Shown here piece by piece: positions 1 to 51,105 of a stretch of 51,105 nucleotides of DNA. This DNA is from a virus, in the IMG/VR virus record IMGVR_UViG_3300045988_086227; one strand, given 5' to 3'. The first letter of the stretch is position 1, and each line of letters starts with the position of its first letter. A program made the translations under genes and the position numbers. Under the pieces are notes generated by a model that was not told the DNA's origin, ran no database searches, and saw only the letters and a program-made list of their open reading frames with translations.

Positions 1-99
1 CCATCCAAGGAGCGATAGATCAGGTCTACGACGAAATCGGACTGGCGCTCAACTTCGACGAGCCGTTCGACCGTATCGAGAAAATGGAGGCAAAAAAGA
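1..99. repeat. Terminal exact direct repeat, copy 1 (identical to 51007..51105)
   Basis: Bases 1-99 (ccatccaaggagcg...ggcaaaaaaga) recur exactly at 51007-51105. This fits a circular assembly overlap or a short terminal redundancy. Confidence 0.95.
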
Positions 100-104
100 C
101 GTGA
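1..104 (+). CDS. 3' end of the junction-spanning hypothetical gene (continuation of 50781..51105)
   Basis: The frame of the ORF starting at ATG 50781 continues across the repeat and stops at TGA 102-104 (...IEKMEAKKT*). Confidence 0.6.
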   Translation, partial: IQGAIDQVYDEIGLALNFDEPFDRIEKMEAKKT

Positions 105-262
105 GTGTGATTCTACTGCTGGCGGCGATGGTGTGCCTTGCTTGCCTGTTTGTCGATAAGCGATAATATGCTACCACTTTCAGAAAATTTTTTCTGAGAT
201 TCAGCCCATATTTCATAGTATTTCATATTGCATCGGTGCTATACTGCAAGTGGATATTTACA

Positions 263-294
263 GCCTGACGGGTTATCTCGTCGGGCATTTTTTA
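263..294 (+). terminator. Rho-independent terminator
   Basis: 8-bp stem gcctgacg / cgtcgggc (one G-U pair) followed by attttttat. Confidence 0.6.
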
Positions 295-339
295 TGCAAT
301 AAATAGGGGGACGCTGCTGGCTTCTGCCACACTTGCGGC

Positions 340-1290
340 GTGGGGTGCGCAGAAGGCGGGAGCTGCGCGGTAAAGATACTATGCGAAAAGGATGTGGTGA
401 CATGGGTAAGTTGCACGAGCGCTACCTCGTACCCACCGTTTTCTGTATTCGATAGCAAACAAGGCTATTGGCAGGATCGGAAGCGCGAATGGAAAGCAAT
501 CGGTCTACAAAGCGAAGTTGGGCGCGACAATGCTCTGCTTGGAAACGGAATGCTGGAGCTTGCGCAAAAGCACGGCATGAGCCTTACCGGAACGAGCATT
601 TTTGACCCTGTTCTGTGCGAGGTCATATACAACTGGTTCTCGCCAAAGGGCGGAATCGTGTATGACCCATTTGCAGGCGGTTCTGTTCGCGGGGTTGTTG
701 CTGAAATGCTGGAACGGCATTATATAGGCATTGACCTCTCGCAGGAGCAGGTGGATGCGAACCAGATGAACGCAGACAAGCTGGGTGTGACTCCGGCATG
801 GCACTGCGACGACAGTAGAAATGCAGACCAATACATACCAGACGGAAGTGCCGATCTGGTTTTTTCGTGTCCTCCATACCACAACTTGGAGAAATACAGC
901 GACCATCCGCTCGACCTCTCCAACATGAATTATTCCGATTTTCTGGAAGCATACAGCGACATTATTTCCCTGTCATGCCGGAAGCTGAAAGAAAATCGGT
1001 TCGCCGTGTTTGTGGTTGGTGACATTCGGGACAGTAAAGGCGCGTATAGGGACTTCGTAAGCACAACGAAGCGCCTTTTCAGAGAGAATGACCTTTGCCT
1101 GTATAACGAGAGCATCCTGCTCGAACAGTACGGGACAGCGCCAATGAGGGCGAGCTTGGTTTTTGGCTCGCGCCGAAAAACGGTGAAAGTACACCAGAAC
1201 GTGCTGATTTTCTACAAGGGCAACATCAAGGCTATTCCTGATGTGTTCGACAACGACTTCCGATGGGCTGACTTGCAGCGTTTTCAGTAG
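340..1290 (+). CDS. SAM-dependent DNA methyltransferase
   Basis: Motif I DPFAGGSVRG is followed about 65 aa later by the motif IV-like FSCPPY. The N-terminal block YWQDRKREW..GLQSEVGR and SIFDPVLCE are recalled from phage DNA methylases. Start uncertain: GTG 340 has no RBS, while GTG 394/397 follow AAAAGGA. Confidence 0.75.
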   Translation: MGCAEGGSCAVKILCEKDVVTWVSCTSATSYPPFSVFDSKQGYWQDRKREWKAIGLQSEVGRDNALLGNGMLELAQKHGMSLTGTSIFDPVLCEVIYNWFSPKGGIVYDPFAGGSVRGVVAEMLERHYIGIDLSQEQVDANQMNADKLGVTPAWHCDDSRNADQYIPDGSADLVFSCPPYHNLEKYSDHPLDLSNMNYSDFLEAYSDIISLSCRKLKENRFAVFVVGDIRDSKGAYRDFVSTTKRLFRENDLCLYNESILLEQYGTAPMRASLVFGSRRKTVKVHQNVLIFYKGNIKAIPDVFDNDFRWADLQRFQ

Positions 1291-1305
1291 AAAGAGGGTG
1301 ATGAT

Positions 1306-1731
1306 GTGGGAAGAGCAAGAAAATTCGGCAGTGCAGCTGCGCTTGAAAAGGCATGGGGAGAATACAAAGCGTACTGTGACAGCAAGACCGTTGCCACAAC
1401 GGCATTTTCACCGAGAAACGGTGTATTTGTTACACAAGAAGTTCCCCACCCCATCACCTACACAATCAAAGGCTTCTGCGCTTACGTCGGCATGACTGAG
1501 GCAGCATTTTACGATTTATACAATAAGGATGAAAAACTTGAGTTGGTCATCGCGCGTATGAAACAGGACTGCGAGATTGATGCGCGAGAGAAGTTTGAAA
1601 ACGGCACGATTGACTCACGCCTCGCCGGTCTTTGGATGTCTCACTACGGGTACACGACAAAGACAGACACGGAAGTCAAGTCAAACGTCGGTGTGACAAT
1701 CATCGACGATTTCGGGGATGATGACGAGTGA
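1306..1731 (+). CDS. terS: Terminase small subunit
   Basis: GTG start after AGAGGGTG. N-terminus MGRARKFG... and a TIKGFCAYVGMTEAAFY HTH-like segment. 141 aa, overlapping the start of terL. Confidence 0.65.
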   Translation: MGRARKFGSAAALEKAWGEYKAYCDSKTVATTAFSPRNGVFVTQEVPHPITYTIKGFCAYVGMTEAAFYDLYNKDEKLELVIARMKQDCEIDAREKFENGTIDSRLAGLWMSHYGYTTKTDTEVKSNVGVTIIDDFGDDDE

Positions 1732-2981
1732 GCGAAGTACGGCTTTCGAGCCTTATTGCAAAGCCGTTCATCCCTGTTCATCGCGACATCAAGCACGGAG
1801 GGCACAGCGAATATTGGCTTGATGGTGGGCGCGGCTCGCTGAAATCCTCGTTCATCTCCATAGAAGTAATCCTGCTGCTGATTCAGAACCCGCTGATGCA
1901 CGCGATAATCTACAGGCGCGTTGGCAATACGCTGCGAGAATCAGTCTATGAGCAGATTATCTGGGCAATTGACATGCTTGGGCTGCACGAACAGTTCCAG
2001 TATCGTGTTTCGCCGCTTGAAATCCGCTACAAGGAAACCGGACAGCGCATTATTTTCAGAGGCGCAGATGACCCGATGAAATCCAAGTCGATTAAGATTT
2101 CCTTCGGTTACTTCGGCATTCTGTGGTTCGAGGAGCTTGCGGAGTTCGCGGGGATGGATGATATTCGCACTATCAAAGCATCCATCATCCGAGGCGGCGA
2201 CCACTCTTATACCTTTTACAGTTACAATCCGCCGCAGACTGCTCGCAACTGGGTGAACAAAGAAGCACTCATCCCCAAAGCAACCCGTCTGGTGCACCAC
2301 AGCACCTATCTGGGCGCGCCTCCGGAGTGGCTGGGCAAAGAGTTCATTGCCGAAGCGGAAGCCCTCAGAAAGGCAAATGAACGCGCCTATCGCCATATGT
2401 ACCTGGGCGAAGTGACCGGCACTGGCGGTCAGGTCTTTACCAATCTCGTGATCCGTGCAATTCCGGACGATGAGCTTGATAGATACGGACGGCGTTATAA
2501 CGGTCTCGACTTCGGCTTTGCGGTCGATCCGGACGCCTATGTGCGCTGGACGTATGATGCAAGGCTACGGAAGATTCTCGCGGTCGATGAGTTCTATGGC
2601 TCTGGCAACTCAATGAGCAGACTTTCTGGTGAGGTTGGTAAGCGTGCAGGTCGTGATGTTATTCGTTGCGACAGCGCAGACCCACGAATGATTTCGGAGC
2701 TGTGTTCAAGCGGTGTGCTTGCGATTGGCGTGAAGAAAGGGGCAGGCAGTGTTGAGCATGGTATGCGCTGGCTACAAAGCCTCGCCGAAATCGTCATCGA
2801 CCCGAAGCGCACACCCAATATCGCCAAGGAGTTCTCGGCATACGAATACGAAACCGACAAGAACGGCGACTTTTTACCATCCTATCCCGATAGAGATAAC
2901 CACACAATTGACGCTACCCGTTACTCGCTGGAAGAAGAAATGGCGAAGGGTATCGTTAAGGCGGTCAGGAGGTTGAGATAA
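1728..2981 (+). CDS. terL: Terminase large subunit (PBSX/Terminase_3-like)
   Basis: Walker A-like GGRGSLKS and Walker B-like ILWFEE. 417 aa, placed between terS and portal. Confidence 0.9.
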   Translation: MSEVRLSSLIAKPFIPVHRDIKHGGHSEYWLDGGRGSLKSSFISIEVILLLIQNPLMHAIIYRRVGNTLRESVYEQIIWAIDMLGLHEQFQYRVSPLEIRYKETGQRIIFRGADDPMKSKSIKISFGYFGILWFEELAEFAGMDDIRTIKASIIRGGDHSYTFYSYNPPQTARNWVNKEALIPKATRLVHHSTYLGAPPEWLGKEFIAEAEALRKANERAYRHMYLGEVTGTGGQVFTNLVIRAIPDDELDRYGRRYNGLDFGFAVDPDAYVRWTYDARLRKILAVDEFYGSGNSMSRLSGEVGKRAGRDVIRCDSADPRMISELCSSGVLAIGVKKGAGSVEHGMRWLQSLAEIVIDPKRTPNIAKEFSAYEYETDKNGDFLPSYPDRDNHTIDATRYSLEEEMAKGIVKAVRRLR

Positions 2982-3121
2982 TGTGCAAACATATATGGAA
3001 AACAGCAGGCAGCCTGCGCGTGTGTCCGCGCTGTGGGCTGACTGTCAGCCTGTTTGACGGCAAGGTGATGCTTGACAAGGCACTACCAAAGGTGCTGAAC
3101 AGGAAGAAGGGCGGCAAATGA
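2981..3121 (+). CDS. Small hypothetical protein (46 aa, CxxC)
   Basis: ATG overlaps the terL stop (TAATG) and its TGA overlaps the portal ATG (ATGA). Sequence MCKHIWKTAGSLRVCPRCG... Too short for the ORF track. Confidence 0.4.
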   Translation: MCKHIWKTAGSLRVCPRCGLTVSLFDGKVMLDKALPKVLNRKKGGK

Positions 3122-4584
3122 GAGACACTTTGTTGAAGAAAAGCCCGGTCAGGTGCAAAAAGCAGAAATACCCGGATTACACAGCCGAGGTAGAAGCACT
3201 GGATGCAGGCGGCATTACGGACGAGCTGCTGCGGCGCATCATCAGGAAGCACCGGTATAACGCTGAATATAACAAGAGCCTGATTGAACGATATGAAGCG
3301 CTGGCAGAAGGCGTTCCGATATTTGACCGCGAGCCGCGCTTTAGTGATGGCGAAGATGCAATCAACCACAAGCTCAACAACGACTTTTTTTCCGAGATTG
3401 TGGACTTCAAGACAGGCTACTTTGCTGGAAACCCTATCGGCTACAGCTACAGCGACACCGAAGAAAGCATGAAGGACACCGGCGAAGCTGGCGACAGCAA
3501 GAGTGAACAGGAAGCAGCCCGCGACGCGGCAAGCAAGGCAATCACGGACTTTGTGACGCGCTCCAACATGTTTGACATTGACATGGAATGCACGAAGTTT
3601 GCAGCCATTTGTGGCTATGCTGGGCGGCTTTTCTACATAGACGAGGACGGCAACGAGCGTGTGATGGTCGTGCCTCCGAATGAGTGCATTATCCTCTCCA
3701 AGACGCGCGACATCACGCAGCCGACATTCGGGGTGCGCTACTACACCATCAAGGACATCAACGACAATAATATTGTCAAGGCAGAGTATTACGACAGCAA
3801 CAGAATCTACTACTACGAGGGTACCAGCGTGAGCAGTTTGACGCTCATCCGGCAGGAAGTGAACCTTTTTGACGGATGCCCGCTCCAAGGAATCCCAAAC
3901 AACCTTGAAATGAAGGGAGACGCAGAGAAGGTTCTGACGCTGATTGACGCATACGACCGTGCGCTCTCCGACAACTCGAACGAAGCTGATGCGTTCGCAA
4001 ACGCATATATGGTGTATGAGAATGTCGATGTGGACGAGGAAGAAGCGAGAAAGTCGCAGGTCAGCGGAGCAATACAGTTCTTCTCGCCTGACGGCAAGGG
4101 CAAGGTGTACTTTCTGACAAAGGACATCAACGACGGCTTTATTGAGCACCACCTTGACCGGCTGGAAGATAACATCTACCGATTCTCCAAAACTCCTAAC
4201 ATGGAAGATGAAGCGTTTGGCACAGCAAGCGGAATCAGCCTGAAGTTCAAGCTGACAGGGCTTGAGACAAAGTGTGGCATGTTTGAGGCAAAGATGATGT
4301 CGGCGGGGACGTACATGTTCACGCTGCTGGCAAAGTGCTGGGCGAAGAAAACAATCAAGATTGACCCGCTGCAATGCGTCATGAGCTTCAAGCGCAACTT
4401 CCCGCTCGACCTTCTTAGCGAGGCACAGGCGGTGCAGGCTCTTATTGCTGCCGGTCTGCCAAAGCGTGTTGCCTTCGACGTTGCCCTCTCCTGCGTCGAT
4501 GATGTTGACTGGGTGATGCAGCAGATCGAAGAAGAAAAGACTGATATACAGATTCCATCACTTACTGATGGCGAGGAGGAATAA
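3118..4584 (+). CDS. Portal protein (SPP1 gp6-like)
   Basis: 488 aa directly after terL. The block LIDAYDRALSDNSNEADAFANAYMVY is recalled from SPP1-family portals. Confidence 0.85.
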   Translation: MRDTLLKKSPVRCKKQKYPDYTAEVEALDAGGITDELLRRIIRKHRYNAEYNKSLIERYEALAEGVPIFDREPRFSDGEDAINHKLNNDFFSEIVDFKTGYFAGNPIGYSYSDTEESMKDTGEAGDSKSEQEAARDAASKAITDFVTRSNMFDIDMECTKFAAICGYAGRLFYIDEDGNERVMVVPPNECIILSKTRDITQPTFGVRYYTIKDINDNNIVKAEYYDSNRIYYYEGTSVSSLTLIRQEVNLFDGCPLQGIPNNLEMKGDAEKVLTLIDAYDRALSDNSNEADAFANAYMVYENVDVDEEEARKSQVSGAIQFFSPDGKGKVYFLTKDINDGFIEHHLDRLEDNIYRFSKTPNMEDEAFGTASGISLKFKLTGLETKCGMFEAKMMSAGTYMFTLLAKCWAKKTIKIDPLQCVMSFKRNFPLDLLSEAQAVQALIAAGLPKRVAFDVALSCVDDVDWVMQQIEEEKTDIQIPSLTDGEEE

Positions 4585-4721
4585 TGAATCTTGATGTACT
4601 TGTGATGATAAAGAAAGATGGCTTGGTCATCAATCGCTTTGGAAGTAAAGGTACGAGCACGTCAGATGATAAAACAGCAATCCTTGGCTTTGCTGTTCTT
4701 GATGTATCTGTGCTGGCATGA
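4584..4721 (+). CDS. Small hypothetical protein (45 aa)
   Basis: ATG overlaps the portal stop (TAATG). Sequence MNLDVLVMIKKDGLVINRFGSKG... No similarity recognised. Confidence 0.3.
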   Translation: MNLDVLVMIKKDGLVINRFGSKGTSTSDDKTAILGFAVLDVSVLA

Positions 4722-4747
4722 TGAATGTACTTATGGAGGATAATGAT

Positions 4748-6460
4748 ATGGCGTATGAAAAACAGAATTTTAAGGGTGGAAATATCCTAAAGGCTGAACA
4801 GCTGAATCACATGGAGGACGGCATTGCAAAGCTCGAAACCAGCGTGATTACCGCCGAAGACCCGGCAGATACCGAAGATGTCCAGTCTTCCGTAGAATCC
4901 ATCCTGAAATCCATTGAGGACAAGGGAAACAATATTCTTGCGCAGATTCAGCAGACGGGCAGCAAAAAAGGACTGACAGTCTATTGCTGGGGCGACAGCC
5001 TGACCCAAGGCATTGGCGGCAACGTCAACGGCTGGCATCTTATCAGCTACCCGCAGGTGCTTGCAGAGCGCTGCAATGCCGTCAACCTCGGCATTCTGTC
5101 TGATAATGTGCCTACCATTATGGCGCGAATGGGCGCGGATGCGATTCTGCTGCCCGCCTGCACGATTCCGGCAAGCTCCTCGGAAAGCGTCGTTGTGGGC
5201 AACACCACCAACGGTATGTCGCTGGAAAGCGGCAGAACCGCCCATCTGCTGAAATACGGCGATTGCGGAATTAACCCTTGCTATGTGAATGATGTGCCGT
5301 GTGTGCTTTTCCGCGATTATGCCAGTGATACGACGGATGGACAGAACATCCGTATCCGGCGGCTGGAGGATGGCGACGCGCTAACCGTGGCGGCGGACAC
5401 GAAGTTGACTACCTACGGCGCGAAGCACTACAAGGGCAACGGGCTGCACATTTTCTGGATGGGCGCGAACGGCGGATACGGATCGGACGCGCAGCACTCA
5501 AATCTCGACTTTAGCGATTATGTGGAGCAGCTGCAAAAGTGCGTCGATTACGTTTCCCCCGCTGACTATCTGATTGTCTATGCGCGGGAACGCAAGGGAT
5601 ACACGCAGAACGAGGCGGAAGAAATTGCGGTGCTGAAGGAGACGTTCGCGGGGCATCTGATTGACCTGCTGCCGCAGCTTTGCGACCGCGGCTTGCTGTA
5701 CGCGGAAACGTCGCAGTGGGACGGCACGAAGAAGAACGGCGTGCCAACAGTGCTGGACAGCGGGGACGGCTGCCACTACAGTTTCTATGGCTACATGGCG
5801 ATTGGCAAGATTATCTGGGAATATGTCGCGCCGCGCGTGCTGAACGCATCCGAGGAAAGCGGCGGGACGGATACTCCCCCGACCGTTGAAAGCGACAGCA
5901 TTGGCGAACTGGCTTATAAGCTGAAAGCGCCAAAAGTCCTCACAAATGGAAGCAAAGCAATCAATACCGGCTTCAAGCCCTTCGCGGAGGGCGCGACGAC
6001 GTGGACGATTGCGGTCAAGTTCGCCGACGGGCTGACCGCGGCAGATGCGACGCAGTGGGGCACGCTGATGTTCTGCGAGGTGGAGACCAGCAAAACGCAG
6101 CTGAAAATCGCCACGCTGGACAGCGGCACGCAGTATCCCGAATGCAATGTCATGTGCAACAGCGGCGGCTTCGCCATCAGCACCGAACAGATGGGGCTGA
6201 CGCTGTACGACAACGGCTACCACACGTTCGTCATCACCAAAAACGACGGCGACTATACATTCTATCTGGACAACAACAAGCTCTACAACAACAAGCTCGG
6301 CTATCCGCAGGCGGGCAACGGCGACGACCCGCTCTACATCGGTGGCTGGGGCAGCGGATGGGGCATGGTCAAGGGTACCATCATGGATGTGCGCATCTAC
6401 AACCAGTGCATTGACGATGCCGCCGTTGATGCGCTGAACAACATTTTTGCGGAAGTGTGA
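4748..6460 (+). CDS. SGNH/GDSL esterase fused to a LamG/ConA-like lectin domain, with a fibre-type N-terminus
   Basis: ATG 4748 follows GGAGGA. GDSL block I VYCWGDSLTQG (GDS at 4991-4999) and block V-like DGCHYS. The C-terminus LYIGG...GTIMDVRIYNQCIDDAAVDAL is LamG-like. Confidence 0.7.
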   Translation: MAYEKQNFKGGNILKAEQLNHMEDGIAKLETSVITAEDPADTEDVQSSVESILKSIEDKGNNILAQIQQTGSKKGLTVYCWGDSLTQGIGGNVNGWHLISYPQVLAERCNAVNLGILSDNVPTIMARMGADAILLPACTIPASSSESVVVGNTTNGMSLESGRTAHLLKYGDCGINPCYVNDVPCVLFRDYASDTTDGQNIRIRRLEDGDALTVAADTKLTTYGAKHYKGNGLHIFWMGANGGYGSDAQHSNLDFSDYVEQLQKCVDYVSPADYLIVYARERKGYTQNEAEEIAVLKETFAGHLIDLLPQLCDRGLLYAETSQWDGTKKNGVPTVLDSGDGCHYSFYGYMAIGKIIWEYVAPRVLNASEESGGTDTPPTVESDSIGELAYKLKAPKVLTNGSKAINTGFKPFAEGATTWTIAVKFADGLTAADATQWGTLMFCEVETSKTQLKIATLDSGTQYPECNVMCNSGGFAISTEQMGLTLYDNGYHTFVITKNDGDYTFYLDNNKLYNNKLGYPQAGNGDDPLYIGGWGSGWGMVKGTIMDVRIYNQCIDDAAVDALNNIFAEV

Positions 6461-6473
6461 GGAGGTGAGCGGC

Positions 6474-7427
6474 ATGGCAAAAATAAAAACACTGTATCAG
6501 AACGGGCAGCAGATTATGCCTGTTACGCATCCTAAGGCGGTCATGGATGATGACGGTGAAACGCTTGAAGCAAAACTTTCCAAAATCAACAAGCGTTTGG
6601 AAGCCTGCGGAAACGGCGGCAGTATGAGCGGACAACTTGTCGGAAGCGCATCTGGTACGTCTGTGTCTGTCTCGGACGCGCTCGCCGCTCCCCTGATGGG
6701 ATTGCGCGTCTGGGGCAAAAGCACGCAGGACGGCGTGCCGACCCCGACCGCGCCCGTGCCGATTGTCAGCGCGGGTGACGGCGGGACGGTGACAGTCACG
6801 GTGTCGGACGGCGCGAACGAATCGCAGACGCTGACGCTGCAAACGCCGAATACGCTGCCGGGCATCCCGGTTTCCTCCGGCGGGAACTACACGGACGAAA
6901 ACGGTCAGCAGTGGGTGTGCGATGAGGTGGACTTGGCGCGCGGGGTGTATGTGCAACACGTCACGAAAATCAAGCTGACATCCTCGATGAAATGGACGAA
7001 GGTTGGAAACAAGGTTGACCGCTATTTCGCGCAGTTTGCCGGCACTTCTGCGACAAACGTTCTTTGCACACATTTTTCTACCAGTGTAGGTTCGGAAGTT
7101 GTCGGCGGCGCCATGACTAACCTGAATCACCTTATCGGCTTTGCATACGCCGATAAAGGAACAACGACGATTGATGACTTCAAGGCGTTCCTCGACGCGA
7201 ACGAGGTATATGTTTGGACGTCGCTGACAACACCCGTCAAAACCGCTCTTTCCGCCGCTGAAATCAGCGCGTACAAGGCGCTGACCACCTATGCCCCGAC
7301 GACCGTCATCAGCGTGAGTGATGGCGCTGGCGCGACGGTGACGTATCAGCGCGATGCCATCCTTGTGATTAAGCGCTTGGAGGAAGCAATTGCGTCTACG
7401 GCGGCAGTGAGTAGCTTATCTATGTAG
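6474..7427 (+). CDS. Fibre-like structural protein
   Basis: ATG 6474 follows GGAGGTGA. The N-terminus MAKIKTLYQNGQQIMPVTHPKAVMDDDGETLEAKL is a motif common at fibre/RBP N-termini. Confidence 0.5.
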   Translation: MAKIKTLYQNGQQIMPVTHPKAVMDDDGETLEAKLSKINKRLEACGNGGSMSGQLVGSASGTSVSVSDALAAPLMGLRVWGKSTQDGVPTPTAPVPIVSAGDGGTVTVTVSDGANESQTLTLQTPNTLPGIPVSSGGNYTDENGQQWVCDEVDLARGVYVQHVTKIKLTSSMKWTKVGNKVDRYFAQFAGTSATNVLCTHFSTSVGSEVVGGAMTNLNHLIGFAYADKGTTTIDDFKAFLDANEVYVWTSLTTPVKTALSAAEISAYKALTTYAPTTVISVSDGAGATVTYQRDAILVIKRLEEAIASTAAVSSLSM

Positions 7428-7469
7428 CATTGATAACGAGAAATCATAATTGTTTGGAGGTGATACGGC

Positions 7470-9908
7470 GTGGCGAAAGACCTTGACTACTATCTGGCGC
7501 AGGCACGCCGTATTGCCGAGCATCGGGAGGAAGGGGCAGAAGAAGCCATTAGCAAGGAGTTCAGGAAGCTGCTCAAAGACCTGAAATCCTACATTGCTGA
7601 TGTACATGAAAAGTATGCGGCAGGCGATGGCTCTCTGTCCTTTTCCGATCTACAAAAGGCAAGCTATGATGCCCGCTTCCTTGAAGAAATCGAGAAGCGC
7701 GTATCCGTTGCTACGCCCAAAGTGGCAAAGGAGTTGCACCAACTTGTAAACGATACTTACGAGCTGAGCTACAAGAGCATGATTGAGGGCGTTGATAAAG
7801 TCATGGCAGGTGCTGGTCTTGACGAAACGTTTGCCGATGCTTTGGCAATCACACCAGAGCAGATCAGGAAGGTAGTCAAGAATCCAATCATGGAAGTCGC
7901 GCTCGAAAAGAACCACCGGGACATCGTGTACGACATCAAGCAGGCAGTTGCAGTCGGATTGATGAACGGCGACCGGTACGCCACGATTGCCCAGAAAATC
8001 AATGTCGCACTGGATAAAGAGAACGGCTTATATAAGAACGCCATGCGGATTGCCCGCACGGAAGCACACCGCGTCCGAGAAGCAGGAAACAAGGATGCTG
8101 CTGAATCTGTAGATAAGGAACTACAGAACGGCACAACGGGAATGCGCATGTGCAAGACGTGGCATACCATGAAGGACGAGCGTGTGCGCCCACAACGCCG
8201 CCGGAGGGGGAAAAAGGGCTGGTCTACCAAGATGGGCAATGGCGCAAACCACATGAAGCTGGAAGGGCAGACGGTGCTCGCTGATGAACCGTTCGACCTT
8301 CTCGATGGCAACAAAGCCGATGCGCCGGGTCAGAGCGGCATTGCTGGGCATGACATCAACTGCCGGTGCTATGTGTCCTATGAGATGATGAACGATGCGG
8401 AGTTTTTTGCAAAGACGGGAAAACATTTTCCAGGGTCGCCTGCCGTATTGGAAGAGCAGACGCTCAAAAAAGAAATGACGCTGATTGGCGAACAAGGTAA
8501 GCTGAAAGCGGACTACAATGCCGTTGAAAATGAAATGCAGCAGCTTGATTCAAAACAGTTTGCGAACATCTGGAAGAATCCGGTCTCTGCGAAGGATTAT
8601 GAAGCACTGAAAGAGCGCCTCCCTGCAAAGAAAGCATATTTTCAAGCAAACAGCAAGACGGACATGCTGGCACTTTGCGATGAATTTGAGAAAACGGGAA
8701 AAAAATACGCACTCGCAAAGGACAAGCTCACAACGATTGAGAAGTCATTGGATAGTGTTTCGGATAATCTCAAAGCCACAAGACTTGAGTTGATGAAGGT
8801 TCGCGGCATTGACCCGAAGAAAATGCAGGAAGACATTGACGACCTGACGAAAAAAATAACGAATCTCAAATCGCCAGTCATGAAAAAGGTCTCAATGGGC
8901 ACAAAAGTCAAAAACTATGACCAGAAGCAGCTCAAAGATGCGTTGAAGGTCATCCTTCCTAATTCAGATGATGATGAACTTGACGCCATTCTGAAAAAGT
9001 ACGCTGATTCCACAATCAAGGGTCTTGTTGATGGTAGCACATACTTCTCATCTACCAAAACCGCGTTCAAGAAGAAGCTCGAAAGTCTTGCTGCAGTCCC
9101 CTCTGGTGATCCTTCGGAGATTAAGAGGCTGGAGAAACTCCTGAACGACAAAGCTGATGAACTTGCTAAAATCAAGAAGCGATACGGACTTGAACTGGAT
9201 GATAAATTCTCCAAGGAACGAAAGGACAAGGCATACTGGTTCACTGGTTCCGACGCAAAGCCTCGTGCGGATAAGGTGCTGCGCCCTGATACCGGTGCTG
9301 TATGGCAAGCTGCACGGGCGGAAGAACGCAAGGCTGCATTCGAGTATACAGCTGGGAGCGGTTCTTTTAACCGCCCTCTGCGCGGCTATGATGGCTCTTG
9401 GCACAACTTCAAAGGGGCGGGCAACGTTGACCTTAACAATGAGGGAAACGGCGAAGGCATTAAGCAATTGACAAACCTCATCAACAAGAGCAAGTACGAT
9501 TTCGACATCTGGCTTCAGCGTGGTATTGAAAGTGATTCTGGTGCAGCCGCATTCCTTGGTATCCCGGAAAAAATGTTAGATTACTCCGAAGATGAACTGA
9601 AACTGAAACTTCTTAACAAAGGTATAACGGATGATGCGTTTGTTTCTACGGCAGCGGCAAAGGGCAGCGGGTTCTCCGGTCGCTTGATTCTTAACATCTA
9701 TGCGCCAAAGGGTACAAAGATGATCTATGCTGAACCGTTTTCAAAATACGGGAGCGGAGCAGAACTAAACTGGGATGGTAAGACAGGGCAGAGCAGTTTC
9801 GGTAGTGAGTTCGAGGTTATACTGCAAAGAGGCACGAAATTTAGAATCACTAAGGTTAAAAAGTCCGGAAGCCGGATTTATGTTGATGTTGACATTGTTG
9901 GTCAGTAA
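7470..9908 (+). CDS. MuF/SPP1 gp7-like head morphogenesis protein fused to a C-terminal ADP-ribosyltransferase toxin domain
   Basis: The MuF-like N-terminal third ends at HDINCRCYV and is followed by a coiled-coil linker. The C-terminus carries R (NRPLRGY, R at 9381-9383), S-T (FVSTAAA, 9645-9650) and ExE (SEFEV, 9807-9815). Confidence 0.8.
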   Translation: MAKDLDYYLAQARRIAEHREEGAEEAISKEFRKLLKDLKSYIADVHEKYAAGDGSLSFSDLQKASYDARFLEEIEKRVSVATPKVAKELHQLVNDTYELSYKSMIEGVDKVMAGAGLDETFADALAITPEQIRKVVKNPIMEVALEKNHRDIVYDIKQAVAVGLMNGDRYATIAQKINVALDKENGLYKNAMRIARTEAHRVREAGNKDAAESVDKELQNGTTGMRMCKTWHTMKDERVRPQRRRRGKKGWSTKMGNGANHMKLEGQTVLADEPFDLLDGNKADAPGQSGIAGHDINCRCYVSYEMMNDAEFFAKTGKHFPGSPAVLEEQTLKKEMTLIGEQGKLKADYNAVENEMQQLDSKQFANIWKNPVSAKDYEALKERLPAKKAYFQANSKTDMLALCDEFEKTGKKYALAKDKLTTIEKSLDSVSDNLKATRLELMKVRGIDPKKMQEDIDDLTKKITNLKSPVMKKVSMGTKVKNYDQKQLKDALKVILPNSDDDELDAILKKYADSTIKGLVDGSTYFSSTKTAFKKKLESLAAVPSGDPSEIKRLEKLLNDKADELAKIKKRYGLELDDKFSKERKDKAYWFTGSDAKPRADKVLRPDTGAVWQAARAEERKAAFEYTAGSGSFNRPLRGYDGSWHNFKGAGNVDLNNEGNGEGIKQLTNLINKSKYDFDIWLQRGIESDSGAAAFLGIPEKMLDYSEDELKLKLLNKGITDDAFVSTAAAKGSGFSGRLILNIYAPKGTKMIYAEPFSKYGSGAELNWDGKTGQSSFGSEFEVILQRGTKFRITKVKKSGSRIYVDVDIVGQ

Positions 9909-9913
9909 CGGAG

Positions 9914-9942
9914 TTGCAATTATCGCGGAAACGTGGTAGAAT
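9914..9942 (+). promoter_or_regulatory. Sigma-70-type promoter with extended -10
   Basis: TTGCAA - 17 nt - TAGAAT, with TG one base upstream of the -10. About 30 nt upstream of ATG 9973. Confidence 0.55.
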
Positions 9943-9972
9943 ATATTATCCATTTATGGGAGGGGCATTGTC

Positions 9973-10173
9973 ATGGACAGAGACGAAGTCTTCCGCACAC
10001 GGGAACCTGATAGTGACATCCAGTGTAGAAATTGCAAATTTCGGCTCAACACCATTGAGGTGAGAGGCGAGAAGGTTGAAAGGTATAAGTTTTGCACATG
10101 CCATGCTTTCGAGAATAAACCGGATGAAGTTCTCTGGGAAGGTGGCAAGTGTGAGCTTTACCAGCCTGAATAA
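9973..10173 (+). CDS. Small Cys-rich protein (66 aa); candidate immunity protein for the ART toxin
   Basis: Strong RBS GGGAGGGG. Sequence has CRNC...CTC...C. It has its own promoter and two terminators. The immunity role is inferred from position only. Confidence 0.6.
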   Translation: MDRDEVFRTREPDSDIQCRNCKFRLNTIEVRGEKVERYKFCTCHAFENKPDEVLWEGGKCELYQPE

Positions 10174-10181
10174 CATACATT

Positions 10182-10215
10182 AGCGCTTTGCAGAGATGCG
10201 GAGCGCTTTTCTGTT
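10182..10215 (+). terminator. Rho-independent terminator T1
   Basis: 11-bp stem agcgctttgca / tgcggagcgct with a GAGA loop, followed by tttctgtt. Confidence 0.6.
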
Positions 10216-10224
10216 GGAAATAAA

Positions 10225-10250
10225 GGGCTGAATTCATTCAGTCCTTTTTG
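10225..10250 (+). terminator. Rho-independent terminator T2
   Basis: Stem gggctgaat / attcagtcc followed by tttttg. Confidence 0.65.
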
Positions 10251-10287
10251 TATGTTTCCTTTTCGACCGTCCATGGAGGTAGACAGT

Positions 10288-11796
10288 ATGGCGAATCCCA
10301 ACTTCTCCCCTACTTACTCGACGAACGAAATCTGGCGAGATACGAGCAGAAACCGTTGCTTGACTGATGACCTTGATGCCATCGAAAGTGACATTGAAAC
10401 ACTGGAAACGGGCAAAGCTGACGCTGACCATACTCACACGGGTTACGCGGCGGCGAATCACAGTCACAGTTACAACGACCTGACGAATAAACCAACGATT
10501 CCCACCATCCCTTCGTCGCTTCCGGCGAACGGTGGTAACGCCGACACAGTAGATGGAAAACATGCTGCGGAGTTCGCAGCGGCGGGACATTCGCATACTG
10601 ACTATGCTCCCAAGAGCCACACGCACGCTGGTTTCGCTGCCGCGAACCATACGCACAGCGGCTATGCAGCCACAAACCACACGCATACGGGGTATGCCGC
10701 TTCTGGTCACACGCACAGCTACAATGACCTGACCAATAAGCCCACCATTCCGAGTATTCCTGCTTCCCTCCCTGCAAACGGTGGCAATGCAGACACGTTG
10801 GATGGGAAACATGCTTCTGCATTTGCATCGGCAGCACATGTTCACGGCACTACGCCTGTGACAGAGGCGAACACCAATCTGAACGATTACGCGGTTGCAG
10901 GGGTCTATTCATTCTCCGTTGCGAATCAGCCCGTCAACAGACCTTCCGGGACTTCCAACGGCTGGCTGGTTGTCGTTCCGTGGACGAGCAACCCGACGAC
11001 GCAGACGGTCAAGCAGTTCTGGCTCAGGCACGGCGGCATCAACTCAACCGACCACGAGGTATACACCCGCACAAAGATCGGCGATTACGGCTGGAGTTCT
11101 TGGGCGAAGGTCATCACATCGAAAGATATGACGATTACCAAAGACAACGGCGATGTGTATGTGTCGTGGACGGGTCAGGATGTCGTCGCAAAGCTGACCG
11201 CGCTTGCTCCAGGCATGTATACTGCCTATTCACGAGGTGGCACATCGGCAGGAACGACCAATGCGCCGAACGGCACGGAGGGCTTCCGCTACATCATCCA
11301 CAAGACTGGTGAAAACACCACGAATTATGGATGGGTGCTTGCGTTCGGCACGTCTGGTTCCGTTTATGCAGGGTATCACGACGCTGGAACATGGCGCGGA
11401 TGGCGAGCACTCTACAAAGGACTGCCCGACCTTCTGTGGAGCGGTGTTTACTATATGAGTGCCAGCCAAACTGTCACGCCAACTAAGAAGCTGTCGGAGT
11501 GCAGGACAGGCTGGATGCTGCTGTGGAGCGACTACGATGCCAGCACCGGCACGGCGAATGATGGTGATTTCGTAACAACCATCATCCCGAAATTGAATCC
11601 TTCTGGCGGAACGTGGGCTGGCAAGTCGTTCTATTGCGATGTTCCGAGGTACATCGGTGCGAATCAGTCTGACGTGGCGACGGAAAGCCGGATTATCAAG
11701 ATGATTTATGTCCATGACAACAAGATTGTCGGTCATGCAGCAAACAACCAAGGTGTCCGCTCAGACGTTGTTCTGCGGGCAGTGTATGAAGTCTGA
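10288..11796 (+). CDS. Fibre protein with HxH repeats and a knob-like C-terminal domain
   Basis: ATG 10288 follows GGAGG. Repeated (H)THTGYAA / HSHSYNDLTNKPTIP..LPANGGNADT.DGKHA units. The C-terminus NLNDYAVAGVYSF...NGWLVVVPW...WSSWAKV resembles pyocin-knob-type domains. Confidence 0.7.
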   Translation: MANPNFSPTYSTNEIWRDTSRNRCLTDDLDAIESDIETLETGKADADHTHTGYAAANHSHSYNDLTNKPTIPTIPSSLPANGGNADTVDGKHAAEFAAAGHSHTDYAPKSHTHAGFAAANHTHSGYAATNHTHTGYAASGHTHSYNDLTNKPTIPSIPASLPANGGNADTLDGKHASAFASAAHVHGTTPVTEANTNLNDYAVAGVYSFSVANQPVNRPSGTSNGWLVVVPWTSNPTTQTVKQFWLRHGGINSTDHEVYTRTKIGDYGWSSWAKVITSKDMTITKDNGDVYVSWTGQDVVAKLTALAPGMYTAYSRGGTSAGTTNAPNGTEGFRYIIHKTGENTTNYGWVLAFGTSGSVYAGYHDAGTWRGWRALYKGLPDLLWSGVYYMSASQTVTPTKKLSECRTGWMLLWSDYDASTGTANDGDFVTTIIPKLNPSGGTWAGKSFYCDVPRYIGANQSDVATESRIIKMIYVHDNKIVGHAANNQGVRSDVVLRAVYEV

Positions 11797-11829
11797 CCAT
11801 CTCCCGACTTCCAAAAGGAAGGAAACAGA

Positions 11830-12294
11830 ATGCTGGATGTTATCGTCCGAATCATCAGAAAGGGGATGAATGCTGAGATGGCTGTTGTAAGGCTGCCGGA
11901 CATCACCGAAGAAGACGAAGGCAAGATTCTGATGGTGAAGAACGGATTGCCTGCATGGGGCAAAATGCCCATTCAGTACATCGAAAGCAAAAGCAACACG
12001 CCGGACGAGATAGTCGTACTGCGCGATCTGGAAGGCGGCAGTTACGTTCTAAATGGAACTTTCACGCCTTATGCAGGTTCAGGACGCTATCTGAAATTTA
12101 CCAGCGACATCATTGTGAACGTGGTCAAGGGGACGCTCGGCGGAGTGCCTACTTCACACTTGCAGGTATTCTATCCGCTGAACAACGTTGTCCAGTTCCT
12201 CAACATTACCGACGAAAGCTACAGCCGTACCGATGTAAAGCTGAATGAATTGTTGGAGCGTGTAGCGGCTCTGGAAGCTGCAAGCACCACCTAA
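11830..12294 (+). CDS. Hypothetical structural (fibre-associated) protein
   Basis: RBS AAGGAAGG. LPDITEEDEGKILMVKNGLPAW is a motif seen in fibre-module proteins. Its end, LLERVAALEA, resembles the end of 13125..13640. Confidence 0.5.
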   Translation: MLDVIVRIIRKGMNAEMAVVRLPDITEEDEGKILMVKNGLPAWGKMPIQYIESKSNTPDEIVVLRDLEGGSYVLNGTFTPYAGSGRYLKFTSDIIVNVVKGTLGGVPTSHLQVFYPLNNVVQFLNITDESYSRTDVKLNELLERVAALEAASTT

Positions 12295-12388
12295 TCGCGT
12301 TTCTTGCGCCCATCAAGGGCGAGGGAAAATACATCATCGGAGGTTGTAGCATGAAACGAATTCGGTACCCGTGCAGGAGGAAGTAGCA

Positions 12389-12529
12389 ATGGGCGAAAAC
12401 GTTGAAGTCATTGACAACTTGGACAGCCACGATTTTTCTGCTGCCCTTTCCGCGAATCAAGGTCGCGTGTTGCGCGAGATGATTGAGGACACGACGACCG
12501 ACACCGACATCGACGCAATTTTTGCATAA
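12389..12529 (+). CDS. Small fibre-related protein (46 aa)
   Basis: RBS GGAGGA 8 nt upstream. VIDNLDSHDFSAALSANQGRVL is a motif typical of fibre proteins. It ends DIDAIFA, like the next gene (EIDAIFA). Confidence 0.5.
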   Translation: MGENVEVIDNLDSHDFSAALSANQGRVLREMIEDTTTDTDIDAIFA

Positions 12530-12542
12530 AGGAGAATGAATC

Positions 12543-13109
12543 ATGAGCAAGCTCGTTAATCTGACCGGTCTTACCCGCTTCTGGACAAAGGCGAAGGACT
12601 ACATCGACACAGCGCTGAATGGCAAGGTAGACAAGGTCTCCGGCAAGGGGCTTTCCACCAATGACCTGACCGCGACGCTGAAAGGCAACTACGACGCAGC
12701 ATATACCCACAGCAATAACAACGCTGTCCATGTGACCGCCGCCCAGAAGACCGCGTGGGACGCAAAAGCGGACGGTGACCATAACCACAATGGGACATAT
12801 GCGCTTGCTTCCCATTCTCACGCCTATTCCGACTTGACTGGCAGACCCACAATCCCCACGAAGGTCTCTCAGCTGACGGATGCTGCCGACTACGTCAAGA
12901 AGACGGACATTACTGGTGTTTACAAGTACAAGGGTTCTGTCGCCAACGTTGGCGCGCTACCCACCACAAACGTTGCGGAGGGCGACGTGTATAATGTCGA
13001 GGCGGACGGCGGCAACTACGCATGGACTGGGGAGGCGTGGGATGCGCTGGGCGGCACTGTTGCCATCGAGACGGCGACGAATGCAGAAATTGATGCCATC
13101 TTCGCCTGA
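12543..13109 (+). CDS. Fibre-like protein
   Basis: GKGLSTNDLT motif, an HNHNGTYALASHSHAYSDLTGRPTIP HxH unit, and the C-terminal GDVYNVEADGGNYAWTGEAWDALGG. Confidence 0.6.
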   Translation: MSKLVNLTGLTRFWTKAKDYIDTALNGKVDKVSGKGLSTNDLTATLKGNYDAAYTHSNNNAVHVTAAQKTAWDAKADGDHNHNGTYALASHSHAYSDLTGRPTIPTKVSQLTDAADYVKKTDITGVYKYKGSVANVGALPTTNVAEGDVYNVEADGGNYAWTGEAWDALGGTVAIETATNAEIDAIFA

Positions 13110-13124
13110 TCGGAGGGATGAAGC

Positions 13125-13640
13125 ATGACCTTCATTACCCTTGAAGGACTGCGCCGGTTCTGGCAGAACGTCAGTCAACGTGCGAACGCCATTTATACGG
13201 CGGCGTCGTCGGATGGCGTGTCTTATACCGTGACAATTCCGGGCATTACGGAACTGAAACATGGCATGAGAATCACCATCAGCCCCGCTCGGAACTCAGC
13301 ATCAGCAAGTCCTACTCTGAACGTGAATCGGTTGGGCGCGCACGGCATTCGGCTTCCGCTTACGTTCAACAATGTGGCTTCTGCGACACCGAGCCTTGCG
13401 ACCTTCTATTCCGCAGGCAAACCGCTGCTCCTGATGTATGATGCAACTTATGCAGGCGGCGTTTGGAAGGCGATGGAGAAGCCCCGCGTATCTGCACAGG
13501 ACTTATACGGTGTAACCCCTATCGAGAGCGGCGGCACTGGGGCTGACAATGCGGCAGATGCGCTGACGAATCTCGGAGCGGCAAGCAAAGAATCGCTGGA
13601 CGCGCTTGTAGCGCGTGTTGCGGCGCTCGAATCCAAGTAA
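13125..13640 (+). CDS. Fibre-like protein, paralog of the distal part of tail fibre 29113..30090
   Basis: SSDGVSYTVTIPGITELKHG...LNVNRLGAHGIRLPL...SAQDLYGVTPIESGGTGA aligns by eye with STDGVTYTATVKGVTELKNG...LNVNSLGAKTVRIPL...SAQDLYGIVPIASGGTGA. Confidence 0.6.
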   Translation: MTFITLEGLRRFWQNVSQRANAIYTAASSDGVSYTVTIPGITELKHGMRITISPARNSASASPTLNVNRLGAHGIRLPLTFNNVASATPSLATFYSAGKPLLLMYDATYAGGVWKAMEKPRVSAQDLYGVTPIESGGTGADNAADALTNLGAASKESLDALVARVAALESK

Positions 13641-13645
13641 TACCC

Positions 13646-13687
13646 AAGGCATCATTTTCGTGAGGTCGCGAAAATGGTGCCTTTTCT
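13646..13687 (+). terminator. Rho-independent terminator
   Basis: 15-bp stem aaggcatcattttcg / cgaaaatggtgcctt (one G-U pair) followed by ttttct. Confidence 0.7.
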
Positions 13688-13689
13688 AT

Positions 13690-13764
13690 GCGGCTGTGGC
13701 GCAACGGTAGCGCAACGGACTTATAATCCGTGTGTCGTGGGTTCGACTCCTACCAGCCGTACCA
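13690..13764 (+). tRNA. tRNA-Ile, anticodon UAU, CCA encoded
   Basis: Hand-folded cloverleaf: acceptor GCGGCTG/CAGCCGT; D arm GCGC-AACGGTA-GCGC; anticodon arm ACGGA-CTTATAA-TCCGT; variable loop GTGTC; T arm GTGGG-TTCGACT-CCTAC; discriminator A plus CCA. Confidence 0.85.
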
Positions 13765-14023
13765 CCACGGGCGAAAGCCCGTGGCTTCATTGGGTGCCCT
13801 CCTTTCCTATAAGCCGTAGCCCGTAAAAGCGGCTCTGCTTGGCTTGCTGACGCACGTCAGGCAGCCCCAGCGCAATTCTGGTTGGGCATCAAACTTTGGT
13901 GGACGCAGCGACGCGAACTCGGAATGTGGGCGCGTACCTGTGGACTCATATATATCATGTGGGCTGTATGTTTCCGACATCAATGACGGGAACATGTGGA
14001 ACTCAAACGAGGAGGAAAACAAC

Positions 14024-14671
14024 ATGGCAGAAGCAGCAACGACCATCACTTCCCCAGCGACTGGAACTCCCGCAGCGGAGCAGCATACCAACACGGCAGC
14101 AAGCACGCCTGCGGCAGAACAACAGCAGCCAGTCGAAAACAAGGGCAGCAACATCGAGGAGGTGATTCAGAAGGCAGTTGACCGTGCGACCAATAAGCTC
14201 GGCAACGAAAACAAGAAGCTGCGCGGCGAAATCGAAACGCTCAAAAAGGCAAACATGGACGCGGACGAATTGAAGAATTTTGAGCTTTCAGAAAAGGAAA
14301 AGGAAATCGCCGAACGCGAGAAGGCACTTCTCGAAAAGGAAAACCGCCTGATTGCTATCAAGGAAATCAAGGCAGCCGGTCTGGATGACGGCAGTGACAC
14401 ATCTCTTGCGATTGTTGATTTCGTTATAGCCGAGGACGAGACAGCAATCAAAGAGCGAGTCAAGTCGTTTGATGCCCTTGTGAAACGCATTGTGAAGTCG
14501 CAGGTTGATGCTGTTTTCAAGACCAATGGGAGAACTCCCGGCGTTGGTACTGATACCGCAGCGGATGCTGGCGGCAAGAATGAAAACATTGCTGTTCGCA
14601 TGGGCAAGAATGCAGCGGCAACCAACCAGAAGTCTCGGTCTATTCTCGACGCTTATCTTGGAGGTAAATAA
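14024..14671 (+). CDS. Capsid scaffolding protein (DUF4355-like)
   Basis: ATG 14024 follows GAGGAGG. Charged coiled-coil protein (KKLRGEIETLKK...EKEKEIAEREKALLEKE) sitting upstream of the major capsid gene. Confidence 0.75.
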   Translation: MAEAATTITSPATGTPAAEQHTNTAASTPAAEQQQPVENKGSNIEEVIQKAVDRATNKLGNENKKLRGEIETLKKANMDADELKNFELSEKEKEIAEREKALLEKENRLIAIKEIKAAGLDDGSDTSLAIVDFVIAEDETAIKERVKSFDALVKRIVKSQVDAVFKTNGRTPGVGTDTAADAGGKNENIAVRMGKNAAATNQKSRSILDAYLGGK

Positions 14672-14672
14672 C

Positions 14673-14966
14673 ATGAAATATACCACGAACGCAGTAACTC
14701 GCTCCAACGAGATTCTGCACAATGACCACTATGTCGCCATTCCCTACAATTGCTCTGCGATTGATGCGAACAGCGATGGCGTTATCCCTGCGGGTACGAT
14801 TATTCCGAAGAATGATGCGACCGCTATCGGTGTTCTGCTGAATGATGTCGTGAAGGCTGAAAACCCCAACGGCACCGTCGTGATTCACGGCTTCATCAAG
14901 AAGTCCAAGTTACCCGTTGCCCCGGCGGGCACCGTGTCCATCCCCATGATTAAGTTCATGGACTAA
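14673..14966 (+). CDS. Head decoration-like protein (DUF2190-like)
   Basis: 97 aa between scaffold and major capsid, RBS GGAGGT. The pattern ...AIGVLLNDV...NGTVVIHGFI is recalled from DUF2190 proteins. Confidence 0.5.
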   Translation: MKYTTNAVTRSNEILHNDHYVAIPYNCSAIDANSDGVIPAGTIIPKNDATAIGVLLNDVVKAENPNGTVVIHGFIKKSKLPVAPAGTVSIPMIKFMD

Positions 14967-14990
14967 TCCTGAAACAAGGAGGAAAACAAC

Positions 14991-16064
14991 ATGAAATTGA
15001 CTGACGTTTTTACCGCAGAAGCGATTGCTGCCAACTGGACGGAGGCTGCGAGCAACAAAGAGGCATATCTTGGGAGCGGCTTCTTTCCGGCGCAGAAGAA
15101 AGCCGGTCTTGACCTGAAATGGCTCAAAGGTCATAAGGGCCTGCCCGTTTCCCTGATGCCTTCCAACTTTGATGCGAAGTCTACCTTCCGTGACCGCGTT
15201 GGTATCTCCATTGCGGAAACCCAGATGCCCTTTTTCCGTGAGAGCATGTTGGTGAAGGAAGCGGATGAGCAGGAAATCATGCGCGTCAAGGATACGAACG
15301 ACCCCTACGCTGCCTCTGTGCTGGAAAACATCTTCGATGACACCCGCACGCTGGTTGACGGCGCGAACGTAGTACCTGAGCGGATGATTATGCAGCTGCT
15401 TTCTCCTGTTGACGGCAGCATGGGAATTGAAGTCGCCGCAAACGGTGTCAACTATTCCTACAACTACGACCCGGACGGTTCGTGGAAGCAGAGCCACTTC
15501 ATGAAAATCGAGACCGAAACGGACATGTGGAACGCAGCCGATACCTGCGACCCTCTGGACGACATCGAAGCGGCGCTGGATGCACAGCAGGCTGCTTCTG
15601 GCAACCGCCCCGAAGTCCTGCTGATGAGCAAGGCGACCTTTAAGTTGATGAAAAACAGCAAGAAGGTACAGAGCGGCGTGCTGGCGCAGAACGTGACTGC
15701 CAACGTTTTCTACACCGATAAGCTGGTGCAGAACTTCGTGGAGGAAGCGCTGAACGTCCGAATTGTCATCTACACCAAGATGTTCAAGAAGGAAGACGGC
15801 ACTGCGCAGGCGTTCTATCCCGACAACATCGTCATGATGTTGCCTAACGGCGCAATCGGCAAGACGTGGTACGGTACTACGCCGGAGGAGCGCACGCTGG
15901 CTGGTTCTGGGCAGGCAAACGTCGCCATCGTCAACACCGGCGTGTCTGTGAGCGTGACGATTACCAGCGATCCGGTCAACACCAAGACCACCGTCTCTGA
16001 AATCGTGCTGCCGTCTTTCGAGCGCATGGACGAATGCTATGCGCTTCAGGTGGTCAGCGAATAA
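14991..16064 (+). CDS. Major capsid protein (lambda gpE / Phage_cap_E-like)
   Basis: 357 aa. The N-terminal block LTDVFTAEAIAANW...YLGSGFFPAQKKAGLDLKWLKG resembles the major capsid protein E family. Canonical position. Confidence 0.85.
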   Translation: MKLTDVFTAEAIAANWTEAASNKEAYLGSGFFPAQKKAGLDLKWLKGHKGLPVSLMPSNFDAKSTFRDRVGISIAETQMPFFRESMLVKEADEQEIMRVKDTNDPYAASVLENIFDDTRTLVDGANVVPERMIMQLLSPVDGSMGIEVAANGVNYSYNYDPDGSWKQSHFMKIETETDMWNAADTCDPLDDIEAALDAQQAASGNRPEVLLMSKATFKLMKNSKKVQSGVLAQNVTANVFYTDKLVQNFVEEALNVRIVIYTKMFKKEDGTAQAFYPDNIVMMLPNGAIGKTWYGTTPEERTLAGSGQANVAIVNTGVSVSVTITSDPVNTKTTVSEIVLPSFERMDECYALQVVSE

Positions 16065-16100
16065 GCAGAGAACGCAACAACATGAAAGGAGGGCGCTGAA

Positions 16101-16370
16101 ATGCTCGTTTTTAACTATGCTGTGAAGTATTGCGGCAAGTATTACCCGGCAAATACTCCCATCGCGGATACCGCCCAGAAGCCCGCCGAGACCGCGCGGG
16201 ATGCCTTTGCTGAAAAGGGCAAGGAAGAACCCAGCCCGAAGCCTGAGACCGCCCAGAAGCCCGCCGAGACCGCGCGGGATGCCTTTGCTGAAAAGGGCAA
16301 GGAAGAACCCAGCCCGAAGCCTGAGACCGCCCAGAAGCCCGCGAGAGCCCGCAAGAAGGGTGATGCGTGA
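16101..16370 (+). CDS. Hypothetical protein containing a perfect 26-aa tandem repeat
   Basis: RBS AAAGGAGGG. ETAQKPAETARDAFAEKGKEEPSPKP occurs twice, followed by a partial third copy. Confidence 0.55.
   Translation: MLVFNYAVKYCGKYYPANTPIADTAQKPAETARDAFAEKGKEEPSPKPETAQKPAETARDAFAEKGKEEPSPKPETAQKPARARKKGDA
16171..16342 (+). repeat. Perfect 78-bp tandem repeat, about 2.2 copies
   Basis: 16171-16248 is identical to 16249-16326, and a third copy matches for 16 nt (16327-16342). Confidence 0.95.
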
Positions 16371-16723
16371 TGAATGCTGACATCCTGCAAGCTGCTGGCA
16401 TCACCGTTCAGGAAGGCGACGCGCTTGCGCTGCTTCAAGCGGAAGCAGCCTTGGATTGGATGCTGGAGCATACAACGCTGGAATTCAGCAAGGATGACGC
16501 GGAAAGCATCAAGGCGCTCCCAGCATGTGCGCGTCTGTTCGTGGTCAAATTCTCCGAAGCATTGAGCCTGCGGGAGGGTGTGGCAAGTCAGAGTATCGAA
16601 GGATTGAGCATGTCATTCAATTCGACAGACAAGGCGACGGTACTATGGCAGCTTGCCCATAGCTTGCTCGGAGGATACTTGAAATCGCAGGTGCGTGTTT
16701 TCCCTGCCAAGAGGCGGTGGTGA
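16370..16723 (+). CDS. Head-tail connector (gp6-like)
   Basis: About 117 aa downstream of the capsid gene. The pattern ALDWMLEHT...LPACARLFVVKF...GVASQSIEGLSMSF resembles Phage_connect_1. Confidence 0.55.
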   Translation: MNADILQAAGITVQEGDALALLQAEAALDWMLEHTTLEFSKDDAESIKALPACARLFVVKFSEALSLREGVASQSIEGLSMSFNSTDKATVLWQLAHSLLGGYLKSQVRVFPAKRRW

Positions 16724-16726
16724 CGC

Positions 16727-17236
16727 ATGGGAATGAAGGTAAACTACAAAACCAAGGGGAATGACTTTCCGAACATGATTAAGCGGCTGAAAGCTATCGA
16801 CGGCACAGCCGTTGATGTTGGCGTTCTGAATGGTGAGCATAAATGGCTTGCATCCATACACGAGTATGGATGCGATATAGCCGTCACTGACAAGATGCGG
16901 GTGTTCTTGCATAGTCAGGGCTTGCACCTCAAAGCCACCACGACGCACATCCATATTCCGGAACGTTCCTTCCTACGCACCGGCTATGACAAGAATGCGG
17001 GAAAGGTAAAACAGAAGATAAACCAGATGCTTGCTGACGTGGCGAGCGGCAAAATGTCTGAGAGCACCCTCTATGAGGCTGCCGGGGTGGAGCTTGCGGG
17101 TGCCATTAAGAACTATGCTGTTGAGCTGAGTGCACCACCTGACCATCCGTTCACAGTGGACAGGAAAGGCAGCAGCAATCCACTCGTTGATAACGGCGAC
17201 ATGATCGGCGGCATCACATGGAGGAAAGCCAAGTGA
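16727..17236 (+). CDS. Head-tail joining / virion morphogenesis protein (HK97 gp10- or Mu G-like)
   Basis: IHEYG...IPERSFLR...PFTVDRKGSSNPLVDNGDM motifs, in a neck-module position. Confidence 0.45.
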   Translation: MGMKVNYKTKGNDFPNMIKRLKAIDGTAVDVGVLNGEHKWLASIHEYGCDIAVTDKMRVFLHSQGLHLKATTTHIHIPERSFLRTGYDKNAGKVKQKINQMLADVASGKMSESTLYEAAGVELAGAIKNYAVELSAPPDHPFTVDRKGSSNPLVDNGDMIGGITWRKAK

Positions 17237-17610
17237 GCAGACAATACTTTGATTTTTCCAGCCTGATTCTGGATTACTCGAACGCATTTACAGTCGTCAC
17301 CTACACGGACGGCGGCTATAATGCTGCTGGTGACTGGGAAGACGGGAAGGAAACACGCACCGAGTATACGGGCGCGATTATCGCCTTCAAGGAAAGCAAA
17401 GTGTTCCGCTCTGAGGGGAAAATCACTGCGCAGGATAAGCGCTTGTTCATGCAGCAGGCGCTTCCTGCAGCGCTCATGGGTGCGGAAGTGGTTTACAAGG
17501 GGCAGAAGTACATGATTGAATCCGAGCTTGAAAATGCCGAATTCACGGGCGTGTACAGCTACTTTCTGCGATATGTCAGTGTCTTCGGGGAGGAAAACGC
17601 TAATGCTTGA
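17233..17610 (+). CDS. Neck/head-closure protein (hypothetical)
   Basis: GTG 17233 overlaps the upstream TGA, with RBS GGAGGA; ATG 17218 is an alternative start. Assigned by position only. Confidence 0.4.
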   Translation: MSRQYFDFSSLILDYSNAFTVVTYTDGGYNAAGDWEDGKETRTEYTGAIIAFKESKVFRSEGKITAQDKRLFMQQALPAALMGAEVVYKGQKYMIESELENAEFTGVYSYFLRYVSVFGEENANA

Positions 17611-18088
17611 CCTGAACAAAATGCGGACAACTGTCGCGCAGGGGCTGAAAGAATACCTCGGCGTACCGGTGATTCGTGGAAATCAGACTGCCAAAGCACC
17701 CGTCTATCCATATGTCACCTATAACCTGACGACACCCGAATCAGCAAACAACGGTACATACCAGCAGCATGAGGACGGAGTTGACCGTCTTATGGTACGC
17801 AGTATTTGGAGCTTGTCTTTCCTATCCAAGGACTTTGACGAGAGCATACTGTTTGCCACCAAAGCGCGGGAGTGGTTGCTACATACTGGGCGCGTATGGC
17901 TTTCTGACAACGGAATCACCGTGCAGAGCGCAACCGACATCACAAACAGGGACAATATTCTGACGGTTGAGTACGAAAGAAAAAATGGATTTGATGTTGT
18001 CTTCTATGTTTATGATGAATCGGAAAACCCGTTGAAAACGACGGGCATCATCGAGAGCGTTGACATCGCTCATAAACTGGATACCTAA
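17603..18088 (+). CDS. Tail terminator / neck protein (DUF3168-like)
   Basis: ATG 17603 follows GGAGGA. Has the ...PVYPYVTYNL... pattern and sits immediately upstream of the sheath gene. Confidence 0.45.
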   Translation: MLDLNKMRTTVAQGLKEYLGVPVIRGNQTAKAPVYPYVTYNLTTPESANNGTYQQHEDGVDRLMVRSIWSLSFLSKDFDESILFATKAREWLLHTGRVWLSDNGITVQSATDITNRDNILTVEYERKNGFDVVFYVYDESENPLKTTGIIESVDIAHKLDT

Positions 18089-18105
18089 ACAAGGAGGAAT
18101 AAATC

Positions 18106-19113
18106 ATGGCTTACGACGTGAAGGTAAACATTGACCTCGCCAAGCCCGTTGGTCAGCTCGGTTTCGGCGTTCCGCTGATCCTTGTTGAGAATGCGGAGAA
18201 AGAGGTAGCGTATACCGAAGTCTCCAACACCGAAGAGATTGTGTCGGCTGGCATCAGCAACACGAGCGTTGCTTATAAGGCTGCGCAGCTCTTATTCTCC
18301 CAGACGAACTCGCCCAAGACGATTGCTGTCTGCGCAGCGACTGCTGCGGCGACTGCTGCTCTTGCAAATACCATGCTGACCGACAAGGGCTGGCGGCAGC
18401 TCATTGTTGTGACGGACGGCGAATCTCCCAGCACTCCTGCCGCAATCAGCACGCTGGTTGAGGCGCTGGATGGCAAGATGTACTTTGCCAATCTGCCCGT
18501 GGACGATAAAACCAGTATCACCGTTTCTGGTCTGCGCCGGACTGTACTGTTCTATTGCACGCCCACGGACGATTACCCCGTCCCTGTCGCAGCACTTGTC
18601 GGCAATACCGCTGGTCTCTCTGCTGGCAGCTTCACCTACAAGAACATGGTTCTCTCCGGAATCAAGCCGCAGGACTTGACGGATTCCGAGATTGAAGCCA
18701 TTCACAAGAAGGGCGGCATCACCTTCGTAACGAAAGCCGGTGACAATGTTACCAGCGAAGGAAAGGTTGCTGGCGGTGAATATATCGACATCATCGACAG
18801 TGAAGACTATATCATCCAGCAGCTTGCCTACAAAACCCAGAAGGTGTTGAACAACACGAAGAAGGTGCCCTATGACAACAACGGCATCGCCTTGCTGGAA
18901 AGCGTGGCAGCGGACGTGTTGCAGGACGCATATAATCAGGGCATGATTGTCACCAACACGGACGGCACTCCCGGCTACACGGTTTCCTACGCCATGCGCG
19001 AAGACACCAAGGCAACCGACCGTGCCAACCGCAAGTACCTCGGCGGCAGCTTCTCTTTTGCGCTGACCGGCGCAATTCATGAGGTCGAAATCACCGGCGA
19101 GATCACTGTTTAA
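18106..19113 (+). CDS. Tail sheath protein (DUF3383-like)
   Basis: 335 aa. The C-terminal pattern GGEYIDIIDSEDYIIQQL...VPYDNNGIALLESVAADVLQ is typical of sheath C-terminal domains. A tube-like gene follows. Confidence 0.65.
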   Translation: MAYDVKVNIDLAKPVGQLGFGVPLILVENAEKEVAYTEVSNTEEIVSAGISNTSVAYKAAQLLFSQTNSPKTIAVCAATAAATAALANTMLTDKGWRQLIVVTDGESPSTPAAISTLVEALDGKMYFANLPVDDKTSITVSGLRRTVLFYCTPTDDYPVPVAALVGNTAGLSAGSFTYKNMVLSGIKPQDLTDSEIEAIHKKGGITFVTKAGDNVTSEGKVAGGEYIDIIDSEDYIIQQLAYKTQKVLNNTKKVPYDNNGIALLESVAADVLQDAYNQGMIVTNTDGTPGYTVSYAMREDTKATDRANRKYLGGSFSFALTGAIHEVEITGEITV

Positions 19114-19127
19114 GGAGGCAAACGAAT

Positions 19128-19526
19128 ATGGCTATCAATGTTACTGTCTATGACGCAAAGGATACGTCCGTCATTGTCAATAACACCTATATTACCGGTC
19201 TTGGTGAAGACATGATCTCCATCGAAAAGGACGAGGATTTTTTCTCCACGTCTGTCGGTGCGCAGGGCGATGTGGTGAAATCTCAGACCAACAATACCCT
19301 TGGTACCGTTACGGTCTATGTGCAGCCCACCAGCCCGCAGAAGCATTTCTTGATGGGGCTGGCAAAGTTGTCCGACCCCTTCCCGCTGTGGTGTGTCAAC
19401 AAGAAACTGGGGGAACGCTCTGGCGGCACGATGGCTTCCCTCAAGTCCTTCCCGGAAATCTCTCGCGGCGCGGAAGCTGAAGACATGGAGTTCGTCTTTC
19501 AGGTGTTCGACCTGACGGTTGAGTAA
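19128..19526 (+). CDS. Tail tube protein (DUF3277-like)
   Basis: 132 aa with the pattern VIVNNTYITGLGEDMISIEKDEDFFSTSVGAQGDVV...VTVYVQPTSPQ. Confidence 0.6.
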   Translation: MAINVTVYDAKDTSVIVNNTYITGLGEDMISIEKDEDFFSTSVGAQGDVVKSQTNNTLGTVTVYVQPTSPQKHFLMGLAKLSDPFPLWCVNKKLGERSGGTMASLKSFPEISRGAEAEDMEFVFQVFDLTVE

Positions 19527-19533
19527 TCTATTC

Positions 19534-19566
19534 AGCCGGGGAGCAAAAACGCTCTCCGGCTTTCAA
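19534..19566 (+). terminator. Rho-independent terminator after the tube gene
   Basis: Stem agccggggagc / gctctccggct (one G-U pair) followed by ttcaataaaa. Confidence 0.55.
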
Positions 19567-19601
19567 TAAAACGACTTAAAAACATGAGGAGGAATATCAA
19601 A

Positions 19602-19916
19602 ATGGCTGACAGCAAGTTTTATCAGGTGAAGAAGACGATTGGCGGCAAGGAGTACATTGCGCAGTTTGGCGGCATCTCTGTCGCACTGAAAGCGGTGGAT
19701 GCTTCCTACATCGAGGGTACGTCTACCACCAGCGTGCAGAAGCTGGCTGAGTACCTTTTCCAGCACGTCATTGTCGAGCCGAAGGGTCTGACCCCTGATG
19801 ACTTCGATACTCTGGACGAGTTCAATGAGGTCGTTTCTTTCGCTCGCGGTGTGATGCAGGGCAGTTTTCGAGCCGAAGCTGACGCAGACGCAGCTAAAGC
19901 AGCGGGCAAAAAGTAA
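19602..19916 (+). CDS. Tail assembly chaperone (XkdN-like), 0-frame product
   Basis: ATG 19602 follows GAGGAGG. Sequence KKTIGGKEYIAQFGGISVALKAVD. Lies between the tube and tape-measure genes. Confidence 0.6.
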   Translation: MADSKFYQVKKTIGGKEYIAQFGGISVALKAVDASYIEGTSTTSVQKLAEYLFQHVIVEPKGLTPDDFDTLDEFNEVVSFARGVMQGSFRAEADADAAKAAGKK

Positions 19917-20073
19917 CTGGAACTTATGGCGGCTGGTTCTGTCTGATCGCGGCTTTGACTTTCAGACGGTGTTTGGTAAGCCCTTCATGTCGCCTAATGA
20001 TGTGATGGAGGCAAACTACGCGCTGGACATGCAGATTGAGGCGGAAAAACGCGCAGCGAAGAAGAAGCGGTGA
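19909..20073 (+). CDS. Chaperone C-terminal extension, reached by a putative +1 (or -2) frameshift at CAAAAAGUAA
   Basis: The +1 frame is open over 19855-20073 and overlaps the 0-frame stop (19914-16). It encodes SNWNLWRLVLSDRGFDFQTVFGKPFMSPNDVMEANYALDMQIEAEKRAAKKKR and has no RBS or start of its own. Confidence 0.4.
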   Translation, partial: KSNWNLWRLVLSDRGFDFQTVFGKPFMSPNDVMEANYALDMQIEAEKRAAKKKR

Positions 20074-20117
20074 GCATGGCTTGCCGCTTCTTCTTACTGC
20101 CCTAAGGGGGGATGATT

Positions 20118-20872
20118 ATGGGAGTTGTGCGCGAAGACGTTGTGAGAATGGGGTTCGACATCGACTTTGCCGAACTCACCAGATTAACAGGCGCACTGGA
20201 TGAAATCAAGACCATTTTGACCGGTGGAATTGGCGGTGATGCTTTCGATGAAATGACAGACGAGAGCAGGCAGGCAGCGAGAGGCATCAACGAAATCAGA
20301 GACAGCGTAAATAGGATTAACCCAGACGGAATTGATGATACTGTCGACAGTTTGAGAGATACCGACCGCGAAGGTGAAGATGCCCATAAGCAGCTCAAAA
20401 AGATAGCCGAGCAAAAATTCAACAAAACTGTTTCCGGTCTGAAATCCATCGGAAAGACACTGGGCAAGGTTGGCGTTGAGGCTGGTAAACTTCTTGCAAA
20501 AGGCATAGCTGCAGGCGCGGCAGGCGCTGGTGCTCTGGTCGCAAAATCCATTACGAATTATGCAGACTATGAGCAGCTTGTCGGCGGCGTTGATACGCTG
20601 TTCAAGGATAGCTCCGGCACGGTGCAGATGTACGCTGATGATGCTTTCAAAACAGCTGGCATGTCTGCAAATGACTACATGGAAACAGTCACGTCTTTCT
20701 CTGCTTCCCTGATTCAATCGCTTGGCGGGAATACGGGAGCGGCGGCTGAATTGGCGAATACGGCAATCATTGATATGTCAGACAACGCCAACAAGATGGG
20801 CACAGATATATCCAGCATTCAGGACGCTTATCAGGGGTTTGCAAAGCAAAACTACACTATGCTCGATAACCT
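20118..20872 (+). CDS. Tape measure protein, exon 1
   Basis: ATG 20118 (or 20112) follows GGGGGG. The ORF ends ...SIQDAYQGFAKQNYTMLDNL and then runs 9 codons into the intervening sequence to TAA 20898-20900. Confidence 0.7.
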
Positions 20873-21076
20873 TAACGCAATGGGGGCGCTCGCCGCATAA
20901 ATGAAGGGCGATGCGCGAATCTTCTCTGATTGACTTGGAACTCCCGGCGGGGACAACAGGGCGCAAGGGTAATGCCAGCGTGAACGACTAAGTGAGAAGA
21001 CACCCGCGAGGGTGAAGCGATAGTCTGAACTGCACCGATAACGCAATCAATGGATGAAAGTGCAGATAACACAGTG
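20873..21076 (+). ncRNA. Putative ORF-less group I intron (204 nt)
   Basis: The 5' exon ends in U and the element ends in G. Hand-found pairings: P2 20886-94/20907-16, P3 20921-26/20994-99, P7 20986-90/21021-25, P8 21001-05/21010-14 (GCGA loop), P9 21030-35/21060-65. Removal restores one continuous tape-measure frame. Confidence 0.55.
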
Positions 21077-24000
21077 CAAATTGGGCTATGGTGGCACGCA
21101 GGAAGAAATGAAGCGGTTGCTGAAAGATGCAGAAGCTATTTCTGGCGTGAAATACGACATTTCTTCCTACGCGGATATTGTCAGTGCAATCCATGTGATT
21201 CAGGAAGAGATGGACATCGCAGGCACTACTGCGAAGGAAGCCAGCGAAACCATCAGCGGTTCATGGTCTTCCTTGAAAGCTGCATGGAGCAACACCTTGA
21301 CCAGCTTGATTCTGGGCGGTGACGATTTTGACCGTTGCCTTGAAAACCTGATTGAATCCGCAAAAACATTCGGCAAGAATATCATGCCTGCGTTGCTGAA
21401 AGCCCTTGAAGGCGTTGGCAAGTTGATTGAGGCTTTTGCTCCAATCATTGAGAAAGAACTGCCGACAATCGTCGAAACGCTTCTTCCTCCGCTGATTAAG
21501 GCGGCTACGGCTCTTGTGAAGGGGCTTATTGTTGCGCTTCCCGGCATCATCAGCACACTCGTCGGAGAATTGCCTTACATCTTGCAGCAGGTCTGGGAAG
21601 GCATTTCCGAGGCGTTCGGTGACATTCCCGGCATTGACAAGGTTGGAAAATTCTTTACCAAGCTCAAAGACCTCATCACAGAGAATACAGCCCTTATCAA
21701 AAAAATCATTCCCGCCGCCCTTGGTCTCGTGCTTGCAATTAAGCTGTTTAACAAAATCAAAGGAATCAGCAGTCTGTTCGGCGGAGGTGGCGGTGCTGGC
21801 GGCGGATTCTTTTCTGGTCTGGCGAAGATGAACCCGAAGACTGCGCTGAAAGGCATCCTGAATCTTGCCATCATCCTTGGCGGTTTGAGCCTTCTTGCCG
21901 CTGCGCTGATGGCTGCCGCGCCTTACATGGCACAGTTATCAGACTTGCAATCCATCGCGAAAGTTCTGCTCGTCATCGGTGCCGTTGGTCTGATCGGAAC
22001 TGCAATGGCAGAGCTGGCTGGTAAAGTTGGCAGTATCCCTGTTGCAACGGTACTGAAAGGCGTTGCAAATATCGCAATTGCCCTCGTCGGGTTTGGTGCA
22101 TTGGCGGCTGTCCTCATGTGGCTTGCCCCGTACATGGCGCAGCTTTCCGATATTGGAACAACGGCGAAGATTCTTCTCATTATTGGCATGACAGCCCTTG
22201 TTGGTGCTGGTCTTGCTGGTCTCGCAGGTCTGATTGGCGCAATCCCTATTACGGCGGTACTGACAGGGCTTGCCAATATTGCACTTGCACTGGGAGGCTT
22301 TGCAGGCATTGCCACGGCATTCGGTGCGCTGTCGAAAGTAGAAGGTTTCACCGAACTGATGAGCAGCGGTGGTCAAGTGATGGCTGACATCTGCCGAATC
22401 GTTGGTGAAATGGCTGGCTCGCTGATTGGCGGCATTGGTGAAGGAATCACTGCTTCGCTTCCAGCCATTGGCGAAAACTTGTCTTCCTTTGCAACTTCGA
22501 TTCAGCCCATGTTTGAAACGTTCAGCGGCGTGGATACAGCAAGCCTGTCCGATTTTGCAACGTCATTCGCAACATTTATTGCCGTAATTGCAGGGGAAAA
22601 AATCGTTGGTCTTATAACAGGTGGAATTGACTATGCGGGTCTTGGCACAAAGCTAAGCAGCATGGCGACGGGGTTGAGTGGATTCTTCACCACTATCATG
22701 ACCCTCCCGGACGGCTGCTTTGAAAAGGCAACAGCACTCTTTAACTGCTTGGCTGGTATCAGTGCTATGCCGAAGGAAGGCGGCATTGTTGGCTGGTTCG
22801 AGGGTGAAGTTGACTATGCGAAGATGGCAACCGGTCTGAACCAACTGGCAGGAACTGCTGGAGCATTTGCTACATTCCAAAGCATCCCCGAAGAAGCCTT
22901 TACCGCTGCAACCAATCTATTTAATTGTCTGAATGGCATCGGTCTGCTTCCTAATAGCGGCGGCGTTGTGCAATGGTTCACGGGCGAGGTGGACTATACA
23001 GGAATTGCAACCGGTCTGAATGCGCTGGCTGGAACAACCGCATTCTTTGCGGCAGTGCAGGCGATTCCAGCAGAGGCATTCACGGCGGCTACGAACCTGT
23101 TCAACTGCCTGTCTGGAATCGGAGCTCTTCCGAATTCTGGCGGCATCATGCAGTGGTTCACCGGTGAAGTGGACTATCAGAGCATTGCAGACGGTGTTGC
23201 GATCCTTGGCGGTGCCAGTATGATGGCAGCACTTACCGCAATCACAGGTATTCCAGCGGAGGCATATACCAGTCTTTCAGCGCTGTTTGACGCGCTGGCA
23301 GGAATCAAGCAAATGCCCGAACAAGGCGGCATCTTCGGCTGGTTCACAGGCGACAGTACAACCGGGCTCACTAATGTTGCGGGGCAACTCCCAGGCGTTG
23401 CGACAAGCATTGCGTCCTTCTTCACTAATCTTGGTGGAATCACTGACTTCACGCCAATCAAGTCGCTGTTCGACACATTGAGCAACATCAAGATTGATTC
23501 CGATGCTGCAAGCAAAGGCTTCCTTGGTCTCGGTTCAAGCCAACTTGAATCAATGGGCGCAGGGCTGTCGAGCTTTGCCACGAATGCGGAAACGTTCTTC
23601 ACGAAGATTAATAATCTAAAACTGTATAAGCTGAAAGGTTTCTTTTCGGAACTGAGTACAGTTGGTGAATTGCCAACTGCACTCTCAACGCTTGACAGCA
23701 CGGTCGGAACGAATTTGAGCAATCTTGTCACGACTGCCGAAACAAGGCTGACGGAGTTGAAAGGGAAATTTTCTGATAAACTGGGCGAAATCGTAACACT
23801 GCTTGAGCTCACGGCAACCGCCATGTACAGCTCAGGCGAGGCAATCATGGATGGCGTGAACAATGGCATGGAATCCAAGCGCAGCACACTGGTTGCAACG
23901 GCTCAGTCTATCGCTCAGGCGATTCAGGATGCATTCGATGTTAAGATGGACATCAGTTCGCCTTCCAAGGAAACGTACAAGTCTGGCGTATTTGTCGGTG

Positions 24001-24302
24001 AAGGCTACAACCTCGGTATGAAAAGCAAGATTCCCGACCTAAAGGCAACTGCTGCGGATTTGGGGTCTGCGTCTATCCCGTACAGCAGCCGTTACAGCCC
24101 AGAATCCGAAGGAAGCACTGTTACAAACAACAGCACGACAAGCAGCGAGTACACGACCATTGCTCCGGCTTTCAACCTGACTATCAGCGGAACACAGGAT
24201 GACAGAGCGACGGCGCGGAGGGTCAAGCAGTGGGTGAACGAGTCCATGCAGGAATTCTTCGCAAGCCTTGACCGAAAAAATACTGTTATGCGGGAGGTGT
24301 AA
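21077..24302 (+). CDS. Tape measure protein, exon 2
   Basis: Reads (L)KLGYGGTQEEMKRLLKDAEAISGVKYDISSY..., then hydrophobic helical repeats and a long C-terminal region. ATG 21054 has no RBS. Confidence 0.75.
22620..23355 (+). repeat. Four diverged ~62-aa (~186-bp) tandem repeats inside the tape measure
   Basis: Units of the form ...GG(I/V)(V/M)(G/Q)WF(E/T)GEVDY..(I/M)A.GL..LAG......IP.EAFTAATNLFNCL.GI..(L/M)P..GG. Similarity is at protein level; the DNA has diverged. Confidence 0.7.
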
Positions 24303-24304
24303 GC

Positions 24305-25201
24305 GTGGCAATTCTGAATGGCTTGTATATTCATGTCACTGAGGAAAGCGCGGAGCGGGAGGTCGATGCGACCTCCCACCCCGTTGAGCAAGGTGTTCCG
24401 ACAACGGACACGGTGAAAGCCAAAGCACTCTCTATTTCGCTTTCCGGCAAAATTGTTGACTACGGCAACATGAAGGCGGCGCAAGTCCTTTCCCAAATAA
24501 AAGCATGGCAGGAAGCCGGTTCTCTCGTCTTATACAAGGGGCGAAACACGGCTTCCTCCATGCAAATCAAGTCTTTTCAAACATCCCATCCGAACACCAA
24601 TCACGGCGGCGCAGACTTTTCCATGACGCTGACGCAGGTGCGCATTGCCAAAAGTGCATATACGCCGAAAAAGGCAAGCGACAAGGAAAAAGAAGAAGCA
24701 GCCAAGAAAAATGTCGAAATCAAGGTTGGGTCAATTGTGCTTTTCAAAGGCGGAAGCGTGTATGTTGCCTCAGATGCAAAGAAAGCAGCTGCTACACGCG
24801 GACGATCTACTTGCAAGGTGACGAAAATCGGCACAGCATCTTGGTCGGTTCACAAGTACCATCTGATTTCAACCGATGGCGGCATGGTGTATGGCTGGGT
24901 GGACAGAAGCAACATTGATGGATGCGTTTCCACAGGTACAAGCGGCACAACCAACGCTGGAACACAGCAGATAAAAAGCAACAAAACAAGTGCTACGACT
25001 GGCAATGCTACTGGAAAAATGTACCCAGTCTATCACAAAGTCAAAAGCGGCGACACAGTCTACAAACTTGTAGTGCAGTACAGTTATTTGGGCAAGTCTG
25101 TTGGCTGGGTTATCAGCAACAGCCCGAACGCTTTTTCAAAGCCGGGAAATGCGACAACGTTGAAAGTCGGTGCTTATCTTCTGATGGGATACAAGCAGTA
25201 A
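24305..25201 (+). CDS. Tail protein with LysM-like C-terminus (XkdP-like)
   Basis: GTG follows GGGAGGTG. The C-terminus YHKVKSGDTVYKLV...LKVGAYLL is LysM-like. Located directly after the tape measure. Confidence 0.6.
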   Translation: MAILNGLYIHVTEESAEREVDATSHPVEQGVPTTDTVKAKALSISLSGKIVDYGNMKAAQVLSQIKAWQEAGSLVLYKGRNTASSMQIKSFQTSHPNTNHGGADFSMTLTQVRIAKSAYTPKKASDKEKEEAAKKNVEIKVGSIVLFKGGSVYVASDAKKAAATRGRSTCKVTKIGTASWSVHKYHLISTDGGMVYGWVDRSNIDGCVSTGTSGTTNAGTQQIKSNKTSATTGNATGKMYPVYHKVKSGDTVYKLVVQYSYLGKSVGWVISNSPNAFSKPGNATTLKVGAYLLMGYKQ

Positions 25202-25214
25202 AGGGGGAATGTAA

Positions 25215-25556
25215 ATGACTTCGCCGGATGTATTGGAAATCAACAAGGACTTGCTGCCGTACACGTGCAACATCCAGCTTGCTGGCGAGATATTTACATT
25301 GCACTTCAACTACAACGCGACGGCAGAACTTTTCACGATTGACCTTTACCGGGACAATGAGCTAATTTGTGCAGGAGAGCCAATTGTGTACGGCAAGCCG
25401 TTATGGAGCGATGTATATAGGGCTGGTATTTTTCCCGCAGTGGAGATTATCCCGAAAAACCCAAGCGGTGGAAGCAATGCTGTGACCTTCGATAATTTGG
25501 GGCAGACGGTTCTGATGATTGTTGACAACGGAGAGGGGGAAGCATCTGGTGAATGA
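25215..25556 (+). CDS. Hypothetical tail/baseplate protein
   Basis: 113 aa ORF in the baseplate module. No motif recognised. Confidence 0.45.
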   Translation: MTSPDVLEINKDLLPYTCNIQLAGEIFTLHFNYNATAELFTIDLYRDNELICAGEPIVYGKPLWSDVYRAGIFPAVEIIPKNPSGGSNAVTFDNLGQTVLMIVDNGEGEASGE

Positions 25557-26457
25557 CGCATACTCCAAGGCTGTTATGCAAAGTCATGACAGCAAGCTAA
25601 CTTCAGCTCTGGTTAAGGCGTTTGAGACATGGAAGGAACCCTATGACATTCGACCAGACGGTGTGTTTGGGAGCATTGCTATCGTCCGAACCGGTCAAGT
25701 CACAATCAACTCGGAAACGCTTGACTTGGAGTTTACAGTTCCATTCGATGATGACCTTGAACCGAATGAAGCAGAAATCATCGTCTATAACCTGTCCGAC
25801 AATACGATTAAGCAACTCAAAAAAGGCGCGGAAATCTCTATCGAAGCAGGCTACAAAGGCGACACAGGGATTCTCTTCAAAGGGTACATCTCAAAAGTAA
25901 AAACAAAGCATGATGCTGTGGACAAAGCGACGACCATCTACGCGATGGACGACATCAAAGACCACAGCATCGAAAGCATGTCCTTTGCAGCGAACTCCCA
26001 AGCAAGCTATATTCTGAAAACACTGATTGAGAAAACTGGGATTCCGGTCGCGGTATTTAGTCCTCGAAGGGATTACACCTATAAAGATTCGCAGACGGTT
26101 GACGGCGACTTGATGGAAAACATCAAAAAATACGCAGAAGTCTGCGGCATATCCGTTTATGTCAGCAAGGGGAAAATCTATGCTCGGTACATCAAGGAGG
26201 GGGATAACCTGAATTTTGATGTATCTGTCGAGACCGGCATGATTGGATCGCCAAGCGACTACGAGGAAGAAATCACCGCCGAGGACTATACGGATACAAT
26301 TGACGGACATGAGGTTGAAATGCTGCTTCAGCATCGCCTTTATGCAGGTGCGATTGTCAAGCTGACAAGCAAGAATGCAACCGGAACATTTCGGGTGTGT
26401 AGCGGCGAACATCGCTTTTCGCCAGATGAAGCTGTTACCGTTGCAAAAATGTACTGA
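25549..26457 (+). CDS. Baseplate hub / late control D-like protein (XkdQ-like)
   Basis: About 300 aa in Xkd gene order. The GTG 25549 start is uncertain; ATG 25576 is an alternative. Confidence 0.55.
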   Translation: MNDAYSKAVMQSHDSKLTSALVKAFETWKEPYDIRPDGVFGSIAIVRTGQVTINSETLDLEFTVPFDDDLEPNEAEIIVYNLSDNTIKQLKKGAEISIEAGYKGDTGILFKGYISKVKTKHDAVDKATTIYAMDDIKDHSIESMSFAANSQASYILKTLIEKTGIPVAVFSPRRDYTYKDSQTVDGDLMENIKKYAEVCGISVYVSKGKIYARYIKEGDNLNFDVSVETGMIGSPSDYEEEITAEDYTDTIDGHEVEMLLQHRLYAGAIVKLTSKNATGTFRVCSGEHRFSPDEAVTVAKMY

Positions 26458-26471
26458 TAGGGGGTGATAGC

Positions 26472-26876
26472 GTGGGCAGCATGAACTTTGTCAATTCAGC
26501 GATTGAGAAGAAGCTGATGGACTTGCACTGCGGATATATCGGTAAAGTAATCTGGACGGATGGAGTGACAGCCAAGGTGCAACCGCTTGGTCTTATGAAA
26601 GAAAACGATGGGGTCGCAAAGACACAAGCCGTCGTTTCCGATGTGCCGGTTGCGTGCCGATACAAAATCAAGGAACAAACTATCACATACCTTGTTAGCG
26701 CGGATGGGGAAAGAAACAGTCAGAAGATTGCTGTGCCTGTACAGATTGAGAAAGGCGACCTTGTAGCCTGCATCTGCGCGGACAGGGACATCACCGACGC
26801 ACGGCGCGGTGGAAATTCGCTTCCCCCAGCTGGTCGCCATAGCATTTCAGACAGCATTATTGTCGGCATTCTTTGA
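26472..26876 (+). CDS. Baseplate spike/plug protein (Gp138 N-terminal-like / V-like)
   Basis: Pattern LHCGYIGKVIWTDGVTAKVQPL...VSDVPVA...EKGDLVACICADRDI. Confidence 0.45.
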   Translation: MGSMNFVNSAIEKKLMDLHCGYIGKVIWTDGVTAKVQPLGLMKENDGVAKTQAVVSDVPVACRYKIKEQTITYLVSADGERNSQKIAVPVQIEKGDLVACICADRDITDARRGGNSLPPAGRHSISDSIIVGIL

Positions 26877-26893
26877 TGGAGGGGACGGATTGC

Positions 26894-27250
26894 ATGAAGG
26901 GCTTTGCAATGGACGAAAATGGGGATGTGCTGATTGAAAACGGTGCAATTAGCCTTGCCGTTGGCGACAATCTGTTGCAGCAAAAGGTCTGTGCGGTGCT
27001 GCGCACCAACCTGAAAGAATGGTTCTTCGATTGGGAACAAGGGGTTGATTTCGATAATCTGCTTGGCAAGAACGTCGGTGATGAACTTGCGCGCTATGAG
27101 ATTGAACGTGGTCTTCATCAAGTGGACAGCACGTTCAATCTCACGGAATTTGCCTATACTGCGGATTATTCTGCCCGCATAGCGAAAATCGTGTTCAAGG
27201 CACGCAATGCAGACGGCGAAGAAGTGGGAGGTGAAATTGCATGGGATTAA
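26894..27250 (+). CDS. Baseplate wedge protein (gp25/W-like, XkdS/DUF2634-like)
   Basis: ATG 26894 follows GGAGGGGA. Pattern DENGDVLIENGAISLAVGDNLLQQKVCAVLRTNLKEWFFDWEQGVDF. Confidence 0.55.
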   Translation: MKGFAMDENGDVLIENGAISLAVGDNLLQQKVCAVLRTNLKEWFFDWEQGVDFDNLLGKNVGDELARYEIERGLHQVDSTFNLTEFAYTADYSARIAKIVFKARNADGEEVGGEIAWD

Positions 27251-28401
27251 CAGAGAAAGGCTACCAGAGACGAAATTATGCGGAAATTCTGGAGGCAAAA
27301 ATCCAGCGAGCGAAAGAACTTCTTGGCGAGGACATTGACACGAGCGATCAGTCTGTACTGGGCAAGTATCTTCGAATCAACGCATACGATCAGGCTATTG
27401 CAGAGGAAGAAATCGAGAAAGTCTACTATGCACGATTTCCGAACACGGCATCCGGTCAGAGTCTCGACCGTCTGCTCATCTTTGCAGGTATCTCGCGCAA
27501 CCCCGCGCTGTCTGCCGTATACAGTGTCAGAGTGAAGGGAACAGCAGGATATGTTATTCCAGCTGGCTTTCTTGTCTCAACCGACACCGAACTCACCTAC
27601 TGGACAACGGCTGAAAATACAATTGGGAACGACGGCACTTGCCTTGTACAGGTGAGCTGCACGGAAGCTGGAACAATTGGGAACATCGCCAGTGCGACAG
27701 CCATACACAGAATCGTAAATCCGGATGCAAGCATTGATAGCGTGGAGGGCGTGAGCCTTTTGATTGCTGGTGCGGATGAGGAAAGCGACGCTGACCTCCG
27801 TCTGCGTTTCTCTGCTGCCGTTGAAGGCACAGGCAGTTGCAATGAAAATGCCATCAGGTCGTCCGTGCTTCGCGTCCCGACTGTGAAATATGCTGAGGTC
27901 ATTGCGAACAACGAAGACACGGAAGATTCAGAAGGTCGCCCGCCGCATAGCTTTGAATGCTACGTTCTTGGCGGTGATGGGTACGAGCAGGAGATTGCAT
28001 CAGCAATTTTCGACAAGCGTCCTGTCGGCATTAAGACGGTTGGCGATAAGGCAGTCACTATCACAGATGTAACCGGATCAGAGCGGGTGGTCAACTATTC
28101 CCCCGCGCCGCGTGTTGGCATTACGGTAAAGGCAAAAATCAAGACAACAACATCTTTCCCAGACGATGGAATTGTGCTGGTTCAGCAGAACATTGCCAAT
28201 TACATCAACGGACTTGGTATTGGCAATTCGCTTGTGTTGTCCTCCATCTACGGACATATTTACGGAGTTGTAGGCGTTGCGGAAGTTACAATACTGCAAT
28301 TGTCCACTGATGGTGGAAACACCTACAGCACCGAAAATGTTTCTGTTCCGGCATATGGCGTTGCAGTGTGCGCGAATGTGCATGTGGAGGTGGTTGCGTA
28401 A
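27241..28401 (+). CDS. Baseplate J-like protein (XkdT-like)
   Basis: 386 aa. The N-terminus GYQRRNYAEILEAKIQRAKELLGEDIDTSDQSVLG... is typical of Baseplate_J. Confidence 0.8.
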   Translation: MGLTEKGYQRRNYAEILEAKIQRAKELLGEDIDTSDQSVLGKYLRINAYDQAIAEEEIEKVYYARFPNTASGQSLDRLLIFAGISRNPALSAVYSVRVKGTAGYVIPAGFLVSTDTELTYWTTAENTIGNDGTCLVQVSCTEAGTIGNIASATAIHRIVNPDASIDSVEGVSLLIAGADEESDADLRLRFSAAVEGTGSCNENAIRSSVLRVPTVKYAEVIANNEDTEDSEGRPPHSFECYVLGGDGYEQEIASAIFDKRPVGIKTVGDKAVTITDVTGSERVVNYSPAPRVGITVKAKIKTTTSFPDDGIVLVQQNIANYINGLGIGNSLVLSSIYGHIYGVVGVAEVTILQLSTDGGNTYSTENVSVPAYGVAVCANVHVEVVA

Positions 28402-29123
28402 TGGTTACGCAATTTATCCGCGATAAGCCGGAGCAGAATCTTCCAGACGCATATCGCAAGAATTCCGACTCTAACAACGCGAAACTGCTTGGCATTGAAT
28501 GTGACGCAGTCCGTGCGTTAAGCGATGCAGTAAACGCCATCTATGACAGTCTGGACATTGACAAGGCATACGGCAAAACGCTTGATCTGTACGGCGATAT
28601 GGTCTCGCAGGCGAGAGGAAAAGCCACGGATGAGCAGTATCGAATCCTGATTAAAAACCAGATTACTCGGAACTTCTGTAACGGGGACTATAACAGTTTG
28701 ATGAGTGCGCTCTGCGTAACGTTTAACTGCAATCCATCGGATATTTCGCTTGTAGAGCCAGAGGAGCCATGCAGACTGAGGGTCGAAGGACTGCCAATCG
28801 CGAAACTTAACGAGAGCAACATCGACATCACCACAGCAATTCTGATTGTTCAGAACCTTGTCCCTGTTGGTGTGCAGCTCGAATCTATCAGTTTCTCCGG
28901 TACTTTCGAGTTTTCCGGTGGAACGACGTTGGAGTATGACGCGCAGAAGGGCTTCGCGGACGACGCACAGTCAATCGGTGGATACCTTGGGCTTGTTGGC
29001 GGTAGCACCCCCAACTCGTCTGGGCAAACTCCCAGCCTTTACACTGCGGTTCTGGGGAAGGCATCTATTGGTCGAATGATTCTGGGCAAAAGCAAAGAAG
29101 GAGGAAAAGACGATGGACTTTAA
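28401..29123 (+). CDS. Baseplate/tail protein (XkdU / DUF2313-like)
   Basis: ATG overlaps the upstream stop (TAATG). Sequence LPDAYRKNSDSNNAKLLGIECDAV. Position follows the J-like gene. Confidence 0.55.
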   Translation: MVTQFIRDKPEQNLPDAYRKNSDSNNAKLLGIECDAVRALSDAVNAIYDSLDIDKAYGKTLDLYGDMVSQARGKATDEQYRILIKNQITRNFCNGDYNSLMSALCVTFNCNPSDISLVEPEEPCRLRVEGLPIAKLNESNIDITTAILIVQNLVPVGVQLESISFSGTFEFSGGTTLEYDAQKGFADDAQSIGGYLGLVGGSTPNSSGQTPSLYTAVLGKASIGRMILGKSKEGGKDDGL

Positions 29124-30090
29124 CAACAAAGCTCCTGATTGGAGCGCACCGGGTGTTGAACCGCCTGCTTCGCTGAAAGAACAAGGGTTTGAAGCAGGAT
29201 ACAAGCCGCCTGCGTCGTTCTTCAACTGGTTCTGGACGCGCGTAAGCTTTTGCCTGTCCGAACTGCAAAACAAGCTGTCTGGACACGCCGACAGTAAAAG
29301 CAATCCGCATGGTGTTACGGCGGCACAAATTGGACTTGGGAAAGTCAACAACACGGCAGACAGTGAGAAGCAGGTTGCATCAGCCAACAGAGCCACATCA
29401 GCCGGAAAAGTTGATAAAAGCATGGTCGTTCGATTCAATGGCGGCGCATCCGAAGGAACGAGCATGTGGACATTCAACGGTTCCGCAAGCAAGGACGTGA
29501 ATATCACAGCAACGAAAATCGGAGCAGCAGATACCACGCTTTCCAATGTCAGCTCGGAAACACTTGCCGCGAAATTGGCAGACGCAGGTGGCAGTGGGGC
29601 ACCGATTGTTGCGGCAGCCTCCACCGATGGCGTGACATATACTGCAACCGTAAAAGGCGTGACGGAGCTAAAAAACGGTCTGACGATTGTGATTGTTCCA
29701 AACATCGCAAGCACATCTACTGAAATCACGCTGAACGTCAACAGCCTTGGCGCAAAGACTGTCCGCATTCCGCTCAGCTTCAACACGGCTGCTATGACAA
29801 GCCCCGGAAGCGCGTCCTTCTTTGCTGCTGGGAGACCCGTCACTTTACAATACGATTCCGCTTATGCCAACATCGGCACTTGGAAGACAGTGGACAAGCA
29901 GCGCGCTTCTGCGCAGGACTTGTATGGAATCGTGCCAATTGCAAGCGGCGGCACAGGAGCGGAAACAGCTGCGGCAGCACGAGAAGCACTTGGTGTCACA
30001 CTGGAGAATCTGGGAGACATTATCATCAGCGAAACGACACCGGCGACTGTCGCAGATGGCAAGTGGTATCTCATCAAGTCGGAGGTGTAA
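29113..30090 (+). CDS. Tail fibre protein
   Basis: The N-terminus APDWSAPGVEPPASLKEQGFEAGYKPPASFFNWFW is typical of fibre proteins. Also has the NPHGVTAAQIGLGKVNN and GGTGAETAAAAREALG motifs. Confidence 0.8.
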   Translation: MDFNNKAPDWSAPGVEPPASLKEQGFEAGYKPPASFFNWFWTRVSFCLSELQNKLSGHADSKSNPHGVTAAQIGLGKVNNTADSEKQVASANRATSAGKVDKSMVVRFNGGASEGTSMWTFNGSASKDVNITATKIGAADTTLSNVSSETLAAKLADAGGSGAPIVAAASTDGVTYTATVKGVTELKNGLTIVIVPNIASTSTEITLNVNSLGAKTVRIPLSFNTAAMTSPGSASFFAAGRPVTLQYDSAYANIGTWKTVDKQRASAQDLYGIVPIASGGTGAETAAAAREALGVTLENLGDIIISETTPATVADGKWYLIKSEV

Positions 30091-30093
30091 GCT

Positions 30094-30651
30094 GTGGCGA
30101 AAATCAAAGTGAGCGTTGATGATTTAAGCCTCGCTTCGACATACAGTTGTATACAGGAGTTCGAGGAAGGAACAGGTGCACTCATCAACCGCTATACAAC
30201 CAGCGCTACAAAGGATGTAAAGAGTGTTACCTTCGCCTTTGAACTGCCGTCTGCTTCCAAGGTTCGGCGTGCGACAGTGTACGCAACGCTGAGTAATTCG
30301 GCTTTTGCCGCCGCTGTCTGTACAATCAACGGGATGCGATGCTCTTATAAAACAACAGCCGCTGTGCCTGTGGAAATTGAAGAAGGTGCTACCAGTATAA
30401 TCGTGCCATTCGTTTTTCAGATTATGCCGGTTCTCCATACAAATCACGGTTCGGTTGAGAAAACCAATCACAGGAGCGAGGTTACGTTCTCTGATGTGTA
30501 TCTGCTCATCGAGACAGTAGACAATTGCATCCTCCACGCGGAAAACGGGGAGCTTGTCCCGTACCAGCTTTACCATGCCGAAGGCGGCATCCTTGTACCA
30601 TACCAGTTTCAACGCGCTGTGGATGGCGCTCTTGTCCCATATGGCGGATAA
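30094..30651 (+). CDS. Hypothetical tail-fibre-associated protein
   Basis: GTG follows GGAGGTG. The C-terminus has three G.LVPY repeats (GELVPYQ, GILVPYQ, GALVPYG). Confidence 0.5.
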   Translation: MAKIKVSVDDLSLASTYSCIQEFEEGTGALINRYTTSATKDVKSVTFAFELPSASKVRRATVYATLSNSAFAAAVCTINGMRCSYKTTAAVPVEIEEGATSIIVPFVFQIMPVLHTNHGSVEKTNHRSEVTFSDVYLLIETVDNCILHAENGELVPYQLYHAEGGILVPYQFQRAVDGALVPYGG

Positions 30652-30669
30652 CAAAGGAGGATGATACCC

Positions 30670-30969
30670 ATGAACTTGTACCAATGGTTGTGCTTGCTGA
30701 GTGTGCCTGCCCTGCTGCTGGCAGGTCTTAAGTACCTTTTGAACCAGATCAAGGGTGTGAGGATGGGCGTGAAAGCCCTGCTCCGAGCAAACATGATTTC
30801 CGAATATGAAACATGGCATGAGCGAGGCTTTGCACCTCTCTATGCCAAGCAGAACTTTGAGAATCTGTGGGTTCAGTATCACGCTATCAAAGGACCAAAT
30901 GGCGTGATGGATGACCTCCACACGAAATTTCTGGCACTTCCCACCGAACGACATGAGAGAGGAGAATGA
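30670..30969 (+). CDS. Membrane-anchored protein of the lysis module
   Basis: ATG 30670 lies 9 nt after AAAGGAGG. N-terminal TM segment WLCLLSVPALLLAGL. Overlaps the holin start. Confidence 0.5.
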   Translation: MNLYQWLCLLSVPALLLAGLKYLLNQIKGVRMGVKALLRANMISEYETWHERGFAPLYAKQNFENLWVQYHAIKGPNGVMDDLHTKFLALPTERHERGE

Positions 30970-31244
30970 AAATGAACATTAACTGGACTGTCCGAATCAA
31001 AAACAAGAACTTCTGGATTGCTCTTATCCCTGCGGTATTGCTGCTTGTGCAGGTGGTGGCTGCCGTGTTTGGCTTCGCCATTGACCTTGGCGAACTGGGG
31101 AACAAGTTGCTGGCGGTTGTCAACGCACTCTTCGCCGTGCTATCTATCCTCGGCATCGTGGCTGACCCAACCACGGAGGGTATGGCTGACAGTACGCAGG
31201 CATTGACCTACACCGAGCCCAAGAAGTCGAACGAAATCTTGTAA
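30966..31244 (+). CDS. Holin (phi LC3 / LL-H family-like)
   Basis: Pattern NINWTVRIKNKNFWIALIPAVLLLVQ...LSILGIVADPTTEGMADSTQALTYTEP. Confidence 0.85.
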   Translation: MKMNINWTVRIKNKNFWIALIPAVLLLVQVVAAVFGFAIDLGELGNKLLAVVNALFAVLSILGIVADPTTEGMADSTQALTYTEPKKSNEIL

Positions 31245-31251
31245 CCATGGA

Positions 31252-31280
31252 GGAGGCGGAGCAATCCGCCTTCTTTTTTT
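31252..31280 (+). terminator. Rho-independent terminator between holin and endolysin
   Basis: Stem ggcgga-GCAA-tccgcc followed by ttcttttttt. Confidence 0.65.
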
Positions 31281-31303
31281 CGTATCAAAAGGGAGGAATC
31301 AAC

Positions 31304-32182
31304 ATGGCATCTGACCGACAAAAGGTAATCGACATCGCGCTGGCAGAGGATGGCTACTTGGAAAAGGCAACAACTGAGCAGCTTGACGAGAAAACGGCGA
31401 ACGCCGGGAACAAAAACTATACCAAGTATGCACGCGACCTTGCAGATGTACGCTTTTTCAATGGGCGCAAACAAGGGACTGCTTGGTGTTCCGTTTTTGT
31501 GGCATGGTGCTTCTTCAAGGCGTATGGCAAGGCGGCTGCGCTTGCACTGCTGTGTCAACCGAGCAACGCTGCGAACAACTGCGGCGCAGGCTGTAAATTC
31601 GCACGCAGATATTTCAAGGCAAAAGGACAGTTATACACAAGCAATCCACAGGCTGGTGACGTGATTTTCTTCTACAGCAAGGATAAGAGCAGCATTTCGC
31701 ACACCGGCATTGTTTACAAGGTGGATAGCACCTATGTCTACACGGTTGAGGGCAACACATCCAGCGCAAGCGGCGTTGTCGCCAACGGCGGTGCAGTGGC
31801 GAAAAAGAAGTACAGCCACACATATAACCGCCTTGCTGGGTATGGTCGTCCTGCGTATGGCAATATCGGCACAGAAACGGGCACAGGAGCGCCCACAACA
31901 AAAGATGAGCAAGAACCCTCAAAAGAACCCGGAGCGGCATCAGCGGGCAAAACAGAGGGCAAGGCGATCACGGTAACGCTGACGACATTGAGAAACGGTA
32001 GTACAGGCGCACAGGTTAAGACACTGCAACGCCTCTTGAGCGCGATGGACTATTACAACGGCGAGACTGACGGTAAGTTCGGCATCTCAACGGCGGCAGC
32101 TGTGAAAGCATTCCAGCGTGCAAAGCGGCTTACGGTGGACGGCATCGTTGGTAAGAACACATGGACTGCACTGCTGAAATAA
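31304..32182 (+). CDS. Endolysin: CHAP domain plus PG_binding_1-like domain
   Basis: ATG 31304 follows GGGAGGA. CHAP Cys (TAWCSVFVAWC) and His (SHTGIVY). The C-terminus is GSTGAQVKTLQRLL...DGKFG...AVKAFQ...VDGIVGKNTW. Confidence 0.85.
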   Translation: MASDRQKVIDIALAEDGYLEKATTEQLDEKTANAGNKNYTKYARDLADVRFFNGRKQGTAWCSVFVAWCFFKAYGKAAALALLCQPSNAANNCGAGCKFARRYFKAKGQLYTSNPQAGDVIFFYSKDKSSISHTGIVYKVDSTYVYTVEGNTSSASGVVANGGAVAKKKYSHTYNRLAGYGRPAYGNIGTETGTGAPTTKDEQEPSKEPGAASAGKTEGKAITVTLTTLRNGSTGAQVKTLQRLLSAMDYYNGETDGKFGISTAAAVKAFQRAKRLTVDGIVGKNTWTALLK

Positions 32183-32194
32183 GAGTAACAAAAG

Positions 32195-32223
32195 AGGGAG
32201 GGGCTTCGCGCCTCTCCCTTTTT
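32195..32223. terminator. Bidirectional rho-independent terminator
   Basis: 10-bp stem agggaggggc / gcgcctctccct with T-runs on both strands. It separates the + late genes from the - genes. Confidence 0.75.
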
Positions 32224-32240
32224 GCTTTCCAATCACAATC

Positions 32241-32426
32241 TCACTTGTCATTATGTGCATCCATGTCCGCGCGGATCAACTGCTTGATGAACTTTGCCAC
32301 GTTCGGCTGCTTCTCCAAGTACTCCAGAAGCTCAGGCTCGGTGTTGCGGTTCAAGTCCACCGTGAATCGGCGGATGGTCTTCTTCATGTATTTAAGCTGT
32401 GGGGCATTCTTTTCTTTCTCGGTCAT
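32241..32426 (-). CDS. Ribbon-helix-helix (Arc/CopG-like) DNA-binding protein, 61 aa
   Basis: ATG 32426 follows GGAGGA. The KKTIRRFTVDLNRNTEPELLEYLEKQPNVAKFIKQLIRADM pattern is recalled from RHH proteins of Firmicutes mobile elements. Confidence 0.6.
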   Translation of the reverse strand: MTEKEKNAPQLKYMKKTIRRFTVDLNRNTEPELLEYLEKQPNVAKFIKQLIRADMDAHNDK

Positions 32427-32472
32427 GATGTTTCTTTTCCTCCATCCCCGTGTAGCCGATAGGGCAGCGTTG

Positions 32473-32697
32473 TTAGTTGTCGGCACTCTTACTTGCAAAG
32501 TGTTTGTTCATATATTCACGGACAAGGTTTTCAAGATATTCCTTATCATCGTGGCTAATACGTTTTCCGTCCAACAGCGTCCAAATCAACCCGTCCACTG
32601 CATGCAACCCTTCCATAGATTCCGCACAAGTCCGGATAATGACTTCAAGCCGATATGCAGCTGGATTCGCAAGGGGTCTATACTTCATATTTTCCAT
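32473..32697 (-). CDS. Hypothetical protein, 74 aa
   Basis: RBS AAAGGAA. No motif recognised. Confidence 0.5.
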   Translation of the reverse strand: MENMKYRPLANPAAYRLEVIIRTCAESMEGLHAVDGLIWTLLDGKRISHDDKEYLENLVREYMNKHFASKSADN

Positions 32698-32769
32698 GAT
32701 CAGTTTCCTTTCTGTGGGTTATATCGCCATCCCTGTCGTCACAGTCTAAATGTTAGATGGTCTATATGC

Positions 32770-33000
32770 TCAATCCATCGCGTCATCCAGATAATCAAGC
32801 GCATCCTGTATGCTGCTTATTGCAGATTCCAAGTTGTCAGCAGCTTCCTGCATTGCCTGCCCACGTTCACTTTCCTGAACACCTTCCGGGAGGCTGTCCA
32901 AAGCGTCCTGCTCTTCGTCTTGCAGAGATTCAATTTCATGCATCAGTTCATCAAGTCTTTCGCAAATATGCTTGATGGACTTACGTCTGGTATTGTTCAT
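32770..33000 (-). CDS. Highly acidic hypothetical protein, 76 aa
   Basis: ATG 33000 lies 8 nt after AGGAGG. 21 of 76 residues are D or E (LQDEEQDALDSLPEGVQESERGQAMQEAADNLE...). Confidence 0.55.
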   Translation of the reverse strand: MNNTRRKSIKHICERLDELMHEIESLQDEEQDALDSLPEGVQESERGQAMQEAADNLESAISSIQDALDYLDDAMD

Positions 33001-33013
33001 GATTATATCCTCC

Positions 33014-33042
33014 TTGACATTTCGGTCATTATTGTTTATAAT
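33014..33042 (+). promoter_or_regulatory. Exact-consensus sigma-70 promoter, + strand, antisense to the micro-ORF operon
   Basis: TTGACA (33014-19), then a 17-nt spacer, then TATAAT (33037-42). The predicted transcript begins at hairpin 33053-33072. Confidence 0.6.
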
Positions 33043-33088
33043 CATCTGGGAAGCGGCGGTTGCACCCGCCGCCCCCAGACTTGACGAG

Positions 33089-33220
33089 TTACTGCTCGGC
33101 GGTCTTGCTCTGCGTCAGCTTACTGGGCTTGATGGTGATTGTAATCCGTTCTGCGAGGTCTGGATTCTCACTCAACAGCTTCAGCAGCTCTTGCAGGGCT
33201 TTTTTTGCGTCCCTGTCCAT
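33089..33220 (-). CDS. Hypothetical protein, 43 aa
   Basis: RBS AAAGGAGGG. Sequence MDRDAKKALQELLKLLSENPDLAERITITIKPSKLTQSKTAEQ. Too short for the ORF track. Confidence 0.45.
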   Translation of the reverse strand: MDRDAKKALQELLKLLSENPDLAERITITIKPSKLTQSKTAEQ

Positions 33221-33268
33221 TGGCTTTCCCTCCTTTCTGTCGGGATTCTTGTTCCTCCCGACACATAT

Positions 33269-33297
33269 ATTATATCATATACCCGGTATATTGTCAA
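33269..33297 (-). promoter_or_regulatory. Exact-consensus sigma-70 promoter, - strand, with a palindromic operator in the spacer
   Basis: The - strand reads TTGACA - atataccgggtatatga - TATAAT. The spacer holds the perfect 7-1-7 palindrome ATATACCGGGTATAT (33277-33291). Confidence 0.65.
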
Positions 33298-33529
33298 GCA
33301 TTTTTTCAGAATTATCAGACTTTTTTTCAAAGTTTTTTTCAACTGTCGGAACAACTCCGCCCTTGGTCAGCCTGTACTTCTTTCCGGTCAGGATTTCGAG
33401 CACCGCGAGCATTCCTTGAACGTGTCCGAGCTGTTGTGCAATTCCAACCTCGTCACGACAGGCTTCCTTCCGCAGCCAGAAGTAGTACTCGATTTCCTGA
33501 TTGATTTTCAAAATGATTTCTGCCGTCAT
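33275..33529 (-). CDS. Hypothetical protein, 84 aa
   Basis: ORF with RBS AGAGAGGAAAG upstream of the ATG. No motif recognised. Confidence 0.5.
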   Translation of the reverse strand: MTAEIILKINQEIEYYFWLRKEACRDEVGIAQQLGHVQGMLAVLEILTGKKYRLTKGGVVPTVEKNFEKKSDNSEKMLDNIPGI

Positions 33530-33585
33530 GGTGGCTCTTTCCTCTCTTTTTATAGAACTATCATTTTCGCCTGCAAGCTGGCTGG

Positions 33586-33614
33586 ATTATAGTACGCAAA
33601 CGGCTTTTTGTCGA
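33586..33614 (-). promoter_or_regulatory. Near-consensus sigma-70 promoter, - strand
   Basis: The - strand reads TCGACA - 17 nt - TATAAT, preceded by an A-tract (UP-like). Confidence 0.55.
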
Positions 33615-33700
33615 GAGGCAGTCCGATTTTTTTTTGAGAATTTTCGGAGTTTATGGTGCAAGAAAAAAGCTGATGAAGAATACATGGACATCGTAATGAT

Positions 33701-33736
33701 AGACAGATAAAGGGCTGGAAATTGCTCCCCAGCCCT
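33701..33736 (-). terminator. Rho-independent terminator, - strand
   Basis: Stem agggctgg / ccagccct followed on the - strand by ttatctgtct. Confidence 0.5.
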
Positions 33737-33741
33737 TCATT

Positions 33742-33924
33742 TTATTCCTTGATTCTTTTGAGGAATTCCTCCTTGGAAATGATTCCGTCGATGTACGTGT
33801 CAAGCAGCTTCTTTTCTCGTGTTTTCTTTTGCTCCACAAATTCCCTGCGGCGCTGCTCGTTCCGTTCGTCGATTTCCTCCATGAGTTTGAGTTTTTCCTT
33901 TGTTGTCATGCGCTTCTTTTTCAA
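33742..33924 (-). CDS. Small basic coiled-coil protein; N-terminus is paralogous to 37078..37266
   Basis: TTG 33924 lies 7 nt after GGGAGG; alternative starts are GTG 33933 and ATG 33909. Contains MTTKEKLKLMEEIDERN. Confidence 0.45.
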   Translation of the reverse strand: MKKKRMTTKEKLKLMEEIDERNEQRRREFVEQKKTREKKLLDTYIDGIISKEEFLKRIKE

Positions 33925-33942
33925 AGCGTACACCTCCCTTAG

Positions 33943-33994
33943 ATATGTACATCATAGGGAAGTGTGTGAACTAATATCCCCATGATGTACATAT
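33943..33994. other. Candidate attP for the serine integrase
   Basis: Imperfect inverted repeat atatgtacatcataggg ... ccccatgatgtacatat (13 perfect bp plus extensions) spanning 52 bp, just beyond the int stop. Confidence 0.4.
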
Positions 33995-34004
33995 AAAACC
34001 TACA

Positions 34005-35540
34005 TTACAGCAGCAAGTAAATGTGCAGTCTGAACTGCGTTTCGCGTCCTTTCCTTCCGATGAAATCGTATTCGATTCTCCGCACAATCGCCTTCATGAG
34101 GCGGTTTTTTTGTTCCGGAGAAATCGTTTCATCCCGCAACCCTGCAACAGCCTCTTTGAGCTTGACAATCTTGTCTTTGTAGTCAATCTCTTTCGGAAGG
34201 TTCTGCTTAGCCTCGTATATCTTCGACCGCAGTTCCTCCATCTGCGCGTGGAGGGCTTTGTTCCTTTTCAGAAATACTTCTTCGGTATATGTGCCACTTT
34301 CCAGCAAGTCATGCTGCCGGTCTTCCTTGGCGACCAGCGCATCCATTTCTTTGTTCATCTTCTCAATCATCTTCTTCTGGATGCTTGCAGCTTTGCCATC
34401 GTTGTTATGCAGCTTGACTTCCAGTTCCGGCAGGTGCTCCATTTCCAGCGCAAAAGCCACGGCATCCACAACAACGCGCAGCTTCGCGGAGTTCGCATTG
34501 CAACCGCTCCGATTTCGGCACTCGACGCGCGTTTCAGCGTGCGGATAGGGATGCTGCGCCATAGCCTTCCCGCACTTGCAGCAAACGAGGATGCCAGCCA
34601 GCGGGTTCTTCAGATCCGTATCTACCTTCCTTCTCGGATTGTTGTCCATCTTCGCCTGTGCTGCCTCAAACAGCTCCAGTGGTACGATTGCAGGCTGCTT
34701 TCCTTTTGCGACGACAACTTCTTCCTTTGGCTGCTTCACGGAATGCAGGACGATTTCGCCGTTCTCGACGAATTTTTCCTTTCGCCTGTCTCCGAACACG
34801 ACCAGTCCGATGTAGTGCCGATTTTTCAGCATGACACGGATGGAGGTTTTTTCCCATGACTCGGTGCGGTATGGTTTAATCCCCATCTTGTCAAAGTGGC
34901 GGGCAATCTCCAGATATGTCCGCCCTTCGTTGACGTACATTTCAAACGCCATCAGTACAGCCGGTGCATATTCGTTCGGTTCGAGTGTACAGTCCCCGTC
35001 GGTATTGACGACCTTGTTATATCCGAATGGTGGGATGTTGCCGATGTAGCATCCGCGCTTCACGGCGGCGATCCGACCGCGCAGCAGAATCTCCTTCGTG
35101 TATTCGAGAAAGTCATTGCCGCGCATCAACTCCTGCTCGAAGAATTTCCGCTGCATCTTGTTAGTGAGGTCGTATGTCATGGTCAGCGTGACGACCTCTG
35201 TCTTGGAGAACCGGAAGGCATTCACGCATTTCCCGCAATCCTCCAAGTCTCCGCGTGAAAGACGCTGCGGGTCTGCGCACAACACGCCGCGCAGCTTTGG
35301 GTTCTCAATCATCGAAAGAACGATGTTGAACTGCGGGCGTTCCGCAATCGTTTCACCGGAAACCACTTCCCGGAAAATGCAATGCTCCGGGATGCGACCT
35401 CCAAGGTCACGTTCTGCAAGCTCCTGCAAGAGTGATTCGTGCTTTTCCAGCACCTCCTCTACCGATTCGTGCGGGTTATCCGCACGAGATTTCCGCAAGT
35501 ACATGATGTACTCATCTGCTGTCAAAATGTTGTCTGCCAT
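34005..35540 (-). CDS. int: Large serine recombinase (prophage integrase)
   Basis: Resolvase-type N-terminus YLRKSRAD (catalytic Ser), a recombinase domain, the Cys cluster CCKCG...ECRNRSGC and a C-terminal coiled coil. ATG 35540 chosen as start. Confidence 0.9.
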   Translation of the reverse strand: MADNILTADEYIMYLRKSRADNPHESVEEVLEKHESLLQELAERDLGGRIPEHCIFREVVSGETIAERPQFNIVLSMIENPKLRGVLCADPQRLSRGDLEDCGKCVNAFRFSKTEVVTLTMTYDLTNKMQRKFFEQELMRGNDFLEYTKEILLRGRIAAVKRGCYIGNIPPFGYNKVVNTDGDCTLEPNEYAPAVLMAFEMYVNEGRTYLEIARHFDKMGIKPYRTESWEKTSIRVMLKNRHYIGLVVFGDRRKEKFVENGEIVLHSVKQPKEEVVVAKGKQPAIVPLELFEAAQAKMDNNPRRKVDTDLKNPLAGILVCCKCGKAMAQHPYPHAETRVECRNRSGCNANSAKLRVVVDAVAFALEMEHLPELEVKLHNNDGKAASIQKKMIEKMNKEMDALVAKEDRQHDLLESGTYTEEVFLKRNKALHAQMEELRSKIYEAKQNLPKEIDYKDKIVKLKEAVAGLRDETISPEQKNRLMKAIVRRIEYDFIGRKGRETQFRLHIYLLL

Positions 35541-35680
35541 TCCTTCTTTCCCCCTATGCTTGGTTACAAATGTAGTTGCAATTATTGCTGACAAAGATGA
35601 AAGTTTCACCCCCTTTTTCTTGGTATTTCCGCAGTGTCCCGGCAATCACCCCCTTTCAGAAGGGCACTCTATATATATCG

Positions 35681-36079
35681 TTACTCGCTCTCTTTATGCT
35701 CTGTCCTTGTTTCAGTTGCATTTCGTCGATACACCAAGTATTTTGCAAACTCAATGATTTCCTGATTTTCCTTATCAGAAAATTCAATGTCGCCAAGCTC
35801 TTTGCACCACGTTTCCATGTGACGCAGCTGTATTCCATCCGCTGAAATATAAGAAGCAACCGCTAATTCCTCGGAATGATCCAAGCCAATCAGGTAGGCT
35901 GGCGTTGTGTTCAAGGCAGTGGCGAGCTTTGCAAGCACGTCTGAACTCACTTTGTCAATCGCTCCGCTTTCGTAGCGGTATACGGTTGACCGGTCTTTAC
36001 CTATCGTCCTTGCTAAACTGTCAATCGACATTTTTAGCTCGATTCTTCGTCGTTTGATTCTTTTCCCTATTGTTTTCAT
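35681..36079 (-). CDS. XRE-family HTH regulator (CI-like repressor candidate A)
   Basis: Pattern IGKRIKRRRIELKMSIDSLARTIGKDRSTVYRYESG...LAKLATALNTTPAYLIG. Confidence 0.85.
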   Translation of the reverse strand: MKTIGKRIKRRRIELKMSIDSLARTIGKDRSTVYRYESGAIDKVSSDVLAKLATALNTTPAYLIGLDHSEELAVASYISADGIQLRHMETWCKELGDIEFSDKENQEIIEFAKYLVYRRNATETRTEHKESE

Positions 36080-36144
36080 TGGCGTTCATCCTTTCAATCT
36101 AACAATTTTTCGTTATGTCGCATAAATGCATCAAGATTGCATAT

Positions 36145-36153
36145 TGTTATAAT
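36145..36153 (+). promoter_or_regulatory. Extended -10 promoter element (TGTTATAAT)
   Basis: TGnTATAAT at 36145-36153 with no good -35. Lies about 95 nt upstream of ATG 36251. Confidence 0.35.
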
Positions 36154-36250
36154 AAACCAGTTGTCGGACTATTCCATCTGGTGCTACTATTCCCAATAGA
36201 CGAACGCCCCAGAAACGCTCGCCTGATTGTAGATCGAAAGGAGTAACAGC

Positions 36251-36409
36251 ATGACCCCCAAGGAAGAACTGATCGCGTACATTAGGAGCCTCTCAGCGGA
36301 AGAAGCAAAAGAAGCGCTTCTTATCGCTTCTGCTTGGCTTTCAGAGCTGCAAGAAGCAAAGCAGCATCCTCGTCAGAAAGAGTCTTTACCATTTCAATTA
36401 GCGCATTGA
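36251..36409 (+). CDS. Small ORF (52 aa) convergent with and overlapping the 3' end of XRE-B
   Basis: Strong RBS AAAGGAG 8 nt upstream. Sequence MTPKEELIAYIRSLSAEEAKEALLIASAWLSEL... Overlaps 36321..36680 by 89 nt on the opposite strand. Confidence 0.35.
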   Translation: MTPKEELIAYIRSLSAEEAKEALLIASAWLSELQEAKQHPRQKESLPFQLAH

Positions 36410-36680
36410 CGTTTTCTGAAAGCCCGTTATCTTCAGCGGGCTTTTCTTGCTCCACCTTATCTTCAATTAAGTCTGATTTCTGGATTCCAAAATAATCAGC
36501 CATAATTTCGATTCGATCTATACGCGGGTACTTTTTTCCGTTCACCCACTCCGTCACGGTGGAATAAGGAAAGCCCCATGTATTCGCGAGCTCACGCCTG
36601 TCTTTCCCTGATTGCTCAATATAGCGTTTCAGATTCTTTGAGAATATAGCCTTGTTACCAAGTGCACTCACCTTCATCAC
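36321..36680 (-). CDS. XRE-family HTH regulator (repressor candidate B)
   Basis: Pattern FSKNLKRYIEQSGKDRRELANTWGFPYSTVTEWVNGKKYPRIDRIEIMADYFG. The true start may be GTG 36671, 8 nt after GGAGG. Confidence 0.8.
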   Translation of the reverse strand: MMKVSALGNKAIFSKNLKRYIEQSGKDRRELANTWGFPYSTVTEWVNGKKYPRIDRIEIMADYFGIQKSDLIEDKVEQEKPAEDNGLSENVNALIEMVKTLSDEDAALLLAALKAKQKR

Positions 36681-36694
36681 CTCCCTTCTGCTAT

Positions 36695-36723
36695 ATAATA
36701 CACCTAAAGCGTTAGTAATTCAA
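36695..36723 (-). promoter_or_regulatory. Promoter of repressor B
   Basis: The - strand reads TTGAAT - 17 nt - TATTAT. Operator copy O1 lies in the spacer. Confidence 0.55.
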
Positions 36724-36753
36724 TAAGAAAAGAAAAAAATTACGCTTTAAGGG

Positions 36754-36782
36754 TTGACAAAACTATTTCAGTATAGTATCAT
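36754..36782 (+). promoter_or_regulatory. Early rightward promoter (cro-side)
   Basis: TTGACA - 17 nt - TATCAT. The O3 palindrome lies between the -10 and the RBS. Confidence 0.6.
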
Positions 36783-36831
36783 GGCATTGTCGGAAAACGC
36801 TTAAAGCGTTACTTGAAAGGCAGGTGAGAAT

Positions 36832-37023
36832 ATGCGAATTACTTTGAAGGCTGCACGAGTCAACAAAAATTTGACTCAGGAACAGGTTGCGGACGAGTTG
36901 AAGGTGACCAAGAAAACCGTTGGCTCTTGGGAAAGTGGCAAAACCCGCCCGAAGCTGGAAAAGATTGAACCGTTGTGTGAGCTGTATGGCGTATCATACG
37001 ACGACATCGCTTGGAATACCTAA
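36832..37023 (+). CDS. Cro-like XRE HTH protein
   Basis: 63 aa, LKAARVNKNLTQEQVADELKVTKKTVGSWESG. Divergent from repressor B. Confidence 0.8.
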   Translation: MRITLKAARVNKNLTQEQVADELKVTKKTVGSWESGKTRPKLEKIEPLCELYGVSYDDIAWNT

Positions 37024-37077
37024 TTTTTTTTGTTCGACATAACGCTTTAAGTGTTTTTGCGAAAAGGAGGAAACACA

Positions 37078-37266
37078 ATGACCACTCGCGAGCAATTGAA
37101 GCTGATGGACGCAATCAGGAAGAAGAATGACGCGAGCATCGCCAAGTACATAGAACAAATGCGCGTGGAGGCAGCGAGCCACACGACGGAGCAGACGGCG
37201 AAGGAATTTTCGACCGACGCGGAAGTCGAGTTTGAGATTGCGCGTCTGCTGGACGAAACGAGGTGA
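37078..37266 (+). CDS. Small hypothetical protein; N-terminus is paralogous to 33742..33924
   Basis: ATG follows AAAGGAGG. Starts MTTREQLKLMDAIRKKN... Confidence 0.5.
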   Translation: MTTREQLKLMDAIRKKNDASIAKYIEQMRVEAASHTTEQTAKEFSTDAEVEFEIARLLDETR

Positions 37267-37270
37267 GCCG

Positions 37271-37435
37271 ATGGAAGAGTATACGACCTGCACCTACAAG
37301 TACGGAAGCGCGGAAATCGTCGTATACCGACCGATTATCAAAGAGCAGGAACGCAAGAAGCGTGAGGAAGCCATCAAGCAGGCGCTTGTCTGCTACGGAA
37401 AGGCAAAGCTCACGCAGCGAGAGGAGGGAGCATGA
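37271..37435 (+). CDS. Small hypothetical protein (54 aa)
   Basis: ATG follows GAGGTGA. No motif recognised. Confidence 0.45.
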   Translation: MEEYTTCTYKYGSAEIVVYRPIIKEQERKKREEAIKQALVCYGKAKLTQREEGA

Positions 37436-37632
37436 TGTTCATGACCGATGACCCTGCTGCGGACTATGACCGCTATTGCGCTGAGCTGGAACAGGCACGG
37501 TTCTTATTGCCTGAATGTTCTGAATGTGGGAAGAAAATCGAGGATGAGTTCTGCTACCAGGTCAATGACGAAATTATCTGCGAAGCCTGCATGGAGAAGT
37601 TCAGGAAATACACAATTGATTTGATGGGGTGA
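37432..37632 (+). CDS. Small zinc-ribbon protein
   Basis: CSECG...CEAC, two CxxC pairs, 66 aa. Confidence 0.5.
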   Translation: MMFMTDDPAADYDRYCAELEQARFLLPECSECGKKIEDEFCYQVNDEIICEACMEKFRKYTIDLMG

Positions 37633-37638
37633 CACGAC

Positions 37639-38541
37639 ATGAGCGGTTTGTGTGGCGCAGAAGCAAAGGGGTTCGTCAAGCTGGTCGATTCCCTCTGCGG
37701 ACGGCGCTCTCGCTGGGAAGTATGGAAGGACATGACGTGGCTGTTTGCCACCACCATTTCCAACGCAGTGGATGGACGTCACCGCGAGAAGCGGGAGCAG
37801 CAGTACATGGGCATCGCCAAGCATTACAGCAATGACGAGCTGGATACCTTCGCGAAGCTGTTTGCGCAGTTGGTCGTCATCCTTGAACAAAAGCGCGGCT
37901 ATTGCGATTTTCTCGGCGAGCTGTTCATGATGCTGGAGCTTGGCAATGACGCTGGCGGGCAGTTCTTCACGCCATATGATGTGTGCAAGGTGATGGCAAA
38001 GGTCAGTATGCCCGATGTACAGGCGACAGTCAAGCGGGATGGATACATCAGCGTGAACGACCCAGCCTGCGGCGCGGGCGCGACGCTGATTGCGGCAGCA
38101 GACATCATGCTCAACGAGTACAACGTCAACTTCCAGACAAGAGCGTTGTTCGTTGGGCAGGACATCGACTACACAACCGGATTGATGTGCTACATCCAGA
38201 TGTCGCTAATTGGCATGGCAGGCTACGTCCACATCGGCAATACACTGACAGAACCCATGACCGGACATGCCCTGTTCGGGGACGGCGGCGAGAACACTTG
38301 GTATACACCGATGTACTTCTCCGGAATCTGGGAAGGGCGCAGGCAATGCGCACTGATGGACAGATTCCTCCGCAGCGTGGCGCAACAGCAGCCAAACGAA
38401 AAGCAGCCGGAGGAACAGCATCCCGTCATGCCGGAAACGGAGACAATTCCAGTCAGACAGAAACCCACACAGAAACCCACGCAGAAAGCCAAGGCAAAAA
38501 ACGAGCAAATGACACTATGGGAAATCTGCTCGGAAGTATGA
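37639..38541 (+). CDS. HsdM/N6-methylase-like protein lacking catalytic motif IV
   Basis: Has GQFFTPYDVCKVMA and motif I NDPACGAGATLI, then FVGQDIDYTTGLMCYIQMSLIG, but I found no (N/D)PP(F/Y/W). The C-terminus is a low-complexity Q/P/K-rich tail. Confidence 0.6.
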   Translation: MSGLCGAEAKGFVKLVDSLCGRRSRWEVWKDMTWLFATTISNAVDGRHREKREQQYMGIAKHYSNDELDTFAKLFAQLVVILEQKRGYCDFLGELFMMLELGNDAGGQFFTPYDVCKVMAKVSMPDVQATVKRDGYISVNDPACGAGATLIAAADIMLNEYNVNFQTRALFVGQDIDYTTGLMCYIQMSLIGMAGYVHIGNTLTEPMTGHALFGDGGENTWYTPMYFSGIWEGRRQCALMDRFLRSVAQQQPNEKQPEEQHPVMPETETIPVRQKPTQKPTQKAKAKNEQMTLWEICSEV

Positions 38542-38561
38542 CGAAAATAGGAGGGAACAGA

Positions 38562-38717
38562 ATGCAGAAAATCGACATTAAGGCATTGATGCACGTCAAG
38601 GCGTGCAAAGACAGGCTGACATTGCAACAGTACCGCACATTGCGCGGTCAGGTGTTAGCCGGTGATGGCGAAGGTGCTATGAAAGGACTGCGGAGGCTGT
38701 TAAGCAATGGCAGTTGA
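38562..38717 (+). CDS. Small hypothetical protein (51 aa)
   Basis: ATG follows GGAGGG. Overlaps the start of the exonuclease gene. Confidence 0.45.
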   Translation: MQKIDIKALMHVKACKDRLTLQQYRTLRGQVLAGDGEGAMKGLRRLLSNGS

Positions 38718-39363
38718 AATGAAGGCTCTGAAAACGCACGAGGATTGGCTGGAAAACCGCCGGAAAGGTCTCGGCGGCAGTGAAGTGGCAGCTGTGGTCG
38801 GTATGAACCCATACATGAACAACGTGACCCTGTGGGAGCTGAAAACAGGAAGAAGGGAGCGCAAGGACATATCGGATAAACCATGTGTGCAGTACGGCAC
38901 ACAGGCAGAGAGATACCTGCGCGGGCTGTTCCGACTGGATTTTCCACAGTACCGTGTGGAATATGTGGAAAACAACACATGGAAAAATGACCGCTTTCCA
39001 TGGGCAAAAGCCAGCTTGGATGGATGGATGTATGACCAAGACGGGCGCATGGGCGTGCTGGAGATTAAGACCAGTGAGATGCTTGGAGCGGCTCAGTGGG
39101 CGAAATGGCGAGACCAGATACCGCAAAACTACTTTTGCCAGTGCCTTTTCTATATGGCGGTGGTGGAGGCAGACTTCTGCCTCCTCAAAGCACAGCTTAA
39201 AACGGAGCGCGAAGACATGCCCAGACTGCAAACAAGGCACTACCTGATAAATCGGGACGATGTGCAGGACGACATCGACTATCTGATGACGAAAGGCGCG
39301 GAGTTCTGGGGTTATGTCGAAAGGGACGAACGACCGCCACTGGTGTTGCCGGAAGTCCTTTGA
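38707..39363 (+). CDS. YqaJ-like recombination exonuclease
   Basis: GLGGSEVAAVVGMNPY... and LEIKT motifs (PD-(D/E)XK, lambda Exo/YqaJ-like). Lies upstream of recT. Confidence 0.8.
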   Translation: MAVEMKALKTHEDWLENRRKGLGGSEVAAVVGMNPYMNNVTLWELKTGRRERKDISDKPCVQYGTQAERYLRGLFRLDFPQYRVEYVENNTWKNDRFPWAKASLDGWMYDQDGRMGVLEIKTSEMLGAAQWAKWRDQIPQNYFCQCLFYMAVVEADFCLLKAQLKTEREDMPRLQTRHYLINRDDVQDDIDYLMTKGAEFWGYVERDERPPLVLPEVL

Positions 39364-39384
39364 AAATAAAAGGAGGATACCACA

Positions 39385-40206
39385 ATGGAACTGAAACTGA
39401 TTCCCTACACAGTCCCGCAGTCCATTACATGGAACTATGAGGAACTGAAAGCAGAGCTGACCGCGAAGGCATCGGAGTATGCTTCCATCGTCTACACGGA
39501 CGATCAGGTCAAGGCTGCTAAGGCTGACCGAGCGAACCTGAACCGGCTGAAGAAGGCGCTGAACGACGAACGCATCCGGCAGGAGCGGGAGTACATGCAG
39601 CCTTTCAACAACTTCAAGGCACAAATCAATGAGGTCATCGGCATCATTGACAAGCCTATTGAAGCCATCGACAGACAGGTGAAGGCGTTCGAGAACAAGC
39701 AGAAGGATGAAAAGCGCAAAGCAATCACCGACTACTGGGAGGAAACCGGTGCGCCTGAATGGATGCGCACCTACCAGACCGCATGGCTGAATGCCTCCCG
39801 CTCCTTGAAGGATGTCCAAGCGGAGATTGACAGCCTCATCGCACAATCGGAAAAAGACCTCGCTGTTATCCATGACCTGCCTGCTTACGCATTCGATGCA
39901 GAGAAAAACTACAAGCAGACACGTAGCCTGACGGAGGCTCTCAGCGAAGCTAAGCGTCTTGAAAAGCTGGAAGAGCAGAAGGCAGCCTACGAAGCTAAAC
40001 AGGAAAAGCGCAAGAGTGAGGCGGCAATTGCTCAGGGTTCCCGAACTGCTGAACCGGCGCATGAACCCGAACCGGCGCATGAACTGCCTGTAGAGCAACC
40101 GCGTGAGTGGGTATCATTCAAGGCACTGCTCACCACGGACGATGCGAAGGCGCTGAAAATTTTCTGCCAACAGCGCGGCATTAGGATTGAGGCTCTGGCT
40201 CTGTGA
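39385..40206 (+). CDS. DUF1351-like recombination-module protein
   Basis: The pattern ITWNYEELKAELTAKASEYASIVYTDDQVKAAKADRANLNRLKKALNDERI is recalled from DUF1351 proteins. Confidence 0.55.
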   Translation: MELKLIPYTVPQSITWNYEELKAELTAKASEYASIVYTDDQVKAAKADRANLNRLKKALNDERIRQEREYMQPFNNFKAQINEVIGIIDKPIEAIDRQVKAFENKQKDEKRKAITDYWEETGAPEWMRTYQTAWLNASRSLKDVQAEIDSLIAQSEKDLAVIHDLPAYAFDAEKNYKQTRSLTEALSEAKRLEKLEEQKAAYEAKQEKRKSEAAIAQGSRTAEPAHEPEPAHELPVEQPREWVSFKALLTTDDAKALKIFCQQRGIRIEALAL

Positions 40207-40289
40207 TGGCTCTGAAAATCATGCTGGCATACAGGGAATGGCGGCAGGTCATTGCAGATTCGGATAACGAGAAATAGGAGGAGTAACTC

Positions 40290-40400
40290 ATGGCAATTGC
40301 GGTGCAGATTACGGCAATCATCTGCGGCACCATCGTCGCTCTGGCGTATGCCCTCGCACTGATGGTCTGGATTGTTGGAAAGTATATGAACAACGAATAA
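40290..40400 (+). CDS. Small hydrophobic peptide (36 aa, one TM segment)
   Basis: Strong RBS AGGAGGAG. Sequence MAIAVQITAIICGTIVALAYALALMVWIVGKYMNNE. Confidence 0.4.
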   Translation: MAIAVQITAIICGTIVALAYALALMVWIVGKYMNNE

Positions 40401-40417
40401 TGAAAGGACGATGAAAT

Positions 40418-41197
40418 ATGATTCAGAACAAGTTGGCGAAGCCTGCGGAAGATTCGCAAGAAAAGGCTATCGCGGAATACGAGGTTGGCGGTCAGACCGT
40501 TCGGATTAGTCCGAAGACAGTGCGAGCTTTCCTTGTCAACGGGAATGGTCAAGTTACCGATCAGGAAGTGATGATGTTCATTTCCTTGTGCAAGTATCAG
40601 CGGCTCAACCCCTTCCTGCGCGAGGCGTACCTGATTAAGTACGGCGACCAGCCTGCAACCATCGTCACCGGCAAAGAGGCGTTCATGAAGCGTGCTATGC
40701 GCAACCCGGCTTATGCAGGTTTTGAGGCTGGCGTTGTGGTGATGCTGGAGAACGGATTGATGGATAACCGTGTTGGTAGCATCGTGCTGGATGGTGAAAA
40801 ACTTGTCGGCGGATGGGCAAAGATTCACGTCAAGGGCTGGGAAGTCCCGATGATGCTCACCGTGGCGTTCGATGAGTACGTTGGGCGAAAGAGCAACGGT
40901 GAAGTCAATCAGCAGTGGAGAACGAAGCCCGCGTCCATGATCCGCAAGGTGGCAATCGTTCAGGCGCTCCGTGAAGCCTTCCCGGAAGACCTTGGCGGCA
41001 TGTATACAGCGGAGGAGCGTGCTGTTGCTGACCTCCCTGAAACCATCGTCAACCCGGATGCGTTGGAAGCTGAGACAGAGCTTATCGAGCCTCCCATGCA
41101 GGATAATCCGGTAGAGGAAGCAAAGCCAGTGCGGCAGAATACGATTCAAACAGACAGCAAGAAAAGCAGCGCAAGGGACGCGCTGTTCGGCAAGTAA
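40418..41197 (+). CDS. recT: RecT-family single-strand annealing protein
   Basis: Pattern FISLCKYQRLNPFLREAYLIKYGDQPATIVTGKEAFMKRA...KVAIVQALREAFPE. Confidence 0.85.
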   Translation: MIQNKLAKPAEDSQEKAIAEYEVGGQTVRISPKTVRAFLVNGNGQVTDQEVMMFISLCKYQRLNPFLREAYLIKYGDQPATIVTGKEAFMKRAMRNPAYAGFEAGVVVMLENGLMDNRVGSIVLDGEKLVGGWAKIHVKGWEVPMMLTVAFDEYVGRKSNGEVNQQWRTKPASMIRKVAIVQALREAFPEDLGGMYTAEERAVADLPETIVNPDALEAETELIEPPMQDNPVEEAKPVRQNTIQTDSKKSSARDALFGK

Positions 41198-41253
41198 AAA
41201 CGACCCTTTCCGGTGGGTGGTTAAACCGGCATCGTTTTGAAAGGTGAAATAGC

Positions 41254-41406
41254 ATGATGATTCAGATCGCGAAGGCAGAGGATATGCAGACCGTGGCGGT
41301 TATTCTGTTCAAGAATGGCTACACGGTGAAGAAGCAAACGACGAAGAACACCGCAGGCAAGGCAGTCACCTACCTTATAGCGGAGAAGGATGGTGTCCAT
41401 GAATAA
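41254..41406 (+). CDS. Small hypothetical protein (50 aa)
   Basis: RBS AAAGGTGA. Overlaps the ssb start. Confidence 0.4.
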   Translation: MMIQIAKAEDMQTVAVILFKNGYTVKKQTTKNTAGKAVTYLIAEKDGVHE

Positions 41407-41821
41407 GCTCATCCTGATTGGGAATCTGACCAAGGCACCTGAGCTGAGAACTACGCAGAGCGGCACGAAGGTATGCAATTTCGACATTGCTGTCAATGAT
41501 AAGCGCGGCGGGCAAAACAGTGTGCAGTATTTCCGCGTGAATGCTTGGCGGCAGTTGGGCGAGCTTTGCGCAAAGTATTTAGCAAAGGGACGCAAGGTGT
41601 TCGTCTCTGGCGCTTTGAGCTATCACACATATCAGGCAGCCGACGGAAGCACTCGCGTGCAGCTGGAAGTGACGGCAGACGACGTAGAGTTCCTATCCAG
41701 CCGAAGCGATGACAGTCCATCGGATACCGACGATGCTTCACCTGTTGCTCCTGTCGATTCCGCGCCGACCGCGCAGAATAACGGCTTCACGGCGGTCGAA
41801 ACCGACGACTTGCCTTTCTGA
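41399..41821 (+). CDS. ssb: Single-stranded DNA-binding protein
   Basis: OB-fold N-terminus MNKLILIGNLTKAPELRTTQSGTKV and the acidic C-terminal tip DDLPF. Confidence 0.9.
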   Translation: MNKLILIGNLTKAPELRTTQSGTKVCNFDIAVNDKRGGQNSVQYFRVNAWRQLGELCAKYLAKGRKVFVSGALSYHTYQAADGSTRVQLEVTADDVEFLSSRSDDSPSDTDDASPVAPVDSAPTAQNNGFTAVETDDLPF

Positions 41822-41836
41822 TAGGAGGTTCTCCCT

Positions 41837-42160
41837 ATGACCATCGAAGAGAAAATGAATATCACGACGTGGCGGGCGCGGCAGCTCGCATATCTGGAAG
41901 AGCTGTACGCCCCGCGCGAACACATGGGCAAGCTGATGAGCCACCTCGGCGCACGGCACGTCTACATCCAGCTCTACAACACCATGCGCAACGCGCTGAA
42001 AAGTATGCCGGAGCAGCCGAACACCTACGTCGCGATGGCGGTCTACCGCAAACTGCGCGAGGACATGTTCACGCTGGATGACATGCTCGACCAGCTGGAG
42101 GACACGGGGCTGTTCGACCCCGACGAGTGCGACCAGGACGAAATGGAGGGACTGCAATGA
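41837..42160 (+). CDS. Hypothetical protein
   Basis: 107-aa ORF with an acidic C-terminus. No motif recognised. Confidence 0.5.
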   Translation: MTIEEKMNITTWRARQLAYLEELYAPREHMGKLMSHLGARHVYIQLYNTMRNALKSMPEQPNTYVAMAVYRKLREDMFTLDDMLDQLEDTGLFDPDECDQDEMEGLQ

Positions 42161-42456
42161 GCCTGAACCCGATTGGCTACGTCGTCCAGATTCACGTCAC
42201 GGACGATATGTGCCTGTACTTCACCCACCTGACCCGTGGCGGGCTGGAACTGACCGCCGACCTTGACAAGGCAATGCTCTTCGACACCGTGGAGCGCGCC
42301 CGCGACTTCGCTTTCCACGCCAGCTACATTCTGCAAGTGGACGAGCAGAAGTTCACAGTGGAGGCTTGCTTCGAGATGGTGACGCCTGATGGCGAACTGG
42401 ACTTGGTGGAGGAATCGCACCTGCTTCACCCAGACGAGACGGAGGAAACGCTGTGA
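42157..42456 (+). CDS. Hypothetical protein
   Basis: ATG follows GGAGGG and overlaps the upstream stop (ATGA). Confidence 0.5.
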   Translation: MSLNPIGYVVQIHVTDDMCLYFTHLTRGGLELTADLDKAMLFDTVERARDFAFHASYILQVDEQKFTVEACFEMVTPDGELDLVEESHLLHPDETEETL

Positions 42457-42544
42457 TTTGCAAGCAGTGCGGCGCGAGCTTCTCCCCGCGCACCGTCGTG
42501 CAGATCAACCGCCTTGAACCGGGCAGCATCGTCCGCATGGTCGG

Positions 42545-42769
42545 GTGAATCATTGGGTTCGGCGATGGCTGCCAATGATGGACTTCAGCGAGTATACAGT
42601 CAAGCAATCAGGTTACAGCCATTTGCCTCTGGAAAGCAAAATCAAGTACCTATCAATGGTCACAGGCTTTCGGGAATTGACTGTCTGTGACGACGTTACT
42701 GAGCATTACGAATACTGGAAAAACAACATCAACAGCAATCCGAATGATTGCTGCAATCTGAGGATGTGA
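42545..42769 (+). CDS. Hypothetical protein in a lower-GC patch
   Basis: 74-aa ORF. GTG overlaps the stop of a possible 31-codon micro-ORF (42453..42548). Confidence 0.4.
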   Translation: MNHWVRRWLPMMDFSEYTVKQSGYSHLPLESKIKYLSMVTGFRELTVCDDVTEHYEYWKNNINSNPNDCCNLRM

Positions 42770-42773
42770 TTAA

Positions 42774-43133
42774 ATGGGCAAAGCATCAAGGGACAAGGGC
42801 GCTCGCTTCGAGCGTTCCCTTGCCTCCAAGTTCCGGGAATACGGCTATGATGCCCGCAGAACGGCGCAGTATTGCGGCAAGACGGGCGATGCGTCTGACG
42901 TAGTAGGACTACCCGGAATCCACGTGGAGGCGAAGCACGTCGAGCAGATGCGCCTCTATGAGTGGATGACACAGGCAATCCGTGACGCAGAAGCAGGGGG
43001 TGGAAACACCCTCCCTGCCGTGTTTCACAAGAAGAACAATGCGGATATTCTCGTAACAATGCGGCTTTCGGACTGGATGAACCTTTATACGGAGTGGGAA
43101 GCCGGACACGACCTGAAAGAGAAGGAGCAGTAG
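42774..43133 (+). CDS. Holliday junction resolvase-like PD-(D/E)XK nuclease
   Basis: Pattern RDKGARFERSLASKFREYGY...GDASDVVGLPGIHVEAKH. Confidence 0.65.
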   Translation: MGKASRDKGARFERSLASKFREYGYDARRTAQYCGKTGDASDVVGLPGIHVEAKHVEQMRLYEWMTQAIRDAEAGGGNTLPAVFHKKNNADILVTMRLSDWMNLYTEWEAGHDLKEKEQ

Positions 43134-43136
43134 GCA

Positions 43137-43412
43137 ATGAAAGGTTGTTACAAGGCATCGTGGTATACCTGCGGCGGGAAAAAAGTCCCGATTCAGTCCA
43201 ATGCTCTCACGATGTATGCTTTTAACTTCACGAAACTGGTCGAGAAGGCGAAGGCACTCAGCTTCCACAACTCCTACGTTGGAATCATCCAAGCACGGCG
43301 CGGTGAGGTAGGGTGCAAAGAAACGTGGAAGCCCTATGCGGCAGTATATAACGGCTGCGAAAAGGACGAGAAAAGCCGGAAGCAAATGTTCCATGATTGG
43401 GGGTGGATGTGA
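43137..43412 (+). CDS. Hypothetical protein
   Basis: 91-aa ORF. No motif recognised. Confidence 0.45.
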   Translation: MKGCYKASWYTCGGKKVPIQSNALTMYAFNFTKLVEKAKALSFHNSYVGIIQARRGEVGCKETWKPYAAVYNGCEKDEKSRKQMFHDWGWM

Positions 43413-43487
43413 TGGTATTGTGGATTGTCCTTGGACTTGTTCTCATGTTTTATATTACATACAGGAACGAAACGCACGGAGGCTGAA

Positions 43488-43751
43488 ATGATTGAGAATG
43501 CAGCGCTTCTCGCTGGCGCGGTTATCAAGCGTGCCATACTGGATTACAAAGACCGCCTCCGGTGCTACAAAACGCTGGACGAATACAGGGAATCCAGCTC
43601 GTTAGAACTGAAAGAGCTGGAAGCCTTCTTCCGGTCGTCTTGGTGCGACATTCTTTGCGAACTTTGCGGCTACGAAAGCGGCGAGGGCATCATGCTACAA
43701 TGCAAAAAGGAAGCCATGAAGAGATGGCACAAGAAAGGAAATGCCAAGTGA
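43488..43751 (+). CDS. Hypothetical protein
   Basis: ATG follows GGAGG, 87 aa. A 24-codon hydrophobic micro-ORF (43412..43486) may precede it. Confidence 0.45.
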   Translation: MIENAALLAGAVIKRAILDYKDRLRCYKTLDEYRESSSLELKELEAFFRSSWCDILCELCGYESGEGIMLQCKKEAMKRWHKKGNAK

Positions 43752-43828
43752 TTAAGATTGAGAACGTTGTGGTGAGCGGATGGGAAGCCGCTGGATTGAG
43801 ACTTTACCCTATTCGGAGGTGATAACGG

Positions 43829-44071
43829 GTGAACGAGACGCACAAGCGCCCGAAGCAGACTGAACGTGTTCTTTCCTACATGCGTCGAAATGGCAGTATT
43901 ACGACACTTGACGCGATGCTCGACCTCGGTGTGCTGCGATTGGCAAGCCGCATCAGCGAACTGAAAAAAGATGGATACACCATCAAGCGCGATTGGGTGA
44001 AGGTAAAAAACCGGTTTGGCGAGGAGTGCAGCATCTTGCGGTATTCCCTTGATATGGACAAGCCGGAATAA
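43829..44071 (+). CDS. Winged-helix DNA-binding protein
   Basis: Pattern RVLSYMRRNGSITTLDAMLDLGVLRLASRISELKKDGYTI. Confidence 0.6.
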   Translation: MNETHKRPKQTERVLSYMRRNGSITTLDAMLDLGVLRLASRISELKKDGYTIKRDWVKVKNRFGEECSILRYSLDMDKPE

Positions 44072-44101
44072 CGATTACAGGTACGGAGGGAGGTGGTTCT
44101 T

Positions 44102-44962
44102 ATGGCGGAAAGTAAGAAGTATTACTACATGCGCCTACAAGAAGGATATTTCGACAGCGATGAGCAAATCTTGCTTGAATCCATGCCTGACGGCTATCTG
44201 TACAGCAACATCCTGCTGAAGCTGTACCTGAAATCCCTGAAACGGAACGGCTTGCTGATGTTTAACGAACGCATCCCCTATAATGCGCAGATGATTGCCA
44301 CCATTACTCGTCACCAGATAGGAACGGTGGAGAAGGCGATGGAAATTTTCCAGCAGCTCGGAATTGTCGAAGTGCTGGATAGCGGTGCAATCTACATGAT
44401 GGATGTGCAGAACTATGTGGGGAAAACCTCAACGGAAGCAGACCGCATCCGGGCGTACCGCGCGAAGGTGGAGGAAGAGAAGAACAAGGCGCAGCCGCTC
44501 CCGGAATCCACTTGTACAAATAAACAGGATAGTTTGTACATTTGTACACCAGAGAAAGAGAAAGAGAAAAAGAAAGAAAAAGAGAAAAAGACTATAATGC
44601 CCGTTTCTGACGAAACGGACTGCGTGGACAGCCCGAAAAAGCAGAAGAACAAAGAGCTGTATTCCGAAATTGTTTCCTATCTCAACAAAAAGGCAGGGAC
44701 AAAATATCGCCCCTCCACCCCGAAAACGCAAGCGCTGATTCGAGCGCGAGAATCAGAAGGGTTTTCCCTTGATGACTTCAAGATTGTCATTGACAAGAAG
44801 TGCGCCGAATGGATTGGTGACGAGCGCATGGAGCAGTACTTGCGCCCAGAAACCTTGTTCGGGACGAAGTTCGAGGCGTACTTGAACGCTAAGCCCTCAA
44901 AGAGACAGACGGACACGGGAATCACGCACGGCGACCAGAACGACCTCGACGACCTATTTTGA
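44102..44962 (+). CDS. Replisome organizer / DnaD-like replication initiation protein
   Basis: The N-terminus KKYYYMRLQEGYFDSDEQILLESMPDGYLYSNILLKLYL is Phage_rep_org_N-like. The C-terminus is YLNKKAGTKYRPSTPKTQALIRARESEGFSLDDFKIVID. Confidence 0.75.
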   Translation: MAESKKYYYMRLQEGYFDSDEQILLESMPDGYLYSNILLKLYLKSLKRNGLLMFNERIPYNAQMIATITRHQIGTVEKAMEIFQQLGIVEVLDSGAIYMMDVQNYVGKTSTEADRIRAYRAKVEEEKNKAQPLPESTCTNKQDSLYICTPEKEKEKKKEKEKKTIMPVSDETDCVDSPKKQKNKELYSEIVSYLNKKAGTKYRPSTPKTQALIRARESEGFSLDDFKIVIDKKCAEWIGDERMEQYLRPETLFGTKFEAYLNAKPSKRQTDTGITHGDQNDLDDLF

Positions 44963-44973
44963 CGAAAGGATGA

Positions 44974-45807
44974 ATGCACATGTCGGAAATGTATAAAGCG
45001 ATGGTTGACGCGATAAGCGCAAACGTGCAGAAGCCTGCCAGCGAGTACATGGGCGCGGACGGCTTCTTGCATTGCTCCGTCTGCAAAGCGCAGACACAGA
45101 CCCGCGTTGTTGTCGAAGCGCTTGGCATAAACAAGGTTGTTCGTTGCGTCTGCGATTGCGTCGTGAAGCAGCAGGCAGAGGAGGAAATGCGCAGGCGGCA
45201 GGAGGAGTTCGACCGCAAGCGACGCATTTGTTTCGCGGAAACCAACATGGCGGGCTGGACGTTTGAAAACGATGACCGCAAGAACGAAAAGTTGTCCGAC
45301 GCTATGCAGAAATACGCGGACAATTTCGGAAAATACCGGAAGGAAGGCAAGGGACTGCTTCTTCATGGCACGGTCGGCACAGGCAAAACCTACTTTGCAG
45401 CCTGCATCGCGAACCGCTTGATTGACAACGGCTATGACGTGCTGATGACCAACTTCGCACGGCTTTCGAACCAGATTCAAGGATCGTATGAAAAACAGAA
45501 GGTCATCGACGATCTGAACGAGTATCATCTGGTTGTCATTGACGACCTCGGCGCGGAAAGGACGTCGGAGTATATGCAGGAGATGGTTTTCAACATCATC
45601 GACAGCAGATACCGCTCCGGGCTTCCCTTCATCATCACGACTAACCTGCCGATGGAGGAAATCAAAAAGCCGCAGGATCGCAGCAGTGCGCGAATCTACG
45701 ACCGCATCCTGCAACGCTGTTTTCCGGTGGAGGTGTCTGGTTCAAGCAGGCGCAGGCAGGAAGTAAAAGATACATACCTTGATATGAAAAACGAGCTGGG
45801 TCTGTAA
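44974..45807 (+). CDS. DnaC/IstB-like helicase loader ATPase
   Basis: Walker A GTVGTGKT and Walker B VVIDDLGAE. Confidence 0.8.
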   Translation: MHMSEMYKAMVDAISANVQKPASEYMGADGFLHCSVCKAQTQTRVVVEALGINKVVRCVCDCVVKQQAEEEMRRRQEEFDRKRRICFAETNMAGWTFENDDRKNEKLSDAMQKYADNFGKYRKEGKGLLLHGTVGTGKTYFAACIANRLIDNGYDVLMTNFARLSNQIQGSYEKQKVIDDLNEYHLVVIDDLGAERTSEYMQEMVFNIIDSRYRSGLPFIITTNLPMEEIKKPQDRSSARIYDRILQRCFPVEVSGSSRRRQEVKDTYLDMKNELGL

Positions 45808-45820
45808 GGAGGCAGAAACA

Positions 45821-46153
45821 ATGACTTTGGATGAGTATCAGCAGGCAGCTAAGCGCACGATGAATCCGGCGCTTAGTTTTGAAGAGACCTCGCGCCATGC
45901 CTTGCACGGCATGTGCGCGGAACTTGGCGAGGTGCACGGCGAGTATCAGAAGTTCTATCAGGGTCACGACATGGACGCGGAGCACGTCATGAAGGAGGTT
46001 GGCGACCTCCTGTGGATGATTGCCGAGTTCTGCACGGTCAACGGCTGGAGGCTTGATGCGGTTGCGCGGATGAACATTGACAAGCTCCGCGCTCGTTACC
46101 CTGACGGATTCGCCGCTGTAAGGTCTCAGCATCGCGCGGAGGGCGATGTCTAA
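45821..46153 (+). CDS. mazG: MazG-like nucleotide pyrophosphohydrolase
   Basis: The ALHGMCAELGEVHGEY and EVGDLLWMIAEF patterns are typical of small MazG proteins. Confidence 0.75.
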   Translation: MTLDEYQQAAKRTMNPALSFEETSRHALHGMCAELGEVHGEYQKFYQGHDMDAEHVMKEVGDLLWMIAEFCTVNGWRLDAVARMNIDKLRARYPDGFAAVRSQHRAEGDV

Positions 46154-46182
46154 GAAAACACGGTAACTGAGGAGGAAAAGGC

Positions 46183-46689
46183 ATGAACAGCGAACTATTG
46201 CGTAATGGCAGCGGGTATGTTGACCCGACGGCTGCGCAGGCAATCAGAAATATGGTGTGTCCCGGAGAAATCTGGTCTACGACACTCGGAAAGGAAGTGC
46301 TGATCCTCAAAGATAACGGCGTGGTTTGCACGGTTCTGATTTTGCAAGAGGAAGAAAAGGCGGGATGCATCGAGGTTGTAAGTCGGTCGAAGCGGTGGTG
46401 CAATCCGAAATTCCTGACGTACACCCTGCGGCAGAATATCGGCGGCTTTATCAAGCGGATGCACGACGATGAATACGGCTACATCCGGCAGCGCGTGCAA
46501 GAGGCGATGGGCTTTGCTGGAGGCGCGGGTGAAGGGCAGAAAGAAGTACATGCCCTGAAAGCGGAAAACGAGAAGCTGCGGAAACAACTACATGAGAGCG
46601 AGCTTGCGAGGCAGCGTGAGAAGGAAGAAGTGCTGCCGTATAAGCGCATGTACTACGACCTGTGGGATAGGTATACCAAGAGGGGGTGA
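46183..46689 (+). CDS. Hypothetical protein
   Basis: 168 aa. The N-terminal GSGYVDPTAAQAI motif is common in small phage proteins. Confidence 0.5.
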   Translation: MNSELLRNGSGYVDPTAAQAIRNMVCPGEIWSTTLGKEVLILKDNGVVCTVLILQEEEKAGCIEVVSRSKRWCNPKFLTYTLRQNIGGFIKRMHDDEYGYIRQRVQEAMGFAGGAGEGQKEVHALKAENEKLRKQLHESELARQREKEEVLPYKRMYYDLWDRYTKRG

Positions 46690-46693
46690 ACAG

Positions 46694-47113
46694 ATGACAG
46701 CGAAAGAATATCTGCAGCAAGTGCGCACCATAGACGAGCGCATTAACTGCAAGCTGGCGGACGTGGCGCGGTTGCAAGACATGGCGACGCGCATCACGCC
46801 TGTTCTGCGAGACGATGTTGCGCATGGTGGCGGTGGAACGCAAGACCGAATGGCAGACACGATTGCAAGAATCATCGACCTCAAAGCGGAAATCAATGGC
46901 GACATAGACCAGTTGGTGGATAAAAAAAGAGAAGTAACCGCAAAGCTGGACAAGCTGACCAATAGGAGATATTATACTGTGCTTTTCCGCAAGTATATCC
47001 TCTTTGAGACGGTTGAGCAAATCGCGTGTGAAATGAACTGTACATGGCGAAACGTGTGCCATCTGCACAAAAAGGCACTGGCTGTCTTTGCAAAGGTAAT
47101 GGAGGATGAGTGA
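46694..47113 (+). CDS. DUF1492-like / sigma-70 region 4-like late transcription regulator
   Basis: YLQQVRTIDERINCKLADVARL and the C-terminal HTH-like YTVLFRKYILFETVEQIACEMNCTWRNVCHLHKKAL. Confidence 0.6.
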   Translation: MTAKEYLQQVRTIDERINCKLADVARLQDMATRITPVLRDDVAHGGGGTQDRMADTIARIIDLKAEINGDIDQLVDKKREVTAKLDKLTNRRYYTVLFRKYILFETVEQIACEMNCTWRNVCHLHKKALAVFAKVMEDE

Positions 47114-47670
47114 TGGAAAAAAAGCTGAAATGCCCCTACTGTGGACGCAGCATGGAGCTGAAAAACGGAAAGACACTCGATTACTGGTACTCCTGCACTG
47201 AGTGCGACGTGGACACGCCTGCTGCGCGTGGTAGGGCGCTTGCCTACCAGCGGGCAGTGGAGTGGACACTTGCTGTTCTCGGAACGTGTGACGCGCTGTC
47301 GGATGCACTTGGCATCAGAAAGACGCACCCGATGGAAACCGTGCCGCTGGAAACGCTACTGGGCGAAGTGAAAAAGCTGCAACAGACACTGGGAAACAGA
47401 GTCTTGACGCTGGACGAAGTCACCGCAGACGCAGAAAAAGAGGATTGGTCATTTATATGGATAGAGCGGAAATATGACGAAAAATATGCGCTGCAATACT
47501 GCGCATGGTATGCGACCAGCGCATGGGTAATTCTCGTGCTTCCGGCTGGCGAAAAAAAGATTTACGAATTAAAGTCGGACTACGGGAAAACGTGGCGGTG
47601 CTGGATGCGGAAGCCGAGCTTTGAGGAAATGGATGAAACGCCGTGGGAGGCGAAACACAATGAGCATTAA
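47113..47670 (+). CDS. Lar-like zinc-ribbon N-terminus fused to a WRCW-type C-terminal domain (paralog 1)
   Basis: LKCPYCGRSM...YSCTECDVDTP plus RVLTLDEV...YGKTWRCWMRKPSFEEMDETPWE. Confidence 0.6.
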   Translation: MEKKLKCPYCGRSMELKNGKTLDYWYSCTECDVDTPAARGRALAYQRAVEWTLAVLGTCDALSDALGIRKTHPMETVPLETLLGEVKKLQQTLGNRVLTLDEVTADAEKEDWSFIWIERKYDEKYALQYCAWYATSAWVILVLPAGEKKIYELKSDYGKTWRCWMRKPSFEEMDETPWEAKHNEH

Positions 47671-48217
47671 GCCTATTTCGTTCAATGCAGCAAGGGTACA
47701 AGCGATTCTCAAGGGGAGAAAAACGCAGGAGCGAAGAATTGTCAAAGGTCTTGATGGGCTTCGCGCTTATCGCGCAGAGCCTTCTGGAGATGAGAACTAC
47801 GAACAATGGGATTTTCTCTATGGTGGTGCGCTACCGGGTGGAGGATTGTTCGATGCCTATCAAACGATAAAAGCCCCATATGCTGTCGGCGACATCCTGT
47901 GGGTTCGGGAAACGTGGTGTGCGTACTATTTGCCGCATGGAGCAACTGTTTACGCATATCGAGCAACCGATCCGAACGGGAACAAGAGACCGACAGGAAC
48001 GGAATATGATGACCCATGGGAGATTTCTCCTTGGGAACCATCAAACCACATGCCGAAGGAAGCAGCTCGCATCTTTCTGCGGGTAACGGAAGTGCTTCCA
48101 GAACTTGACATGTATATGCACTGCTGGGTGTGGGTGATTAAGTTTGAACGCTGCGAAAAGCCAGATTTTGCAACAAGTAAAACAGGGATTGGAAAAAAAA
48201 GGTGTGACCGATGCTGA
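47660..48217 (+). CDS. ASCH-like domain protein
   Basis: Motifs ISFNAARVQAILKGRKTQERR, GDILWVRETW and WEPSNHMPKEAARIFLRVTEV. Confidence 0.6.
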   Translation: MSIKPISFNAARVQAILKGRKTQERRIVKGLDGLRAYRAEPSGDENYEQWDFLYGGALPGGGLFDAYQTIKAPYAVGDILWVRETWCAYYLPHGATVYAYRATDPNGNKRPTGTEYDDPWEISPWEPSNHMPKEAARIFLRVTEVLPELDMYMHCWVWVIKFERCEKPDFATSKTGIGKKRCDRC

Positions 48218-48387
48218 AAACGCCTAATGAAATCAAAAGAGGGCTGGAAACATGCGCACGCGATGAAGATTGCAGGGGCTGCCCGTACTATACCGAGGTT
48301 TACGGCGCGAGTTGCATCACGCACTGGATGCCATACCCGGAAGCGCCAAAGGGCAAGTCGTGGGAAGGAGAAGAAGTGGATGAGTGA
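48211..48387 (+). CDS. Small Cys-rich protein with a DUF551-like tail
   Basis: MLKTPNEIKRGLETCARDEDCRGCPYY...ITHWMPYPEAPK. Overlaps both neighbouring genes. Confidence 0.4.
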   Translation: MLKTPNEIKRGLETCARDEDCRGCPYYTEVYGASCITHWMPYPEAPKGKSWEGEEVDE

Positions 48388-48793
48388 GAAAAGAGGAGCG
48401 CCGAGATGTCCATTTTGTGGCGCGTTAATGCAACCCAAGCAAAAACTATACGGGTTAGAATCATATGGATTCAATGAAAACGATGCAATATATTGGTATG
48501 AATGTTGCAACTGGAAGTGCGGAGCACACAGCCCACTAAGAGAAACAGCAGAAGAAGCCTACGCAGTAGCTGTTAAACTTACACAGGATTGGGTATCTGT
48601 TGCAGACAAACTTCCCGAAAGTGAAATGTATGTACTTGGTTTCAACGAGAAAGAACAGCACGAATATTACAATTTGCGTTTTTATCCAGATGCGCAGGAG
48701 TTTTGTGACGACATGTACCCCGGCAAGCCCGTGAGCATCACGCACTGGATGCCGCTGCCGGAAGCGCCGAAGGAGGACGAAGAGGATGAATAA
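48380..48793 (+). CDS. Lar-like zinc ribbon fused to a DUF551-like domain (paralog 2)
   Basis: APRCPFCGALM...YECCNWKCGAHSP plus VSVADKLPESEMYVLGF...ITHWMPLPEAPK. Confidence 0.6.
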   Translation: MSEKRGAPRCPFCGALMQPKQKLYGLESYGFNENDAIYWYECCNWKCGAHSPLRETAEEAYAVAVKLTQDWVSVADKLPESEMYVLGFNEKEQHEYYNLRFYPDAQEFCDDMYPGKPVSITHWMPLPEAPKEDEEDE

Positions 48794-49280
48794 TGAAAAG
48801 AAACAAGCCCCGCGCTGTCCGTACTGCGGCACGAAGATGCGCTTAGAGGACAACGAGGACGTGCTCTTCGGACTGTTCGCGGACGAGGAGAAAATGTACT
48901 GGTATCAATGTAATGCTCCGTCGTGTGGCATCCACAGCCCTGCAAATCATACGAAAGTCGGTGCTTACAAAGCAGCCATGAAGCGCTACGAAAAACCGAA
49001 CCGGGTGCTGACGCTGGATGAAGTGCTGAAAATTGCATGTGACGACTACAACACAGAGCAAGAAACCGTGATGTATTTGGAATACAGAGAGGACTATGAA
49101 GGATATGCCATCGTTACCGATTTGGAGACGGATGGCCCGAAAATATTGCTCGAATTTTCTGGTATTGGCGGTTGTGCTAAACAAAACGAGAAAGACTATG
49201 GAAGCCTTTGGCGGTGCTGGCGGCGCAAGCCGACGAAAAACGAGCGGAAAAACACGCCGTGGGAGGACGAAGGAAGATGA
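48786..49280 (+). CDS. Lar-like zinc ribbon fused to a WRCW-type domain (paralog 3)
   Basis: APRCPYCGTKM...YQCNAPSCGIHSP plus RVLTLDEV...YGSLWRCWRRKPTKNERKNTPWE. Confidence 0.6.
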   Translation: MNNEKKQAPRCPYCGTKMRLEDNEDVLFGLFADEEKMYWYQCNAPSCGIHSPANHTKVGAYKAAMKRYEKPNRVLTLDEVLKIACDDYNTEQETVMYLEYREDYEGYAIVTDLETDGPKILLEFSGIGGCAKQNEKDYGSLWRCWRRKPTKNERKNTPWEDEGR

Positions 49281-49549
49281 ATGAGTACAAAAACCGTGTG
49301 CTGTCCCTTGCAGAACTTGCGGTAAGCGCAGGAACGCTCGTGTGGATTGAAGATAACAACGGAGACGACGAGCCGTGCGTACATGCGCGAATGGTAACGT
49401 ACTGGGAAAGTAAAAGCCACCGCATATATTTCGACGGCGGACGTGCATGGTACGCCGATTACACCTACGGCGAGACGTGGCGCTGCTGGGCACGGAAGCC
49501 CACACCGGAAGAAATGGCGAATACGCAGTGGGAGGAAAACCAAAAATGA
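49277..49549 (+). CDS. Stand-alone WRCW-type domain protein (paralog 4)
   Basis: RVLSLAEL...YGETWRCWARKPTPEEMANTQWE. ATGA overlaps at both ends. Confidence 0.55.
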   Translation: MNEYKNRVLSLAELAVSAGTLVWIEDNNGDDEPCVHARMVTYWESKSHRIYFDGGRAWYADYTYGETWRCWARKPTPEEMANTQWEENQK

Positions 49550-50256
49550 AAAAGTATGAGTTTACTGGCGAGGTAAAGAGCATCGACGAAAAGATGCTGC
49601 ATCGAATCCGGGCAGTGCGCGACATCCCGGAACACAACGTGAAGGCTGGCGACTTGGGCGGCTGGCTCGAAACAGAGGAAAATCTTTCACACAACGGCGC
49701 AGCTTGGGTGATGAATTCGGCGTATGTGATGGGAAAGGCGCGCGTAATGGGGAAGGCGTTGGTGGCGGATTCGGCGTTGGTGATGGATTCGGCGTATGTG
49801 ACGGGAAAGGCGCGCGTGACGGGGAAGGCGTTGGTGGCGGATTCGGCGTCGGTGATGGATTCGGCGCATGTGATGGATTTCGCGCGTGTGATGGGAAATG
49901 CGTTGGTGACGGATTCGGCGCGTGTGATGGGAAATGCGTTGGTGATGGATTCGGCGTATGTGATGGGAAAGGCGCGCGTGACGGATTCGGCACGTGTGAT
50001 GGGAAATGCGCGCGTAATGGACGCGTCTGATTACATCGCTATCGGAGCAATCGGAAGCCGTAACGACACAACCACTTTTTACCGTGGCAAAGATGGGGGA
50101 ATATATGTCTCCTGCGGATGCTTCAACGGCACGATTGACGACTTTGCCGCAAAAGTCAAGCAAGTCCATGCCGGGACAAAGCATGAAAGGACGTACTTGC
50201 TTGCAATAGAACTGGCAAAGGCGCAGATTGCGACGGAGGAGGAAAATGATGGCTGA
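49546..50256 (+). CDS. Hexad-repeat (beta-helix-like) protein
   Basis: 19 consecutive hexads of the form x-x-x-A-x-V (MGKARV, MGKALV, ADSALV, MDSAYV...). The C-terminus is IGSRNDTTTFYRGKDGGIYVSCGCFNGTIDDFAAKV. Confidence 0.65.
   Translation: MKKYEFTGEVKSIDEKMLHRIRAVRDIPEHNVKAGDLGGWLETEENLSHNGAAWVMNSAYVMGKARVMGKALVADSALVMDSAYVTGKARVTGKALVADSASVMDSAHVMDFARVMGNALVTDSARVMGNALVMDSAYVMGKARVTDSARVMGNARVMDASDYIAIGAIGSRNDTTTFYRGKDGGIYVSCGCFNGTIDDFAAKVKQVHAGTKHERTYLLAIELAKAQIATEEENDG
49693..50034 (+). repeat. 19 tandem 18-bp coding repeats
   Basis: The 18-nt periodicity is visible in the DNA (ggattcggcg..gtgatgg..a.gcg...). It generates spurious ORFs in other frames and on the other strand. Confidence 0.85.
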
Positions 50257-50557
50257 CCGAAAAATAACGGCTATGCACCGCGAATACGGGCAAGACACTG
50301 CGCATAGGTGCGCGGACTGCTCGAATCTCTGTGCCTACGCAACATCAAGCTGCACGCGGTACAAGTGCGCGGCATACGGTGCAAGCGGGTCTGCGGCGAG
50401 TGATTGGGCGAAAAGTTGGACGGCTTGCGGGATGTATGGGCATCCGGCACGCAAAGGAGACACACCGCTGTTTGAAAGGTTGAAACATGCCAAACGGAAG
50501 GCGGACGTTGAGCCGCTTGACGGACAAATCAGTATGTGGGAGGAGGATAAAGCATGA
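50246..50557 (+). CDS. Cys-rich hypothetical protein
   Basis: ATG follows GAGGAGG. Sequence CADCSNLC...CTRYKC...ACG. Confidence 0.5.
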   Translation: MMADRKITAMHREYGQDTAHRCADCSNLCAYATSSCTRYKCAAYGASGSAASDWAKSWTACGMYGHPARKGDTPLFERLKHAKRKADVEPLDGQISMWEEDKA

Positions 50558-50784
50558 AGAACAAAGACGTGCTGGTTGCTGCGCTGAATGGCGCGATAGA
50601 TGACGGCGGCGACACCCTGAAAGAAACAATTGACCATCTCATCCGCTGCCCATACATGAGCGCATACAGCTTGATAAGCTACGGACACGCGCACCCGCTG
50701 TGCGCAGACCAGGACGGGACGGCAAGCCGCGACAGGTGCGCCGTCTGCATCGGAAAATGGCTGAACGCGGAGGTGAACACATGA
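50554..50784 (+). CDS. Cys-rich hypothetical protein
   Basis: 76 aa with ATGA overlaps at both ends. Confidence 0.45.
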   Translation: MKNKDVLVAALNGAIDDGGDTLKETIDHLIRCPYMSAYSLISYGHAHPLCADQDGTASRDRCAVCIGKWLNAEVNT

Positions 50785-51105
50785 ACAGGCAGCAGCGTCG
50801 GGCGCAGAAGAACCAACCCAAGACGCAGGCACAATTCGACGAGGACGTGTACCGCGAGGGCTTCCGAGACGGCGCGACATCCACCTTCAAGATGGCATAC
50901 GCGGCAGTCTGTCTTGTCCTCCACCGGGACTATGGCTTCGGGCAAGGGCGCTGCCACAAGGTGCTTTCTGCCCTCGACGCGGAAATGTCACCCGGCGGGC
51001 AGTTGACCATCCAAGGAGCGATAGATCAGGTCTACGACGAAATCGGACTGGCGCTCAACTTCGACGAGCCGTTCGACCGTATCGAGAAAATGGAGGCAAA
51101 AAAGA
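50781..51105 (+). CDS. Hypothetical protein spanning the circular junction (cut by the window end; finishes at 100..104)
   Basis: ATG 50781 overlaps the upstream TGA, and the frame stays open to the window end. With the repeat collapsed it encodes 109 aa ending ...IEKMEAKKT. Absent from the ORF track because no stop lies inside the window. Confidence 0.6.
   Translation, partial: MNRQQRRAQKNQPKTQAQFDEDVYREGFRDGATSTFKMAYAAVCLVLHRDYGFGQGRCHKVLSALDAEMSPGGQLTIQGAIDQVYDEIGLALNFDEPFDRIEKMEAKK

What the first reader, a model, noticed from the sequence alone, without database searches (positions are those of the whole stretch)
20873..21076. Putative ORF-less group I intron interrupting the tape-measure gene
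**Exon evidence**
- Seen: ORF 20112..20900 ends ...AYQGFAKQNYTMLDNL and then NAMGALAA-stop.
- Seen: ORF 21054..24302, in another frame and with no RBS, begins MKVQITQC and then KLGYGGTQEEMKRLLKDAEAISGVKYDISSY.
- From memory of Firmicutes-phage tape-measure N-terminal domains, ...QNYTMLDNLKLGYGGTK.EM.RLL... is one contiguous conserved block.
- Deleting 20873-21076 (204 nt) joins CU|C into a Leu codon and gives exactly ...MLDNL-KLGYGG... in one frame. The two exons total 755+3226 = 3981 nt, or 1326 codons plus the stop.

**Intron-like features**
- The boundaries fit group I rules: the 5' exon ends in U (20872) and the element ends in G (21076).
- Helices found by eye, in canonical order:
  - P2 20886-94/20907-16
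  - P3 20921-26/20994-99
  - P7 gacta/tagtc 20986-90/21021-25
  - P8 caccc-GCGA-gggtg 21001-14
  - a 6-nt J8/7
  - P9 ctgcac/gtgcag 21030-35/21060-65
- The segments acgacuaag and gauagucug resemble the conserved R and S elements.

**Caveats and significance**
- P1 is only about 5 bp, and I could not fold P4-P6 with confidence.
- At about 200 nt this would be among the smallest group I introns.
- An intron in a tape-measure gene would make tail assembly depend on splicing.
Basis: partly seen in the sequence, partly recalled or inferred. Interest (0 to 1): 0.75.

Follow-up and report, generated by a model that had tools for sequence, protein, structure and literature searches.

The report
Small group I intron in tape-measure gene

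Summary
Observation and interpretation both hold. Window 20873-21076 (204 nt) splits the tape-measure gene. Removing it gives one 1328-codon ORF. That ORF aligns without a gap across the junction to uninterrupted phage tape-measure proteins, whose genes lack exactly these 204 nt.

Rfam's Intron_gpI model finds nothing here. It also misses T4 nrdB and scores T4 td below threshold, so that negative does not refute the reading.

The core has homologues in at least 150 viral and genome contigs, splitting other genes such as ribonucleotide reductase and coat protein. Alignments of 85 cores and of 24 same-site full-length introns support P2, P3, P5, P6, P7 (pseudoknot), P8 and P9 by compensatory changes. 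About 95% of cells are paired, against 35-51% when the partners are slid.

Every same-site copy ends in G and follows an exon U that can pair with an internal GGGG. Relatives carry HNH, GIY-YIG, LAGLIDADG or EndoVII genes in P6 or P8, including three at this same site.

A model built from the family weakly finds the three known Twort introns.

P1 is short and untested by covariation, and splicing itself is not shown. Tape-measure introns were described in 2008, so this is a new member of a known kind.

The parts
20112..20872 (+). Exon 1 of the tape-measure gene. The likelier start codon is 20118, just after the GGGGGG run at 20105-20110.
20873..21076 (+). ORF-less group I intron, 204 nt.
   Evidence: Homologous genes lack exactly 204 nt. 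Relatives and covariation support the structure. Family model R1 scores 117.9 bits on the core, and the window was in the training set.
21077..24302 (+). Exon 2 of the tape-measure gene. The ATG at 21054 lies inside the intron and is spurious.
20870..20885 (+). P1: CCU|UA (20870-74) pairs with UGGGG (20881-85). The splice-site U20872 pairs with G20883. Only 3 exon base pairs.
   Evidence: The pairing is compatible in 24/24 same-site introns but invariant, so covariation says nothing. Relative L004 has an 8-bp P1 with U.G at a junction fixed by the protein sequence.
20886..20916 (+). P2 hairpin: GCGCUCGCC (20886-94) pairs with GGCGA-u-GCGC (20907-16). The L2 loop holds the in-frame stop TAA at 20898-20900.
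   Evidence: 7 of 9 pairs have compensatory changes. An in-frame stop (TAA, or TAG in L007) sits in L2 in all 24 aligned same-site copies, read by eye.
20920..21000 (+). P3: UCUUCUC (20920-26) pairs with GAGAAGA (20994-21000). It encloses P4-P6 and the 5' strand of P7.
   Evidence: 7/7 pairs covary and 99.2% are paired in 85 sequences. RNAalifold predicts it independently.
20934..20960 (+). P4: CUUG (20934-37) pairs with CAGG (20957-60). J4/5 is GAA and J5/4 is CAA. P5: UCCC (20942-45) pairs with GGGA (20950-53), with loop GGCG.
   Evidence: All 5 P5 pairs covary. P4 is invariant, partly because the search pattern required it, with one U.G to U-A change. RNAalifold predicts both.
20961..20981 (+). 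P6: GCGC (20961-64) pairs with GCGU (20978-81). P6a: GG (20967-68) pairs with CC (20975-76).
   Evidence: C-G to G-C compensatory changes occur at two P6 pairs and at one P6a pair in same-site introns. Relatives carry ORFs inserted here.
20984..21026 (+). P7 pseudoknot: A20984, bulged C20985 and GACUA (20986-90) pair with UAGUC-U (21021-26). G20986-C21025 is the presumed guanosine-binding pair.
   Evidence: 100% paired. A-U/G-C covariation occurs at the closing pair and at the fifth pair, and one C-G to G-C change at another. The GACUA...AUAGUC sequence also appears in the RF00028 consensus.
21001..21014 (+). P8 hairpin: CACCC-GCGA-GGGUG.
   Evidence: 5/5 pairs covary. In three same-site relatives this loop holds an antisense HNH gene.
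21015..21020 (+). J8/7: AAGCGA.
   Evidence: Conserved as (A/U)GCGA in 85 cores.
21030..21065 (+). P9: CUGCAC (21030-35) pairs with GUGCAG (21060-65), closing a 24-nt loop L9.
   Evidence: 3 of 6 pairs covary. L9 repeats the 5' junction sequence, which is unexplained.
21076..21076 (+). Terminal guanosine (omega-G) at the 3' splice site.
   Evidence: Invariant G in 24/24 same-site introns, while the 3-4 preceding bases vary.

Best explanation
Window 20873-21076 is a compact, ORF-less group I intron in the tape-measure gene of a temperate contractile-tailed phage of gut Clostridia.

**Inferred mechanism (not shown)**
- The late transcript folds into P1-P9.
- An exogenous guanosine bound at the G20986-C21025 pair of P7 attacks after U20872, which pairs with G20883 in P1.
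- The freed exon-1 3'-OH then attacks after the terminal G21076.
- The exons join as ...GAU AAC CU|C AAA UUG..., and the full-length tape-measure protein of about 1326 aa is translated.
- Ribosomes on unspliced RNA stop at the conserved in-frame UAA in the P2 loop (20898-20900), before reaching the catalytic core, and make only a 262-aa fragment.

**Origin**
- The element belongs to a large family of phage introns with the same core.
- Other copies at this very site carry an antisense HNH homing endonuclease in P8.
- The 204-nt form is therefore most likely an endonuclease-less derivative that is inherited passively, or moved by recombination or by an endonuclease supplied in trans.

**Shown versus inferred**
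- Shown: insertion boundaries, family membership, structure supported by covariation, and endonuclease cargo in relatives.
- Inferred: catalysis, splice chemistry, the role of the stop codon and the mode of spread.
For: **Boundaries**
- The fusion restores one ORF and the conserved block ...QNYTMLDNL|KLGYGGT....
- Contiguous homologous genes lack exactly 204 nt.

**Family**
- The core matches unrelated phages, where it sits between two halves of a coat gene and of a ribonucleotide reductase gene.
- There are 119+ viral loci with the core pattern, plus 32 viral and 6 genome contigs with the same-site pattern.

**Structure**
- In 85 cores, 94.9% of cells are paired against 37-43% with slid partners. 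The covariation score is 0.428 against 0.150 in shuffles, reached by 0 of 500 shuffles.
- RNAalifold independently recovers P3, P4, P5, P6, P6a and P8.
- In 24 full-length same-site introns, 95.6% of cells are paired. P2, P6 and P9 covary.

**Splice sites**
- The U before the intron and the G at its end are invariant.
- In relative L004, splicing at the U.G pair of an 8-bp P1 and at a G restores the reductase motif TNPCSEI.

**Cargo in relatives**
- HNH_3+NUMOD4, GIY-YIG, Endonuclease_7 and LAGLIDADG ORFs lie in P6 or P8 of relatives.

**Link to proven introns**
- With filters off, family model R1 places its three best hits in a 5-kb Twort region on the three orf142 introns, on the right strand (E = 0.001-0.016).
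- The RF00028 consensus shares GACUA...GAUAUAGUCU with this element.
Against: - RF00028 gives no hit, even at E <= 10 on 551 nt, nor on three relatives.
- P1 has only 3 exon base pairs plus 2 intron pairs, two of them G.U. It is invariant in the same-site set, so covariation cannot support it.
- P10 is at best 2 bp.
- The C20941/C20954 position closing P5 is a mismatch here and in many relatives.
- R1 does not detect the T4 td or nrdB introns, and its hits on Twort are weak.
- There is no expression or splicing data. The four identical copies come from one metagenome sample.
Confidence: 0.88

Rival explanations
1. The element is a decayed group I intron that no longer splices. The tape-measure gene is then a pseudogene and the phage is defective.
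For: P1 is very short and there is no endonuclease ORF. RF00028 gives no hit. No splicing data exist.
Against: - 24 distinct same-site introns in different phage backgrounds keep every helix through compensatory changes. This indicates selection on the fold.
- Both exons remain open over about 4 kb, with synonymous variation at the junction.
- The weak P1 is shared by the whole subfamily rather than being a private lesion.
Confidence: 0.07
2. The gene is genuinely split into two proteins (262 aa and 1082 aa), separated by a structured non-coding RNA with some other role.
For: Mechanical ORF calling gives two ORFs. Public annotations of relatives split the host genes in this way.
Against: - ORF 21054 starts inside P9, with no ribosome-binding site, and its first 8 codons are intron sequence.
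- The break falls in the middle of a conserved block that is contiguous in 300+ phage genes.
- The same RNA interrupts unrelated genes at conserved motifs, for example TNPC|SEI.
Confidence: 0.03
3. The gap is crossed by translational bypassing or frameshifting, or the insert is another kind of mobile element (MITE, IS or group II intron).
For: A 9-nt direct repeat, TAACGCAAT, lies at 20873-81 and 21039-47.
Against: - Deleting the DNA between the repeats removes 166 nt and does not restore the frame.
- There are no terminal inverted repeats.
- 204 nt is far longer than known bypasses, which are about 50 nt in T4 gene 60 (own knowledge).
- It is far shorter than a group II intron.
- The covariation pattern is that of a group I core.
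Confidence: 0.01

Closest known systems
Group I introns in tape-measure genes of Bacillus cereus-group prophages (TMP-IVS1, 2, 3a, 3b; Tourasse and Kolsto 2008, PMC2504315); one is also noted in Lactobacillus phage JCL1032
   Same: These are group I introns inside the tape-measure gene of temperate Firmicutes phages. Several lack a complete endonuclease gene and are spread by the phages. They target conserved stretches of the gene.
   Different: They are described as IA1 or IA2 (PMC2504315). IA2 introns carry P7.1/P7.2 between P7 and P3', as the Twort introns show, and that region is absent here. No blastn similarity to the present intron appeared in the phage collection.
Staphylococcus phage Twort orf142 introns (IA2; a crystal structure exists, from own knowledge)
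   Same: They are phage structural-gene introns. The J3/4, P7, J8/7-P7' (GAUAGUCUGAAC) and P9 regions are similar. The family model hits all three.
   Different: Twort has about 50-100 extra nt (P7.1/P7.2) between P7 and P3' (alignments). RF00028 scores Twort at 64-101 bits and the present family at nothing.
Azoarcus pre-tRNA-Ile intron (IC3, 205 nt; own knowledge)
   Same: It is a minimal group I ribozyme of about 200 nt with only P1-P9 and no large peripheral domains.
   Different: It sits in a tRNA anticodon loop of a bacterial chromosome. The sequence differs, and its relation to this family was not tested here.
T4 td, nrdB and nrdD introns
   Same: These are phage group I introns with endonuclease ORFs in peripheral loops. 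Like the present family, nrdB is missed by RF00028 and td scores below threshold.
   Different: Their ORFs are on the sense strand, they are larger, and the family model does not detect them.

Membership tests
Group I intron | Core helices P3-P9 in canonical order, including the P3/P7 pseudoknot, maintained by compensatory changes. | tested here: met
   - 85 sequences, 94.9% paired against 37-43% with slid partners. P3 covaries at 7/7 pairs, P5 at 5/5, P8 at 5/5 and P7 at 3/6.
- RNAalifold agrees.
- P2, P6 and P9 covary in 24 same-site introns.
- P4 is invariant and therefore uninformative.
Group I intron | P7 with a bulged nucleotide next to a G-C pair (the guanosine-binding site), flanked by conserved J6/7 and J8/7. 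| tested here: met
   - A-c-GACUA pairs with UAGUC-U at 20984-90/21021-26, with A-U/G-C covariation of the pair across the bulge.
- The same GACUA...AUAGUC appears in the RF00028 consensus.
- Actual guanosine binding was not tested.
Group I intron | The 5' splice site follows a U that forms a U.G pair with an internal guide sequence (P1). | tested here: inconclusive
   - In the window, U20872 pairs with G20883 within a 5-bp P1 that has only 3 exon pairs. It is invariant in 24/24 copies, so it is compatible but unsupported by covariation.
- In relative L004, an 8-bp P1 has U.G exactly at the junction fixed by the reductase motif.
Group I intron | The intron ends in G (omega-G). | tested here: met
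   G21076 is invariant in 24/24 same-site introns, while the preceding bases vary. L004 also ends in G.
Group I intron | Precise removal restores a conserved host gene. | tested here: met
   For a relative.
Group I intron | Homing-endonuclease ORFs occur in peripheral loops of family members. | tested here: met
   HNH_3+NUMOD4 lies antisense in P8 at the same tape-measure site. GIY-YIG, Endonuclease_7 and LAGLIDADG occur in other members. The window copy itself has none.
Group I intron | A match to Rfam RF00028. This is a detection tool, not a defining property. | tested here: not met
   - No hit at the gathering score or at E <= 10.
- Controls: T4 nrdB gives no hit and T4 td gives 40.3 bits, below 50. 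Twort gives 64-101 bits.
- The model's incompleteness is stated in PMC6125680 and PMC11878797.
Group I intron | Guanosine-dependent self-splicing. | not testable with these tools
   This needs in vitro transcription with GTP, or RNA from infected or induced cells.
Subgroup IA1/IA2 (typical phage introns) | Extra helices P7.1/P7.2 between P7 and the 3' strand of P3. | tested here: not met
   Only 3 nt (AGU, 20991-93) separate P7 from P3'. Twort has a long insert there. I therefore do not file the element under IA1/IA2. Other subgroups (IA3, IC3) could not be tested, because the GISSD models were not available.

The most novel reading that the evidence does not exclude
This compact phage clade may be an undescribed structural subclass of group I introns, one that current models miss and that includes the smallest natural group I ribozymes.
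- Its features are P7 abutting P3', a 4-bp P4, an optional P2, and a length of 172-212 nt without an ORF.
- In the tape-measure subfamily, the 3-bp exon pairing and the L9 loop that copies the 5' splice-site sequence hint at an unusual way of presenting or regulating the substrate.
Probability: 0.2. Interest if true: 0.55.

Novelty: new member of a known kind. Interest (0 to 1): 0.33.

Why it matters
**Annotation**
- The tape-measure gene here, and the coat and reductase genes in relatives, are called as two fragments in public records.
- At least 150 loci share a core that Rfam's group I model does not see. The alignments made here (A1, A2) could seed a model that fixes this.

**Ribozyme work**
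- The family offers naturally minimal group I cores of 197-212 nt, and possibly 172 nt.
- These are at or below the lower size limits quoted for the GISSD subtypes IA3 (205 nt) and IB4 (203 nt) (PMC6125680).

**Phage biology**
- Tail length determination in this phage would depend on RNA splicing. That dependence is already known in principle from Bacillus prophages (PMC2504315).

Tried and rejected
- **Rfam** was run at gathering and permissive thresholds on the window and three relatives and gave nothing. Controls showed that this negative is not informative.
- **Single-sequence folding** of 20860-21090 is not distinguishable from shuffles (z = -1.26). This is expected for a pseudoknotted ribozyme, so I did not use it.
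- **Family model R1** finds no second copy in the window. One hit at 36393-36512(-) with E = 2.7 is chance. R1 also does not detect T4 td or nrdB.
- **The 9-nt direct repeat** TAACGCAAT was tested as a target-site duplication and rejected. The 166-nt deletion does not restore the frame and there are no terminal inverted repeats.
- **Splice junctions of the coat-gene intron in L003** could not be fixed from ORF continuity alone, because there were too many candidates. I abandoned this.
- **Alternative boundaries** were considered by reading.
  - Shifting the 204-nt deletion by +1 to +3 also gives ...NLKLG..., using CUU for Leu, but the intron would then end in C or A.
  - Only 20873-21076 has U before the 5' site and G at the end, and that G is invariant.
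- **A literature search** for 'smallest group I intron' returned nothing.

Full report
**1. The observation**

ORF 20112-20900 ends ...QNYTMLDNL and runs nine codons further to a TAA. ORF 21054-24302 opens with eight unrelated codons and then reads KLGYGGTQEEMKRLL....

- Deleting 20873-21076 (204 nt) gives one ORF of 1328 codons from the ATG at 20112.
- The fused N-terminus matches PHROG 6900 (tape measure) in one stretch across the junction.
- It aligns without a gap to the uninterrupted tape-measure protein of Ruminococcus phage NatCom_2329, identical over AYQGFAKQNYTMLDNLKLGYGGT.
- At the DNA level, the two flanks hit contiguous tape-measure genes in 308 phage records.
- For many of these (NatCom_2329/3870, phiLC3, 63301, IPP25, TMW 1.1381 P1, MT836579), the record span is exactly 204 nt shorter than the query span.

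Homologues are therefore neither split here nor carrying this segment as coding sequence.

**2. The Rfam negative**

- RF00028 (Intron_gpI) gives no hit in the window at the gathering score.
- It gives none at E <= 10 on 20700-21250, and none in three relatives.
- As a control I ran the same search on proven introns.
  - In T4, nrdB gives nothing and td gives only 40.3 bits, below the gathering score of 50.
  - In Twort, the three orf142 introns score 64-101 bits.
- The model is thus good for some phage introns and blind to others.
- Nawrocki et al. 2018 (PMC6125680) and the 2025 Bastillevirinae study (PMC11878797) both say RF00028 does not capture group I diversity.

**3. Relatives**

- blastn of the 204 nt alone found its core (about 20918-21030) in unrelated phages.
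  - In MW202674 it sits between two 'P22 coat protein' CDS fragments.
  - In Roseobacter phage CRP-118 it sits between two 'ribonucleotide reductase' fragments.
  - It also occurs in a Desulfovibrio phage.
- It occurs once in the window, with 0 expected.
- A pattern specific to the tape-measure site found 32 viral contigs and 6 genome contigs.
  - The genome contigs are Lachnospiraceae, Oscillospiraceae and Acutalibacteraceae MAGs, Senegalimassilia, and two 'Streptomyces' contigs, one at least of low coverage.
- These give 27 distinct introns at exactly this site.
  - 24 are ORF-less, at 197-212 nt.
  - 3 are 741-753 nt and carry an ORF in P8.
- The window's intron is identical in three contigs from one metagenome sample.

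**4. Structure**

*Core alignment, 85 sequences.* In a MAFFT alignment of 85 distinct cores (A1), I wrote out P3, P4, P5, P6, P6a, P7 (as a pseudoknot) and P8 and counted pairs.
- 94.9% of cells are standard pairs, against 37-43% when the 3' partners are slid by 1-3 columns.
- The covariation score is 0.428 against 0.150 in shuffles, reached by 0 of 500 shuffles.
- P3 covaries at 7/7 pairs, P5 at 5/5 and P8 at 5/5.
- P7 covaries at 3/6 pairs. This includes A-U/G-C at the pair across the bulge and at the fifth pair.
- RNAalifold, which knows nothing of my assignment and cannot draw pseudoknots, returned the same P3, P4, P5, P6, P6a and P8.
- P4 and P6 are invariant in A1, partly because the search pattern required them.

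*Same-site alignment, 24 sequences.* This set was found with a different pattern and aligned full-length with 8-nt exon flanks (A2).
- 95.6% of cells are paired, against 35-51% when slid.
- P2 covaries at 7/9 pairs and P9 at 3/6.
- P6 and P6a together show C-G to G-C exchanges at three pairs.
- P4 shows one U.G to U-A change.

*Window coordinates.*

| Element | Coordinates | Note |
|---|---|---|
| P1 | 20870-74 / 20881-85 | |
| P2 | 20886-94 / 20907-16 | |
| P3 | 20920-26 / 20994-21000 | |
| P4 | 20934-37 / 20957-60 | |
| P5 | 20942-45 / 20950-53 | |
| P6 | 20961-64 / 20978-81 | |
| P6a | 20967-68 / 20975-76 | |
| P7 | A20984, GACUA 20986-90 / UAGUCU 21021-26 | bulged C20985 |
| P8 | 21001-05 / 21010-14 | |
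| J8/7 | 21015-20 | |
| P9 | 21030-35 / 21060-65 | |
| omega-G | 21076 | |

**5. Splice sites**

- In all 24 same-site introns, the exon ends ...AACCU and the intron ends in G before CAA. The 3-4 bases before that G vary.
- Shifting the 204-nt window by +1 to +3 would encode the same protein but would end the intron in C or A. Only 20873-21076 fits the group I rules.
- P1 is the weak point.
  - CCU|UA pairs with UGGGG, giving 3 exon pairs and two G.U pairs.
  - It is invariant, so it is untested by covariation.
  - P10 is at most 2 bp.
- In relative L004 (CRP-118), the predicted 8-bp P1 (AAAUCCGU/GCGGAUUU) puts its U.G pair exactly where a join to a downstream G restores the reductase motif ...GTNPCSEIILRPYQFCNL.
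- That intron would be only 172 nt long.

**6. Homing endonucleases**

- The three long same-site introns carry, antisense in P8, a 164-aa protein with HNH_3 and NUMOD4 domains.
- Other members carry GIY-YIG, Endonuclease VII or LAGLIDADG proteins in P8 or P6.
- This is the classical cargo of mobile group I introns.
- It implies that the 204-nt copy is an endonuclease-less derivative.

**7. Link to proven ribozymes**

- A covariance model of the family core (R1) finds only the one copy in the window.
- It does not see the T4 introns.
- Run with filters off on 5 kb of Twort, its three best hits fall on the three orf142 introns on the correct strand, at 21.5, 16.3 and 16.2 bits (E = 0.001-0.016).
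- Those hits align P3, J3/4, P7, P3', P8 and J8/7-P7'.
- The RF00028 consensus printed shares ...AGACUA... and ...GAUAUAGUCU... with the present element.
- Unlike Twort, the present family has only 3 nt between P7 and P3', so it lacks P7.1/P7.2. I therefore do not file it under IA1/IA2. Other subgroups could not be tested.

**8. Context**

The window is a temperate contractile-tailed phage. Its gene order is:
- large terminase, portal, and a minor head protein with an ADP-ribosyltransferase domain;
- scaffold and major head;
- neck, tail terminator, sheath (18106-19113) and tube (19128-19526);
- chaperone, tape measure, baseplate and endolysin;
- serine integrase (34005-35645, minus strand) and a replication module.

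**9. Mechanism and rivals**

- The best reading is an active group I intron. Its removal from the late transcript is needed to make the full-length tape-measure protein.
- Ribosomes on unspliced RNA stop at the conserved in-frame stop in the P2 loop. This stop is TAA, or TAG in L007, and is present in all 24 aligned same-site copies (read).
- Catalysis is inferred, not shown.
- A dead remnant is unlikely, because 24 variants keep every helix through compensatory changes.
- A true gene split, translational bypass or another element type is not compatible with the boundary and covariation data.

**10. Novelty**

- Group I introns in tape-measure genes of Bacillus cereus-group prophages were described in 2008, at three sites, with some lacking endonucleases (PMC2504315).
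- Spliced introns in capsid and tail genes of mycobacteriophages are also known (PMC3706429).
- This is therefore a new member of a known kind.
- The modest added value is a large, compact intron family that Rfam's group I model does not see, with members at or below the sizes quoted for the GISSD subtypes (205 and 203 nt, PMC6125680).

Noticed in passing
window 21036-21056 versus 20863-20885: The P9 loop repeats the 5' exon/intron junction. CGATAACGCAATCAATGG resembles CGATAACCT|TAACGCAATGGGG, with an exact 9-mer TAACGCAAT at 20873-81 and 21039-47. In about 10 of 24 same-site introns the resemblance beats shuffles, and the two copies change together: L138 has TAACAAAATG in both and L139 has TAACACAATG in both. 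Others show no resemblance. I have no explanation.
   Followed up: partly
L004 2979-3150 (Roseobacter phage CRP-118, OR420741): A family member splits the ribonucleotide reductase gene at TNPC|SEI and appears to be only 172 nt long. That is shorter than the 205-nt Azoarcus intron usually cited as minimal (own knowledge). The record annotates two separate reductase CDS.
   Followed up: partly
L054, L131, L144 (same tape-measure site): The homing-endonuclease gene (HNH_3+NUMOD4, 164 aa) lies on the strand opposite to the intron and host gene, inside P8.
   Followed up: partly
window 19584-20072: The tail assembly chaperone ORF ends at 19916 (...AAGKK*). A +1-frame ORF continues from the overlap GGC AAA AAG TAA / G GCA AAA AGT AAC to a stop at 20070-72. 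This suggests a programmed +1 frameshift rather than the usual -1.
   Followed up: partly
window 20059-20097: A perfect stem of about 17 bp (GAAGAAGAAGCGGUGAGC...GCUUGCCGCUUCUUCUU) lies between the chaperone and the tape-measure start. The 73-nt stretch folds at -39.7 kcal/mol, and no U-run follows the stem.
   Followed up: no
window 13690-13764: A tRNA-Ile with anticodon UAU lies inside the head-gene module.
   Followed up: no
window 7470-9908: The minor head (SPP1 gp7-like) protein has a C-terminal ADP-ribosyltransferase domain. It matches PHROG 16625 and 3895 over residues 555-811.
   Followed up: no
L088 6900-7009 and 7341-7450; L106 3166-3296 and 4468-4589: Two copies of the intron core lie within 0.5-1.3 kb of each other on single viral contigs. 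This suggests genes with two introns of this family.
   Followed up: no
L127, L129 (contigs labelled Streptomyces sp. P9(2023) and P17): The same-site tape-measure intron appears in contigs labelled Streptomyces. One has coverage of about 1.5x, and its intron sequence is identical to a viral contig (L136). This is probably contamination rather than an actinobacterial host.
   Followed up: no
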